In this document: one piece after another, positions 1 to 28,767 of the stretch | How positions within the stretch are numbered: the first letter of the stretch is position 1 | How the letters are laid out: each line of letters starts with the position of its first letter | Assembly (NCBI GenBank): GCA_002085285.1 | Contig: NATK01000002.1 | Location: forward strand, 1-28,767 | Source: Candidatus Latescibacteria bacterium 4484_7 | Lineage (GTDB): Bacteria; Krumholzibacteriota; Krumholzibacteriia; Krumholzibacteriales; Krumholzibacteriaceae | Direction of reading: 5' to 3' | Length of the DNA: 28,767 nucleotides | The notes under the pieces: model-generated | What the model saw: the letters and a program-made list of their open reading frames with translations, nothing else | Told to the model about the DNA's origin: nothing | The model's database searches: none | Position numbers and translations under genes: made by a program

Positions 1-60
1 TATTATCATAAGTTGAATAGTAGTGGAACTTATTCAATATTTATGCTCTCAAGAGAATAA
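1..60 (+). CDS. 3' end of an upstream (probable cassette) ORF, partial
   Basis: Frame 1 is open from base 1 (YYHKLNSSGTYSIFMLSRE) to TAA at 58-60, just before the first attC-like site. Only 19 codons are visible. Confidence 0.4.
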   Translation, partial: YYHKLNSSGTYSIFMLSRE

Positions 61-83
61 TTATTGTACGACTGAAAAGCTAC

Positions 84-216
84 TGCCGACAATTGTATAT
101 AAGGCATTGGGCGGTAAGTGGTTAAATTGAAAGATATGAACATTAATAAGCGGCATAGTAAATTGAAAGTTAGGTGTTTCAAAACGCCCAACGCCTCATA
201 TACTTGACCGTTATAT
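84..216 (+). repeat. attC-like site 1 (long type, left core box degenerate)
   Basis: Arms 95-113 GTATATAAGGCATTGGGCG and 185-203 CGCCCAACGCCTCATATAC are complementary at 17/19. They are followed by the core GTTATAT (GTTRRRY-like) at 210-216. The left box reads GCCGAC rather than a clean ..AAC. Confidence 0.7.
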
Positions 217-252
217 GAAATTTTGGGGCCTTATAAAATGGAGGCAATAATA

Positions 253-2121
253 ATGAAGCATATTTGTCTGATTTTATCGATATTGGCTCTTATTTCGCCA
301 CTATCAGCACAAGAGGGTCAAAAGGGGATTAAAATAGAGGGTAACCTCTATGAGAATGAAAGCTTAGGGATAAAGGTAAGACTTACTGAAGGAAACTGGT
401 ATTATGAAGATAAAAGCCAGGGCCCGGCGAGCGTCATTGTATTGTCAAATCCAGAAGTGGAAAAATTCAAATTCACGATTGTCATGATGCCGGCAGTGAT
501 AGGAATAAAGACTGCTGAGGATAGAGATGCACAACTTTCCTCATTTTTTGGCGATAAGTATAAGCGGGTAGAACTTGGCAAGGGAGAGATTGATAACAGG
601 GAGACAACAGTCCTTGTTTACGATTTAGTCGTAGCTGATACCTTAACTACCAGGGTTTATACTCATGTACTGGTTGTTGGAGACAATACTTACATGATGC
701 AAATTTCTGGCCCTAAGGATCAATGGGAAGCGAAATACAAACAGTTTGAATCAATATTCAACTATATCTTATTTACCGAAAGAAAGCCGGAAAGAAAGGA
801 AGTTGAAATCAAGAAGGAAGAGGAAGAAAAGCAGGCCGGGTTAACCAAGAATGCAAAAATAATACATCACCTCATAAGGATAGATGTCAATCCTCGTAGC
901 GGTGAGTTCAAGTCATCTGATAAGTTTACCATAAGGATTATAAAAGATAAGATAAAAGAAGTGGAATTCCTCCTATCCGATCTTGTAATTGATTCCATTA
1001 AACTTGGTGATGAAAATTTATCCTTTTCCATGGTAGATTATCAAGAGACGGGTAGAAAAAAGCTCACCGTTAATTTGCCCGCCGACTATGATTCGACTAC
1101 CGAGCTTACCCTGAACTTTTCTGCCCATAAGTCTGATTACCTATTTACTGCGGCGGGTAAGCTGATTGCTGGATATAATATTCTTGGACAGGTAAGGGAG
1201 AAGTCGAGTTATAGTTCCCACGTTTTATATTATCCCGTGGATGAAGATAATGACGCTGCCGGTGAGATATGGATAACCGTGCCATCAGGTTATATCGCTA
1301 TAAGTGTAGGAAAACTTGTTGATGTGGATTCAACCGAAGACAAATCTATATATCATTGGAAAACAGATATTGCTATTCCACGAATATTGCCTTTTGCTTT
1401 CGCTGTTGGTGAATACGAAAAATACTCCGCTACTACAAAGTCAGGCGTCCCAGTAGAAATTTACACTTGGAAAGTGAATGAGGAGCATGCACTCAGGAGG
1501 CTTGATTTGGCTTGTGATATTATCGATTTCTATAATGAAATATTCGGGCAGTTTCCATTTGAAAAGATTGCCATAATACATGTCACCCCAGAAAAGGGTA
1601 TAGCTGGTGTAAGCCTGCCAACTATGATTCTGCTCTCAGACATGTTTTTCACATCCGATTGCTCATATGAAATAATCAAAGAGGATGTGAGAAAATCATT
1701 CCTTGGTCCATTGGTATTGGCTGATGAAATATCACATCAATGGAATGCTTACGCTGTCGCTTTTCCTAATGAACTGGCAGAAGGAATGGCTCAGTATACG
1801 GATGCGTTGTTTGCCGAACATGTAGGTGGAAAACAAGTACTGAAAAATCACATTAAATATCACTCAAGTCTATATAAAGCAGCCATAGAAAACAATCCCG
1901 ATACACCCATAGCATCGCCTGAGATTTACAAGACCCAGGCGTATCAGGGTATTGCCTTCAGTAAGGGAGCGTTGGTGCTTAACATGTTACGCTGTGTTGT
2001 GGGTGATTCCAACTTCTTCGCCGGAATGCGACACATTTTTGAAGAATACTCTGGTAAAAAAGCGGGCTACGATGACATTAAACAGGCGATGGAGAAGTTT
2101 TATGGGGATTCTCTGGGTTAG
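253..2121 (+). CDS. Secreted M1 (gluzincin) aminopeptidase-like protein, N-terminal main part; split by frameshift
   Basis: GGAGG RBS at 240-244 and ATG at 253. Signal peptide MKHICLILSILALISPLSA. M1-like segments: HHLIRIDVNP, FAFAVGEY, FGQFPFEK, DEISHQW..EGMAQY, YQGIAFSKGALVLNMLR. Confidence 0.75.
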   Translation: MKHICLILSILALISPLSAQEGQKGIKIEGNLYENESLGIKVRLTEGNWYYEDKSQGPASVIVLSNPEVEKFKFTIVMMPAVIGIKTAEDRDAQLSSFFGDKYKRVELGKGEIDNRETTVLVYDLVVADTLTTRVYTHVLVVGDNTYMMQISGPKDQWEAKYKQFESIFNYILFTERKPERKEVEIKKEEEEKQAGLTKNAKIIHHLIRIDVNPRSGEFKSSDKFTIRIIKDKIKEVEFLLSDLVIDSIKLGDENLSFSMVDYQETGRKKLTVNLPADYDSTTELTLNFSAHKSDYLFTAAGKLIAGYNILGQVREKSSYSSHVLYYPVDEDNDAAGEIWITVPSGYIAISVGKLVDVDSTEDKSIYHWKTDIAIPRILPFAFAVGEYEKYSATTKSGVPVEIYTWKVNEEHALRRLDLACDIIDFYNEIFGQFPFEKIAIIHVTPEKGIAGVSLPTMILLSDMFFTSDCSYEIIKEDVRKSFLGPLVLADEISHQWNAYAVAFPNELAEGMAQYTDALFAEHVGGKQVLKNHIKYHSSLYKAAIENNPDTPIASPEIYKTQAYQGIAFSKGALVLNMLRCVVGDSNFFAGMRHIFEEYSGKKAGYDDIKQAMEKFYGDSLG

Positions 2122-2363
2122 AAAAAGCCGAAAAACATAAAGATAAATACTTGGTTTCTGTCCTTGTAAAACAGACACAGGGAGGAAAGCCTTTTACGAT
2201 GCCTATAGATATTTCATTCATGTCTGCCGAATGTGAGAAAACCTTTCCCAAAGTAATGGTCAACCAAAAAGAAGAGAGATTGACCTTTGAACTTGACTTT
2301 CGTCCGCAAGATGTTAGGATTGACAAAGAAGGCATGCTGTTAAAAGATGTAGTATATAAATAA
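2118..2363 (+). pseudogene. C-terminal fragment of the M1 peptidase in a shifted frame
   Basis: Frame 3 reads LEKAEKHKDKYLVSVLVKQTQGGKPFTMPIDI...DVRIDKEGMLLK, a typical M1 C-terminal beta domain. The WFFxQW segment expected after DSLG is absent. Confidence 0.6.
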
Positions 2364-2392
2364 TCGCATGTATGTTCGAGCCCCAAAACTTC

Positions 2393-2476
2393 ATATAACA
2401 GCATGTATCTGGTTCGGGCTTTCAGCGCTCATCTAAATCGCCTCCGACGATTTCAGATGCACTCAAACCGTTATAT
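2393..2476 (+). repeat. attC-like site 2
   Basis: ATATAAC at 2393-2399 and GTTATAT at 2470-2476. Arms GCATGTATCTG (2401-2411) and CAGATGCACTC (2454-2464) match at 8/11, with an inner AAATCG/CGATTT hairpin. Geometry is AAC+1 / 5+GTT, the same as site 3. Confidence 0.75.
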
Positions 2477-2550
2477 TCAGTTTGCTCCCTCGCTAAAAAT
2501 CAAAATCATGGGCCCCCGCCTTGTGTCTTAGGTATTTTTCTTGCCACAAT

Positions 2551-2565
2551 CGTAAACTTTATATA
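2551..2565 (+). promoter_or_regulatory. Putative promoter of arsR (BRE/TATA-like CGTAAAC-TTTATATA; weak TTGCCA -35 alternative at 2541)
   Basis: TTTATATA at 2558-2565 is preceded by a purine/A-rich element. It lies ~28 nt before an ATG that has no Shine-Dalgarno sequence. Confidence 0.45.
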
Positions 2566-2589
2566 TATATTGATAGTTATCAATATGCA
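2564..2589. promoter_or_regulatory. ArsR/SmtB-type 12-2-12 operator
   Basis: TATATATTGATA-GT-TATCAATATGCA has a perfect 9-2-9 core and 10/12 overall match. It sits immediately upstream of arsR. Confidence 0.65.
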
Positions 2590-2592
2590 AAT

Positions 2593-2868
2593 ATGAGAGA
2601 ATCACTAAAAATATTCAAGGCCTTATGCGATGAAACTCGGTTAAAAATAGTTGAATTTCTCCTTAGTGGAGAAAAATGTGTTTTTGAAATGGTTCCGTTT
2701 ACAAAAAGAATACAATCAACAGTTTCAGTTCAGTTATCAAAGCTTGAATATTTGGGGATTATTGGATCAAGAAGAGAGGGTAAAAGGATATATTATAAAC
2801 TGACAAACGAGAAAGTGAGAGAAATATTAAGAATACTAAATGAGAGAAACCAGGATAAATATAATTAA
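2593..2868 (+). CDS. ArsR/SmtB family transcriptional regulator
   Basis: IFKALCDETRLKIVEFL..GEKCVFEM..QSTVSVQLSKL..G....RREGKRIYY winged HTH signature. Confidence 0.9.
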   Translation: MRESLKIFKALCDETRLKIVEFLLSGEKCVFEMVPFTKRIQSTVSVQLSKLEYLGIIGSRREGKRIYYKLTNEKVREILRILNERNQDKYN

Positions 2869-2895
2869 AACATCTAAAATATTGGAGGAAGTGCT

Positions 2896-3936
2896 ATGTT
2901 AAGAGATGTAGAATGTAAATGCCAGATTGTTAAGAACTTTGCACCATCCTGGTTTGCAAGCATCATGGGAACGGGAATACTTGCTCTGACTAGCTTACTT
3001 TACTCCCAATATGTTCCTCTCCTGAAAAACCTGGCTTATGTCTTGTTCTACTTTAACATTATTCTTTTCTTTGTCTTATTAATCCCATGGATTCTTAGGT
3101 GGATATTCTTCAGAAAAGAAGCATTAAAAGATTTAGAGCATCCTGTGCTCTCAAATTTCTATGCTACGATAGCGATAGGTATGCTTGTTTTAGCAGCGGA
3201 TTTCATTGTAATTGGTAATAACATTGAGATTGGAAAGGTTTTTTGGTTTATAGGATCACTGGCTACAATATTCTTTAGCATACTCACACCATATTTAATG
3301 TTCAAAGGTGAGCATGTTAAACTTGACCACATAAATCCAGCATGGTTTATTCCACCAGTCGGACTAATTGTGATTCCCATTGCAGGAAGTTTAATTATTC
3401 CACATGTATTAGGAATGGCGCGGCAGTATGTTATATTTCTTAACTATTTTGGATGGGGCTCTGGCTTTTTTATCTATCTCGCTCTATTAGCTATAACAAT
3501 GTATCGTTTTATTCTTCATCATCCTCTACCAAACACTCTCGCTCCAACCATATGGATAAACCTTGGACCCATCGGAGCAGGGACTGTTGCATTGGTTAAC
3601 CTCATCAAAAACTCATCTTTTATAGCAGTGAAAGAACCTTTCTTCGTATTTGGATTTTTGTTCTGGGGGTTTGGTATTTGGTGGGTTATAATAGCTATTG
3701 CAATGACCCTGCACTACATAAAAAGACTGAAGCTTCCCTATGCAATGTCTTGGTGGGCTTTTACATTTCCTCTCGGAGCGTATGTAGCTGCAAGTCATAC
3801 AATCTCGTCATTATTTGAAATTCAACTAATAGATTACGTTGGTTTTGCTTTATATTGGCTTTTAGTTATTTTCTGGGTGGTTACTTTTGTAAAAACTCTT
3901 ATACGTGCATATCATGGGACGCTGTTTAAGGTTTGA
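2896..3936 (+). CDS. TDT (tellurite-resistance/dicarboxylate, SLAC1/TehA-like) transporter
   Basis: GGAGG RBS. FAPSWFASIMGTG, NPAWFIPPVG and PYAMSWWAFTFPLG motifs; about 10 hydrophobic segments. Confidence 0.88.
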   Translation: MLRDVECKCQIVKNFAPSWFASIMGTGILALTSLLYSQYVPLLKNLAYVLFYFNIILFFVLLIPWILRWIFFRKEALKDLEHPVLSNFYATIAIGMLVLAADFIVIGNNIEIGKVFWFIGSLATIFFSILTPYLMFKGEHVKLDHINPAWFIPPVGLIVIPIAGSLIIPHVLGMARQYVIFLNYFGWGSGFFIYLALLAITMYRFILHHPLPNTLAPTIWINLGPIGAGTVALVNLIKNSSFIAVKEPFFVFGFLFWGFGIWWVIIAIAMTLHYIKRLKLPYAMSWWAFTFPLGAYVAASHTISSLFEIQLIDYVGFALYWLLVIFWVVTFVKTLIRAYHGTLFKV

Positions 3937-3998
3937 TGTGATGAAAGTTGACGCTAGACATATGACATTCTGCCCAAAACCTAAGGAGATGAATTTAT

Positions 3999-5773
3999 AT
4001 GTTTGAAAAAATAAGAAAAAGGGATGGAAGAATTGTAAAGTTTGACCCCGAGAGAATTACAAACGCAATTTCTAAAGCAGGTGCAGCAACAGGTGAATTT
4101 GATAGAGATATAGCAAAGAAAGTATATTATTTACAGAGAACAGCACGCAAGAATCAGAGAAATTATATCTAAAGCCAATAACGATCTTGTAGATCAGTAT
4201 CTTAATAAAATAGATTGGGAGGTTAAAGAGAACAGTAATATGTCTTTTTCTTTACAGGGACTTAACAATTATATTTCCTCTAAAGTAAGTAAGATGTATT
4301 GGCTGAATAAAATATATCCAGCAGAGATAAGAAATGCCCATATAGAGGGTGATTTTCATATCCATGATTTGGGTATATTATCTGTTTACTGTGTTGGGTG
4401 GGATTTGTTCGATTTATTATCAGAAGGTTTTAAAGGAGCTGCGGGAAAAATAGAGAGCAAACCTGCAAAGCACTTCAGGAGTGCTTTAGGGCAAATTGTT
4501 AATTTTTTCTATACTCTTCAAGGTGAAGCTGCTGGGGCACAAGCATTTTCCAACTTTGACACTTTCCTTGCCCCATTTATTCGATATGACAATCTATCAT
4601 ATAAAGAGGTTAAACAAGCTTTACAGGAATTTTTATTTAATCTAAATGTCCCCACAAGAGTGGGATTTCAAACCCCTTTTACAAATATAACTTTGGATTT
4701 AAGATCTCTAGAGTATCTCAAAAATCAACCAGTTGTTTTTGGAGGAACGCCTCAGAAGGAAACTTACGGAGATTTCGAAGAGGAAATGATGTTGTTCAAT
4801 AAGGCTTTCTTGGAGGTTATGTTGGAAGGTGATGCAAAAGGCAGAGTTTTTACCTTCCCTATTCCTACATATAACATTACCGGAGATTTTGATTGGGACG
4901 CCGAGTTTTTGAATACGTTATGGGAGATAACTGCAAAATATGGTATTCCATACTTCTCTAATTTTGTTAATTCAGATATGAAACCAGAAGATGCAAGAAG
5001 TATGTGCTGTAGGTTAAGGCTGGACACAAGGAAATTGGAGAAAAGGGGTGGCGGACTATTTGGGGCAAATCCACTTACAGGAAGCATCGGTGTTGTATCA
5101 ATCAACATGCCGAGATTAGGTTATTTCTCAAAGGATGAGAACGAATTTTTTGAAAGATTGGACATGCTGATGCAATTGGCAAAGAATAGTTTAGAGATGA
5201 AGAGAAGAATTCTGGAAAAGCTTACAGGGCAGGGCTTGTATCCTTACACCAAGTACTATTTGAGAAATATTAAAAAACGATTTGGTGCATATTGGAAAAA
5301 TCACTTTTCTACGATAGGGTTGGTTGGATTGAATGAAGCCTGCTTAAATCTTCTGGGGGTGACTATCGGCGACAGAGAGGGTAAAGAATTTGGATTGAAG
5401 GTCTTGGAGTTTATGAAGAATAAACTTATTGAATTCCAGGAGGAGACTGGAAACAATTATAACCTGGAAGCAACCCCTGCTGAGGGGACTTCCTATCGTC
5501 TCGCGATGATAGATAAGAAGAAGTATCCTGACATAGTATGTGCAAATGAGCAAGCATTCAGAAACGGTGCAGAGCCCTTTTATACGAATTCCTCTCAACT
5601 TCCAGTCAATTATACAGATGATATATTTGAGGCTCTTGACCTGTCCGAAGTGCGATGCTACATGTGAGGTGTACTCAAGAGTTGTAGGGTATCTGAGACC
5701 CGTAAATCAATGGAATAACGGGAAAAAGGAAGAATTCAGAATGAGGAATAGTTTTAAGGTGATGACAAAATGA
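3999..5773 (+). pseudogene. nrdD: Anaerobic (class III) ribonucleoside-triphosphate reductase, disrupted in three frames
   Basis: ATP-cone start MFEKIRKRDGRIVKFD at 3999-4172 (RBS AAGGAG at 3983). The core from 4123-5667 has SMCCRLRLD and EATPAEG. The glycyl-radical tail TCPKC..EVYSRVVGYLRP is in a third frame ending at 5773. Confidence 0.88.
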
Positions 5774-6462
5774 AAATCGCCGGTTTTCAGAAATTCTCTT
5801 TGATAGACTACCCAAGTAAAATCAGTGCAATCATCTTTACCCAAGGATGTAATTTCAGATGTCCCTACTGCCATAATCCAGAACTAGTAAATCCGGAACT
5901 ATTTTCAGACACCTTAGATGAAGATTTAATACTTACTTTCTTAAGTAAAAGGATCGGCAAATTAGATGGTGTAGTTATCACGGGAGGGGAACCTCTGCTT
6001 CAGCATGATTTAATAGAGTTTATAAAAAAGGTAAAGGAAATGGGTTATCTTGTAAAACTTGATACAAATGGGAGTTATCCAGAAAATTTGGAGCGATTGT
6101 TAGCTAAAAATCTGATCGATTACATAGCAATGGATATTAAAGCTCCTCTTGAAAAATACCATAATGTTGTGCAGGCAGATGTTTGTACAGAAAAGATAAT
6201 GGAAAGCATTACGATAATTCTAAATAGCAATATAGATTACGAATTTCGAACCACAGTAGTGAAGGATCTCCTAATAGAAGATGATTTAATTTGCATAGCC
6301 AAGTTAATTAGAGGTGCAAAGAGATATGTTTTGCAAAAGTTTGTTATGTCAAAGATATTAGATAAGTCATTTGCCAGTAATGTAAAATGCTTTTCAGAAG
6401 ACGAATTAAATACCATAATAGACAAAGTGAAAAAATATGTCAGCGAATGTATTATGCGATGA
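5770..6462 (+). CDS. nrdG: Anaerobic RNR activating radical SAM enzyme
   Basis: GCNFRCPYCHN CxxxCxxC motif and ITGGEPLLQ. ATGA overlap with the nrdD tail stop. Confidence 0.92.
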   Translation: MKIAGFQKFSLIDYPSKISAIIFTQGCNFRCPYCHNPELVNPELFSDTLDEDLILTFLSKRIGKLDGVVITGGEPLLQHDLIEFIKKVKEMGYLVKLDTNGSYPENLERLLAKNLIDYIAMDIKAPLEKYHNVVQADVCTEKIMESITIILNSNIDYEFRTTVVKDLLIEDDLICIAKLIRGAKRYVLQKFVMSKILDKSFASNVKCFSEDELNTIIDKVKKYVSECIMR

Positions 6463-6525
6463 TTACCTGAGGTTTTGGGCGGAACGCTTCGTCGCTTCGC
6501 TTTTTGTCCTCACTTAGTTTGGGTC

Positions 6526-6604
6526 ATATAACACGGGCTATACGGCTCGTTTCACTTGCCCAAATTTGCTAACGCAAACTTTGTATAGCCCGAATACGTT
6601 AAGT
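6526..6604 (+). repeat. attC-like site 3
   Basis: ATATAAC at 6526-6532 and GTTAAGT at 6598-6604. Perfect 10-bp arms CGGGCTATAC (6534-6543) and GTATAGCCCG (6583-6592), with an inner TTTGC-TAAC-GCAAA hairpin. Confidence 0.78.
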
Positions 6605-6867
6605 GGAACGCCCGAATTGATAAAAACTATATCGAGATTGAGGTGGCCTAATATATGATCAATATAGAGAGAAAAGTAAAGGTAGGTGTAAGATTGCCTT
6701 TGCAGGTTTTATCCTGCTCATAGTCACAAGCGGTTCAGGATGCCAAAACAACAATTATCACCCTACCAAGCCGCAGCAATCACTTTTTCTTCTCCCCGCA
6801 TCGGCACAAATACTTTTTGTTTCTAACGCGGCGCATAGTGTAGCGCGTCTTTCAAATGATAGAATGG

Positions 6868-8427
6868 CTATACCAATGTGTATTTGAACTCGTCCGCGTC
6901 GATTCCGTATTTTTTCATCTTGTACCTCAAAGCACCTCGGCCGAGCCTCAGGAGCCTCGCCGCTTCTGTTACCCGCCCCCCGCTCTTTTCGAGGGCCGCT
7001 ATGATGAGTCCCTTTTCCACCTCGTCTATTGCGATCCCTTCGGGGGGGAAATCGATTCGCACCGTCCCTGCTTCTTTTTCGATGTCGAGAGACGATGTGC
7101 CGACCGAAGTGCCGTTCGGAGTGGTGCCCGAAGTGCCGTTCGGAGTGCCGTCCGGAGCGCCGTTCGGAGTGGTGCCCGAAGCGCCGACGGTTGATTCTAT
7201 AGGCAGGTCTTCGGGCTTTATCTTACCCGACCTGTTCAGAAGCACCGCCCTTTCGATGACGTTTATGAGCTCGCGGATATTCCCCGGCCAATGGTATTCC
7301 TGCAATGCATCGAGTGCTTCTTCCGAGATGGTCACACCTCCCTTGTTCAATCTCGCTGCAAAGCGGCTTACGTATTCGATGGCGATGGGGCGAATGTCTT
7401 CTTTCCTCTCTCTAAGCGGTGGCAGGTTGATCTCGACCACATTGAGTCTGTAGTATAGATCCTCCCTGAAACGGCCCTGGGCCACCTCTTCTTTCAGGTT
7501 TCGGTTTGTCGCCGAGATGATTCTCACGTCCACAGGGAGGAATTCGACACCGCTCACGCGTCTTATGGTCCTCGTATCGAGGAACTTGAGGAGCTTCGCC
7601 TGGAGGGCATAATCTATCTCGGCGATCTCGTCGAGAAATATAGTGCCTCCGTCTGCGACTTCAAAGAGGCCTGCCTTCTCTTCACGAGCATCGGTGAATG
7701 CACCTTTTTCGTGTCCGAAGAACTCGCTCTCCAGGAGATTGCGTGGTATCGCTGCACAGTTGACCTCTACGAAGGGACCGCTGCGACGCGGACTTGCCTC
7801 GTGTATCGCCTTTGCGAGGGAGCCCTTGCCCGTTCCGCATTCACCCGTTATTATGACAGACGTGCATTCACTTTCAGCGACCTTTAGCGCGAGTTCCTTG
7901 ACCTCCATGATCTTCGGGCTTTCGCCGATTATCTGATCGAAGCCTTCGTCAATCTCCTTATTGGGATTGAGGCTCTGTTTCAGCCGCCTCTTTCCGAGCC
8001 CGGTTGCGATGCGGGACAGCATCTCTTCGAGGTCCTTGTATGAGTAAGGTTTGAAAAGAATATGCCTTGCACCGAGCTCTATGCCCAGTTTGTCACCGCC
8101 GTGAAATTCTCCGGGGATGATAAGGATGAGCTGAACCTTCTTGTTCTTCCTGAGGTACATGGACAGGGTGTCTTTTTCTTTTTGAAAGGCCTCCTCGGTT
8201 TCCGGCACGGAATAGATCAGAAGATGCTTGTTCCCGTTCTTATCACCTGCTGCGGCCTTTTTCCCACTGCGAGCGCTGACAGGGTTGGCATTCCGCCGCG
8301 CTGCCCGTATCAACTCACCGGCATCCGCGTAGGAATCCACACTCCATCCGTGTTCGCCGAAGAACAGCTCGAGCGAGCTGCGCTCATCGTCGTCTGCGGC
8401 TACTATATTCAGTCCGAGGGATATCAT
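6868..8427 (-). CDS. Sigma54-dependent enhancer-binding protein (NtrC family) with degenerate receiver domain
   Basis: Walker A GECGTGK, NCAAIP, GAFTDA, IFLDEI, RFREDLYYRLNV, WPGNIREL and a C-terminal Fis-type HTH. The ORF is open from TTG 8448; ATG 8427 is preferred as start. Confidence 0.9.
   Translation of the reverse strand: MISLGLNIVAADDDERSSLELFFGEHGWSVDSYADAGELIRAARRNANPVSARSGKKAAAGDKNGNKHLLIYSVPETEEAFQKEKDTLSMYLRKNKKVQLILIIPGEFHGGDKLGIELGARHILFKPYSYKDLEEMLSRIATGLGKRRLKQSLNPNKEIDEGFDQIIGESPKIMEVKELALKVAESECTSVIITGECGTGKGSLAKAIHEASPRRSGPFVEVNCAAIPRNLLESEFFGHEKGAFTDAREEKAGLFEVADGGTIFLDEIAEIDYALQAKLLKFLDTRTIRRVSGVEFLPVDVRIISATNRNLKEEVAQGRFREDLYYRLNVVEINLPPLRERKEDIRPIAIEYVSRFAARLNKGGVTISEEALDALQEYHWPGNIRELINVIERAVLLNRSGKIKPEDLPIESTVGASGTTPNGAPDGTPNGTSGTTPNGTSVGTSSLDIEKEAGTVRIDFPPEGIAIDEVEKGLIIAALEKSGGRVTEAARLLRLGRGALRYKMKKYGIDADEFKYTLV
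7097..7190. repeat. 12-bp imperfect tandem repeat (about 7.8 units) inside the activator gene
   Basis: Units such as GTGCCGTTCGGA and GTGGTGCCCGAA. They encode GTTPNGAPDGTPNGTSGTTPNGTS between the AAA+ domain and the HTH. Confidence 0.9.
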
Positions 8428-8443
8428 ACCGTGTGTAACTTTG

Positions 8444-8459
8444 TGCAAGATATGTGCCT
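8444..8459 (-). promoter_or_regulatory. Putative sigma54 -24/-12 promoter
   Basis: The minus strand reads AGGCAC-ATATC-TTGCA, with exact GG-N10-GC spacing, just upstream of the activator gene. Confidence 0.45.
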
Positions 8460-8528
8460 TGATGATCCCTGAAAAGATGAAACATTTTTTGCTGCTTCGT
8501 CTGGCAAGTAAGTTGTGCTTGTTCGTAA

Positions 8529-8660
8529 AGGGCGGTCATAGGGCTTGTAATCGGTTATGTCAACGAAAGATACGATTCGCTCTGGCCGTGGCGGATAATC
8601 CGTTTTACCAACAGCGTTTCATCGCTCATAGCGCTCACGCTATATTTTAGGTTGCACTGA
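8529..8660 (+). pseudogene. Possible 3' relic of a CPBP/Abi (CAAX protease-like) membrane protein
   Basis: Reads RAVIGLVIGYVNERYDSLWPWRIIRFTNSVSSLIALTLYF, resembling the G..GY..ER..SLW.....H...N motif. The H and N positions are each one base change away. Confidence 0.3.
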
Positions 8661-8749
8661 ACGAATGGCTGGTTATAAGCTCATCGCTGAAATCGGTAAT
8701 CTCGATCTATTTACACCGTGCGGTTGGAGTGTATGAGACGGGTATATCA

Positions 8750-8911
8750 ATGAATAATCAAGTCAATGAATTTGCCCAATTATCCCCTGTCGTTCAGGCT
8801 TTTCTTGCAACAATCGTCACATGGCTTGTTACCGTTCTCGGAGCGGCGGTCGTCTTTTTCAGAAAAGAATTGAGCCGAAGGTTGCTCGATGCCTCCCGGC
8901 AATGCACATAA
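8750..8911 (+). pseudogene. 5' stub of a ZIP (GufA/ZupT-like) metal transporter
   Basis: SPVVQAFLATIVTWLVTVLGAAVVFFRKELSRRLLDA matches the start of GufA-type ZIP proteins, then loses similarity and stops. Confidence 0.65.
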
Positions 8912-8982
8912 ATGACTGGTGTTTCGATCATATGAATAAACGAGTGCTTCTGGTTTCCGAATCGGATTTGCTGGTATAACGA

Positions 8983-9705
8983 TTGAAACTCGAAGAAGTA
9001 AATAAACAAATCAAAGTATGCCGAAGGTGCAGACTCTTCGAGACGAGGGCAAATGCTCTGTGCGGTGAAGGGCCGCGCGATGCGAGGATCATGCTTGTTG
9101 CCCAGGCTCCGGGCGAGAATGAGGACAGAGAAGGCAGAATGTTCATCGGGCCGTCTGGAAAGGTGCTGGATGAGCTGTTGAGGATGGCCGGTGTCTGTAG
9201 AGATGAGATATACATAACGAATCTGATCAAGTGCATGCTGCCACGTTACAGAAAGCCGAAGCAGGATGAGATAGTTGCCTGCAGCAAGTACCTTGACGAG
9301 GAAATAGACGTTATAAATCCCTCTGTACTGGCTCCTCTCGGATATTATGCCTCGAGGTATATTTTTATGAAATATTCACTCGATTTCCCGGACCGCGAAG
9401 AGGTTTATACGATATATGGGAGATTATTTCTAACATCCAACGGTAAAGATGGCGGCGCAGCGAAGAAGATCTATCCTCTCAGGCATCCGGCGGCTCTTCT
9501 TTACAACGAGGGATTGAGTGAAGAAATGGAGCGCAACTATCATAAATTGGGGATCTTGCTCCACGATTGCGCATGGTTCAAGCGATGCCCGGAGAGAAGG
9601 AGATTGCAAGAGGTATCAATGGACAATGAATGGCTGGAACTGTATTGTAAAGGTGACTGGGAAAGTTGCCCATATTTTGCAGTGGAAGGAGGAAGGGAAA
9701 GATGA
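8983..9705 (+). CDS. Family-4-type uracil-DNA glycosylase with C-terminal Cys-rich extension
   Basis: CRRC, GEG..ARIMLVAQAPG..ED..G..FIGPSG, YITNLIKC, HPAALL. TTG start. Confidence 0.88.
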   Translation: MKLEEVNKQIKVCRRCRLFETRANALCGEGPRDARIMLVAQAPGENEDREGRMFIGPSGKVLDELLRMAGVCRDEIYITNLIKCMLPRYRKPKQDEIVACSKYLDEEIDVINPSVLAPLGYYASRYIFMKYSLDFPDREEVYTIYGRLFLTSNGKDGGAAKKIYPLRHPAALLYNEGLSEEMERNYHKLGILLHDCAWFKRCPERRRLQEVSMDNEWLELYCKGDWESCPYFAVEGGRER

Positions 9706-10655
9706 ATGTTTTCGGCCCGGTTCCTTCGAGGCGTTTGGGCAAGAGCCTCGGCATCAACAACATTCCCGCAAAGATATGCACCTACTCATGCGTTTACTGC
9801 CAGATCGGACGCTCTCTCAAGATGGTGGGGGAGAGGGAAGAGTATTATTCTCCGCAAATGCTTTTTGCAGAAATAAAAGACAAGGTCAAGAGGGCCCGCG
9901 AGCACAACGAGTCGATCGACTATCTCACCTTCGTGCCCGACGGTGAGCCGACACTGGACAAGAGTATTGGAGAGCTGATAGAGATGTTGAAGCCGCTCGA
10001 CATAAAGGTCGCCGTTATCACGAATGCCAGTCTTATCGATTTGCCCGATGTGAGGGACGATCTTTTCAAGGCGGATTGGGTATCGCTCAAGGTTGACACG
10101 GTGGATGAAGCGATATGGAGAAAGATTGATAGGCCTCACAGGAAGCTCCGACTCGATTCGATATTGAAGGGGATAAAGATATTTGCCGGTGAGTTCGAGG
10201 GGCACCTCGCAACGGAGACGATGCTCGTCAGGGACTTGAACGACCGGTTGGAAAATATTCGTGATGTGGCCGGCTTTATCAAGGAACTCAATGTTTCGAC
10301 CGCCTATATCGGTGTACCTACGAGGCCGCCGGCGGAGAAATGGGTATTGCCGCCTGAAGAATCCGCCTTGAACACGGCGTATCACATCTTCGTCGAGGAC
10401 CAGATATACGTCGAGTACCTCATAGGTTACGAGGGGAATCAATTTGCTTTTACCGGCGATGTGGAGGAGGACATATTGAGCACCACAGCCGTCCATCCAA
10501 TGAGGGAGGACGCTTTGAATGCCCTTTTGGAAAAGGCGGACAGCGATTTTTCGCTGGTTGAAAGGCTCGTAGCCGAAGGAAAGATTGTTGTTTCGGAATA
10601 CGGCGGAAACAGGTACTATCTTCGAAGGCTCACATTGAAAGATGCGGACCGTTAG
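9702..10655 (+). CDS. Radical SAM protein (COG0731-like Fe-S oxidoreductase)
   Basis: FGPVPSRRLGKSLG, CTYSCVYC and DGEPTL motifs. ATG 9702 overlaps the UDG stop (ATGA). Confidence 0.88.
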   Translation: MNVFGPVPSRRLGKSLGINNIPAKICTYSCVYCQIGRSLKMVGEREEYYSPQMLFAEIKDKVKRAREHNESIDYLTFVPDGEPTLDKSIGELIEMLKPLDIKVAVITNASLIDLPDVRDDLFKADWVSLKVDTVDEAIWRKIDRPHRKLRLDSILKGIKIFAGEFEGHLATETMLVRDLNDRLENIRDVAGFIKELNVSTAYIGVPTRPPAEKWVLPPEESALNTAYHIFVEDQIYVEYLIGYEGNQFAFTGDVEEDILSTTAVHPMREDALNALLEKADSDFSLVERLVAEGKIVVSEYGGNRYYLRRLTLKDADR

Positions 10656-10678
10656 AAAATGAATCGCCTGGAAGTGCA

Positions 10679-10738
10679 ATGGCAGGTAAGAAAAATATCG
10701 GGCTCTGGAGCGCTGTTTCGATAGGTGTGGTGTCATGA
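10679..10738 (+). pseudogene. 5' stub of an APC-family amino acid permease
   Basis: MAGKKNIGLWSAVSIGV matches the pre-TM1 signature of APC permeases. It breaks where GGMVGGGIF would be expected. Confidence 0.55.
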
Positions 10739-11355
10739 ACAGCGATTTGAAGGAGTGGTTTAACGGAAAGGGCGAAGAATTCCTGCGGGAAATAGGTGTA
10801 AAAGAGGGTGATGTCGTTCTCGATGTGGGATGTGGAGGCGGGAGCTATTCTATACCGGCTGCAAGGCTCGTAGGCAAATCGGGAGCAGTCTATGCGGTCG
10901 ATAAGAATAGAGAGGCTCTGGACACCTTGTCGAATAGAGCGAAGGCCGAGGGAATCGATAATATAATCTTGGTGAATATGCTTTTCCCAGACGAAGCTGC
11001 AGAGGATTTGAGAGAAGGGGTCGAAATCCACGCAGAATCGAGAGAAGGGGTCGAAATCCACGCAGAATCGATCGATGTCGCGCTCATTTACGACGTCCTG
11101 CACTATCTTGACAAGGAGGAGAGAGACGCATTGTACCGAAAGGTCTTCAAGTTGCTAAGGAAAAGTGGTATTCTATCCGTATATCCGAAGCATTCGAGGA
11201 TCGATTGGCCGCTCTGGCACCTCGCAGGCCTAGATCCAGAAGATATTGCAAAAGAGATAGAAAAGAATCATTTTTATTTAACACGCACCGTTAACAATGA
11301 TTTGATACACGATGAAAGTTGCAATAGAGGTACGGTCTTGATCTTCGGAAAATGA
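10735..11355 (+). CDS. Class I SAM-dependent methyltransferase
   Basis: VVLDVGCGGG motif I, VYAVD and SIDVALIYDVLH. Confidence 0.88.
   Translation: MNSDLKEWFNGKGEEFLREIGVKEGDVVLDVGCGGGSYSIPAARLVGKSGAVYAVDKNREALDTLSNRAKAEGIDNIILVNMLFPDEAAEDLREGVEIHAESREGVEIHAESIDVALIYDVLHYLDKEERDALYRKVFKLLRKSGILSVYPKHSRIDWPLWHLAGLDPEDIAKEIEKNHFYLTRTVNNDLIHDESCNRGTVLIFGK
11011..11070. repeat. Perfect 30-bp tandem duplication in the methyltransferase gene
   Basis: AGAGAAGGGGTCGAAATCCACGCAGAATCG occurs twice, in frame (REGVEIHAES x2). Confidence 0.95.
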
Positions 11356-11390
11356 TACGGTTGAACAGATGATGCTAAGGAGGAAAAGGT

Positions 11391-12566
11391 ATGGCAATAA
11401 GAGAAGTCAAAAAGGGAGTGCTATCCGTGGGGGCTATCGATTGGGACAGGCGCATCTTCGATGAACTCATTCCATTGCCCGAAGGGACGAGCTACAATGC
11501 CTATCTGGTGCAGGGAAGCGAGAAGGTCGCTCTTATCGATACCGTTGATCCTGCAAAGAGGGAGGATTTGATAGAAAATCTCGAGGAGTTGGGCGTCGAG
11601 AAGATCGATTACGTCATAGCGAACCATGCTGAACAGGATCACTCGGGGTTGATAAACAAGATCGTCGAGCTCTACCCCGGCGCAAAGGTAGTAACCAACG
11701 AAAAGGCGAAGGGTTTCTTGATGAGCCTGCTCCTTACGAGGGAGGAGGATTTCATCGTAGTCAAAGACGGGGACACGCTTTCGCTCGGCGACAAGACGCT
11801 CCGGTTCATCTTGACCCCGTGGGTCCATTGGCCCGAGACAATGGTCACATATCTCGCCGAGGACAGGGTGCTTTTCAGTTGTGACTTCTTCGGCTCGCAC
11901 CTTGCCACGTCCTCGCTCTTCGTTAATGGTGATTCGAGGGTCATCGATCTGGCAAAGAGATACTATGCAGAGATCATGATGCCATTCAGGGCCGCTATTC
12001 GCAAAAACATCGAAAAGGTTTCGAAGCTCGATATCGACATGATTGCACCGAGTCACGGGCCCATCTATGACGACCCGTCTCTCATAATCGATGCCTATAA
12101 GGAGTGGACGAGCGAAAAGGTCAAAAACGAGGTTGTTATTCCCTATGTCTCGATGCATGGGAGCACCGAACGGATGGTGAATTACTTCATCGATGCATTG
12201 ATGAAGCGGGGTATCGAGGTCAAGCCGTTCAATTTGCCCAGGACGGATATCGGGGAGCTCTCCATGGCGCTCGTGGACACGGCAACGATAATCATAGCTA
12301 CTCCAATGGTTCTCGCCGGTGCTCATCCGGCGGCCGTTTATGCTGCATTTCTCGCCAACGCCTTGAGACCCAAGGCGAGGTATGCTTCGATCATAGGCTC
12401 TTACGGTTGGGGCGGCAAGTTCATTGAACAGCTTACCGGTCTTCTCGGCAATTTGAGCGTCGAGCTCATAGAACCTGTCACGGTAAAGGGCTATCCCACC
12501 GAGAACGATTACAGAGCGCTCGATGCACTGGCCGATGAGATAGAGAGAAGGCACAAGAATCTATGA
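11391..12566 (+). CDS. fprA: Flavodiiron protein (A-type flavoprotein)
   Basis: GTSYNAYL, HAEQDH, HWPET, CDFFG and PSHG di-iron ligands, followed by a flavodoxin domain (SMHGST, GSYGWGG). Confidence 0.92.
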   Translation: MAIREVKKGVLSVGAIDWDRRIFDELIPLPEGTSYNAYLVQGSEKVALIDTVDPAKREDLIENLEELGVEKIDYVIANHAEQDHSGLINKIVELYPGAKVVTNEKAKGFLMSLLLTREEDFIVVKDGDTLSLGDKTLRFILTPWVHWPETMVTYLAEDRVLFSCDFFGSHLATSSLFVNGDSRVIDLAKRYYAEIMMPFRAAIRKNIEKVSKLDIDMIAPSHGPIYDDPSLIIDAYKEWTSEKVKNEVVIPYVSMHGSTERMVNYFIDALMKRGIEVKPFNLPRTDIGELSMALVDTATIIIATPMVLAGAHPAAVYAAFLANALRPKARYASIIGSYGWGGKFIEQLTGLLGNLSVELIEPVTVKGYPTENDYRALDALADEIERRHKNL

Positions 12567-12584
12567 TCGTAGGGGGGGTGTGAG

Positions 12585-13061
12585 TTGGCTGGGATCAAAA
12601 TTGGTGACAGGGCTGCCGGTTTCTGCCTGCCCGACGCCGAGAACACCGAGCATTGCCTGGGCGATTACAGGAACAAGTGGGTCGTTCTCTACTTCTATCC
12701 GAGAGACAATACGAGTGGGTGTACGCGCGAGGCAAGGGATTTTTCCGCACTCAAGCTGAGATTCAAGAGGGCGGGTGCCGGGATAATCGGTGTAAGCAAG
12801 GATTCGCCGAAGAGTCACGGCAGATTCATCGAAAGGCAAGGGCTTGGAATACTTCTGTTGAGCGACGAAGAGCACAAGGTGATAGAGCAGTACGGAGCAT
12901 GGGGAAAAAAGAAACTCTACGGAAAAGAGCACGAGGGCACGATTCGCTCGACGTTTCTCATCGATCCGAACGGACGGGTGAGGAAAATATGGAAAAAGGT
13001 CAAGGTTGCTGGTCATGCTGAAGAGGTGCTCGAAACGTTGAGGAGCGAGAAGAAGGCTTGA
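12585..13061 (+). CDS. bcp: BCP/PrxQ peroxiredoxin
   Basis: VVLYFYPRDNTSGCTREA and IRSTFLIDPNG motifs. Confidence 0.9.
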   Translation: MAGIKIGDRAAGFCLPDAENTEHCLGDYRNKWVVLYFYPRDNTSGCTREARDFSALKLRFKRAGAGIIGVSKDSPKSHGRFIERQGLGILLLSDEEHKVIEQYGAWGKKKLYGKEHEGTIRSTFLIDPNGRVRKIWKKVKVAGHAEEVLETLRSEKKA

Positions 13062-13094
13062 TTGGGTGTCAATGAAGCGAAGGGAGGTCGTGAT

Positions 13095-13316
13095 ATGAAC
13101 AGTATGAGCAGGGGTGGAATGGGCTCGGGAGGCAATTGCATCTGCCCGAGGTGCGGATATAAACAGCCGCATAGGCCGGGTGTTCCGTGCAGAGAGGAAA
13201 AATGCCCCAAGTGCGGAGCGAAGATGCTCAGGGAAGGCGGCTATCACCACAACCTCGTAGAGGAGAAAAAGAGAAAGAAAGCGGAAAAGGACAAGGAGAA
13301 GAAAAAGAACGAGTAA
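13095..13316 (+). CDS. Small Cys-rich (zinc-ribbon/ferredoxin-like) protein with basic tail
   Basis: GGAGG RBS. CICPRCG..PH..GVPC..EKCPKCG gives six Cys. Confidence 0.75.
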
Positions 13317-13412
13317 AGACGGCATTTTTAGAATCATCAATATTTTGCTTGCTTTGGAGGATTGAGTGTGTTTTTTTGATTCCGAGTGTTTTTTTTGATT
13401 AGAGGAGCAGCA

Positions 13413-14447
13413 ATGAACCTTGTCGTAACGGGCGGATCCGGATTTCTCGGGCTTCATCTTTGCACTACGCTGGCTGATCGATTCGATAAGATCGTCATTA
13501 TAGATATTGCGCCGATCGATCCCGACGAGTACCCGAAGAACGTCGAATATCACAACGTAGATGTCAGGGACTACGAGGCGGTCGAGAAGACGATCGCCGA
13601 CGCCGACATGATCGTTCATGGAGCCGCTGCCCTGCCGCTCTGGAAGAAAGAAGATATCTACAGCACCAATATCGATGGAACGAGGAATGTCCTCGAGGCG
13701 GCATCGAAGCAGGGGATAAAGAGGATGGTCTATGTCTCCTCTACCGCCGTTTACGGGGTTCCTGAGAAGCATCCGATCTACGAGCACGATCCCCTCATAG
13801 GTGTCGGTCCTTACGGCGAGAGCAAGATCGCTGCGGAGAAACTCTGTTCTGAGTACAGAGAAAAGGGACTGTGTGTGCCGGTGGTAAGACCGAAGACCTT
13901 CATAGGCACATGCAGGCTTGGGGTCTTTCAGATTCTATACGATTGGGTGGAGAGCGGGAAAAAGATCCCCATCATAGGAAACGGCAGAAATCGTTATCAG
14001 CTCCTCGAGGTCGAGGATCTCGTAGAGGCGATCTATCTGCTTCTTACCCTACCGGAAGAAAAGGTGAACGATACATTCAACATCGGCGCCGAAAGGTTCG
14101 CTACGGTGAGGGAGGATGTTGGAGCCCTATGCGATTTCGCAGGAAACGGCGCAAGTGTCTTGGCAACGCCGTCATGGATCGTCAAGCCGTTCCTCGAGCT
14201 TTTCTGGGCGCTGCGCATTTCTCCATTGTATAAGTGGGTTTACGGAACGGCGGACAAGGACTCTTTCGTCTCGGTGAACAAGGCAAAGGACATATTGGGC
14301 TGGATGTCCAAGTACAGCAATGCCGAGGCGCTGATCAGGTCTTACGAATGGTATCTCGAGCATAAGGAAGAGATCCCCGAATCGGGGGTTACCCACCGGG
14401 TCGCCTGGAAACAGGGCGTTCTCAAATTTTTCAAAAAATTTTTATAA
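13413..14447 (+). CDS. NAD-dependent epimerase/dehydratase (extended SDR)
   Basis: TGGSGFLG, HGAA, SSTAVYG and YGESK motifs. GAGGAG RBS. Confidence 0.9.
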   Translation: MNLVVTGGSGFLGLHLCTTLADRFDKIVIIDIAPIDPDEYPKNVEYHNVDVRDYEAVEKTIADADMIVHGAAALPLWKKEDIYSTNIDGTRNVLEAASKQGIKRMVYVSSTAVYGVPEKHPIYEHDPLIGVGPYGESKIAAEKLCSEYREKGLCVPVVRPKTFIGTCRLGVFQILYDWVESGKKIPIIGNGRNRYQLLEVEDLVEAIYLLLTLPEEKVNDTFNIGAERFATVREDVGALCDFAGNGASVLATPSWIVKPFLELFWALRISPLYKWVYGTADKDSFVSVNKAKDILGWMSKYSNAEALIRSYEWYLEHKEEIPESGVTHRVAWKQGVLKFFKKFL

Positions 14448-14453
14448 AATAAT

Positions 14454-14481
14454 TTGCATTTGCGTCTATTTGATTTATGAT
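14454..14481 (+). promoter_or_regulatory. Putative sigma70-type promoter for the oxidoreductase gene
   Basis: TTGCAT-N16-TATGAT in the AT-rich gap after the epimerase. Confidence 0.35.
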
Positions 14482-14576
14482 ATGGATGATTCGCACCGTG
14501 TATTATTTGCCACGGTTTGGACCGCAGTGCTCAAACCGTGAAGGAAAGGTCTGATCATCTCGAAAGGGAGGGAAAG

Positions 14577-15917
14577 ATGAACAGGTGGGATGTCGTAATC
14601 GTTGGTGGTGGCCCTGCCGGTGTTACCACGGCTCTTTCGGCCAAGAATTCCTATCACGACAAGAATGTTCTTATCATAAGGAGGGAGGAAACGTCGCTCA
14701 TCCCTTGCGGGATACCTTACGTACTCCATTCTTTGAAGAAGGTAGAGAACAATATCATGCCGGACAAGCCGCTCGAGGCCGCAGGTGTGGAGCTTATGGT
14801 CGGCGATGTGGTTGAAATTGAGCCCGCTGCAAAGGTGATAATTCTTAGGAGCGGAGAAAAACTCGAATACGACCGTCTCGTTATGGCAACGGGATCGACT
14901 CCGTTCATTCCCCCAATACCGGGGATCGAGAAGAAGGGAGTTCATTTGATCAAAAAGGAGATGGATTACCTGAGAGACTTGAAGAAGTCCGTAGAAGAGA
15001 GCAGGAGGATCGTGGTTATCGGCGGCGGATTTATAGGAGTCGAGGTCACAGACGAGCTCTTGAAAGAGGGTAAGGATGTTACCATAGTGGAAAAGCTCGA
15101 CTCACTGCTGCCCCTGTCGATGGATGAAGAGTTCGGAACGATGGTCAAAGAGATGCTCGAAGCCAAGGGTGTAAGGGTGTTGACCGGTATTTCGGTCAAG
15201 GAGATCACCGGTGAGGAAGGGACGGATGGAGTCGAGCTCGAAAACGGCGAAAAGATAGATGCCGACCTCGTGCTTGTCGCTGCAGGATACAGGCCCCGTC
15301 TAGAGCTTGCCAGGAAAACAGGGCTTGAGATAAATGAGAGGTATGGTATCATAGTCGATGAATATATGCGGACGTCGATGAAAGGCGTTTTTGCCGTGGG
15401 GGATTGTGCGGCGAAGAAGCACTTTCTCACCGGAGAATTCACCAAGCTGATGCTTGCCTCGACGGCCATGGCTCAGGGGAGGCTCGCAGGCTCGAACCTC
15501 TACGAGGTCAAGGTCATCAAGGAGCTGCGTGGTTCTCTGGGAACATTTTCGACGAAGATCCAGGGTACGGCATTTGCAGCCATGGGGCTCACCGAGAGGG
15601 AAGCGAAAAAGCTCGGAGTATCGTATGTCGTCGGGCGCAATGAGACGGTTGACAGGCACCCGGGCAAGCTCCCTGGGGCGAGCAGCGTGTACATCAAATT
15701 GATCTATGCAAAGGTTTCCCACCAGTTGCTCGGTGCTCAAATAAGGGGCGGTGATTCGGCAGGCGAAATGATCAACACCCTTTCCATCATGATGCAAAAC
15801 AACATGACCGATATGCAGGTCGACACCATGCAGATAGGGACGCACCCGCTGCTCACTTCGTCACCGATTGCCTATCCAATAATCAATGCGACGGTCGACG
15901 CGATAACGAAACAGTGA
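14577..15917 (+). CDS. FAD-dependent pyridine nucleotide-disulfide oxidoreductase (NADH oxidase/CoA-disulfide reductase family)
   Basis: VIVGGGPAG, IPCGIPY single redox Cys, VIGGGFIG, VFAVGDC and THP motifs. Confidence 0.9.
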   Translation: MNRWDVVIVGGGPAGVTTALSAKNSYHDKNVLIIRREETSLIPCGIPYVLHSLKKVENNIMPDKPLEAAGVELMVGDVVEIEPAAKVIILRSGEKLEYDRLVMATGSTPFIPPIPGIEKKGVHLIKKEMDYLRDLKKSVEESRRIVVIGGGFIGVEVTDELLKEGKDVTIVEKLDSLLPLSMDEEFGTMVKEMLEAKGVRVLTGISVKEITGEEGTDGVELENGEKIDADLVLVAAGYRPRLELARKTGLEINERYGIIVDEYMRTSMKGVFAVGDCAAKKHFLTGEFTKLMLASTAMAQGRLAGSNLYEVKVIKELRGSLGTFSTKIQGTAFAAMGLTEREAKKLGVSYVVGRNETVDRHPGKLPGASSVYIKLIYAKVSHQLLGAQIRGGDSAGEMINTLSIMMQNNMTDMQVDTMQIGTHPLLTSSPIAYPIINATVDAITKQ

Positions 15918-15947
15918 CCGGCCGCCGCCGTAAAGAAAGGTTCGGCA

Positions 15948-16925
15948 TTGCTCAAAGCGATCGAGGCGAAAGGGAAGGTCGAGCGCTGTTATGATATGTT
16001 AAAGGCACGTGTATCCGGGTTCGGCGGCGAGCCCCTCGTGGTCAAGGTGGGTTTTCGCGGAGGCGGCGGTGAAGAAACGGTTATTTGGATAGAGCCCTAT
16101 GACCTCTGGCACGAGCTAAGCGAGAGCTGGTGGAATGCTTTCGGAGTCGGGAGACCCGTTCTGCGCGGCTCCAATTCCATTACTTGTGAGATAAATTTCG
16201 CCGGCGACGGGGTGGACCGGCGCACAGGCGGTCTATTCGCCGAAGACGACGCCGGCAACATCTATGTGCTTCACCGCGGCAGGATAGGTGGCGGTCGAAA
16301 GAACATAGGCAAAACGGGTTTTATACGCTCGTTCACGGGCGAACTGGTAGAGGTGGCGGACGGCGGAAGGACGACGAAGGTCGTTCCCGTCGCTTCGCTC
16401 AAGAGCACGAACTTTCTCGCTCAACTAAGTTTCTTCGTCCATGAGGTGGCGAGGTACAAAAAGGACGCCGTGATAAATGCGAGGTACGTAGGGACGGTGG
16501 CGACTGATGCTTTCTATGTGCCTCGATACAAAGGCAGATGGGCAAGGGGCGCGTTCGACGCGGTCGAATCGTCGTTTGAGCACGGTCTTGTCACATGCAC
16601 TCTTGCAAACATCCTTTCTGCCCGGGGAGCTCTTGTAAGGAGCGATTCAAATCATGATCTCTATGTGAGGCGCGGCTCGGGCAGAGTCGGTATCGTCTTC
16701 GAAGTGGAGACGTCACCCGATCTCTCTCACATCTACAATGCGGTGGGAAGGCTTTTTCTCTATTCGAGCAGTGGCGCTGTGAGCGGCAGAAAGTTCGTGG
16801 TTGCGCCGCGTTCAACAAGCGAAGACATCGAGGAGCGTTTGAAAAAGCTGCGTATAAAGTTGATCCGCTACAGGATAACCGAAGGCCGTGTGTCCTTCAG
16901 CCCGGAAAAATTCTTGAGGGTATGA
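15948..16925 (+). CDS. Hypothetical protein with PD-(D/E)XK nuclease-like C-terminal domain
   Basis: HGLV..L...D....FEVET....YNAVGRLFLY resembles the H..V...D...FEVKT..AVGQL..Y pattern of restriction-like nucleases. Confidence 0.55.
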   Translation: MLKAIEAKGKVERCYDMLKARVSGFGGEPLVVKVGFRGGGGEETVIWIEPYDLWHELSESWWNAFGVGRPVLRGSNSITCEINFAGDGVDRRTGGLFAEDDAGNIYVLHRGRIGGGRKNIGKTGFIRSFTGELVEVADGGRTTKVVPVASLKSTNFLAQLSFFVHEVARYKKDAVINARYVGTVATDAFYVPRYKGRWARGAFDAVESSFEHGLVTCTLANILSARGALVRSDSNHDLYVRRGSGRVGIVFEVETSPDLSHIYNAVGRLFLYSSSGAVSGRKFVVAPRSTSEDIEERLKKLRIKLIRYRITEGRVSFSPEKFLRV

Positions 16926-17187
16926 CGTGTGCACGGTGCCTCTTGCATCCCTTCACTCAGAACCTCGCAATCTGAAGAATATCGATGAATGCTGCGAACT
17001 TCGAGGAACAGCGAAGATGCGTCAGCCTCTGCACCCGTAGTCGCTGAGTGGCTTTTTTCTGGACACGTGACATTTCGCTGTGTAGCATAGTTTTCCTGTC
17101 TCGTTTTGCTGCCTGTTCTCGGTATTGCAGTGTTGTCGGTCCGGGTATTCCATTTGAGGTTCAAGCCGGATTTAAGAGGGAGTGCAG

Positions 17188-18573
17188 ATGGATTCAGGGC
17201 TCACTAAAGGGGTTCAGACCCTGCTTGGAGATCCAAAGAGAGCGATACTAAAGTTCTCGGGCCCTATGATAGTTGGAATGCTTGTCCAGGCACTCTACAA
17301 CATCGTAGACGGTATATGGGTGGCGGGCCTCGGTTCCGACGCGTTGGCTGCGATAGGACTTTTCTTTCCCCTTTTCATGGTGATCATATCGCTCGCGGTG
17401 GGAGTCGGTATCGGTGGCAGCTCGACTATCTCGAGGAGGATAGGCGCCAGGGAAAAGGAGCGAGCCAGCTCGGCCGCTTCGCATACGATGTTCCTGGGAT
17501 TCATCGTAGGGATTGCCATAACAGTCGGCTTTTATCCATTCATAAGAAATATATTCGAACTGATCGGTGCAAAGGGGAATGTCTCGGATCTAGTAGTCAG
17601 TTATTCAAAGGTTCTTATCGGCGGCTCTGTGTTCATCGTCTTTAGCAACATCTCGAGCGGTATCCTCCGGGGCGAAGGAGACATGAAGAGGGCGATGTAC
17701 GCGATGATGCTTGGTTCGGGGCTCAACATCATACTCGACCCCATATTTATATACACGTTGAAACTCGGTGTGGTCGGTGCAGCCTGGGCCACTCTGGCAT
17801 CCATATTCATTACCTCACTCCTCATGGTTTACTGGCTTTTTTTCAAGAAGGACACGTACATCGATGTCAGGCCAGTCCCCTCTCATTTCGATGCTGCAAT
17901 AACGAAAGAGATACTCAGAGTCGGCATTCCATCCTCCTTTGCACAGCTATCGATGTCGGTGGCGGTTTTTATATTGAATGCAATCATCGTAGGGGTGGGC
18001 GGCTCCGACGGAATAGCTGTTTATACGAGTGCGTGGAGAATATTGATGATAGGGATAGTACCTCTTCTCGGCATAGCAACGGGTGTCACCGCGGTCACTG
18101 GTGCCGCATACGGCGCCGGGGACATGGTAAAGTTGAAGACAGGATATATGTACGGTGTAAAGATCGGGGTCGTGGTGGAGCTTGCCGTTCTTTCGATTAT
18201 TCTGCTGCTCGCTCACCAGCTTTCATATATCTTCACATACTCAAAGGGGGCGGCGCATATCTCAGATAGTCTGACTACCGCTTTCCGAGTGCTTGCCTGG
18301 TTCCTTCCGACCGTTCCGCTCGGTATGCTCACCTCTTCGATGTTTCAGGGGATAGGGAAGGGGGAATATTCCCTGGCCGTCACTATATTGAGAACGGTGA
18401 TCTTTCAGGTAGCTTTCAGCTACCTTCTCGGGATAACGTTCGGCTACGGGATCCGCGGTGTATGGTGGGGTATCGTGTTCGGCAACGTGATCGCCTCGGT
18501 TGTTTCGTTTTCGTGGGGGCGTTTCACAATAGCAAGACTCCAAAGGAAAATGCTTGATGTGCCTCCGGTATGA
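17188..18573 (+). CDS. MATE family efflux transporter
   Basis: QALYNIVDGIWV..LG.DALAA, RGEGD..RAM and NIILDPIFI motifs; about 12 TM segments. Confidence 0.92.
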   Translation: MDSGLTKGVQTLLGDPKRAILKFSGPMIVGMLVQALYNIVDGIWVAGLGSDALAAIGLFFPLFMVIISLAVGVGIGGSSTISRRIGAREKERASSAASHTMFLGFIVGIAITVGFYPFIRNIFELIGAKGNVSDLVVSYSKVLIGGSVFIVFSNISSGILRGEGDMKRAMYAMMLGSGLNIILDPIFIYTLKLGVVGAAWATLASIFITSLLMVYWLFFKKDTYIDVRPVPSHFDAAITKEILRVGIPSSFAQLSMSVAVFILNAIIVGVGGSDGIAVYTSAWRILMIGIVPLLGIATGVTAVTGAAYGAGDMVKLKTGYMYGVKIGVVVELAVLSIILLLAHQLSYIFTYSKGAAHISDSLTTAFRVLAWFLPTVPLGMLTSSMFQGIGKGEYSLAVTILRTVIFQVAFSYLLGITFGYGIRGVWWGIVFGNVIASVVSFSWGRFTIARLQRKMLDVPPV

Positions 18574-18614
18574 TTTAGAGTGAAAGGGTGTTGAGAGAAG
18601 AAAAGGATTGATCG

Positions 18615-19625
18615 ATGGCGCTCAGACTTCTCGAAGTAATAATTCCACAGAGCAGCGTCGAAGAGATGCAGGAGATTCTAAAGAACGAGAATCTCCTCGA
18701 TCTCTGGCGTGAGGAAAAGTTCAAAGAGATCAATGTCTATAAGCTCGTAACGCGCTCGGAAGATGCCGAGTCGATAATGGACAAATTCGAAAAGCGGTTT
18801 TCCGCGCTCTCTGAGTTCAGGATAGTGCTTCTTCCCGTCGAGGCCACTGTGCCTCGCCCTTCCTTCGAAAAGGAGCAGGCGAAAGATGCTAATGTCGCGC
18901 CGGAAGAGAAGAAGCGCAAGAGGCTCAGGGTGAGCAGGGAGGAGCTATACGACAAGCTCGTAGATTCGGCACAGCTGAATTACGTTTATGTGGCGATGAT
19001 ATCGCTGGCTACTGTAGTAGCGGCCATAGGTCTGATCCAGAGCAATATCGTGATAGTGATAGGAGCGATGGTCATAGCTCCTCTTCTTGGACCGAGCGTT
19101 GCATTGTCACTTGCTACGACACTCGGCGATCCCGACCTTGGCAGGCGTTCCTTGAAGACAAATGTCGTCGGTATTCTGCTTGCATTCGTCATAGCAGTCG
19201 CGATGGGGATGATCTTCAGGGTCGATGCTCCGACGCGTGAGCTCGCATCGAGAACGGCGATCGCCCCATTCGATATCATAGTAGCCCTCGCGGCAGGTTC
19301 GGCCGGCGCACTTGCCTTTACAAGCGGTATCTCGACGATACTCATTGGAGTCATGGTCGCGGTATCACTGTTGCCTCCCCTTGCCGCTTGCGGCGTGTTG
19401 ATCGGCAACGGCTTCGTTTCGCTCGGGGCAAAGAGTTTTCTCCTCTTTCTCGCAAACTTCATAAGCATCAATCTCGCCGGAGTCCTCACGTTCACACTTC
19501 AGGGGATTCGTCCTCTGAACTGGTGGGAGGAGAAAAAGGCAAAAAGTATGACCCGTTTTGCGTTGTTTCTCTGGCTTGTCCTTTTGGCTCTGCTTCTCAC
19601 GGTGATCTATCTGATAAAGGCATAG
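18615..19625 (+). CDS. TIGR00341/DUF389 family membrane protein
   Basis: VIGAMVIAPLLGP, ALAAGSAGA, GVMVAVSLLPP and N.ISINLAG motifs. Confidence 0.88.
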   Translation: MALRLLEVIIPQSSVEEMQEILKNENLLDLWREEKFKEINVYKLVTRSEDAESIMDKFEKRFSALSEFRIVLLPVEATVPRPSFEKEQAKDANVAPEEKKRKRLRVSREELYDKLVDSAQLNYVYVAMISLATVVAAIGLIQSNIVIVIGAMVIAPLLGPSVALSLATTLGDPDLGRRSLKTNVVGILLAFVIAVAMGMIFRVDAPTRELASRTAIAPFDIIVALAAGSAGALAFTSGISTILIGVMVAVSLLPPLAACGVLIGNGFVSLGAKSFLLFLANFISINLAGVLTFTLQGIRPLNWWEEKKAKSMTRFALFLWLVLLALLLTVIYLIKA

Positions 19626-19684
19626 GGAGTTTTCTTGAATAAATTGCTCCGTGCGGTTGTATCTGAGAAAAAAAGGAGGGTGCG

Positions 19685-21292
19685 GTGAATATGAATGTGA
19701 GGTACAGGGTTTTTCTCGTTCTTTCTCTGATTGCTGTCGCTGTTTTCTCATCGCTCGGCAATGTCGGCGCAGCGACTGAAGATGATTCTTCGGTCGCTCA
19801 AGTTGCGTCGAGCGGAGGTGTTTCTGCGATGAATCGAGATGATGGAGGTCTTGAGACATTGCCGGATGCGGGCCTCCCGGTAATGGGTAAAGGCTCGGGA
19901 TCAGATGGTGCGACGGCACGGGTCGCGGGCAATGAGAAGAAAGATATCGAGGGAATCTGGGAGGGGTCGCTTGATGTGAACGGATCGAAGTTGAGGGTGG
20001 TCTTTCACATCTCCAGGTCCGAAGACGGTTCGCTCACGGCGACTCTCGACAGCCCCGATCAGGGGGCGACGGGGATACCTGTTAGCAAGGTGACGTTCGA
20101 GGGCGGGAAGCTCGTGGTAAATGTGGATGTGGCCATGGCGATGTTCGAGGGACAGGCGAACGGAGATCTCTCCTCGATCGACGGCAACTGGAAGCAGAGA
20201 GGGATGACTTTTCCCCTCAAGCTCGAAAGGGTCAAGGAAGCTCCCAAGATGAGCAGGCCTCAGGAGCCTAAGAAGCCCTACCCGTACAAAGAGGAAGAGG
20301 TGACGATCGAGAACAAGGTCGGTGGGGTCGAACTCGCAGGCACTTTGACCATTCCCAAAGGCAAGCCCCCATTCCCCGCCGTGGTGCTTATTACAGGTTC
20401 TGGACCAGAGGACAGGGATGAAACGGTTTTCGGCCACAAGCCGTTTCTCGTACTGGCCGATTATCTGACGAGGCGCGGGGTTGCTGTCTTGAGGGTCGAT
20501 GACAGGGGGGTGGGAGGCTCCAGCGGAGATCTGTGGAGCTCGACGAGCAGGGATTTCGCAGGAGACGTCGAGGCGGAAGTCAGATATCTCATGGGGAGAA
20601 AAGAGATCGATGCCGAAAGAATCGGGCTCATAGGGCATAGTGAGGGTGGAATCATCGCACCGATGGTGGCTGTCGATATGAAAAATATAGCCTTTATTGT
20701 TCTTATGGCGGGACCCGGTGTTCCGGGTGACAGTATCCTGTATCATCAGAGTGCACTCATAGCAAAGGCGGAAGGTGCGAGCGAAGAGGAAATCGCCAAA
20801 AACAGGCTTCTTCAGGAAAAGGCTTTCGCCATCGTTGAGGGCACGACAGACGATGCTGCAGCGAGGGAAAAGCTCGAGGCACTCTTTGCCGGTGAGTACG
20901 GCCATCTGGACAAGGATCAGAGGTCAGCAGCACCCGATTCGGCCAGGCTAATAGAGGCACAGACAAGGAGGATCCTCAATCCGTGGTTTCGCTATTTCCT
21001 CACCTACGATCCGGCGGAGACGCTGAGAAAGGTCAAATGCCCCGTTCTGGCAATCGGAGGGGAGAAGGACCTTCAGGTTCCTGCCGACGAAAACCTCGAG
21101 GCGATAAGGGAAGCGCTGAAGGCCGGGGGTAACGGAGATTTTATCGTGAAGAAGCTTCCCGGCCTCAATCATCTATTTCAAACAGCAGAAACTGGAGATG
21201 TATCGGAGTATTCGAAGATAGAAGAAACGATTTCTCCCGTCGCTCTGAAGCTCATAGGGGACTGGATCGTAGGACACGTTTCAGGTGATTGA
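19685..21292 (+). CDS. Secreted alpha/beta hydrolase (serine peptidase/esterase)
   Basis: Signal peptide. ITGSG.EDRDE, DDRGVGGS, nucleophile GHSEGG, acid EKDLQV and base LNHLFQ. Confidence 0.9.
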   Translation: MNMNVRYRVFLVLSLIAVAVFSSLGNVGAATEDDSSVAQVASSGGVSAMNRDDGGLETLPDAGLPVMGKGSGSDGATARVAGNEKKDIEGIWEGSLDVNGSKLRVVFHISRSEDGSLTATLDSPDQGATGIPVSKVTFEGGKLVVNVDVAMAMFEGQANGDLSSIDGNWKQRGMTFPLKLERVKEAPKMSRPQEPKKPYPYKEEEVTIENKVGGVELAGTLTIPKGKPPFPAVVLITGSGPEDRDETVFGHKPFLVLADYLTRRGVAVLRVDDRGVGGSSGDLWSSTSRDFAGDVEAEVRYLMGRKEIDAERIGLIGHSEGGIIAPMVAVDMKNIAFIVLMAGPGVPGDSILYHQSALIAKAEGASEEEIAKNRLLQEKAFAIVEGTTDDAAAREKLEALFAGEYGHLDKDQRSAAPDSARLIEAQTRRILNPWFRYFLTYDPAETLRKVKCPVLAIGGEKDLQVPADENLEAIREALKAGGNGDFIVKKLPGLNHLFQTAETGDVSEYSKIEETISPVALKLIGDWIVGHVSGD

Positions 21293-21407
21293 GCTCTCTC
21301 GAATCGGGATTAGAGCAAGATTTTTGTGCCATTTTGCAATGCGGTTCGTCTTACCGTATAGAAAGACATTGTAAAAGATGAACCGTGATCTTGGAAAGGA
21401 GCAAGGT

Positions 21408-21926
21408 ATGGGTTGTCGAAGCAAATCTGCGGTCTTGGCAGTCATGTTATCTATTGTGGCGCTCGCGGCGTCGAGCGCGCAGGCGGCGAGCTATGAAAAG
21501 CTCTATGGGCTCTTGAAGGACGTCAAGGGGTGGGAGGCGAAAAAGCCCGAGGGAATGCGTATGGATATGCCTGGAATGAAGATGATACAGGCGACGAGGG
21601 AGTATTCGAACGGCAAGGGCAACTTGAATGTGATGATCATGATGGGTGGTGCGGGCTCTATCGGTGCCTACACACAGCAGACCAAGATGAACTACGAAGA
21701 CGAAGACACTAAGATGAGCTTCAAAGAGATAGACGGCTTCAAATGCCATCTCCTTTACGACAAGAAGGAGAATTCCGGAGTGGTCACGGTCATCGTGAAG
21801 CCGGATGAAAAGGAACCAGGGATATTCGTCCTATCGTACGAAGGCGTTTCGGACGACGACGCCTTGAAGATTGCGAGGGAATTCGACTGGAAAAAGATCG
21901 CCGACAAACTCAAGAACTTTGAGTGA
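21408..21926 (+). CDS. Hypothetical secreted protein
   Basis: AAGGAG RBS, signal peptide ending AQAA, and a 172-aa soluble domain. No family recognised. Confidence 0.7.
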   Translation: MGCRSKSAVLAVMLSIVALAASSAQAASYEKLYGLLKDVKGWEAKKPEGMRMDMPGMKMIQATREYSNGKGNLNVMIMMGGAGSIGAYTQQTKMNYEDEDTKMSFKEIDGFKCHLLYDKKENSGVVTVIVKPDEKEPGIFVLSYEGVSDDDALKIAREFDWKKIADKLKNFE

Positions 21927-21947
21927 TCGGAACCCGGCGGTAGGATT

Positions 21948-23471
21948 CTATCCGAGGCTTCCGACCTCTTTTTCCACCTCTTCGAGTATCTCGCCCGATT
22001 TGACGAGCTTTTTCATCTCCGTGTGATCCCTATGCAGAGGTCTGTCGATGTCGAGGAAGTCAACGTGCCGTCTTATCACTTTTTTTGCCCTTGTTACGCC
22101 TTTGCCGAATTTGTAATCGCGCATGTCGAGAGCCTGTGCCGCCGCCATGAACTCTATGCCAAGAACGCCGTAGGCGTCGTCGAGGATCTGGAAGTTCTTT
22201 ATCGCCGTATTCATTCCCATCGAGACGAAGTCTTCCTGGTCGGCTGCTGCCGGTATCGATTGTATCGAAGCAGGCATCGAAAGGATCCTCTGCTCTACGA
22301 TCTGCATGTCGGCGGTGTATTGGCTGAGCATTAGCCCCGACATCATACCGGCTCCCTTGGTGAGGAAAGGAGGAAGGCCGCCGCTCAAGGCCGGATTGTT
22401 GAGGCGGTTCATCCTTCTCTCTGACATGACGCTCACCATGGTTACTGCGGCACCCATCATGTCCATAGGAAGTGAAACCGGTGTACCCTGAAAGTTTGCA
22501 CCGGAGATCTGAAGATTCTCGTCCGGGAAGAAAACAGGGTTGTCGCCGACTCCGTTGAGTTCGATCTCGACCTGCGATTTGGCAAATTCCCATGCGTCGT
22601 GTGCAGTACCTATGACCTGAGGAGTTGATCGCATCGAATATGCATCCTGAACCCGCACCTTGAGCTTGCCCTCGGCGAGGTCTCCTCCTTCGATGCACTT
22701 TCTTATCGCTGCTGCCGCTCGGATTGCTCCCTTGAATCCCCTAGCCTCGTGGAGCTTTGCGCTGTATGGTTTCATGTTGGCCATCAGGGCTTCGAGGCTC
22801 ATTGCAGCGGCGATCTCAGCCTGTCTGAGCCAGCGGTCCGTATCGTAGAGCATTATGGCGCTCATAGCGGTCAGTACGTTTGAGCCGTTAATGGTGGCCA
22901 GGCCGTCGCGGGCCTTAAGCCCCGGTATGGGGATTCCGGCCTTCTCCATCGCCTTTTTCCCGTCCATCAATTCGCCGTTGTAGTACGCCTTGCCTTCGCC
23001 GAGCATAAGAAGTGCAATCTGCGCCATCGGTGCGAGGTCACCGGAGGCCCCCACAGAACCCTTCTGACACACGTATGGGGTCACTCCCTTGTTCAGCATT
23101 TCTACGAGTGTCAGGGGAATCTCAGGTCGGCATCCCGAGTTGCCGTGTGCGAGGACGTTTATTCGGCTTGCCATTGCTCCCCTCACGTATTCGATGGGGG
23201 CGGGGTCTCCGATACCCGCAGCGTGGTTGTATATGAGGTATTTTTGAAACTCCTGTATCTGTTCGTCTGTGAGAACAACCTCGGAGAATTCCCCGATACC
23301 GGTATTTACCCCGTACATGATCTCATGGGCCTCGATCTTTTTCTCGACCATCGCCCGGCATTTCTTTATTTTCTCGATCGCATAATCGGGAAGTTCGACC
23401 TTCTCATTGAAGCGGGCGACCCGCACGAGTTCATCTATCCCAAGCTTGGATCCGTCCAATACTACTGCCAC
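21948..23471 (-). CDS. hutH: Histidine ammonia-lyase (aromatic amino acid lyase, MIO-dependent)
   Basis: YGVNTGIG, NHAAG, GSVGASGDLAP (ASG/MIO), QDAYS.RS.PQ, DNP and QEDFVSMG. GGAGG RBS before GTG. Confidence 0.85.
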   Translation of the reverse strand: MAVVLDGSKLGIDELVRVARFNEKVELPDYAIEKIKKCRAMVEKKIEAHEIMYGVNTGIGEFSEVVLTDEQIQEFQKYLIYNHAAGIGDPAPIEYVRGAMASRINVLAHGNSGCRPEIPLTLVEMLNKGVTPYVCQKGSVGASGDLAPMAQIALLMLGEGKAYYNGELMDGKKAMEKAGIPIPGLKARDGLATINGSNVLTAMSAIMLYDTDRWLRQAEIAAAMSLEALMANMKPYSAKLHEARGFKGAIRAAAAIRKCIEGGDLAEGKLKVRVQDAYSMRSTPQVIGTAHDAWEFAKSQVEIELNGVGDNPVFFPDENLQISGANFQGTPVSLPMDMMGAAVTMVSVMSERRMNRLNNPALSGGLPPFLTKGAGMMSGLMLSQYTADMQIVEQRILSMPASIQSIPAAADQEDFVSMGMNTAIKNFQILDDAYGVLGIEFMAAAQALDMRDYKFGKGVTRAKKVIRRHVDFLDIDRPLHRDHTEMKKLVKSGEILEEVEKEVGSLG

Positions 23472-23703
23472 TTTGACCTCCCGTTACAAGGTTTCTCATC
23501 TATGACTCGGAATTTCCCAATAAACGTTGTCTTCGTTCGTTGCGAAACATTCTGCCTGAAAAAAGATATATAACATTTTAACCGATACCCTTCAAGATGC
23601 AAATCATCGAAAAAAATTCTTAATTGAGCGGCATTTTAGACCGAAGAGATTTTTGAGTAGCAGTGAGCTTGACTGCACTTACGATGATATTTTGCAGGTA
23701 TTG

Positions 23704-23820
23704 GCGAGGGAGCGGATTCGAGGATCGCAAAGGCGAGGGAGCGGATTCGAGGTTCGCAAAGGGCGATGGAGCAGATTCGAGGATCGCAATAGCGAGGGTG
23801 CGGATTCGAGGTTCGCAAAG
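23704..23820. repeat. Four head-to-tail 29-30 bp tandem repeats, intergenic
   Basis: Units start at 23704, 23733, 23763 and 23792. Consensus GCGAGGGAGCGGATTCGAGGWTCGCAAAG, with no spacers. Confidence 0.92.
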
Positions 23821-23890
23821 GATCGATTTTTCGATTCTTTGCGGTTTGTCGTGCAAATCGCCTTCTCTCCATGCAACGGAGATTTAATAA

Positions 23891-24919
23891 ATGGAAACAA
23901 CGAAAGATGATATAGATCAGATAATCCTCGAGCTCAGACAGAGCGGTAGCGAGGAACGATCGCACGGGGTGCTGAAGCTGAGAGGTGTGGATCTCTCGGG
24001 GCGAGATCTCAGTAGGCTCGATCTTTCCGGCGCTGACCTTTCGGGAGCGAATCTATCCGGTGCCGACCTGAGTTTGTGCAATCTCGAGGGGGCGGTGCTT
24101 TTGAGGGCGAATCTAAAGGGAGCGTTGCTTCTCAAGGCGAACCTCAGAAATTCCGAGCTTACCGGTGCCGATTTGACCGGTGCCAATCTCGAAGAAGCCG
24201 ATGCGGCACATGCTGGGATGGGAATGGCCGTTTTGAAGAACGCTGTCTTCTTCAACGCAAACCTCGAGTGGGGGACTCTCACCAAGGCCGATGTTGAAGG
24301 CGCTGATTTCAGAGCGGCAGTACTGAAGAATGCGAGGATTCGTGAAGCCAGCCTCGTCAGGGCGGACTTAACGAACGCCGATATGCGATCGGCCGACCTG
24401 TCGTTGAGCGATGTCGATGGAGCGGTATTCAATAACGCAAATCTGCAAGAATCGAGACTCCGGCTGGTGAGGAACTTCGAAACGGCGAGCTGGATAGGTG
24501 TGGATGTGAGAAATATCAATTTCGCCGGTGCATACAGGCTGCGCCGATTCATTTCTGATCAAAACTATCTCAAGGAATTCAAAGAGAGCGGGAGCTTTGC
24601 AAGGATTGTTTACTTCTTCTGGTGGCTGACCAGCGACTGCGGGCGGAGCATGATGCGGTGGTTCCTGTGGATAGGAGTACAGGTGCTCGTATTTGCCTTT
24701 CTGTACTCTAAGGTCGGAGTGGATTACGGTATGTATCCGACGTTCCTTTCGCCGATCTATTACAGCGTCGTGACGCTGACGACCTTAGGATACGGTGATG
24801 TCGTTCCATCGACAGTCTGGGGTCAGGTTGTTGCCATATTGGAGGTCACTACGGGGTATCTGATGCTTGGGGGATTGATATCGATATTGAGCACTAAGAT
24901 GACGAGGAGGGCGGATTAA
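23891..24919 (+). CDS. Pentapeptide-repeat protein with C-terminal two-TM K+ channel domain
   Basis: Long A(D/N)LxG repeats followed by YYSVVTLTTLGYGD, the K+ selectivity filter. Confidence 0.9.
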   Translation: METTKDDIDQIILELRQSGSEERSHGVLKLRGVDLSGRDLSRLDLSGADLSGANLSGADLSLCNLEGAVLLRANLKGALLLKANLRNSELTGADLTGANLEEADAAHAGMGMAVLKNAVFFNANLEWGTLTKADVEGADFRAAVLKNARIREASLVRADLTNADMRSADLSLSDVDGAVFNNANLQESRLRLVRNFETASWIGVDVRNINFAGAYRLRRFISDQNYLKEFKESGSFARIVYFFWWLTSDCGRSMMRWFLWIGVQVLVFAFLYSKVGVDYGMYPTFLSPIYYSVVTLTTLGYGDVVPSTVWGQVVAILEVTTGYLMLGGLISILSTKMTRRAD

Positions 24920-24992
24920 CCGGCTGATTGTAAGGTGTAGGTGTACTGGCGGATTTTGCCGGCAATAATGAAAAGAACGAAGGGGTCGTATC

Positions 24993-25841
24993 ATGAAGAT
25001 TCTGGGCTGGATCAAGAAGGGCAGCAAGGACAAACTTAAGGAACTGTTGGAAGGATTCGAGCTGCCGAGTTTCCCCGATGTGATAATGGAAGCGCTGTCC
25101 GTTCTTAGAGACGATGGCGCATCGATGCGCGAGATCGCCGACATTCTTCAGCGTGACCCCGGAATGCACGTCCAGATATTGAGGATGGTAAACTCGGCCG
25201 CTTATGGATTGAGCACGAAGGTCGGAAACATTCATCACGCAGTAACGATGCTCGGAAGGTCCAGGATAGAATCCATGCTACTTTCGCATGCGGTAAAGGA
25301 GACGCTGCCTTGCGTGTCGATCCCCGCATTCAATGGCAAGAGGTTCTGGCTCACTGCAGCGAGAAGGGCAAACCTTGCCTACATGCTCTCAGAATTTCTC
25401 CATCCTGTGTTCAAGGACGAGGCTTTCACGGTGGGCCTTTTGCAGGACATGGCTGTCCCCGTCATCGCAAACGTCAAGAAAAACGAGTACAACGCGATTC
25501 TCGAACACGTATATTCTACTGACGGCAGGGATCAGGTGGTTATCGAAAAGGAAAAGCTCGGCTTCGACCATCAGGAGGTAGGGGCGATAATGGCGGAGGA
25601 ATGGAACCTGCCCGAATATATATCAACCTCGATCAGGAACCATCACAGCATAAGCGAAAAAGACGCAAAAGATCTTGCCGTAAGGCTGGTCTCCTTTATA
25701 AACGAGAGGCATGAGTTTGATGATATGGAGCGGTTCATCGATGAATGGGAGGAGATCCTTCAGATCGACAAGGAAAAGATGAAGTCGTTGACAAAAGAGG
25801 CCTTCGAAAAAGCGGATGATTTTTTTCACTCCCTTTATTGA
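24993..25841 (+). CDS. HDOD domain protein
   Basis: ELPSFP, DP...QILRMVNSAAYG, AV.MLG, GLLQD and GFDHQEVGA.MAEEWNLP motifs. Confidence 0.9.
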   Translation: MKILGWIKKGSKDKLKELLEGFELPSFPDVIMEALSVLRDDGASMREIADILQRDPGMHVQILRMVNSAAYGLSTKVGNIHHAVTMLGRSRIESMLLSHAVKETLPCVSIPAFNGKRFWLTAARRANLAYMLSEFLHPVFKDEAFTVGLLQDMAVPVIANVKKNEYNAILEHVYSTDGRDQVVIEKEKLGFDHQEVGAIMAEEWNLPEYISTSIRNHHSISEKDAKDLAVRLVSFINERHEFDDMERFIDEWEEILQIDKEKMKSLTKEAFEKADDFFHSLY

Positions 25842-25952
25842 TTATTGACAAAGGCGATTTGTATATGCTACGTAATGAATGATGTTGAGAATTGATGCAA
25901 TATTGTAATTGTATTGATTTGAGGTTCATCGCTTAGAGATTCTGGATGGGAC

Positions 25953-28295
25953 TTGAAGAATCATATAGGCATAATATTCATACTGCTGGTCATCACTATC
26001 TGGATCTCCACAGCTCTTCTCGTATTCGGGTATGAACATCTGGCGTATACGGCTGTATCGGAAGGCACGGTGCAGGCGAAAGATATCGCTTCGGAGAAGG
26101 GGTACGAAAGAGATGTTGTGCTGGCGGCGGCTATTCTAACGGTGCTGATAGCGGCGGCATGGCTGCTATTGAGGAAGTATATTATCGGCAAGGTTCATAT
26201 CAACCTTAGAGCCAGAGATGAAACGGCTTACATTCCCGTCGATATTTCTGAGCTTCAAAAGGAAAATCGGATCTTGAGATTGCAGTCTCAGCTCGACGAG
26301 GAGATCTCTCATCTCGAGTCGAGTCGCATCGAGGGGAAGGTCCTCGATTTCCTCAAGGATGAATTAAACCTCGAAAGGGTCTCGATAGCCATCCTTGCCA
26401 AGGACGATTCAGGCTTCTATGTGCTGGATGAAAGAAAGGTCATAGAGAGCATCTCAAAGGGCGATTTCATTCCGTTCAGGGATGTGGCCATTTCAGGGGC
26501 GGTGGAAGCCAAGTCGGCCGTCTATACACGTGACATAAGTAAGAGAGCCGGGTTTCCGGTTGACGAGAAGCTCCTTGAAGCCGGTATAAGGAGCGATTTT
26601 ATTGTGCCTTTGATATATGAGGACAGGTGTATAGGGACTATAAACGCCGGTTCGAGTGAAGTGGACGGGATCAGCAAAGAGACTAGAGATCTTATATTGT
26701 TGCTGGCCACGCGAGTTGCTCAAGCGTTGAGAAATGCATCGCTGTATGAAGAGCTCAAGCTGGAAAAGGAGAGACTCGATGTAACGTTGAACGGCATAGG
26801 AGATGCTGTTATAGCGACGGATACTAAGGGCGCTATATCGTTGATTAACAGGGTCACAGAGGAGTTTACCGGAGTCCGGTTGGAAGACGTGAAGGGCAAG
26901 CCTCTCTCGGAGTTGTGTGAGTTCGTTTCGAACGGCAGTGGCATGTCTCCGGGAAGAATGGTTGAGAGTGCGCTGAGAGAAGGGAAGCCGTTCACGATTT
27001 CCGACGATCTCGTCTGCATCAAGAGGAACGGAAACAGGACAGTAGTAAGAGGGAGCTGTTCGCCGATAATGGGCGGCAATGGCAAGGCGCACGGCGCCGT
27101 CATCGTTCTCAGGGATGTTACCAAAGAAAGACTGCTCGAACAGGAGATAAACAAGTCACGAAAACTTGAATCGCTCGGTGTCTTGGCGGGAGGAATCGCT
27201 CACGACTTCAACAACATTTTAACAGCCATTCTTGGAAATGTCACACTCGCGAGACTCCTGGTAAAGGAGAACGACGAAGCGATGAGACTGCTCGGTGAAG
27301 CCGAGAACGCCGTTTCGAGGGCGAAGGGGCTTACGCTTCAACTCTTGACATTTTCCCGCGGAGGAGAGCCTATCAAGAAGCTTTCGTCCGTAGCGGAGGT
27401 GGTATTCGATACGGCCAAATTCATTCTCACCGGGACGGATGTCAGACTGGAAATCGATATGCCGAAGAATCTGTGGCCTGTGGAGCTGGACAGGGGGCAA
27501 ATGAGCCAGGTGATACAGAATATCGTTTTGAATGCGAGGGAGGCGATGCCTTCGGGCGGTACGATAAGGATCGGCGGTAGAAACGTTTCAGCGGAGAATG
27601 CGGAAGGGTTGCGTCTTCCCTCAGGAAAGAGGTTCGTTGAATTGTGGATATCGGACGAGGGGATCGGGATACCGGAGAAATACATTGACAAGATATTCGA
27701 CCCGTATTTCACGACAAAAGAACAGGGGAGCGGGCTCGGGCTTTCGATAGCCTTCTCCATAGTTAAGAACCACGATGGGTTTATTCGCGTGAATTCGATA
27801 CAGGACGAGGGGACGACCTTCAACATATTTCTTCCCGCTTCACAGAAGGTTTCGGAAGAAATCCTTGAAGAGGCGGAACGGATGGAGGGAGAGGGCGGCA
27901 GAGTCCTGGTGATGGACGATGAAGAGATAGTGAGGAATGTTGTAAGAAGGATGCTCGAGACGCTCGGTTACGACGTCGAGACTGCCGAAGATGGGAAAGA
28001 GGCTGTTGAGAGCTATAAGAAAGCTATCTCCGAAGGAAGGCGCTTCGACACATTGATAATGGACCTGACGGTTCCCGGTGGAATGGGGGGCAGAGAGGCA
28101 GTTGCCAAGATCCTGGAGATTGACCCCACTGCCAGAGCGATAGTATCGAGTGGGTACTCGAACGACCCCGTCATGGCAAATCACAGAGACTTCGGTTTCG
28201 TCGATGTCATATCAAAGCCTTTCAAGATCAAGGAGCTCGAAACGGTGCTGTACAGGGTACTGGCGAAGGAACGTAAGAGTTCGAATAGTCGATGA
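25953..28295 (+). CDS. Hybrid sensor histidine kinase (2 TM, GAF, PAS, HisKA, HATPase, receiver)
   Basis: AGGIAHDFNN H-box, N/G1/F/G2 boxes, and a receiver with MDDE, MDL and KPF. TTG start. Confidence 0.92.
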   Translation: MKNHIGIIFILLVITIWISTALLVFGYEHLAYTAVSEGTVQAKDIASEKGYERDVVLAAAILTVLIAAAWLLLRKYIIGKVHINLRARDETAYIPVDISELQKENRILRLQSQLDEEISHLESSRIEGKVLDFLKDELNLERVSIAILAKDDSGFYVLDERKVIESISKGDFIPFRDVAISGAVEAKSAVYTRDISKRAGFPVDEKLLEAGIRSDFIVPLIYEDRCIGTINAGSSEVDGISKETRDLILLLATRVAQALRNASLYEELKLEKERLDVTLNGIGDAVIATDTKGAISLINRVTEEFTGVRLEDVKGKPLSELCEFVSNGSGMSPGRMVESALREGKPFTISDDLVCIKRNGNRTVVRGSCSPIMGGNGKAHGAVIVLRDVTKERLLEQEINKSRKLESLGVLAGGIAHDFNNILTAILGNVTLARLLVKENDEAMRLLGEAENAVSRAKGLTLQLLTFSRGGEPIKKLSSVAEVVFDTAKFILTGTDVRLEIDMPKNLWPVELDRGQMSQVIQNIVLNAREAMPSGGTIRIGGRNVSAENAEGLRLPSGKRFVELWISDEGIGIPEKYIDKIFDPYFTTKEQGSGLGLSIAFSIVKNHDGFIRVNSIQDEGTTFNIFLPASQKVSEEILEEAERMEGEGGRVLVMDDEEIVRNVVRRMLETLGYDVETAEDGKEAVESYKKAISEGRRFDTLIMDLTVPGGMGGREAVAKILEIDPTARAIVSSGYSNDPVMANHRDFGFVDVISKPFKIKELETVLYRVLAKERKSSNSR

Positions 28296-28507
28296 ACGAT
28301 CGATTGCTTCGATTCATCCATTGACATTGAAATGGTCAGAAAATGGAAACGGAAGATACATCACGGCCCCTAGTAACAGGGTGGGCACCTTGTTTCTTCC
28401 TATTCCCGTTAAATAGCCAGAAATGCCTTTTCAAAAAAGAGGCTTGGTGTATAATCGGAATTCAAAAGGATACACGCAGGATGTTTATCCGAAGATGGGG
28501 GATCGCC

Positions 28508-28767
28508 ATGAGTTGCTATATCATCGCTCAGATAAAGATAAACGATAGAGAGGAATACGACATATACGAGAACGGGTTCGACGAGATCTTTGCGAAGTTC
28601 AAAGGGATAATCGTTGCGGTTGACGAAGACCCGGTCGTCCTCGAGGGAGAGTGGCCCTATACGAGAACGGTGCTCATAAGATTTCCGGACGAGAAAGAGG
28701 CGAGGCGATGGTATGAATCGCCCGAATATCAGAGTCGACGGGAAATATCGTCATGGTAAAGAGGCGC
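28508..28767 (+). pseudogene. DUF1330 family protein, frameshifted near 3' end
   Basis: YIIAQI, VLEGEWP.TRTVLIRFPD...ARRWYESPEYQ. The in-frame stop is at 28759, but the family-like tail STGNIVMVKRR runs in the -1 frame from 28735 to the window end. Confidence 0.7.

Follow-up and report, generated by a model that had tools for sequence, protein, structure and literature searches.

The first 6,604 nucleotides of the DNA analysed here most probably (we estimate roughly 85%) represent the distal end of a chromosomal integron-type cassette array from a Zixibacteria-like bacterium of marine/hydrothermal sediment. This reading rests on the attC sites themselves, on their family membership or multi-copy nature, on a core-complementarity rule and on natural variants whose breakpoints lie on the cores. 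The window, by which we mean the whole stretch of 28,767 nucleotides, is one complete contig (C111), and the array would run in a single orientation from a cassette tail with attC1 through a peptidase gene with attC2, an arsR-TDT pair without attC and nrdDG with attC3 into the chromosome. The evidence supports three cassettes, namely peptidase, arsR-TDT, whose attC has been lost, and nrdDG. Recombination would be carried out by a tyrosine recombinase whose gene would lie beyond the left end of the contig. This enzyme is expected to bind attC hairpins on their folded strand and to exchange strands at G|TT in the outer core (GTTATAT), and cassettes could then be excised as circles and reinserted at attI or at another attC. 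The features are, in order:

1-83, forward strand: 3' tail of the upstream cassette, cut by the contig start
84-216, forward strand: attC site 1, 133 nt
211-2470, forward strand: cassette 1, secreted M1-family peptidase (ATG at 253; Pfam PF01433)
2393-2476, forward strand: attC site 2, 84 nt
2471-3959, forward strand: cassette 2, about 1.5 kb, own attC lost
2560-2593: operator-like palindrome
2593-2868, forward strand: arsR, 91 aa (Pfam PF01022)
2896-3936, forward strand: TDT/SLAC1-family transporter (Pfam PF03595)
3960-6598, forward strand: cassette 3, nrdDG, 2639 nt here and about 2960 nt when intact
3999-5773, forward strand: nrdD, class III (anaerobic) ribonucleotide reductase
5770-6462, forward strand: nrdG activase
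6526-6604, forward strand: attC site 3, the last site of the array, 79 nt
6868-8448, reverse strand: sigma-54-dependent activator, the first host gene past the array, where the GC-rich chromosome begins

Three attC-like palindromes had been noticed in a first-pass annotation of the sequence, and their positions were borne out (84-216, 2393-2476 and 6526-6604). They had also been described as separating co-oriented ORF blocks, which is correct insofar as such a block precedes each site; as three sites they delimit two intervals, however, and none lies between arsR-TDT and nrdD. Sites 1 and 2 are spaced by 2.26 kb and sites 2 and 3 by 4.13 kb. No ORF of at least 60 aa is present in 1-83.

Site 1 belongs to a large attC family that shows covariation. 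Its arms (95-113 and 185-203, 89% complementary) form a 17-bp stem with two A·C mismatches, conserved where the attC sites of relatives have two bulges 6 bp apart, and the site has a conserved centre at 159-186. The outer core is GTTATAT (210-216), and the inner core (TGCCGAC, 84-90) is degenerate, with GAC instead of the AAC of the family, whose termini read xxxxAAC and GTTRRRY. A 27-nt core of the site is present in at least 120 metagenome contigs from vent and sediment. In the family alignment of 59 members (A6), AAC and GTT are kept in 54-57 and both sides have changed in 8 of 16 stem pairs; covariation amounts to 0.145 versus 0.064 in shuffles, with none of 500 shuffles reaching the observed value, and pairing is 88% versus 27-42% with the partner slid. 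Model R2, whose training set included the window, scored 135 bits on site 1, and a scan of the genome collection with the 3' half of the site had a contig of G044 as its sole match.

In attC sites, conserved AAC and GTT are expected on either side of an imperfect palindrome of 55-150 nt; sites 2 and 3 carry both, whereas site 1 has GTT but GAC. Site 2 consists of ATATAAC (2393-2399), a 5-nt spacer, a GTATCTG/CAGATGC pair, an inner 11-bp hairpin and GTTATAT (2470-2476), the two cores being complementary at 7 of 7 positions and the lowest-energy fold being asymmetric. In site 3 a perfect 10-bp stem (6534-6543/6583-6592) is enclosed by ATATAAC (6526-6532) and GTTAAGT (6598-6604) with asymmetric spacers of 1 nt and 5 nt. 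The loops of both sites are asymmetric, and canonical extrahelical bases were seen in neither. The pattern ATATAAC-N60-90-GTTRNRY, picked after the sites had been seen, occurs at two loci in the window versus 0.06 expected from shuffles. A DNA search of the order's 52 genomes with sites 2 and 3 gave noise only, without significant relatives, and BLAST against 88 fetched loci returned copies of the same locus only. An intI-linked array of G024 has an attC start resembling the 5' half of site 2, the rest being cut by the contig end, and R2 gave a weak, non-significant match to site 2 (11-14 bits). Rfam, which contains no attC model, had no match in 1-7200. Model R1, trained on four GC-rich attC sites from relatives, recovered more than 20 attC sites in relatives and nothing in the window, a null result that is unfit as a general test because R1 is too family-specific.

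Folding of the bottom strands, which the first-pass annotation had put forward as a check, gave structures better than those of shuffles at sites 1, 2 and 3 (z = -2.1, -2.9 and -3.0), and the bottom strands fold slightly better than the top strands. It is very unlikely that the palindromes have nothing to do with integrons and are terminators, REP-like repeats or transposon-like ends in an AT-rich island. The inverted ends of the peptidase unit, complementary at 19 of 20 positions (210-229 versus 2380-2399), do resemble transposon terminal repeats, a terminator-like hairpin is located at 6478-6493 and R1 has no match in the window, but none of the three sites scored as terminator-like, and neither a transposase domain nor a target duplication flanking 210-2399 was found. 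Moreover, the AAC/GTT ends, the covariation, the complementarity to the previous core and breakpoints exactly at G|TT are hallmarks of integrons. Promoter-like sites were not above background.

The core complementarity itself had been noted early on, GTTATAT at 210 being closed by its complement ATATAAC at 2393, and it proved to be a rule of the family. In 10 pairs of consecutive sites of the site-1 family the inner core agrees with the outer core of the preceding site at 4 of 4 positions, and in one pair with its own outer core; matches to the preceding outer core averaged 0.77 in shuffles and never exceeded 5. Complementarity to the previous core is also present in L162 and L231. Likewise, ATATAAC at 6526 pairs with GTTATAT at 2470 at 7 of 7 positions and with its own GTTAAGT at only 5 of 7. 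In all three cassettes, 9-20 nt at the 5' end are complementary to the flank of the cassette's own attC: besides the ends of cassette 1, nrdDG opens with GTTATATGAC, to which the last 10 nt up to and including ATATAAC of site 3 are complementary, and the start of arsR-TDT, GTTATATTC, is the complement of GAATATAAC.

In L089, a locus from another assembly with the same peptidase cassette, the sequence from 209 on is 98.8-99.7% identical to that of the window, the identity beginning exactly at the GTTATAT core (209/210), and a different cassette and attC stand upstream; this upstream site (about 160 nt) gave no convincing fold as a whole. The boundary G|TTATAT is a real recombination junction that differs between assemblies. 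L089 also contains an intact peptidase ORF of 721 aa. Cassette 1 comprises 2260 nt here and 2320 nt when intact. This assembly is short of 55 nt at 2116/2117, which results in a frameshift of the peptidase gene; the missing 55 nt are present in contigs of the metagenome runs X1-X3.

Metagenome depth spikes on the bins of all three sites. Loose ends past 204 diverge into CACC followed by GTTGGAC, GTTAGAT or GTTATAA, an X3 contig terminates at 2476 and an X1 joint begins at 2472. At 6481-6720 the depth spike is tenfold, with one contig starting at 6527 and other contexts appearing before 6524. Crossover at G|TT is seen in the L089 break (209/210), in the X1 joint (2472 to 3960) and in the contig end at 2476.

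The arsR-TDT module (2564-3951) is 82-87% identical in the bacterial contig L215 and in a Nanoarchaeota MAG (L216-218), and in L215 it is followed by a site-3-like, attC-like element with GAATATAAC. In a single low-depth contig of X1, 2472 is connected to 3960 through a 4-nt overlap, with arsR-TDT left out. A candidate attC between TDT and nrdD (3890-3966) was rejected, as it has no fold (-3.2 kcal/mol, z = 0.16). Since arsR-TDT has no attC of its own here, the stretch from attC2 to attC3 is a fused unit of 4.1-4.45 kb. The X1 joint as well as the GTTATATGAC and GTTATATTC/GAATATAAC pairings speak for the three large units proposed initially.

Cassette 3 has matches to Pfam PF03477, PF13597 and PF04055. 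Two stretches of nrdDG, 125 nt at 4121/4122 and 197 nt at 5640/5641, are absent here, and nrdD is frameshifted; both stretches are present in L087, L088 and L089. The breaks in the peptidase gene and in nrdD exist in this MAG assembly only. Downstream, the composition changes from 33-41% GC in 1-6600 to 45-58% in the remainder of the window. A binning or assembly chimera, in which AT-rich foreign DNA was joined to a GC-rich chromosome, would be in line with the sharp GC step at about 6600 and with the deletion artefacts of this assembly; it is nevertheless extremely improbable, as nrdG, site 3 and the sigma-54 activator gene are joined in the same way on the 79-kb scaffold L087 and on L088, which comes from another JGI sample, and an X1 contig spans 6527-7200. 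L225, a relative with a HAL about 90% identical, loses synteny before reaching the array. The label of the host as Zixibacteria-like rests on HAL homologues with source names that are 81-84% identical, the protein atlas having given no informative taxon.

If the cassettes had arrived by integron recombination and were now fixed in a decaying chromosome, the array would be a fossil CALIN. Several observations fit such decay: no integrase was found in the MAG, the inner core of site 1 is mutated to GAC, the attC of arsR-TDT is lost, and the window copies of the peptidase gene and of nrdD carry frameshifts. Yet the MAG is 62% complete and the contig begins within the array, the frameshifts are missing from all other assemblies and from the X1-X3 contigs, and two different upstream neighbours as well as a variant lacking arsR-TDT coexist in nature, so that we regard a fossil as unlikely. 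For the integron-type array preferred here, we infer that activity is ongoing in this strain.

The first-pass annotation had placed intI to the left of the window and had suggested looking for a version with the integron-specific insertion. The 62%-complete MAG contains no assembled integrase, only a XerC-like gene adjoining hslV; an integrase gene may simply have escaped assembly, as the contig begins within the array. Among relatives, canonical intI scored above the cut-off in 21 of the 52 genomes of the order, with arrays located 3' of intI in the same orientation. A second, IntI-like recombinase of the order lacks the IntI insertion and is followed by cassettes as well as, in all 9 cases read, by an attI core GTTATnn. 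Recombinase, attI (GTTATnn) and a co-oriented array occur together in G006, G008, G027, G029, G039, L162 and L231. The cognate recombinase of the window array may not be an insertion-bearing IntI, and we favour the insertion-less enzyme because its attI cores, GTTATnn, are like those of the window. That the order's canonical, insertion-bearing IntI moved the cassettes instead is rather less likely than not. Beyond the frequency of intI in the order, the first attC beside a canonical intI in G027 ends in GTTATAT, the attC start in G024 is site-2-like and the attI core of G010 is GTTATGT. However, canonical attI cores of the order are GTTAG or GTTAA in 9 of 10 cases versus GTTAT in 9 of 9 for the insertion-less type, and site-1-type attC sites come after the insertion-less recombinase in L162 and, in G039, are found about 11 kb downstream of such a recombinase.

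Compared to known systems, the array resembles sedentary chromosomal integrons such as the Vibrio cholerae superintegron with its VCR in its co-oriented cassettes, imperfect palindromes (79-133 nt here) with AAC and GTT, G|TT crossover, outer-core tail residing in the next cassette, attC families common to many cassettes and AT-rich foreign cargo, defence genes being found in arrays sister to that of the window. It differs in that cassettes typically measure 0.5-1 kb there and 1.5-3 kb here, with whole operons, that end complementarity is 7 nt there and 9-20 nt here, that two conserved A·C mismatches in site 1 take the place of bulged bases and that no integrase is seen in the window. In class 1 integrons fused cassettes arise by loss of the intervening attC; arsR-TDT and nrdDG likewise lie between one attC pair, but form a four-gene unit of 4.1-4.45 kb. 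As in 'inverted-integrase' integrons of the Treponema type, arrays in the order of the window's host lie 3' of the integrase in the same orientation, while the window itself shows no integrase. With insertion-less IntI-like/Xer-like platforms the window shares GTTATnn cores, co-oriented arrays, site-1-type attC and the complementarity rule, but no such recombinase is assembled in the MAG, the link being the core-site match and the relatives. CALINs, as defined by Cury et al. (2016, PMC4889954), are clustered attC sites for which no integron integrase is present; the window has the same one-strand attC and no intI on the contig, and sites 1 and 2 (2.26 kb) agree with at least two sites less than 4 kb apart, whereas the 4.13 kb between sites 2 and 3 exceed the 4-kb clustering threshold.

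Integron cassettes are currently treated as small. The largest known ones are about 2 kb (Cury et al. 2016, PMC4889954), and a 2024 preprint describes the recombination of long cassettes as poor and integron-borne defence systems as 'streamlined' to fit. A 2.3-kb cassette in two array contexts runs counter to this picture, as do the confirmed multi-gene units of about 3 kb bounded by the site-1 attC family in other arrays, which carry Hachiman, restriction-modification methylases or a three-gene operon; spacings of 5.4-5.6 kb in this family may also be single cassettes. Tentatively, and at somewhat less than even odds, we suggest that in integron-like systems of the FCB group (such as Zixibacteria and Bacteroidota) from vents and sediments whole-operon cassettes of 2-5.6 kb, for example with class III ribonucleotide reductase, Hachiman or restriction-modification methylase pairs, are routine and are moved by an insertion-less IntI-like recombinase, that the extended core stem of 9-20 bp may permit this length, and that some cassettes, such as arsR-TDT, circulate between Bacteria and Archaea. 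The IntI insertion, generally regarded as essential, has been described as 'not fully conserved' in an integron-like subgroup (Smyshlyaev et al. 2021), and to the debate on its necessity the array contributes a host of Zixibacteria-like affiliation and two recombinases that can be tested against each other. If the units are mobile, the size limit of cassettes would be system-dependent, default 4-kb clustering of attC sites will split or miss such arrays, and operons of housekeeping type, nrdDG among them, can move in cassette form.

Contig C111, which the window covers in full (28.8 kb), belongs to a fragmented MAG of 62% completeness, and GC content is 33-41% in bases 1-6600 versus 45-58% in the remainder of the window. 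The three palindromes claimed in the first-pass annotation were all found, and the array has the following layout:

1-6600, AT-rich block, all genes co-oriented: M1-family peptidase; arsR and TDT/SLAC1 transporter; nrdD (three pieces); nrdG
84-216, site 1: stem arms 95-113 and 185-203, then GTTATAT at 210
2393-2476, site 2: ATATAAC at 2393 to GTTATAT at 2470
6526-6604, site 3: ATATAAC at 6526, 10-bp stem without mismatch, GTTAAGT at 6598
Start of the GC-rich chromosome, opposite strand to the array genes: sigma-54 activator gene

The junction between array and chromosome was seen again in a 79-kb scaffold and in another JGI sample, and this reproduction excludes a chimera. Sequencing runs containing window DNA were metagenomes from marine sediment and hydrothermal vents, and homologues of the core gene HAL with a named source came from Zixibacteria or FCB-group bacteria (81-84% identity). 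Within the sigma-54 activator gene a 12-nt tandem repeat is present in five in-register copies (7097-7186); its length is polymorphic, since 24 nt at 7104 are missing from contigs of the metagenome runs X1 and X2.

Bottom-strand folding of all three sites was stronger than that of shuffles and slightly exceeded top-strand folding, and 0/3 scored as terminators. A combined site pattern, picked only after the sites had been seen, matched two loci in the window versus 0.06 expected by chance. The 27-nt centre of site 1 is present in at least 120 metagenome contigs, and 59 aligned members of its attC family share xxxxAAC, a short spacer, a 17-bp stem with two conserved A.C mismatches, a conserved centre, a 5-nt spacer and GTTRRRY; the window's site 1 departs from the family by GAC instead of AAC and one additional T. 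In the family stem both sides have changed in 8 of 16 pairs, the covariation score of 0.145 (0.064 for shuffles) was reached by 0/500 shuffles, and pairing is 88% in register and 27-42% with slid partners. At the four outer core positions, bases pair with their own partner in just 40-60% of cases, as predicted for an outer tail that forms part of the next cassette. In 10 pairs of consecutive family sites the inner core was a perfect complement of the outer core before it (shuffle mean 0.77), and in 1 it matched its own outer core; complementarity to the preceding outer core is referred to below as the core rule.

Sites 2 and 3 have a common R''-spacer-L'' layout (ATATAAC, A, 4-5 nt, TATCTGG or TATACGG), which is matched in the bacterial contig L215 and in an attC start within the intI-linked array of genome G024. 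No significant relatives of either site were found in the order's genomes, and R1, a model built on GC-rich attC sites from relatives, did not match them; R2, the model of the site-1 family, gave only 11-14 bits on site 2, yet its boundaries were exact. With metagenome contigs mapped on the window, the site-3 bin reached ~10x the depth of neighbouring bins, with one contig beginning at 6527 and other contexts before 6524. Depth was also elevated in the site-2 bin, where an abundant arsR promoter region may instead be the source. The multi-copy homology of site 3 reaches ~50 nt upstream of ATATAAC (depth ~610 at 6516), the homology of L215 to this region begins at window 6478 (outer part 6478-6525), and TTGGGCG at 6476 is able to pair with CGCCCGA at 6610 (outer part including 6605-6616).

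Evidence for mobility comes from other assemblies. L089, assembled independently, shares with the window the peptidase, arsR, TDT and the start of nrdD; identity starts at 209, the base preceding GTTATAT, and the cassette and site that L089 has upstream of that point are different ones. A 1.2% difference between the two peptidase alleles indicates two strains rather than a single misassembly. One contig of run X3 ends at 2476, and in one X1 contig 2472 is joined to 3960, skipping arsR-TDT.

No fold was found between TDT and nrdD in the window. The three cassettes proposed earlier, peptidase (211-2470), arsR-TDT (2471-3959) and nrdDG (3960-6598), stand because of the recurrence of a module, the complementarity of cassette ends and the X1 joint. 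As a unit, the arsR-TDT module (2564-3951) is found again with 82-87% identity in L215 (5680-7054) and in a Nanoarchaeota MAG (L216:5144-6536), where it adjoins an archaeal-type ThrRS; the protein is 84-91% identical in many MAGs. Such a promiscuous two-gene module fits cross-domain cassette traffic. Behind the module, L215 has an element with homology to window 6478-6600; this element contains GAATATAAC, the complement of GTTATATTC, with which the window's arsR-TDT starts. The nrdDG start as joined in the X1 variant, GTTATATGAC, is complementary to a 10-nt stretch of which site 3's ATATAAC forms the end, and the peptidase cassette ends are complementary at 19/20 positions. In the first cassette of genome G029 the 5' end is complementary to the flank of the cassette's own attC over 10 nt. 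The window cassettes show such complementarity over 9-20 nt, beyond the 7-nt core, between these stretches:

210-229 and 2380-2399
3957-3966 and 6523-6532
2470-2478 and L215:~7262-7270

The middle cassette, arsR-TDT, has lost its own attC, leaving a fused unit of 4.13 kb here and 4.45 kb when intact. The window carries out-of-frame deletions of 55 nt (2116/2117), 125 nt (4121/4122) and 197 nt (5640/5641), each with short microhomology. Five other assemblies (L087-L091) and contigs of X1-X3 carry the missing DNA, so the frameshifts are peculiar to this MAG assembly, and the deletions probably arose in assembly or represent a rare variant; the peptidase has 721 aa in the other assemblies. Right after the nrdG stop (equivalent to window 6441-6477) L087 contains a 73-nt insertion that includes a partial duplication (1682-1754) and is absent from the window and L088. 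In L091 (1-1478) divergence over the first two thirds of the peptidase gene is too great for a BLASTN match, and identity is 99% over the gene's 3' end and arsR; the allele is either recombinant or chimeric.

According to Cury et al. 2016 (PMC4889954), who cluster attC sites at a distance of 4 kb, known cassettes reach ~2 kb at most, and recent preprints stress the size constraint on cassettes. In 80 loci the 47 same-strand spacings of the site-1 family have a median of ~1.46 kb, 13 being at least 2 kb, all as upper bounds since attC sites of other families possibly lie in between. In metagenome arrays, stretches of 2.6-5.6 kb between family sites are filled by abutting ORFs, leaving no space for another site in several large gaps:

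L133:2341-5369
L141:1647-6625
L105:3494-8556
L096:710-3520
L134:3235-6549
L118:138-2690

In L096 and L133 the core rule holds across 3.0-3.2 kb, confirming these (~3 kb) as single cassettes. Cargo of the large stretches includes Hachiman (HamA and helicase), pairs of Eco57I-type methylases, an 851-aa TIR protein, a three-gene DUF1611-racemase-M15 peptidase operon and an Hsp70-like protein with a UvrD-like helicase.

The integrase search in the 62%-complete MAG yielded just a XerC-like gene adjoining hslV. Canonical intI is found in 21/52 genomes of the order; its arrays lie 3' of it, and most of its attI cores read GTTAG or GTTAA. A second IntI-like tyrosine recombinase present in the order lacks the IntI insertion, is often encoded at a contig end, scores 236-250 bits on NF040815 and lies under the TIGR02249 cut-off. 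Its gene is followed 3' by AAATAAAC(T/C), directly abutting the attI core GTTATnn, and then by cassettes following the core rule; GTTATATGAAAT opens the first cassette of genome G006 and the window's peptidase cassette alike. Recombinases of this type also stand at the head of arrays that contain site-1-type attC, both in L162 and in a complete Draconibacterium genome. Co-oriented cassette arrays headed by this type are at:

L162:1-3069 (- strand)
L231:10001-20200
G029:C1:1091842-1094118 (L236)
G006:C49 (L237)
G008 (L238)
G039:C2:872208 (L241)

The family has thousands of homologues, for the most part in Bacteroidota; in Bacteroidetes, hardly any integrons are reported by IntegronFinder 2.0. 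Smyshlyaev et al. 2021 note incomplete conservation of the insertion in their integron-like subgroup, and no description of platforms headed by the insertion-less recombinase was found in the literature searched. The first-pass reading is supported: the window contains a genuine integron-type cassette array, and its interest lies in the size of its cassettes and in a recombinase that is probably non-canonical.

What the first reader, a model, noticed from the sequence alone, without database searches (positions are those of the whole stretch)
2551..3936. arsR-TDT cassette with an archaeal-style promoter inside a bacterial region: possible cross-domain cassette
Seen: CGTAAAC-TTTATATA sits ~28 nt upstream of the arsR ATG, which lacks any Shine-Dalgarno, while the downstream TDT gene has GGAGG. 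The operator lies between the TATA-like box and the start. Established: BRE-TATA followed by a leaderless or short-leader first gene is the typical archaeal layout, and integrons have been reported in archaea. Inference: this cassette may be of archaeal origin, whereas the host region is bacterial (sigma54 activator).
Basis: inference. Interest (0 to 1): 0.7.

Follow-up and report, generated by a model that had tools for sequence, protein, structure and literature searches.

The report
Archaeal-type arsR–transporter cassette in a bacterium
A 1.5-kb two-gene metal(loid)-resistance module, still carrying the promoter layout typical of archaea, sits inside a foreign low-GC gene-cassette array of a bacterial genome, a concrete case of recent gene traffic between the two domains, but of a kind already reported.

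Summary
CGTAAAC-TTTATATA (2551-2565) lies 27 nt before the arsR ATG (2593), which has no Shine-Dalgarno. A perfect 9+2+9 palindrome (2567-2586) lies between them, and GGAGG (2884-2888) precedes the TDT gene.

The mobile unit is 2473-3959. One metagenome contig joins 2472 directly to 3960, an empty-site allele. DNA homology (80-86%) to 11 other loci with unrelated flanks covers only this stretch.

The closest copies lie mostly in DPANN archaeal MAGs, one beside TFB and deoxyhypusine synthase. All 13 named ArsR relatives are archaeal. The TDT falls in a 14-row clade (SH-aLRT 94) that I count as 10 archaeal, 3 bacterial and the window.

The 42-nt BRE-TATA-operator block is as conserved as the coding sequence (0.80 against 0.38 further upstream).

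The host is bacterial: RpoN present, no TFB, GC 51% against 36% for the module. An independent 79-kb contig appears to link nrdG of the low-GC block to the same core genes. Half of the relatives carry an integron integrase.

In bacterial contexts the regulatory half decays: C31F here, an arsR pseudogene in L008, arsR absent in L009 and L012.

No transcription start was mapped, and this copy has no attC of its own. Earlier notes of this scan on the same window-6604 an integron-type array. I consulted none on other DNA.

The parts
2380..2476 (+). attC-like site of the upstream (M1 peptidase) cassette. It begins GCCCCAAAACTTCATATAAC and ends with the core GTTATAT (2470-2476), the insertion point.
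   Evidence: Bottom strand folds with z -2.5. 2380-2399 is the reverse complement of 210-229 (read). Homology to L007 and L008 starts exactly at 2469/2470.
2473..2473 (.). Left junction of the inserted segment. An ATAT microhomology lets it lie anywhere in 2473-2477.
   Evidence: X1 contig joins 2472 to 3960, skipping 1487 nt, with 62 nt on the shorter side and 4 ambiguous letters (table 5). X2 record 10 spans 2439-2960 across this junction (table 8).
2477..2550 (+). Left extension, shared only with the three other copies that begin at a GTTAYAT core (L007, L008, L016a). It holds the -35-like TTGCCA (2541-2546).
2551..2557 (+). BRE-like element CGTAAAC directly upstream of the TATA box.
   Evidence: Conserved as (G/C)(T/C)AAA(C/T) in 11 copies.
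2558..2565 (+). TATA box TTTATATA. 27 nt separate it from the ATG.
   Evidence: Genes of the archaeal contigs L010 and L014 show TATA-like boxes 27-31 nt before their ATG without a Shine-Dalgarno.
2567..2586 (+). Palindromic operator ATATTGATA-GT-TATCAATAT, the presumed ArsR binding site, between the TATA box and the start.
   Evidence: The right half-site TATCAATAT is nearly invariant in 11 copies.
2588..2590 (+). Predicted archaeal transcription start (C-A, about 23-24 nt after the TATA box), giving a leader of 3-5 nt.
   Evidence: Inference from archaeal promoter geometry. Not measured.
2593..2868 (+). arsR, 91 aa, ArsR/SmtB metalloregulator. The sensor motif reads GEKCVFEM where all 13 aligned relatives have GEKCVCEI.
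   Evidence: The exact protein occurs on 5 contigs.
2884..2888 (+). Shine-Dalgarno GGAGG for the second gene.
   Evidence: Retained in L007, L008, L009, L010 and L012.
2896..3936 (+). TDT-family transporter (TehA/Mae1/SLAC1), 346 aa, intact.
   Evidence: 84-91% identical homologues.
3941..3959 (+). Remnant (MKVDAR...) of the start of a second arsR-type gene that follows TDT in the Thermoplasmata locus L020. It is cut off at the right junction.
   Evidence: The L020 protein is an ArsR/SmtB regulator.
3959..3960 (.). Right junction (...GCTAGAC|ATATGACATTC). No attC-like hairpin lies in the last 100 nt of the segment. The nrdDG cassette begins here.
   Evidence: joint. (3860-3965 folds with z -0.2). 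X3 loose end ...CAAACGTTATATGACATTC (table 7).
6515..6603 (+). attC-like site closing the array (CATATAAC-ACGGGCTATAC...GTATAGCCCG-AATAC-GTTAAGT), homologous to the site just before the arsR cassette in L008.
   Evidence: z -3.7.. X1 contig spans 6527-7821 into the sigma-54 activator gene.

Best explanation
Window 2473-3959 is a horizontally acquired arsR-TDT metal(loid)-response module of the type that circulates among DPANN and other archaea of hydrothermal sediments. It was inserted, most likely by integron-type recombination, at the GTTATAT core of an attC-like site, between an M1-peptidase cassette and an nrdDG cassette. These cassettes form a low-GC array that adjoins the core genome of a sigma-54-bearing bacterium.

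The module brought its native archaeal control region: BRE plus TATA box, an ArsR palindrome between the TATA box and the start, an essentially leaderless arsR, and a Shine-Dalgarno-led second gene.

In an archaeon (inferred), TBP and TFB would bind TATA and BRE, and an ArsR dimer on the palindrome would block RNA polymerase recruitment. As(III)/Sb(III)-type ligands bound at the Cys-X-Cys site would release ArsR, and the bicistronic mRNA would yield ArsR and the TDT anion transporter.

In the present host no TFB was found. Transcription can therefore only come from read-through or from chance use of TTGCCA-N17-TATATA by sigma-70. The sensor cysteine is lost here (C31F), which fits relaxed selection or a non-inducible repressor.

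The 3' recombination site of the cassette has been deleted, which fuses it to nrdDG.

Shown: anatomy, boundaries, the empty-site allele, nearest relatives, conservation, host identity. Inferred: promoter function, ligand, direction of transfer, recombination mechanism.
For: Boundaries and mobility:
- DNA homology to 11 loci covers only 2470-3951, and the flanks are unrelated.
- An empty-site contig joins 2472 to 3960 at depth 3.9. The filled form has depth 8.9, and their sum equals the M1-peptidase depth of 12.8.

Archaeal affinity:
- All 13 named ArsR relatives are archaeal.
- TDT clade of 14 rows, SH-aLRT 94, counted as 10 archaeal, 3 bacterial and the window after correcting L011.
- L010 carries the module between deoxyhypusine synthase and polyprenyl synthetase, near TFB. 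TFB is present in the MAGs of L007 and L011.

Promoter:
- The 42-nt BRE-TATA-operator block has identity 0.80 against 0.38 upstream.
- The same TATA-at-minus-28, leaderless layout is seen at other genes of L010 and L014 but not at the window's core genes.
- Deltaproteobacteria-labelled arsR-TDT pairs have Shine-Dalgarno leaders instead.

Host:
- RpoN present, no TFB.
- GC3 0.31 against 0.615 for the core; RSCU correlation -0.19 with the core and 0.73-0.78 with archaeal flanks.
- TDT and the M1 peptidase are at most 31% identical in 40 relatives.

Linkage:
- The exact NrdG and eight core proteins are each recorded with a longest contig of 79,365 nt, which I take to be one independent contig.
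- A Logan contig spans 6527-7821.

Integron context:
- IntI scores over the cut-off in 20 of 41 relatives.
- attC-like hairpins fold with z -2.3 to -3.7.
- The GTTATAT core starts the cassette in the window, L007 and L008, and GTTACAT in L016.

Decay in bacterial contexts:
- C31F here.
- arsR in L008 has ATA for ATG and an in-frame TAA; arsR is absent in L009 and L012, while TDT stays intact.
Against: - No transcription start or expression data exist, so the promoter reading rests on sequence and conservation.
- The TATA run also resembles a -10 box.
- This copy has no attC at its 3' end, and the right junction reads GACATAT, not GTTATAT.
- No IntI was found in the 62%-complete MAG or in the MAGs of L007, L008, L010, L012 and L014.
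- The hairpins upstream of L007 and downstream of L008 are not significant.
- In L010, L013 and L014 the module lies without a GTTATAT boundary or the left extension, and no attC-like site was seen in the short intergenic DNA read at L010. Integron recombination is therefore not its only route.
- The tree is unrooted and the labels come from MAG bins; at least one label (L011) was wrong.
- The join between nrdG and the core passes through a repeat that is very abundant in the metagenome (depth 350-600 at 6347-6680).
Confidence: 0.65

Rival explanations
1. Assembly chimera. The low-GC block 1-6500 belongs to another organism (an archaeon or a low-GC bacterium) and was joined to the bacterial contig at the repeated attC-like sequence near 6466-6527, so no bacterium carries the module.
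For: - The 6347-6680 bin has depth 350-600 in X1, and Logan contigs break at 6524-6527.
- The window copy lacks 55 nt after 2116 relative to the run contigs, which shows that this assembly contains errors.
- This is one of only two low-GC stretches in the MAG, and both lie at contig ends.
Against: - The exact NrdG and eight of the window's core proteins are each recorded with a longest contig of 79,365 nt, apparently one independent contig.
- The X1 contig 6527-7821 carries the attC-like site into the sigma-54 activator gene.
- Unique parts of the block and of the core have similar low depth in four runs: 8.9 against 7.2-9.0 in X1, and 6.4 against 6.6-8.1 in X2.
- Relatives of the host commonly carry IntI.
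- L008 shows the same cassette on a contig with an AcrB-type pump.
Confidence: 0.08
2. Bacterial module with an ordinary AT-rich sigma-70 promoter. The TATA run is a -10 box, TTGCCA the -35, and ArsR represses by overlapping them. The DPANN copies would be the recipients, not the donors.
For: - TTGCCA-N17-TATATA is present.
- Three of the four cassette-form copies have a -35-like hexamer at the same place (TTGCAA, TTTACA, TTGACA).
- The tree is unrooted and mixes the domains at least 12 times.
- TDT homologues at 60-75% identity are common in Thermotogota and other bacteria.
Against: - The consensus scan reports no + strand promoter there.
- The -35-like hexamer is missing from the seven copies without the left extension, while BRE, TATA and their spacing to the ATG are kept.
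- There is no Shine-Dalgarno, and a sigma-70 start would leave only a 15-17 nt leader.
- Named ArsR relatives are all archaeal.
- The module sits among archaeal housekeeping genes in L010.
- The regulatory half decays in the bacterial copies.
Confidence: 0.1
3. The module is archaeal, but it was not moved by an integron. It entered by illegitimate or microhomology-mediated recombination (ATAT at both junctions), or by an unknown site-specific system that targets GTTATAT.
For: - ATAT microhomology of 4 nt at the joint.
- No attC at the 3' end.
- The right junction is not GTT.
- No IntI in the MAGs concerned.
- Archaeal chromosomal copies lack a GTTATAT boundary and the left extension.
Against: - The left boundary is the same GTTATAT core in three unrelated contexts, and GTTACAT in a fourth. 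An inverted-repeat site precedes it in the window and L008 and, by eye, in L016; the L007 site does not fold significantly.
- The neighbouring cassettes have long complementary ends typical of attC.
- A later deletion of the cassette's own attC explains the right junction as well.
- IntI is frequent in the host's family.
Confidence: 0.2

Closest known systems
Integron gene cassettes and attC clusters, including archaeal integrons (Ghaly et al. 2022, Sci Adv, PMC9668308)
   Same: A discrete unit found behind different neighbours. It begins at a GTT-core. The flanking cassettes end in imperfect inverted-repeat sites. The array is compositionally foreign. The paper reports attCs of Nanoarchaeota and other archaea that are 95-100% identical to attCs in bacterial integrons.
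   Different: This copy has no attC of its own, and no integrase is on the contig or in the MAG. The cassette is large (two genes plus a control region). A word search of that paper found no mention of TATA boxes and no mention of promoters inside cassettes.
ArsR/SmtB repressors of ars operons (plasmid R773 ArsR type; from my own knowledge)
   Same: Small winged-helix repressor (HTH_5, NF033788). It is autoregulated, being the first gene of its operon. It has a palindromic operator. Relatives carry a Cys-Val-Cys site at the position of the As(III)/Sb(III) site.
   Different: The window protein reads Cys-Val-Phe. The operator lies between an archaeal TATA box and the start, not over a -35/-10 pair. 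The partner gene is a TDT transporter, not ArsB or Acr3, although L015 adds an Acr3-like gene (TIGR00832 at 84 bits, below its cut-off of 283).
TDT family transporters: TehA, Mae1, Ssu1, SLAC1 (TIGR00816, PF03595)
   Same: Full-length match above the curated cut-off.
   Different: Only 52 bits to the TehA equivalog (cut-off 342), so it is not TehA itself. The substrate is unknown.
Archaeal repressors that bind just downstream of the TATA box and block polymerase recruitment (MDR1, Phr, LrpA; from my own knowledge)
   Same: The operator is placed between the TATA box and the start.
   Different: Binding and mechanism were not tested here.
Integron cassettes with internal promoters in Vibrio chromosomal integrons (bioRxiv 10.1101/2023.11.21.568050, abstract seen)
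   Same: A cassette that brings its own promoter instead of relying on Pc.
   Different: Those promoters are bacterial. Here the promoter has archaeal architecture and lies in a bacterial array.

Membership tests
Archaeal BRE/TATA promoter with leaderless first gene | TATA box of consensus TTTAWATA about 26 nt upstream of the start, preceded by a purine/A-rich BRE | tested here: met
   TTTATATA 2558-2565 preceded by CGTAAAC. Both are conserved in 11 copies with fixed spacing to the ATG.
Archaeal BRE/TATA promoter with leaderless first gene | Transcription start 0-5 nt before the ATG, and no Shine-Dalgarno | not testable with these tools
   No Shine-Dalgarno is seen. The start at about 2589 is predicted only.
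Archaeal BRE/TATA promoter with leaderless first gene | Host encodes TBP/TFB able to read it | tested here: not met
   TFB (PF00382) was not found in G000, which is 62% complete, and RpoN is present. TFB is present in the MAGs of L007 and L011 and on the L010 contig. The element is therefore archaeal by design but cannot work as such in this host.
Integron gene cassette | attC recombination site (imperfect inverted repeat from R'' to R') at the 3' end of the cassette | tested here: not met
   3860-3965 has no hairpin (z -0.2). The right junction reads GACATAT.
Integron gene cassette | Cassette boundary at the GTTRRRY core of the preceding attC | tested here: met
   Homology to L007 and L008 starts at GTTATAT 2470, and L016a has GTTACAT. 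The core departs from GTTRRRY at one position.
Integron gene cassette | Neighbouring cassettes separated by attC-like sites | tested here: met
   Sites at about 92-216, 2380-2476 and 6515-6603 fold with z -2.3, -2.5 and -3.7. Cassette ends are complementary over 19 of 20 nt. No attC covariance model was available.
Integron gene cassette | Integron integrase IntI in the genome | tested here: inconclusive
   None over the cut-off in G000, which is 62% complete. 20 of 41 relatives have one at 300-486 bits.
Integron gene cassette | Independent presence or absence at the same site | tested here: met
   An empty-site contig joins 2472 to 3960 in run X1.
ArsR/SmtB metalloregulator (As(III)-sensing type) | Winged-helix HTH_5 domain | tested here: met
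   PF01022 at 40 bits; NF033788 at 78 bits against a cut-off of 55.
ArsR/SmtB metalloregulator (As(III)-sensing type) | Cys-X-Cys metalloid site in the helix before the recognition helix | tested here: not met
   The window has GEKCVFEM. All 13 aligned relatives have GEKCVCEI.
TDT transporter family (TIGR00816) | Full-length match above the curated cut-off | tested here: met
   335.5 bits against a cut-off of 237; residues 15-341 cover profile positions 1-320 of 320.

The most novel reading that the evidence does not exclude
The cassette form of the module carries a promoter that works in both domains. The archaeal TATA box doubles as a bacterial -10, and the 75-nt left extension supplies a -35. 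That extension is found only in the copies that begin at a GTTAYAT core, and it reads TTGCCA, TTGCAA, TTTACA or TTGACA about 17 nt upstream. The near-leaderless arsR can be translated by either kind of ribosome. Such a cassette would be expressed wherever an integron drops it, which would explain its spread at 80-90% identity across at least five DPANN phyla and several bacterial phyla in hydrothermal sediments.
Probability: 0.15. Interest if true: 0.8.

Novelty: new member of a known kind. Interest (0 to 1): 0.55.

Why it matters
Cross-domain transfer through integron-type cassettes was proposed in 2022 mainly from shared attC sites and from recombination assays in E. coli. Here a specific cassette can be followed.

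- An archaeal operon, with its archaeal control region intact, lies in a bacterial array.
- An empty-site allele is present in the same community.
- Sister copies lie in true archaeal chromosomes.
- Other bacterial copies have a decayed or lost regulator and promoter, while the transporter stays intact.

This gives a testable picture of what happens to foreign transcription signals after a jump between domains. It also offers a small construct (1.5 kb) with which promoter function can be compared in bacterial and archaeal systems.

Tried and rejected
The 79-kb contig and the contexts of the 90-91% TDT hits could therefore not be fetched.
- Rfam found nothing in 1-7200 at E <= 1.
- The module has no relative in IMG/VR viral contigs or in PLSDB plasmids.
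- blastn-short with the attC-like sites and the left extension found only the window itself. This was a sensitivity limit, not evidence of absence.
- My own strict R''/R' plus stem scan found no site even at the candidates, so I dropped it.
- I fetched DNA beside intI in 14 relatives. I saw no clear low-GC arrays or shared attC types by GC profile, repeats or ORFs. Whether the window's attC type is native to the lineage stays open.
- The sigma-70 consensus scan found no + strand site before arsR.
- The hairpins upstream of L007's cassette and downstream of L008's cassette were not better than shuffles (z +0.4 and -1.2 to -1.3).
- NrdD homologues gave no usable taxonomic signal: names were mixed between archaea and bacteria, and many hits carry inteins.
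- I did not run a structure prediction, a complex prediction or the representative-protein search, because no open question depended on them.
Full report
**Observation.**
- TTGCCA lies at 2541-2546, CGTAAAC at 2551-2557 and TTTATATA at 2558-2565.
- A perfect 9+2+9 palindrome, ATATTGATA-GT-TATCAATAT, lies at 2567-2586. Its 16-mer core is unique in the window.
- The arsR ATG is at 2593, with no purine-rich ribosome-binding site in the 27 nt after the TATA box.
- GGAGG lies at 2884-2888, 7 nt before the ATG of the second gene.
- arsR (2593-2868, 91 aa) matches HTH_5 and NF033788. The second gene (2896-3936, 346 aa) matches PF03595 and TIGR00816 above the curated cut-offs.
- The TATA 8-mer alone is weak evidence. 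It occurs four times in the window, three of them in the AT-rich first 6.5 kb.

**Setting.**
- The window is one contig of a 1.53-Mb, 62%-complete MAG of 51% GC.
- Bases 1-6500 have 33-41% GC and the rest 46-58%.
- The low-GC block encodes, all on the + strand, an M1-type peptidase, arsR, TDT, an nrdD in three pieces and nrdG. It is followed by a sigma-54 activator on the other strand.
- The MAG encodes RpoN, and TFB was not found. The host is a bacterium.
- TDT and the peptidase have no close counterpart in 40 relatives (at most 31% identity).
- Codon use of arsR+TDT (GC3 0.31) is unlike the core (GC3 0.615, RSCU correlation -0.19). It resembles genes on DPANN contigs (0.73-0.78).

**The unit and its mobility.**
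- A scan of one genome per species found TDT at 79-89% amino-acid identity in MAGs labelled Woese-, Nano-, Aenigmat-, Micr- and Iainarchaeota and 'uncultured archaeon'. It also found it in bins labelled Gammaproteobacteria, Hippea and Cloacimonadota. Several record names point to hydrothermal sediment samples (Guaymas in the scaffold names).
- At the DNA level only 2470-3951 is shared (80-86%). Every flank differs.
- Logan contigs of four public metagenome runs were laid on 1-10000. One X1 contig joins 2472 directly to 3960, skipping 1487 nt, with 62 nt on the shorter side and a 4-nt ATAT ambiguity. That is the site without the module.
- The depth of this contig (3.9) plus that of the filled form (8.9) equals the depth of the peptidase gene (12.8).
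- An X2 contig (2439-2960) crosses the left junction.
- An X3 contig reads ...CAAACGTTATATGACATTC before nrdD. This again looks like the nrdDG cassette directly behind a GTTATAT core.

**Cassette context.**
- The left boundary is the core GTTATAT. The same core opens the homologous segment in L007 and L008, and GTTACAT does so in L016.
- Before that core lie inverted-repeat sites. 2380-2476 folds with z -2.5, about 92-216 with z -2.3, and 6515-6603 with z -3.7.
- The last site is homologous to the site that precedes the arsR cassette in L008.
- Twenty of 41 relatives carry an integron integrase above the TIGR02249 cut-off. None was found in this incomplete MAG.
- The last 100 nt of the arsR-TDT segment have no hairpin (z -0.2), and the right junction reads GACATAT.
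- The segment ends in the first six codons of a second arsR-type gene, which is complete behind TDT in the Thermoplasmata locus L020 and runs longer in L007 and L008.
- The simplest history is insertion at the attC core, followed by a deletion that removed the cassette's own attC and fused it to nrdDG. This agrees with the earlier follow-up on nrdDG. It is an inference.

**Is the block really in the bacterium?**
- The join passes through a sequence that is very abundant in the metagenome (depth 350-600 at 6347-6680), and Logan contigs break at 6524-6527. A chimera therefore had to be considered.
- Against it, an X1 contig runs from 6527 to 7821 without a mismatch. It carries the attC-like site into the sigma-54 activator gene.
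- Depths of unique parts of the block and of the core are similar in the runs.
- The exact NrdG protein and eight proteins of the core (two exact, six at 90% or more) are each recorded with a longest contig of 79,365 nt, in ENA among other sources. I read this as one independent contig that links the two parts.
- The exact ArsR and TDT are not recorded on a contig of that length. That contig may hold the empty site or a variant.

**Archaeal affinity.**
- Among the 120 best ArsR hits (68-86% identity), 13 carry a name, and all 13 are archaeal.
- In a maximum-likelihood tree of 74 TDT proteins the window lies in a 14-row clade (SH-aLRT 94). The tool's labels give 9 archaeal rows, 4 bacterial rows and the window. 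The family as a whole needs at least 12 changes of domain label.
- I checked the labels where I could. L010 carries the module between deoxyhypusine synthase and polyprenyl synthetase, 3 kb from a TFB gene. The MAGs of L007 and L011 encode TFB, so L011, filed as 'bacterium', is archaeal. That makes the clade 10 archaeal and 3 bacterial. The MAGs of L008, L009 and L012 do not encode TFB. L008 has an AcrB-type pump on the same contig.
- The 90%-identity cluster of the TDT holds members named Diapherotrites, Thermoplasmata and Deltaproteobacteria.

**The promoter.**
- Eleven copies were aligned. They share (C)GTAAAC-TTTATATA-TATT-nAyA-nn-TATCAATAT-n5-ATG, with spacing to the ATG fixed within 2 nt.
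- Pairwise identity is 0.80 from BRE to -1, the same as in the first codons. It is 0.38-0.41 further upstream.
- On the archaeal contigs L010 and L014 several other genes show TATA-like boxes 27-31 nt before their ATG and no Shine-Dalgarno. The core genes of the window do not.
- The more distant arsR-TDT pairs in Deltaproteobacteria-labelled contigs have clear Shine-Dalgarno leaders and no such box.
- The sigma-70 scan finds nothing on the + strand before arsR. TTGCCA-N17-TATATA is a weak candidate, and the -35-like hexamer exists only in the four copies that have the left extension.
- With the TATA box at 2558-2565, archaeal geometry predicts a start at about 2588-2590 and a leader of 3-5 nt. 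An ArsR dimer on 2567-2586 would then block polymerase recruitment. None of this has been measured.

**State of the genes.**
- All 13 aligned relatives have GEKCVCEI. The window has GEKCVFEM and also Gly for a nearly invariant Glu at position 58. The exact protein is on five contigs, so this is not a single assembly error.
- In L008 (bacterial context) arsR has ATA for ATG, Tyr for the first Cys, and an in-frame TAA. In L009 and L012 arsR and the promoter are absent, and TDT follows unrelated DNA with its Shine-Dalgarno. TDT is full-length in all of them.
- In archaeal contexts ArsR is intact. In L015, L016 and L054 it is fused to a two-cluster ferredoxin-like domain. In L015 the operon continues with an MrpORP/FeMo-cofactor-like protein, TDT, and an Acr3-like transporter that scores below its cut-off.
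- This context, together with the Cys-X-Cys site, points to an arsenite/antimonite-type or related oxyanion response. The substrate of the TDT protein is unknown.

**Comparison with what is known.**
- Integrons in archaea, and attC sites shared at 95-100% identity between archaeal and bacterial genomes, were reported by Ghaly et al. 2022 (PMC9668308). A word search of that paper found no mention of TATA boxes, and its two mentions of 'promoter' concern PBAD, not cassettes.
- A full-text search for integron cassettes together with archaeal promoters found nothing relevant.
- The finding is therefore a new, well-documented member of a known kind, not a new kind. As an integron cassette it fails one defining feature, its own attC. 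It is better described as a cassette remnant fixed in an array.

**Verdict.** Confidence is 0.65 for the full reading: archaeal-type module, archaeal promoter by design, in a bacterial cassette array, entered by integron-type recombination. The main rivals are a non-integron route (0.2), a bacterial sigma-70 reading with the opposite direction of transfer (0.1) and a chimeric contig (0.08).

Noticed in passing
window 2116-2117: Contigs of runs X1 and X2 carry 55 extra letters between 2116 and 2117. With them the two peptidase frames (223-2121 and 2151-2363) become one. The apparent frameshift of the M1 peptidase is therefore a deletion or an assembly error of this contig, not a property of the population.
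   Followed up: partly
window 3999-5773: nrdD reads in three pieces: ATP cone 3999-4172, core 4240-5667, C-terminus 5540-5773. Its best homologues often carry inteins (PF14528, PF14890). An X2 contig skips one base at 5640-5642, and an X1 contig has an indel at 4291-4294. Some of the breaks may be assembly or strain artefacts.
   Followed up: no
window 7104 (sigma-54 activator, 6868-8448, - strand): X1 and X2 contigs lack 24 nt here, inside a Gly/Thr/Pro/Asn-rich repeat (GTTPNGAPDGTPNGTSGTTPNG). This is length variation of a linker repeat between strains.
   Followed up: no
G000 contig C14, bases 1-2000: This is the only other low-GC stretch (30-35%) of the MAG, again at a contig end, with small ORFs on the - strand. 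It may be another piece of a cassette array or island.
   Followed up: no
L015:3730-4326, L016:4234-4800, L054:5367-5921: In three DPANN-labelled loci ArsR is fused to a C-terminal domain with two CxxCxxCxxxC-type motifs (ferredoxin-like), giving 184-198 aa. In L015 the operon is arsR-Fdx, a FeMo-cofactor/MrpORP-like protein, TDT and an Acr3-like gene. In L016 and L054 a radical SAM/SPASM gene lies upstream.
   Followed up: partly
L016:2447-2602: A second copy of the left extension plus promoter, with only the first eight arsR codons, sits in front of the radical SAM/SPASM gene. The promoter module has been reused with another gene.
   Followed up: no
L011 (record titled 'bacterium isolate AUK088'): The MAG behind this locus encodes TFB (76 bits). 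The bin is archaeal despite its title, a reminder that domain labels of these MAGs need checking.
   Followed up: partly
window 6463-6530; L008:2590-2620; L007:1290-1410; L016:2420-2445: A short motif rich in CTTCGC (for example GGGCGGAACGCTTCGTCGCTTCGC in the window and GGGAGCGAACTCTTCGTCGCTAAC in L008) recurs just before or within the attC-like sites. Its role is unknown.
   Followed up: no

Follow-up and report, generated by a model that had tools for sequence, protein, structure and literature searches.

Gene content of the low-GC region

The window (28,767 nucleotides of contig NATK01000002.1 from Candidatus Latescibacteria bacterium 4484_7) begins with a low-GC region, positions 1-6604, in which every gene lies on the plus strand, as do the sites described below, and in which the GC content is 0.33-0.41, rising to 0.50-0.55 at about 6600. 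The first cassette is cut by the contig start and closed by an attC-like site (95..216) recognized from sequence and fold, with hairpin arms at 95-113 and 185-203 and the R' box GTTATAT at 210-216, where the crossover falls at 210/211. In the relative G032, a homolog of this site lies at a contig end, and a thioredoxin cassette comes after it. The homology between the window and a metagenome locus, L013, starts exactly at ACC-G/TTATATG (the slash marks the crossover), and the attC 5' of that point differs between the two.

The M1-peptidase cassette (211..2470; Pfam PF01433) is common to the window and L013 from exactly G/TT onward, being collinear in both with 93-95% identity. A 55-bp deletion near 2116 splits its open reading frame (223-2121) from the C-terminal remainder (2151-2363). 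The initial 20 nt of the cassette are complementary at 19 of 20 positions to 2380-2399, and its attC (2380..2476; R'' CATATAAC at 2392-2399 and R' GTTATAT at 2470-2476), also present in L013, forms a bottom-strand hairpin with a z score of -2.68, equaled by 1 of 200 shuffles. It is followed by an insert of 1,487 bp (2471..3959; Pfam PF01022 and PF03595) that is absent from L013 and carries an operator-like palindrome near 2568-2587, arsR (2593-2868) and the gene of a TDT/SLAC1-family transporter (2896-3936). The rest of the region is made up of the class III ribonucleotide reductase gene nrdD (3999..5773), the gene of its radical-SAM activase nrdG (5770..6462), a conserved post-nrdG element that we call module A (6466..6522) and a terminal attC (6523..6604).

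Coding state of nrdD and nrdG

The nrdD gene of the window is broken, and its Pfam domains (PF03477 and PF13597, the latter at 530 bits) are spread over three frames (3999-4172, 4240-5667, and 5540-5773). Alignment to the 698-aa protein P0002 and comparison with L013, L040, and L041, in which nrdD is intact, placed two deletions, both frameshifting: one of 125 bp after 4121, at the end of the ATP-cone N-terminus (3999-4121), and one of 197 bp after ~5640, between the core (4122-5640) and the C-terminus (5641-5773), which retains CPKC and the glycyl-radical motif RVVGYLRPV. The first loss takes ~42 aa from the ATP-cone region, and the second removes ~66 aa ahead of the C-terminus, among them the first Cys pair of the zinc ribbon. 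As in all relatives, the start of nrdG overlaps the stop of nrdD. The gene codes for an intact protein of 230 aa (PF04055, 78 bits; PF13353) with the cluster motif CNFRCPYC, and two other contigs code for an identical protein. Judged from its sequence, nrdD in this contig reads as a pseudogene, while nrdG is intact.

Strain variation or assembly error may account for the deletions, as the 197-bp one is absent from two independent contigs that are nearly identical to the window. If the two nrdD deletions, and perhaps also the 55-bp one in the M1-peptidase gene, were assembly errors or rare variants, the nrdDG cassette of the organism would be intact and functional, a reading to which we give serious weight, a little short of an even chance. 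L041 (99.8% identical to the window) and L040 (99.5-99.6%) share the array-host junction with the window and both have the 197 bp, a contig from run X2 likewise has the extra 195 nt, similar scars had been noted along the whole contig of the window, and nrdR on contig C154 of the same MAG is also split over two frames. However, the microhomology at the deletion junctions is far below the assembler k-mer, so that an assembly shortcut is not expected, and no deletion of the window was found across the 10 kb of host DNA that it has in common with L040. Of the sequencing runs, X1 and X2 contain 70% and 66% of the words, respectively, and the host depth in X1 is ~7x.

Boundaries and contexts of the nrdDG cassette

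A preliminary description of this DNA proposed that nrdDG was a cassette of its own, and this is supported by the presence of the cassette behind different attC sites in independent contexts. L013, which is 92% identical to the window and lacks arsR-TDT, has an intact GTTATATGAC right after the M1-peptidase attC, which is the box that had been predicted for the homologous place. The cassette starts with GTTATTTGAC in L047 and with GTTATACACC in L014-L016, and contigs from X3 and X4, small-share runs of which only the loose ends were used, read ...ACCCACAAAC GTTATATGAC at this point, which places the 5' G/TT of nrdDG behind four different attC contexts (L013, L047, L014-L016, and X3/X4). On the 3' side, the window and L013 diverge just after G/TTA (6598-6601). 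A Thermotoga-labeled chromosomal homolog (L017/L019/L048) has only 3984-6463 in common with the window, from the ribosome-binding site to the stop, and no attC. An ordinary chromosomal context in which nrdDG is contiguous with arsR-TDT, which the preliminary description would have taken as evidence against a cassette, was not found among the homologs.

From its start at G/TTATATGAC, the intact cassette runs for 2,963 bp, first through a 27-nt leader that contains the ribosome-binding site, then through nrdD (698 aa) and nrdG (230 aa), and finally through module A and an attC whose end is G/TT. Just 27 nt lie between the crossover and the ribosome-binding site. Sigma-70-like matches are at background (28 found versus 23.7 +/- 4.2 expected) and the NrdR-box consensus has no match near nrdD, in agreement with the earlier remark that neither a promoter nor an NrdR box is evident before that gene; the nrdDG unit is thus promoterless, and it follows the orientation of the array. 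By these alignments, the same nrdDG cassette is found behind different neighbors in other sediment metagenomes, with boundaries at G/TT, of which the 5' GTT has been destroyed in the window.

The decayed upstream box and the arsR-TDT insert

The remnant of the upstream R' box in the window, GACATATGAC (3957..3966), keeps ATATGAC from GTTATATGAC and has lost the GTT crossover triplet. It matches the closing box GTCATATAAC (6523-6532) at 8 of 10 positions as reverse complements, as originally noticed, with the mismatches on the GTT triplet. The junction at the decayed box is real, since an X1 contig of 159 nt covers 3863-4021 and is identical to the window. The 19-bp inverted repeat that brackets the two genes was also confirmed, with 17 of 19 positions complementary between a left arm in the cassette leader (3968..3986), which reaches the nrdD ribosome-binding site (AAGGAG, 3982-3987), and a right arm (6466-6484) that begins 4 nt past the nrdG stop codon. 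Set against shuffled sequences, as the preliminary description suggested, the two signals fared differently. None of 5000 random genomic segments and none of 5000 shuffles (best shuffle, 15/19) gave a flanking inverted repeat of at least 17/19, whereas 2.6-4.3% of the controls had a box match of 8/10 in the 62-nt spacer upstream, which makes that match weak alone. The repeat pairs at 15/19 in L013 and 16/19 in L047, and no compensatory changes were found among the window, L013, and L047, in which the changes lower the pairing.

The arsR-TDT insert sits exactly inside the R' box, its left side being a perfect G/TTATAT, and 2472 runs straight into 3960 in an X1 contig. The insert lacks an attC of its own, and the homology to other arsR-TDT loci stops near 3951; the GAC of the decayed box comes probably from the 3' untranslated region (UTR) of TDT and is not a mutated GTT. 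The insert destroyed the upstream GTT, hence arsR-TDT-nrdDG is now one fused unit, of 4,128 bp, between the G/TT at 2470 and the G/TT at 6598. As the right junction of the insert is devoid of GTT, nrdDG is no longer excisable alone. The fused unit may still be mobile, and nrdDG may now be transcribed by read-through from the arsR promoter.

The earlier suggestion that an arsR-TDT cassette had lost most of its attC stands in part. The exact placement of the insert and a TDT 3' UTR that is cut short in the window compared with L020 and L023 agree with it, but no convincingly folding attC was found 3' of TDT in L020, L023, L263, or L265. This last result would also fit an arsR-TDT that was never an attC-bearing cassette and that illegitimate or secondary-site recombination brought into the R' box, with no attC deleted, an origin that we consider rather unlikely. 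The ordinary chromosomal contexts of arsR-TDT in L020-L022 point in the same direction, as do the single clean 1,487-bp indel with ATAT flanks that separates the occupied and empty forms and the similarity between the window and L023, which extends ~20 nt upstream of G/TT. The perfect G/TTATAT of the left junction and the shortened 3' UTR argue against such an origin; besides, the initial 18 nt of the unit are found again in L023, after an attC-like site, and GAATATAAC in L020, 210 nt past TDT, is the exact complement of the start of the unit.

The terminal attC and the 3' boundary

The attC that closes the unit combines the R'' box GTCATATAAC, read as (GTCAT)ATAAC, with the R' box GTTAAGT (6598-6604) and an inner stem of L'' GGGCTATAC and L' GTATAGCCC, separated by atypical spacers of 2 nt and 6 nt. 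Its bottom strand folds with a z score of -3.46, and 0 of 200 shuffles were as good. A BLAST search with this site (6500-6610) against 40 relatives gave no match, these sites being too divergent for BLAST, and a strict attC pattern search missed the sites of the window, whose R' boxes are hybrids. The attC of nrdDG in L013 reaches a z score of only -0.3, and part of the cassette pool has decayed, because several attC sites of related contigs fold no better than shuffles.

Module A, which holds the right arm of the inverted repeat and ends in GTTTGGG, accompanies nrdDG in every cassette copy and is also present 3' of a radical-SAM cassette in L013. The attC that follows varies among the copies, with L014 diverging after 6533 and L047 after 6519, and for this reason the real 3' crossover could instead lie at 6516, in the GTT that belongs to module A. 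In that case, 6517-6598 would be a separate geneless 82-nt cassette or a swapped attC, which we regard as unlikely, although the module A of the radical-SAM cassette in L013 does fold as a small attC-like hairpin (AACGG:CCGTT). The module A of the nrdDG copies has no AAC-type R'', the hybrid attC of L047 shows that there are other ways in which halves of attC sites can be exchanged, and GTCATATAAC is complementary at 10 of 10 positions to the cassette start GTTATATGAC of L013 and X3/X4, which is the signature of a single cassette.

Junction with the host chromosome

With the terminal attC as the end of the nrdDG cassette, the array ends at the G/TT between 6598 and 6599. The sharp GC step at ~6600 and the close relatives of the cassette genes on contigs binned to many different phyla could suggest a misassembled foreign piece joined to a host contig, or the ordinary chromosome of a low-GC organism, but this is highly improbable and already contradicted by three independent assemblies (L040, a 79-kb scaffold; L041; and an X1 contig, 6527-7300) that cross the junction with identical sequence, and by low-GC arrays of the same kind that adjoin GC-rich host genes in the relatives G027 and G032. 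The array-host junction is real. Positions 1-6604 are very probably the distal low-GC end of an integron-like cassette array in a bacterial chromosome with a GC content of 0.51, in which nrdD-nrdG is one discrete promoterless two-gene cassette.

Recombinases linked to this type of site

The sites of the array are characterized by an R' of the form GTTATATGA and by cassette ends that are complementary over 15-30 nt. A tyrosine recombinase cutting the G/TT of the folded attC would excise and insert the nrdDG cassette and, going by the relative G027 and metagenome contigs, the cognate enzyme would be a short IntI/Xer-like recombinase without the IntI-specific additional domain. In G027, a 303-aa recombinase precedes an attI (GTTATGC) and then ~14 kb of cassettes that lie on the plus strand and have R' GTTATATGA, and one of their attC sites folds at a z score of -5.1; homologs of this recombinase were detected in 13 of 24 genomes searched from the same family. 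The short type also adjoins this attC family in L136, L143, L165, and L202, where the alignment lacks the IntI insertion, and the recombinases of L136, L143, and L165 have an extra N-terminal domain. Sites resembling attI were seen only in these other loci (G027, L143, and L136).

The short recombinases score 196-227 bits on TIGR02249, for which the cut-off is 265 bits, and no intI with the IntI-specific domain above that cut-off neighbors the nrdDG cassette. Neither type of recombinase was found in the genome to which the window belongs, which is 62% complete and whose contig starts inside the array. Canonical IntI was present in 20 of the 41 genomes searched (the relatives plus this genome); in G008 and G001, the 20 kb scanned on the 5' side of intI contained ordinary GC-rich genes, the arrays being located 3' of the integrase. 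This type of array was seen in a sigma-54-bearing bacterium (GC ~0.5) and its relatives, and canonical IntI genes occur in the same family. Hits to NF040815 were considered as a sign of archaeal origin and dropped, since the XerC of the host also scores 219 bits and the model does not discriminate.

Origin of the gene pair

We built the NrdD phylogeny that had been suggested as a check, a quick tree in which the rows of Syntrophaceae, Cyanobacteria, and Cloacimonadota were ignored (wrong ORFs, very long branches). The cassette sequences form a clade (SH-aLRT 99) apart from the clade of the host family, with 67-69% amino acid identity between the two. The full-length NrdD relatives, at 698 aa, are 90-93% identical, the chromosomal nrdDG homolog devoid of attC has 84% DNA identity, and the copy on a virus-like contig has 87% protein identity. 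In the host lineage, nrdD is patchily distributed, with 14 of the 24 genomes searched from the family having it. The tree and these identities place the nrdDG pair in a mobile clade that is also represented on Thermotoga-labeled chromosomes and one virus-like contig, and the pair is not of the nrdD lineage that the host family itself has.

Comparison with known systems and implications

We compared the array with sedentary chromosomal integrons and CALINs, archaeal integrons among them (Ghaly et al. 2022, PMC9668308). Like these, it consists of tandem, same-strand, mostly promoterless units whose imperfect-palindrome ends carry AAC/GTT boxes with a G/TT crossover, the same unit recurs behind different neighbors, and the low-GC array lies beside host DNA. 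It differs in its cargo, a 2.96-kb two-gene core-metabolism operon instead of a short accessory ORF; in ends complementary over 15-30 nt versus ~7; in an R''-L'' spacer of only 1-2 nt; and in a linked recombinase without the IntI additional domain, with no integrase on this contig. In class 1 integrons, fused cassettes are two cassettes joined after the intervening attC was lost. The 4,128-bp unit resembles them in that the site between the neighbors has been lost and only joint movement is left, but here the first nucleotides of the downstream cassette are also lost and the former attC of the upstream unit is putative.

The class III ribonucleotide reductase operon nrdDG is found in bacteria, archaea, and phages, e.g., Escherichia coli, phage T4, and Thermotoga maritima. 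The pair described here has the same ATP-cone, NRDD core, and C-terminal zinc ribbon with the glycyl-radical motif, and the same overlap of the radical-SAM activase gene with the nrdD stop; unlike those operons, it lies between attC-type sites, has no NrdR box or recognizable promoter, and bears two frameshifting deletions. The nrdDG cassette is new but belongs to an already known kind, the integron gene cassettes. These usually contain short accessory genes, and a two-gene 3-kb cassette for an enzyme of central nucleotide metabolism and its activase widens the known cargo of such arrays. The preliminary description called the capture of a core anaerobic deoxynucleoside triphosphate (dNTP) synthesis operon as a cassette very unusual, a fair assessment given that our literature search found no paper connecting integron, attC, and nrdD.

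Three forms of the operon can be compared (the cassette copies, the chromosomal homolog without attC, and the copy on a virus-like contig), which is rare material on how cassettes are made, and the window captures a fusion, two units having merged into one with the loss of a recombination box. As this cassette family is tied, in a bacterial genome of normal size, to a short recombinase that lacks the IntI domain, the need of that domain for attC recombination becomes testable. Tentatively, and with some doubt, we propose that nrdDG is part of a pool of long-stem cassettes moved by a short recombinase of the integron type that lacks the additional domain of IntI, and that in hydrothermal sediments this pool circulates among bacteria, archaea-labeled bins, Thermotoga-type chromosomes, and virus-like contigs. 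If true, a core dNTP-synthesis operon would be swapped across phyla as a plug-in module by an undescribed branch of integrons, and the host lineage would gain anaerobic dNTP synthesis through such cassettes.

A low-GC cassette array resident in the host chromosome

The window is all of contig C111 of its genome (1.53 Mb, 62% complete, GC content 0.51), and the array that it carries is real and resident in the host chromosome. GC content is 0.33 to 0.41 over positions 1 to 6500 and 0.50 to 0.55 beyond, with the step at ca. 6600. The low-GC block codes, all on the plus strand, for an M1-family peptidase, arsR, a TDT/SLAC1-family transporter, nrdD and nrdG, while the host genes from 6868 on (a sigma-54 activator, UDG, a radical-SAM protein, a methyltransferase, and others) are ordinary. 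The junction of the terminal attC (6523-6604) with host DNA is not confined to the window: L040, a 79-kb scaffold 99.5% identical, and L041 (99.9%), both independent assemblies, have it, and a contig from sequencing run X1 covering 6527-7300 crosses it. In G032, a relative from the same taxonomic order, a contig end (L254, G032:C232) has a homolog of the first attC of the window (74% identical); after it come GTTATATGAAATTACGAGCCC, a thioredoxin cassette and, farther on, host genes of higher GC content. The Gly/Thr/Pro-rich repeat of the sigma-54 activator gene varies in copy number: one 24-bp unit, at window position 7104, is missing from L040 and from X1 and X2 contigs.

nrdDG is a discrete cassette

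Relatives of NrdD at 86 to 93% identity are found mostly on short contigs, in bins of very different phyla. The preliminary description proposed that nrdDG had been its own cassette and predicted an intact start box for it. Both are borne out by L013, a JGI metagenome contig (protein 92% identical). Its collinearity with the window extends from the M1-peptidase cassette to nrdDG, and GTTATATGACATTCTACCCAAAACCTGAGGAG-ATG directly follows the attC of the peptidase cassette, without arsR-TDT. The peptidase cassette itself is common to both loci from exactly G|TTATATG, and its upstream attC differs. Further copies of the nrdDG cassette begin at the crossover site G|TT behind unrelated attC sites: with GTTATTTGAC in the Aerophobetes-labelled contig L047, with GTTATACACC in L014-L016, where a run of small ORFs precedes, and with ...ACCCACAAAC GTTATATGAC in X3 and X4 contigs. 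On the 3' side, the homology of window and L013 holds to G|TTA (6601), beyond which there is host DNA in the window and another cassette in L013. Since G|TT boundaries lie behind differing neighbors and the 3' break falls at G|TTA, the nrdDG unit is a discrete transposable block, which in its intact form spans 2,963 bp between two G|TT sites. In the Thermotoga-labelled L017, L019 and L048 (84% DNA identity), nrdDG is flanked by genes for an Fe-ADH and an M20 peptidase; there is no attC, and the part homologous to the window merely starts at the ribosome-binding site and ends at the stop codon (3984-6463).

Two hybrid attC sites, L047:215-312 and L023:812-925, join an L'' half and an L' half of different site types. 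They do not fold (z of -1.2 and +0.3, respectively), and they suggest exchange inside the conserved loop and not at G|TT.

The arsR-TDT insert

Compared with L013, arsR-TDT is a 1,487-bp insert flanked by ATAT (2473-2476 to 3959-3963). In one X1 contig 2472 is directly followed by 3960, which shows that the same sample also contains the empty form; the occupied junction is real too, since a 159-nt contig of that run matches the window without a difference over 3863-4021. At the left junction stands a perfect G|TTATATTCAG, at the right one GAC-ATATGAC. It is here that the preliminary description, whose observation is confirmed and whose main inference of an nrdDG cassette is supported, is upheld in part only, in holding that the attC of arsR-TDT was mostly deleted. 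At least 90 nt of the TDT 3' UTR are homologous in L020 and L023, and the window homology ends ca. 15 to 25 nt past the TDT stop codon, a truncation that indicates a deletion that would have taken the GTT too. Moreover, GAATATAAC, the exact complement of the start of the arsR-TDT unit, lies 210 nt past TDT in L020. However, no well-folding attC was found 3' of TDT in L020, L023, L263 or L265, and at the start of arsR-TDT, similarity between the window and L023 reaches ca. 20 nt upstream of G|TT. The loss of an attC by arsR-TDT is therefore plausible rather than proven.

Whether or not arsR-TDT ever lost an attC, nrdDG is without a 5' crossover site of its own. The two now form one unit of 4,128 bp (2471-6598), in which the R'' ATATAAC is still complementary at 7/7 positions to the R' GTTATAT at 2470. 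TDT transporters 84 to 91% identical to that of the window (2896-3936) are found in ordinary chromosomal settings (L020-L022) as well as on numerous short contigs, with bin labels that range from Nanoarchaeota to Thermotogae; arsR-TDT, too, is exchanged widely.

Extended cassette ends

The boxes of nrdDG, including the decayed start box at 3957-3966, and the 19-bp inverted repeat of its flanks (3968-3986 and 6466-6484) were recovered exactly, in position and sequence, as first reported. The 8/10 box match is present but weak alone, as 2.6 to 4.3% of random or shuffled 62-nt spacers equal it. The 17/19 inverted repeat was equaled by 0/5000 random segments and 0/5000 shuffles (best shuffle, 15/19). 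The reported lack of regulatory signals before nrdD also held, sigma-70-like promoter matches showing no excess and a search for an NrdR box upstream of nrdD finding none.

In this site family, a cassette begins with 15 to 20 nt that can pair with the 15 to 20 nt ending in R''. Cassette ends pair far past the 7-bp R box, over 13 to 19 of the last 20 nt (window 210-229 versus 2380-2399; L013, L136, L143, L261), with 19/20 in the M1 cassette, 16/20 in the L013 copy, 15/20 in L136 and 14/20 in the PEMT cassette. The ends of the first cassette of the relative G008 (array at L261:800-2400) are complementary over 15/15. The reverse complement of the nrdDG leader, CCTTAGGTTTTGGGCAGAAT-GTCATATAAC, matches CCTGAGGTTTTGGGCGGAA-[38 nt]-GTCATATAAC; box and inverted repeat therefore lie in line within a single long stem, which the remainder (6485-6522) of module A, the conserved stretch after nrdG, interrupts. 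Every copy of nrdDG comes with module A, which in L013 also lies 3' of a radical-SAM cassette. The inverted repeat is retained at 15/19 in L013 and 16/19 in L047, copies in which no compensatory changes were seen. Its likeliest role would be to extend the base of the site as folded in the excised circle.

State of the cassette genes

In the window, nrdG is intact (230 aa) and nrdD is discontinuous, in three frames: the ATP-cone start (3999-4172), the core (4240-5667) and the C terminus (5540-5773). Against intact 698-aa relatives, 125 bp are missing after 4121 and 197 bp after ca. 5640. The 197 bp are present in L040, L041 and one X2 contig, elsewhere 99.5 to 99.9% identical, and the population clearly includes an nrdDG copy with an intact 3' part; the 125-bp deletion is covered by no near-identical contig. 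These deletions may be strain variants or assembly errors. The M1-peptidase gene is broken differently in each copy (window 2116 and ca. 599; L013:2590 and 4035), by a 55-bp deletion near 2116 in the window and by a 73-bp deletion in L013, matching window 599-671. The host nrdR homolog (C154:3797-4202, minus strand) is split over two frames with ca. 10 profile positions missing, another frameshifting scar in the MAG. No deletions were found in the window over the 10 kb of host DNA in common with L040. At L040:1668-1717, the final ca. 37 nt of nrdG occur once more in slightly altered form, together with 37 unrelated nt, ahead of module A; this is probably an assembly bubble between two cassette alleles.

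A short recombinase probably linked to the array

The host genome, 62% complete, has only XerC, in the context trmFO-xerC-hslV. Canonical IntI (TIGR02249 above the cut-off of 265 bits) was detected in 20 of the 41 genomes searched. At least 120 metagenome contigs contain the loop motif of the window attC family, GCTACGCTTCGC..CCAAATT. Among the 80 examined, a tyrosine recombinase in fitting orientation adjoins the array in L136, L143, L165 and L202/L152, and degraded remnants are found in L166, L171 and L191. These recombinases score 196 to 226 bits on TIGR02249, below the cut-off, and in alignment are without the ca. 40-residue IntI-specific insertion, keeping an IntI-like C-terminal SPLD motif. 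Some short recombinases bear an extra N-terminal domain of ca. 90 to 130 aa (L136:10161-11381, L165:2652-3770, L143:1474-2256), with the motif FPY.P.Y..K.K.I.G.RW.PE...WS.P.S and an adjoining attC of the GCTACGCTTCGC..CCAAATT type.

Of the genomes searched, 13 of 24 from the host family and 6 of 8 sister-family ones have homologs of the short recombinase (48 to 55% identity), in many cases at the end of a contig; in the host family these co-occur with canonical IntI genes. In the near-complete relative G027 (L262:682-16000), a 303-aa recombinase without the IntI additional domain (227 bits on TIGR02249) is followed by an attI-like GTTATGC and ca. 14 kb of low-GC plus-strand cassettes, whose attC sites have GTTATATGA... 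at the end, an extended R' shared with the window; one of these attC sites folds at a z of -5.1. From the loop-motif contigs, G027 and the family homologs, the window array is best assigned to the short-recombinase type.

Origin and significance of the nrdDG cassette

The cassette-borne NrdDs form one clade (SH-aLRT 99) with Thermotoga-type chromosomal copies and P0018, a protein 87% identical whose nrdDG pair lies at L130:1-12091, on a 78.6-kb JGI contig. Its neighbors there are a dCMP deaminase, a nucleotide pyrophosphohydrolase, a UvsX-like recombinase and a PriCT_1 (primase-type) protein, a context that looks viral or mobile-element-like. This clade stands apart from the host-family NrdD clade, with 67 to 69% identity between them. 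In the host family nrdD is patchy (14 of 24 genomes searched), and no class I/II ribonucleotide reductase large subunit was found in the 62% complete genome.

In the literature searched, no paper treats integron, attC and nrdD together. The closest published frame for the window array is that of the archaeal integrons and CALINs, with cross-domain recruitment, of Ghaly et al. 2022 (PMC9668308). The nrdDG cassette is a new one, a core-metabolism operon, in an already known kind of element; it is found in the window in a fused, apparently decayed state and is probably tied to the short-recombinase branch of integron-like arrays.
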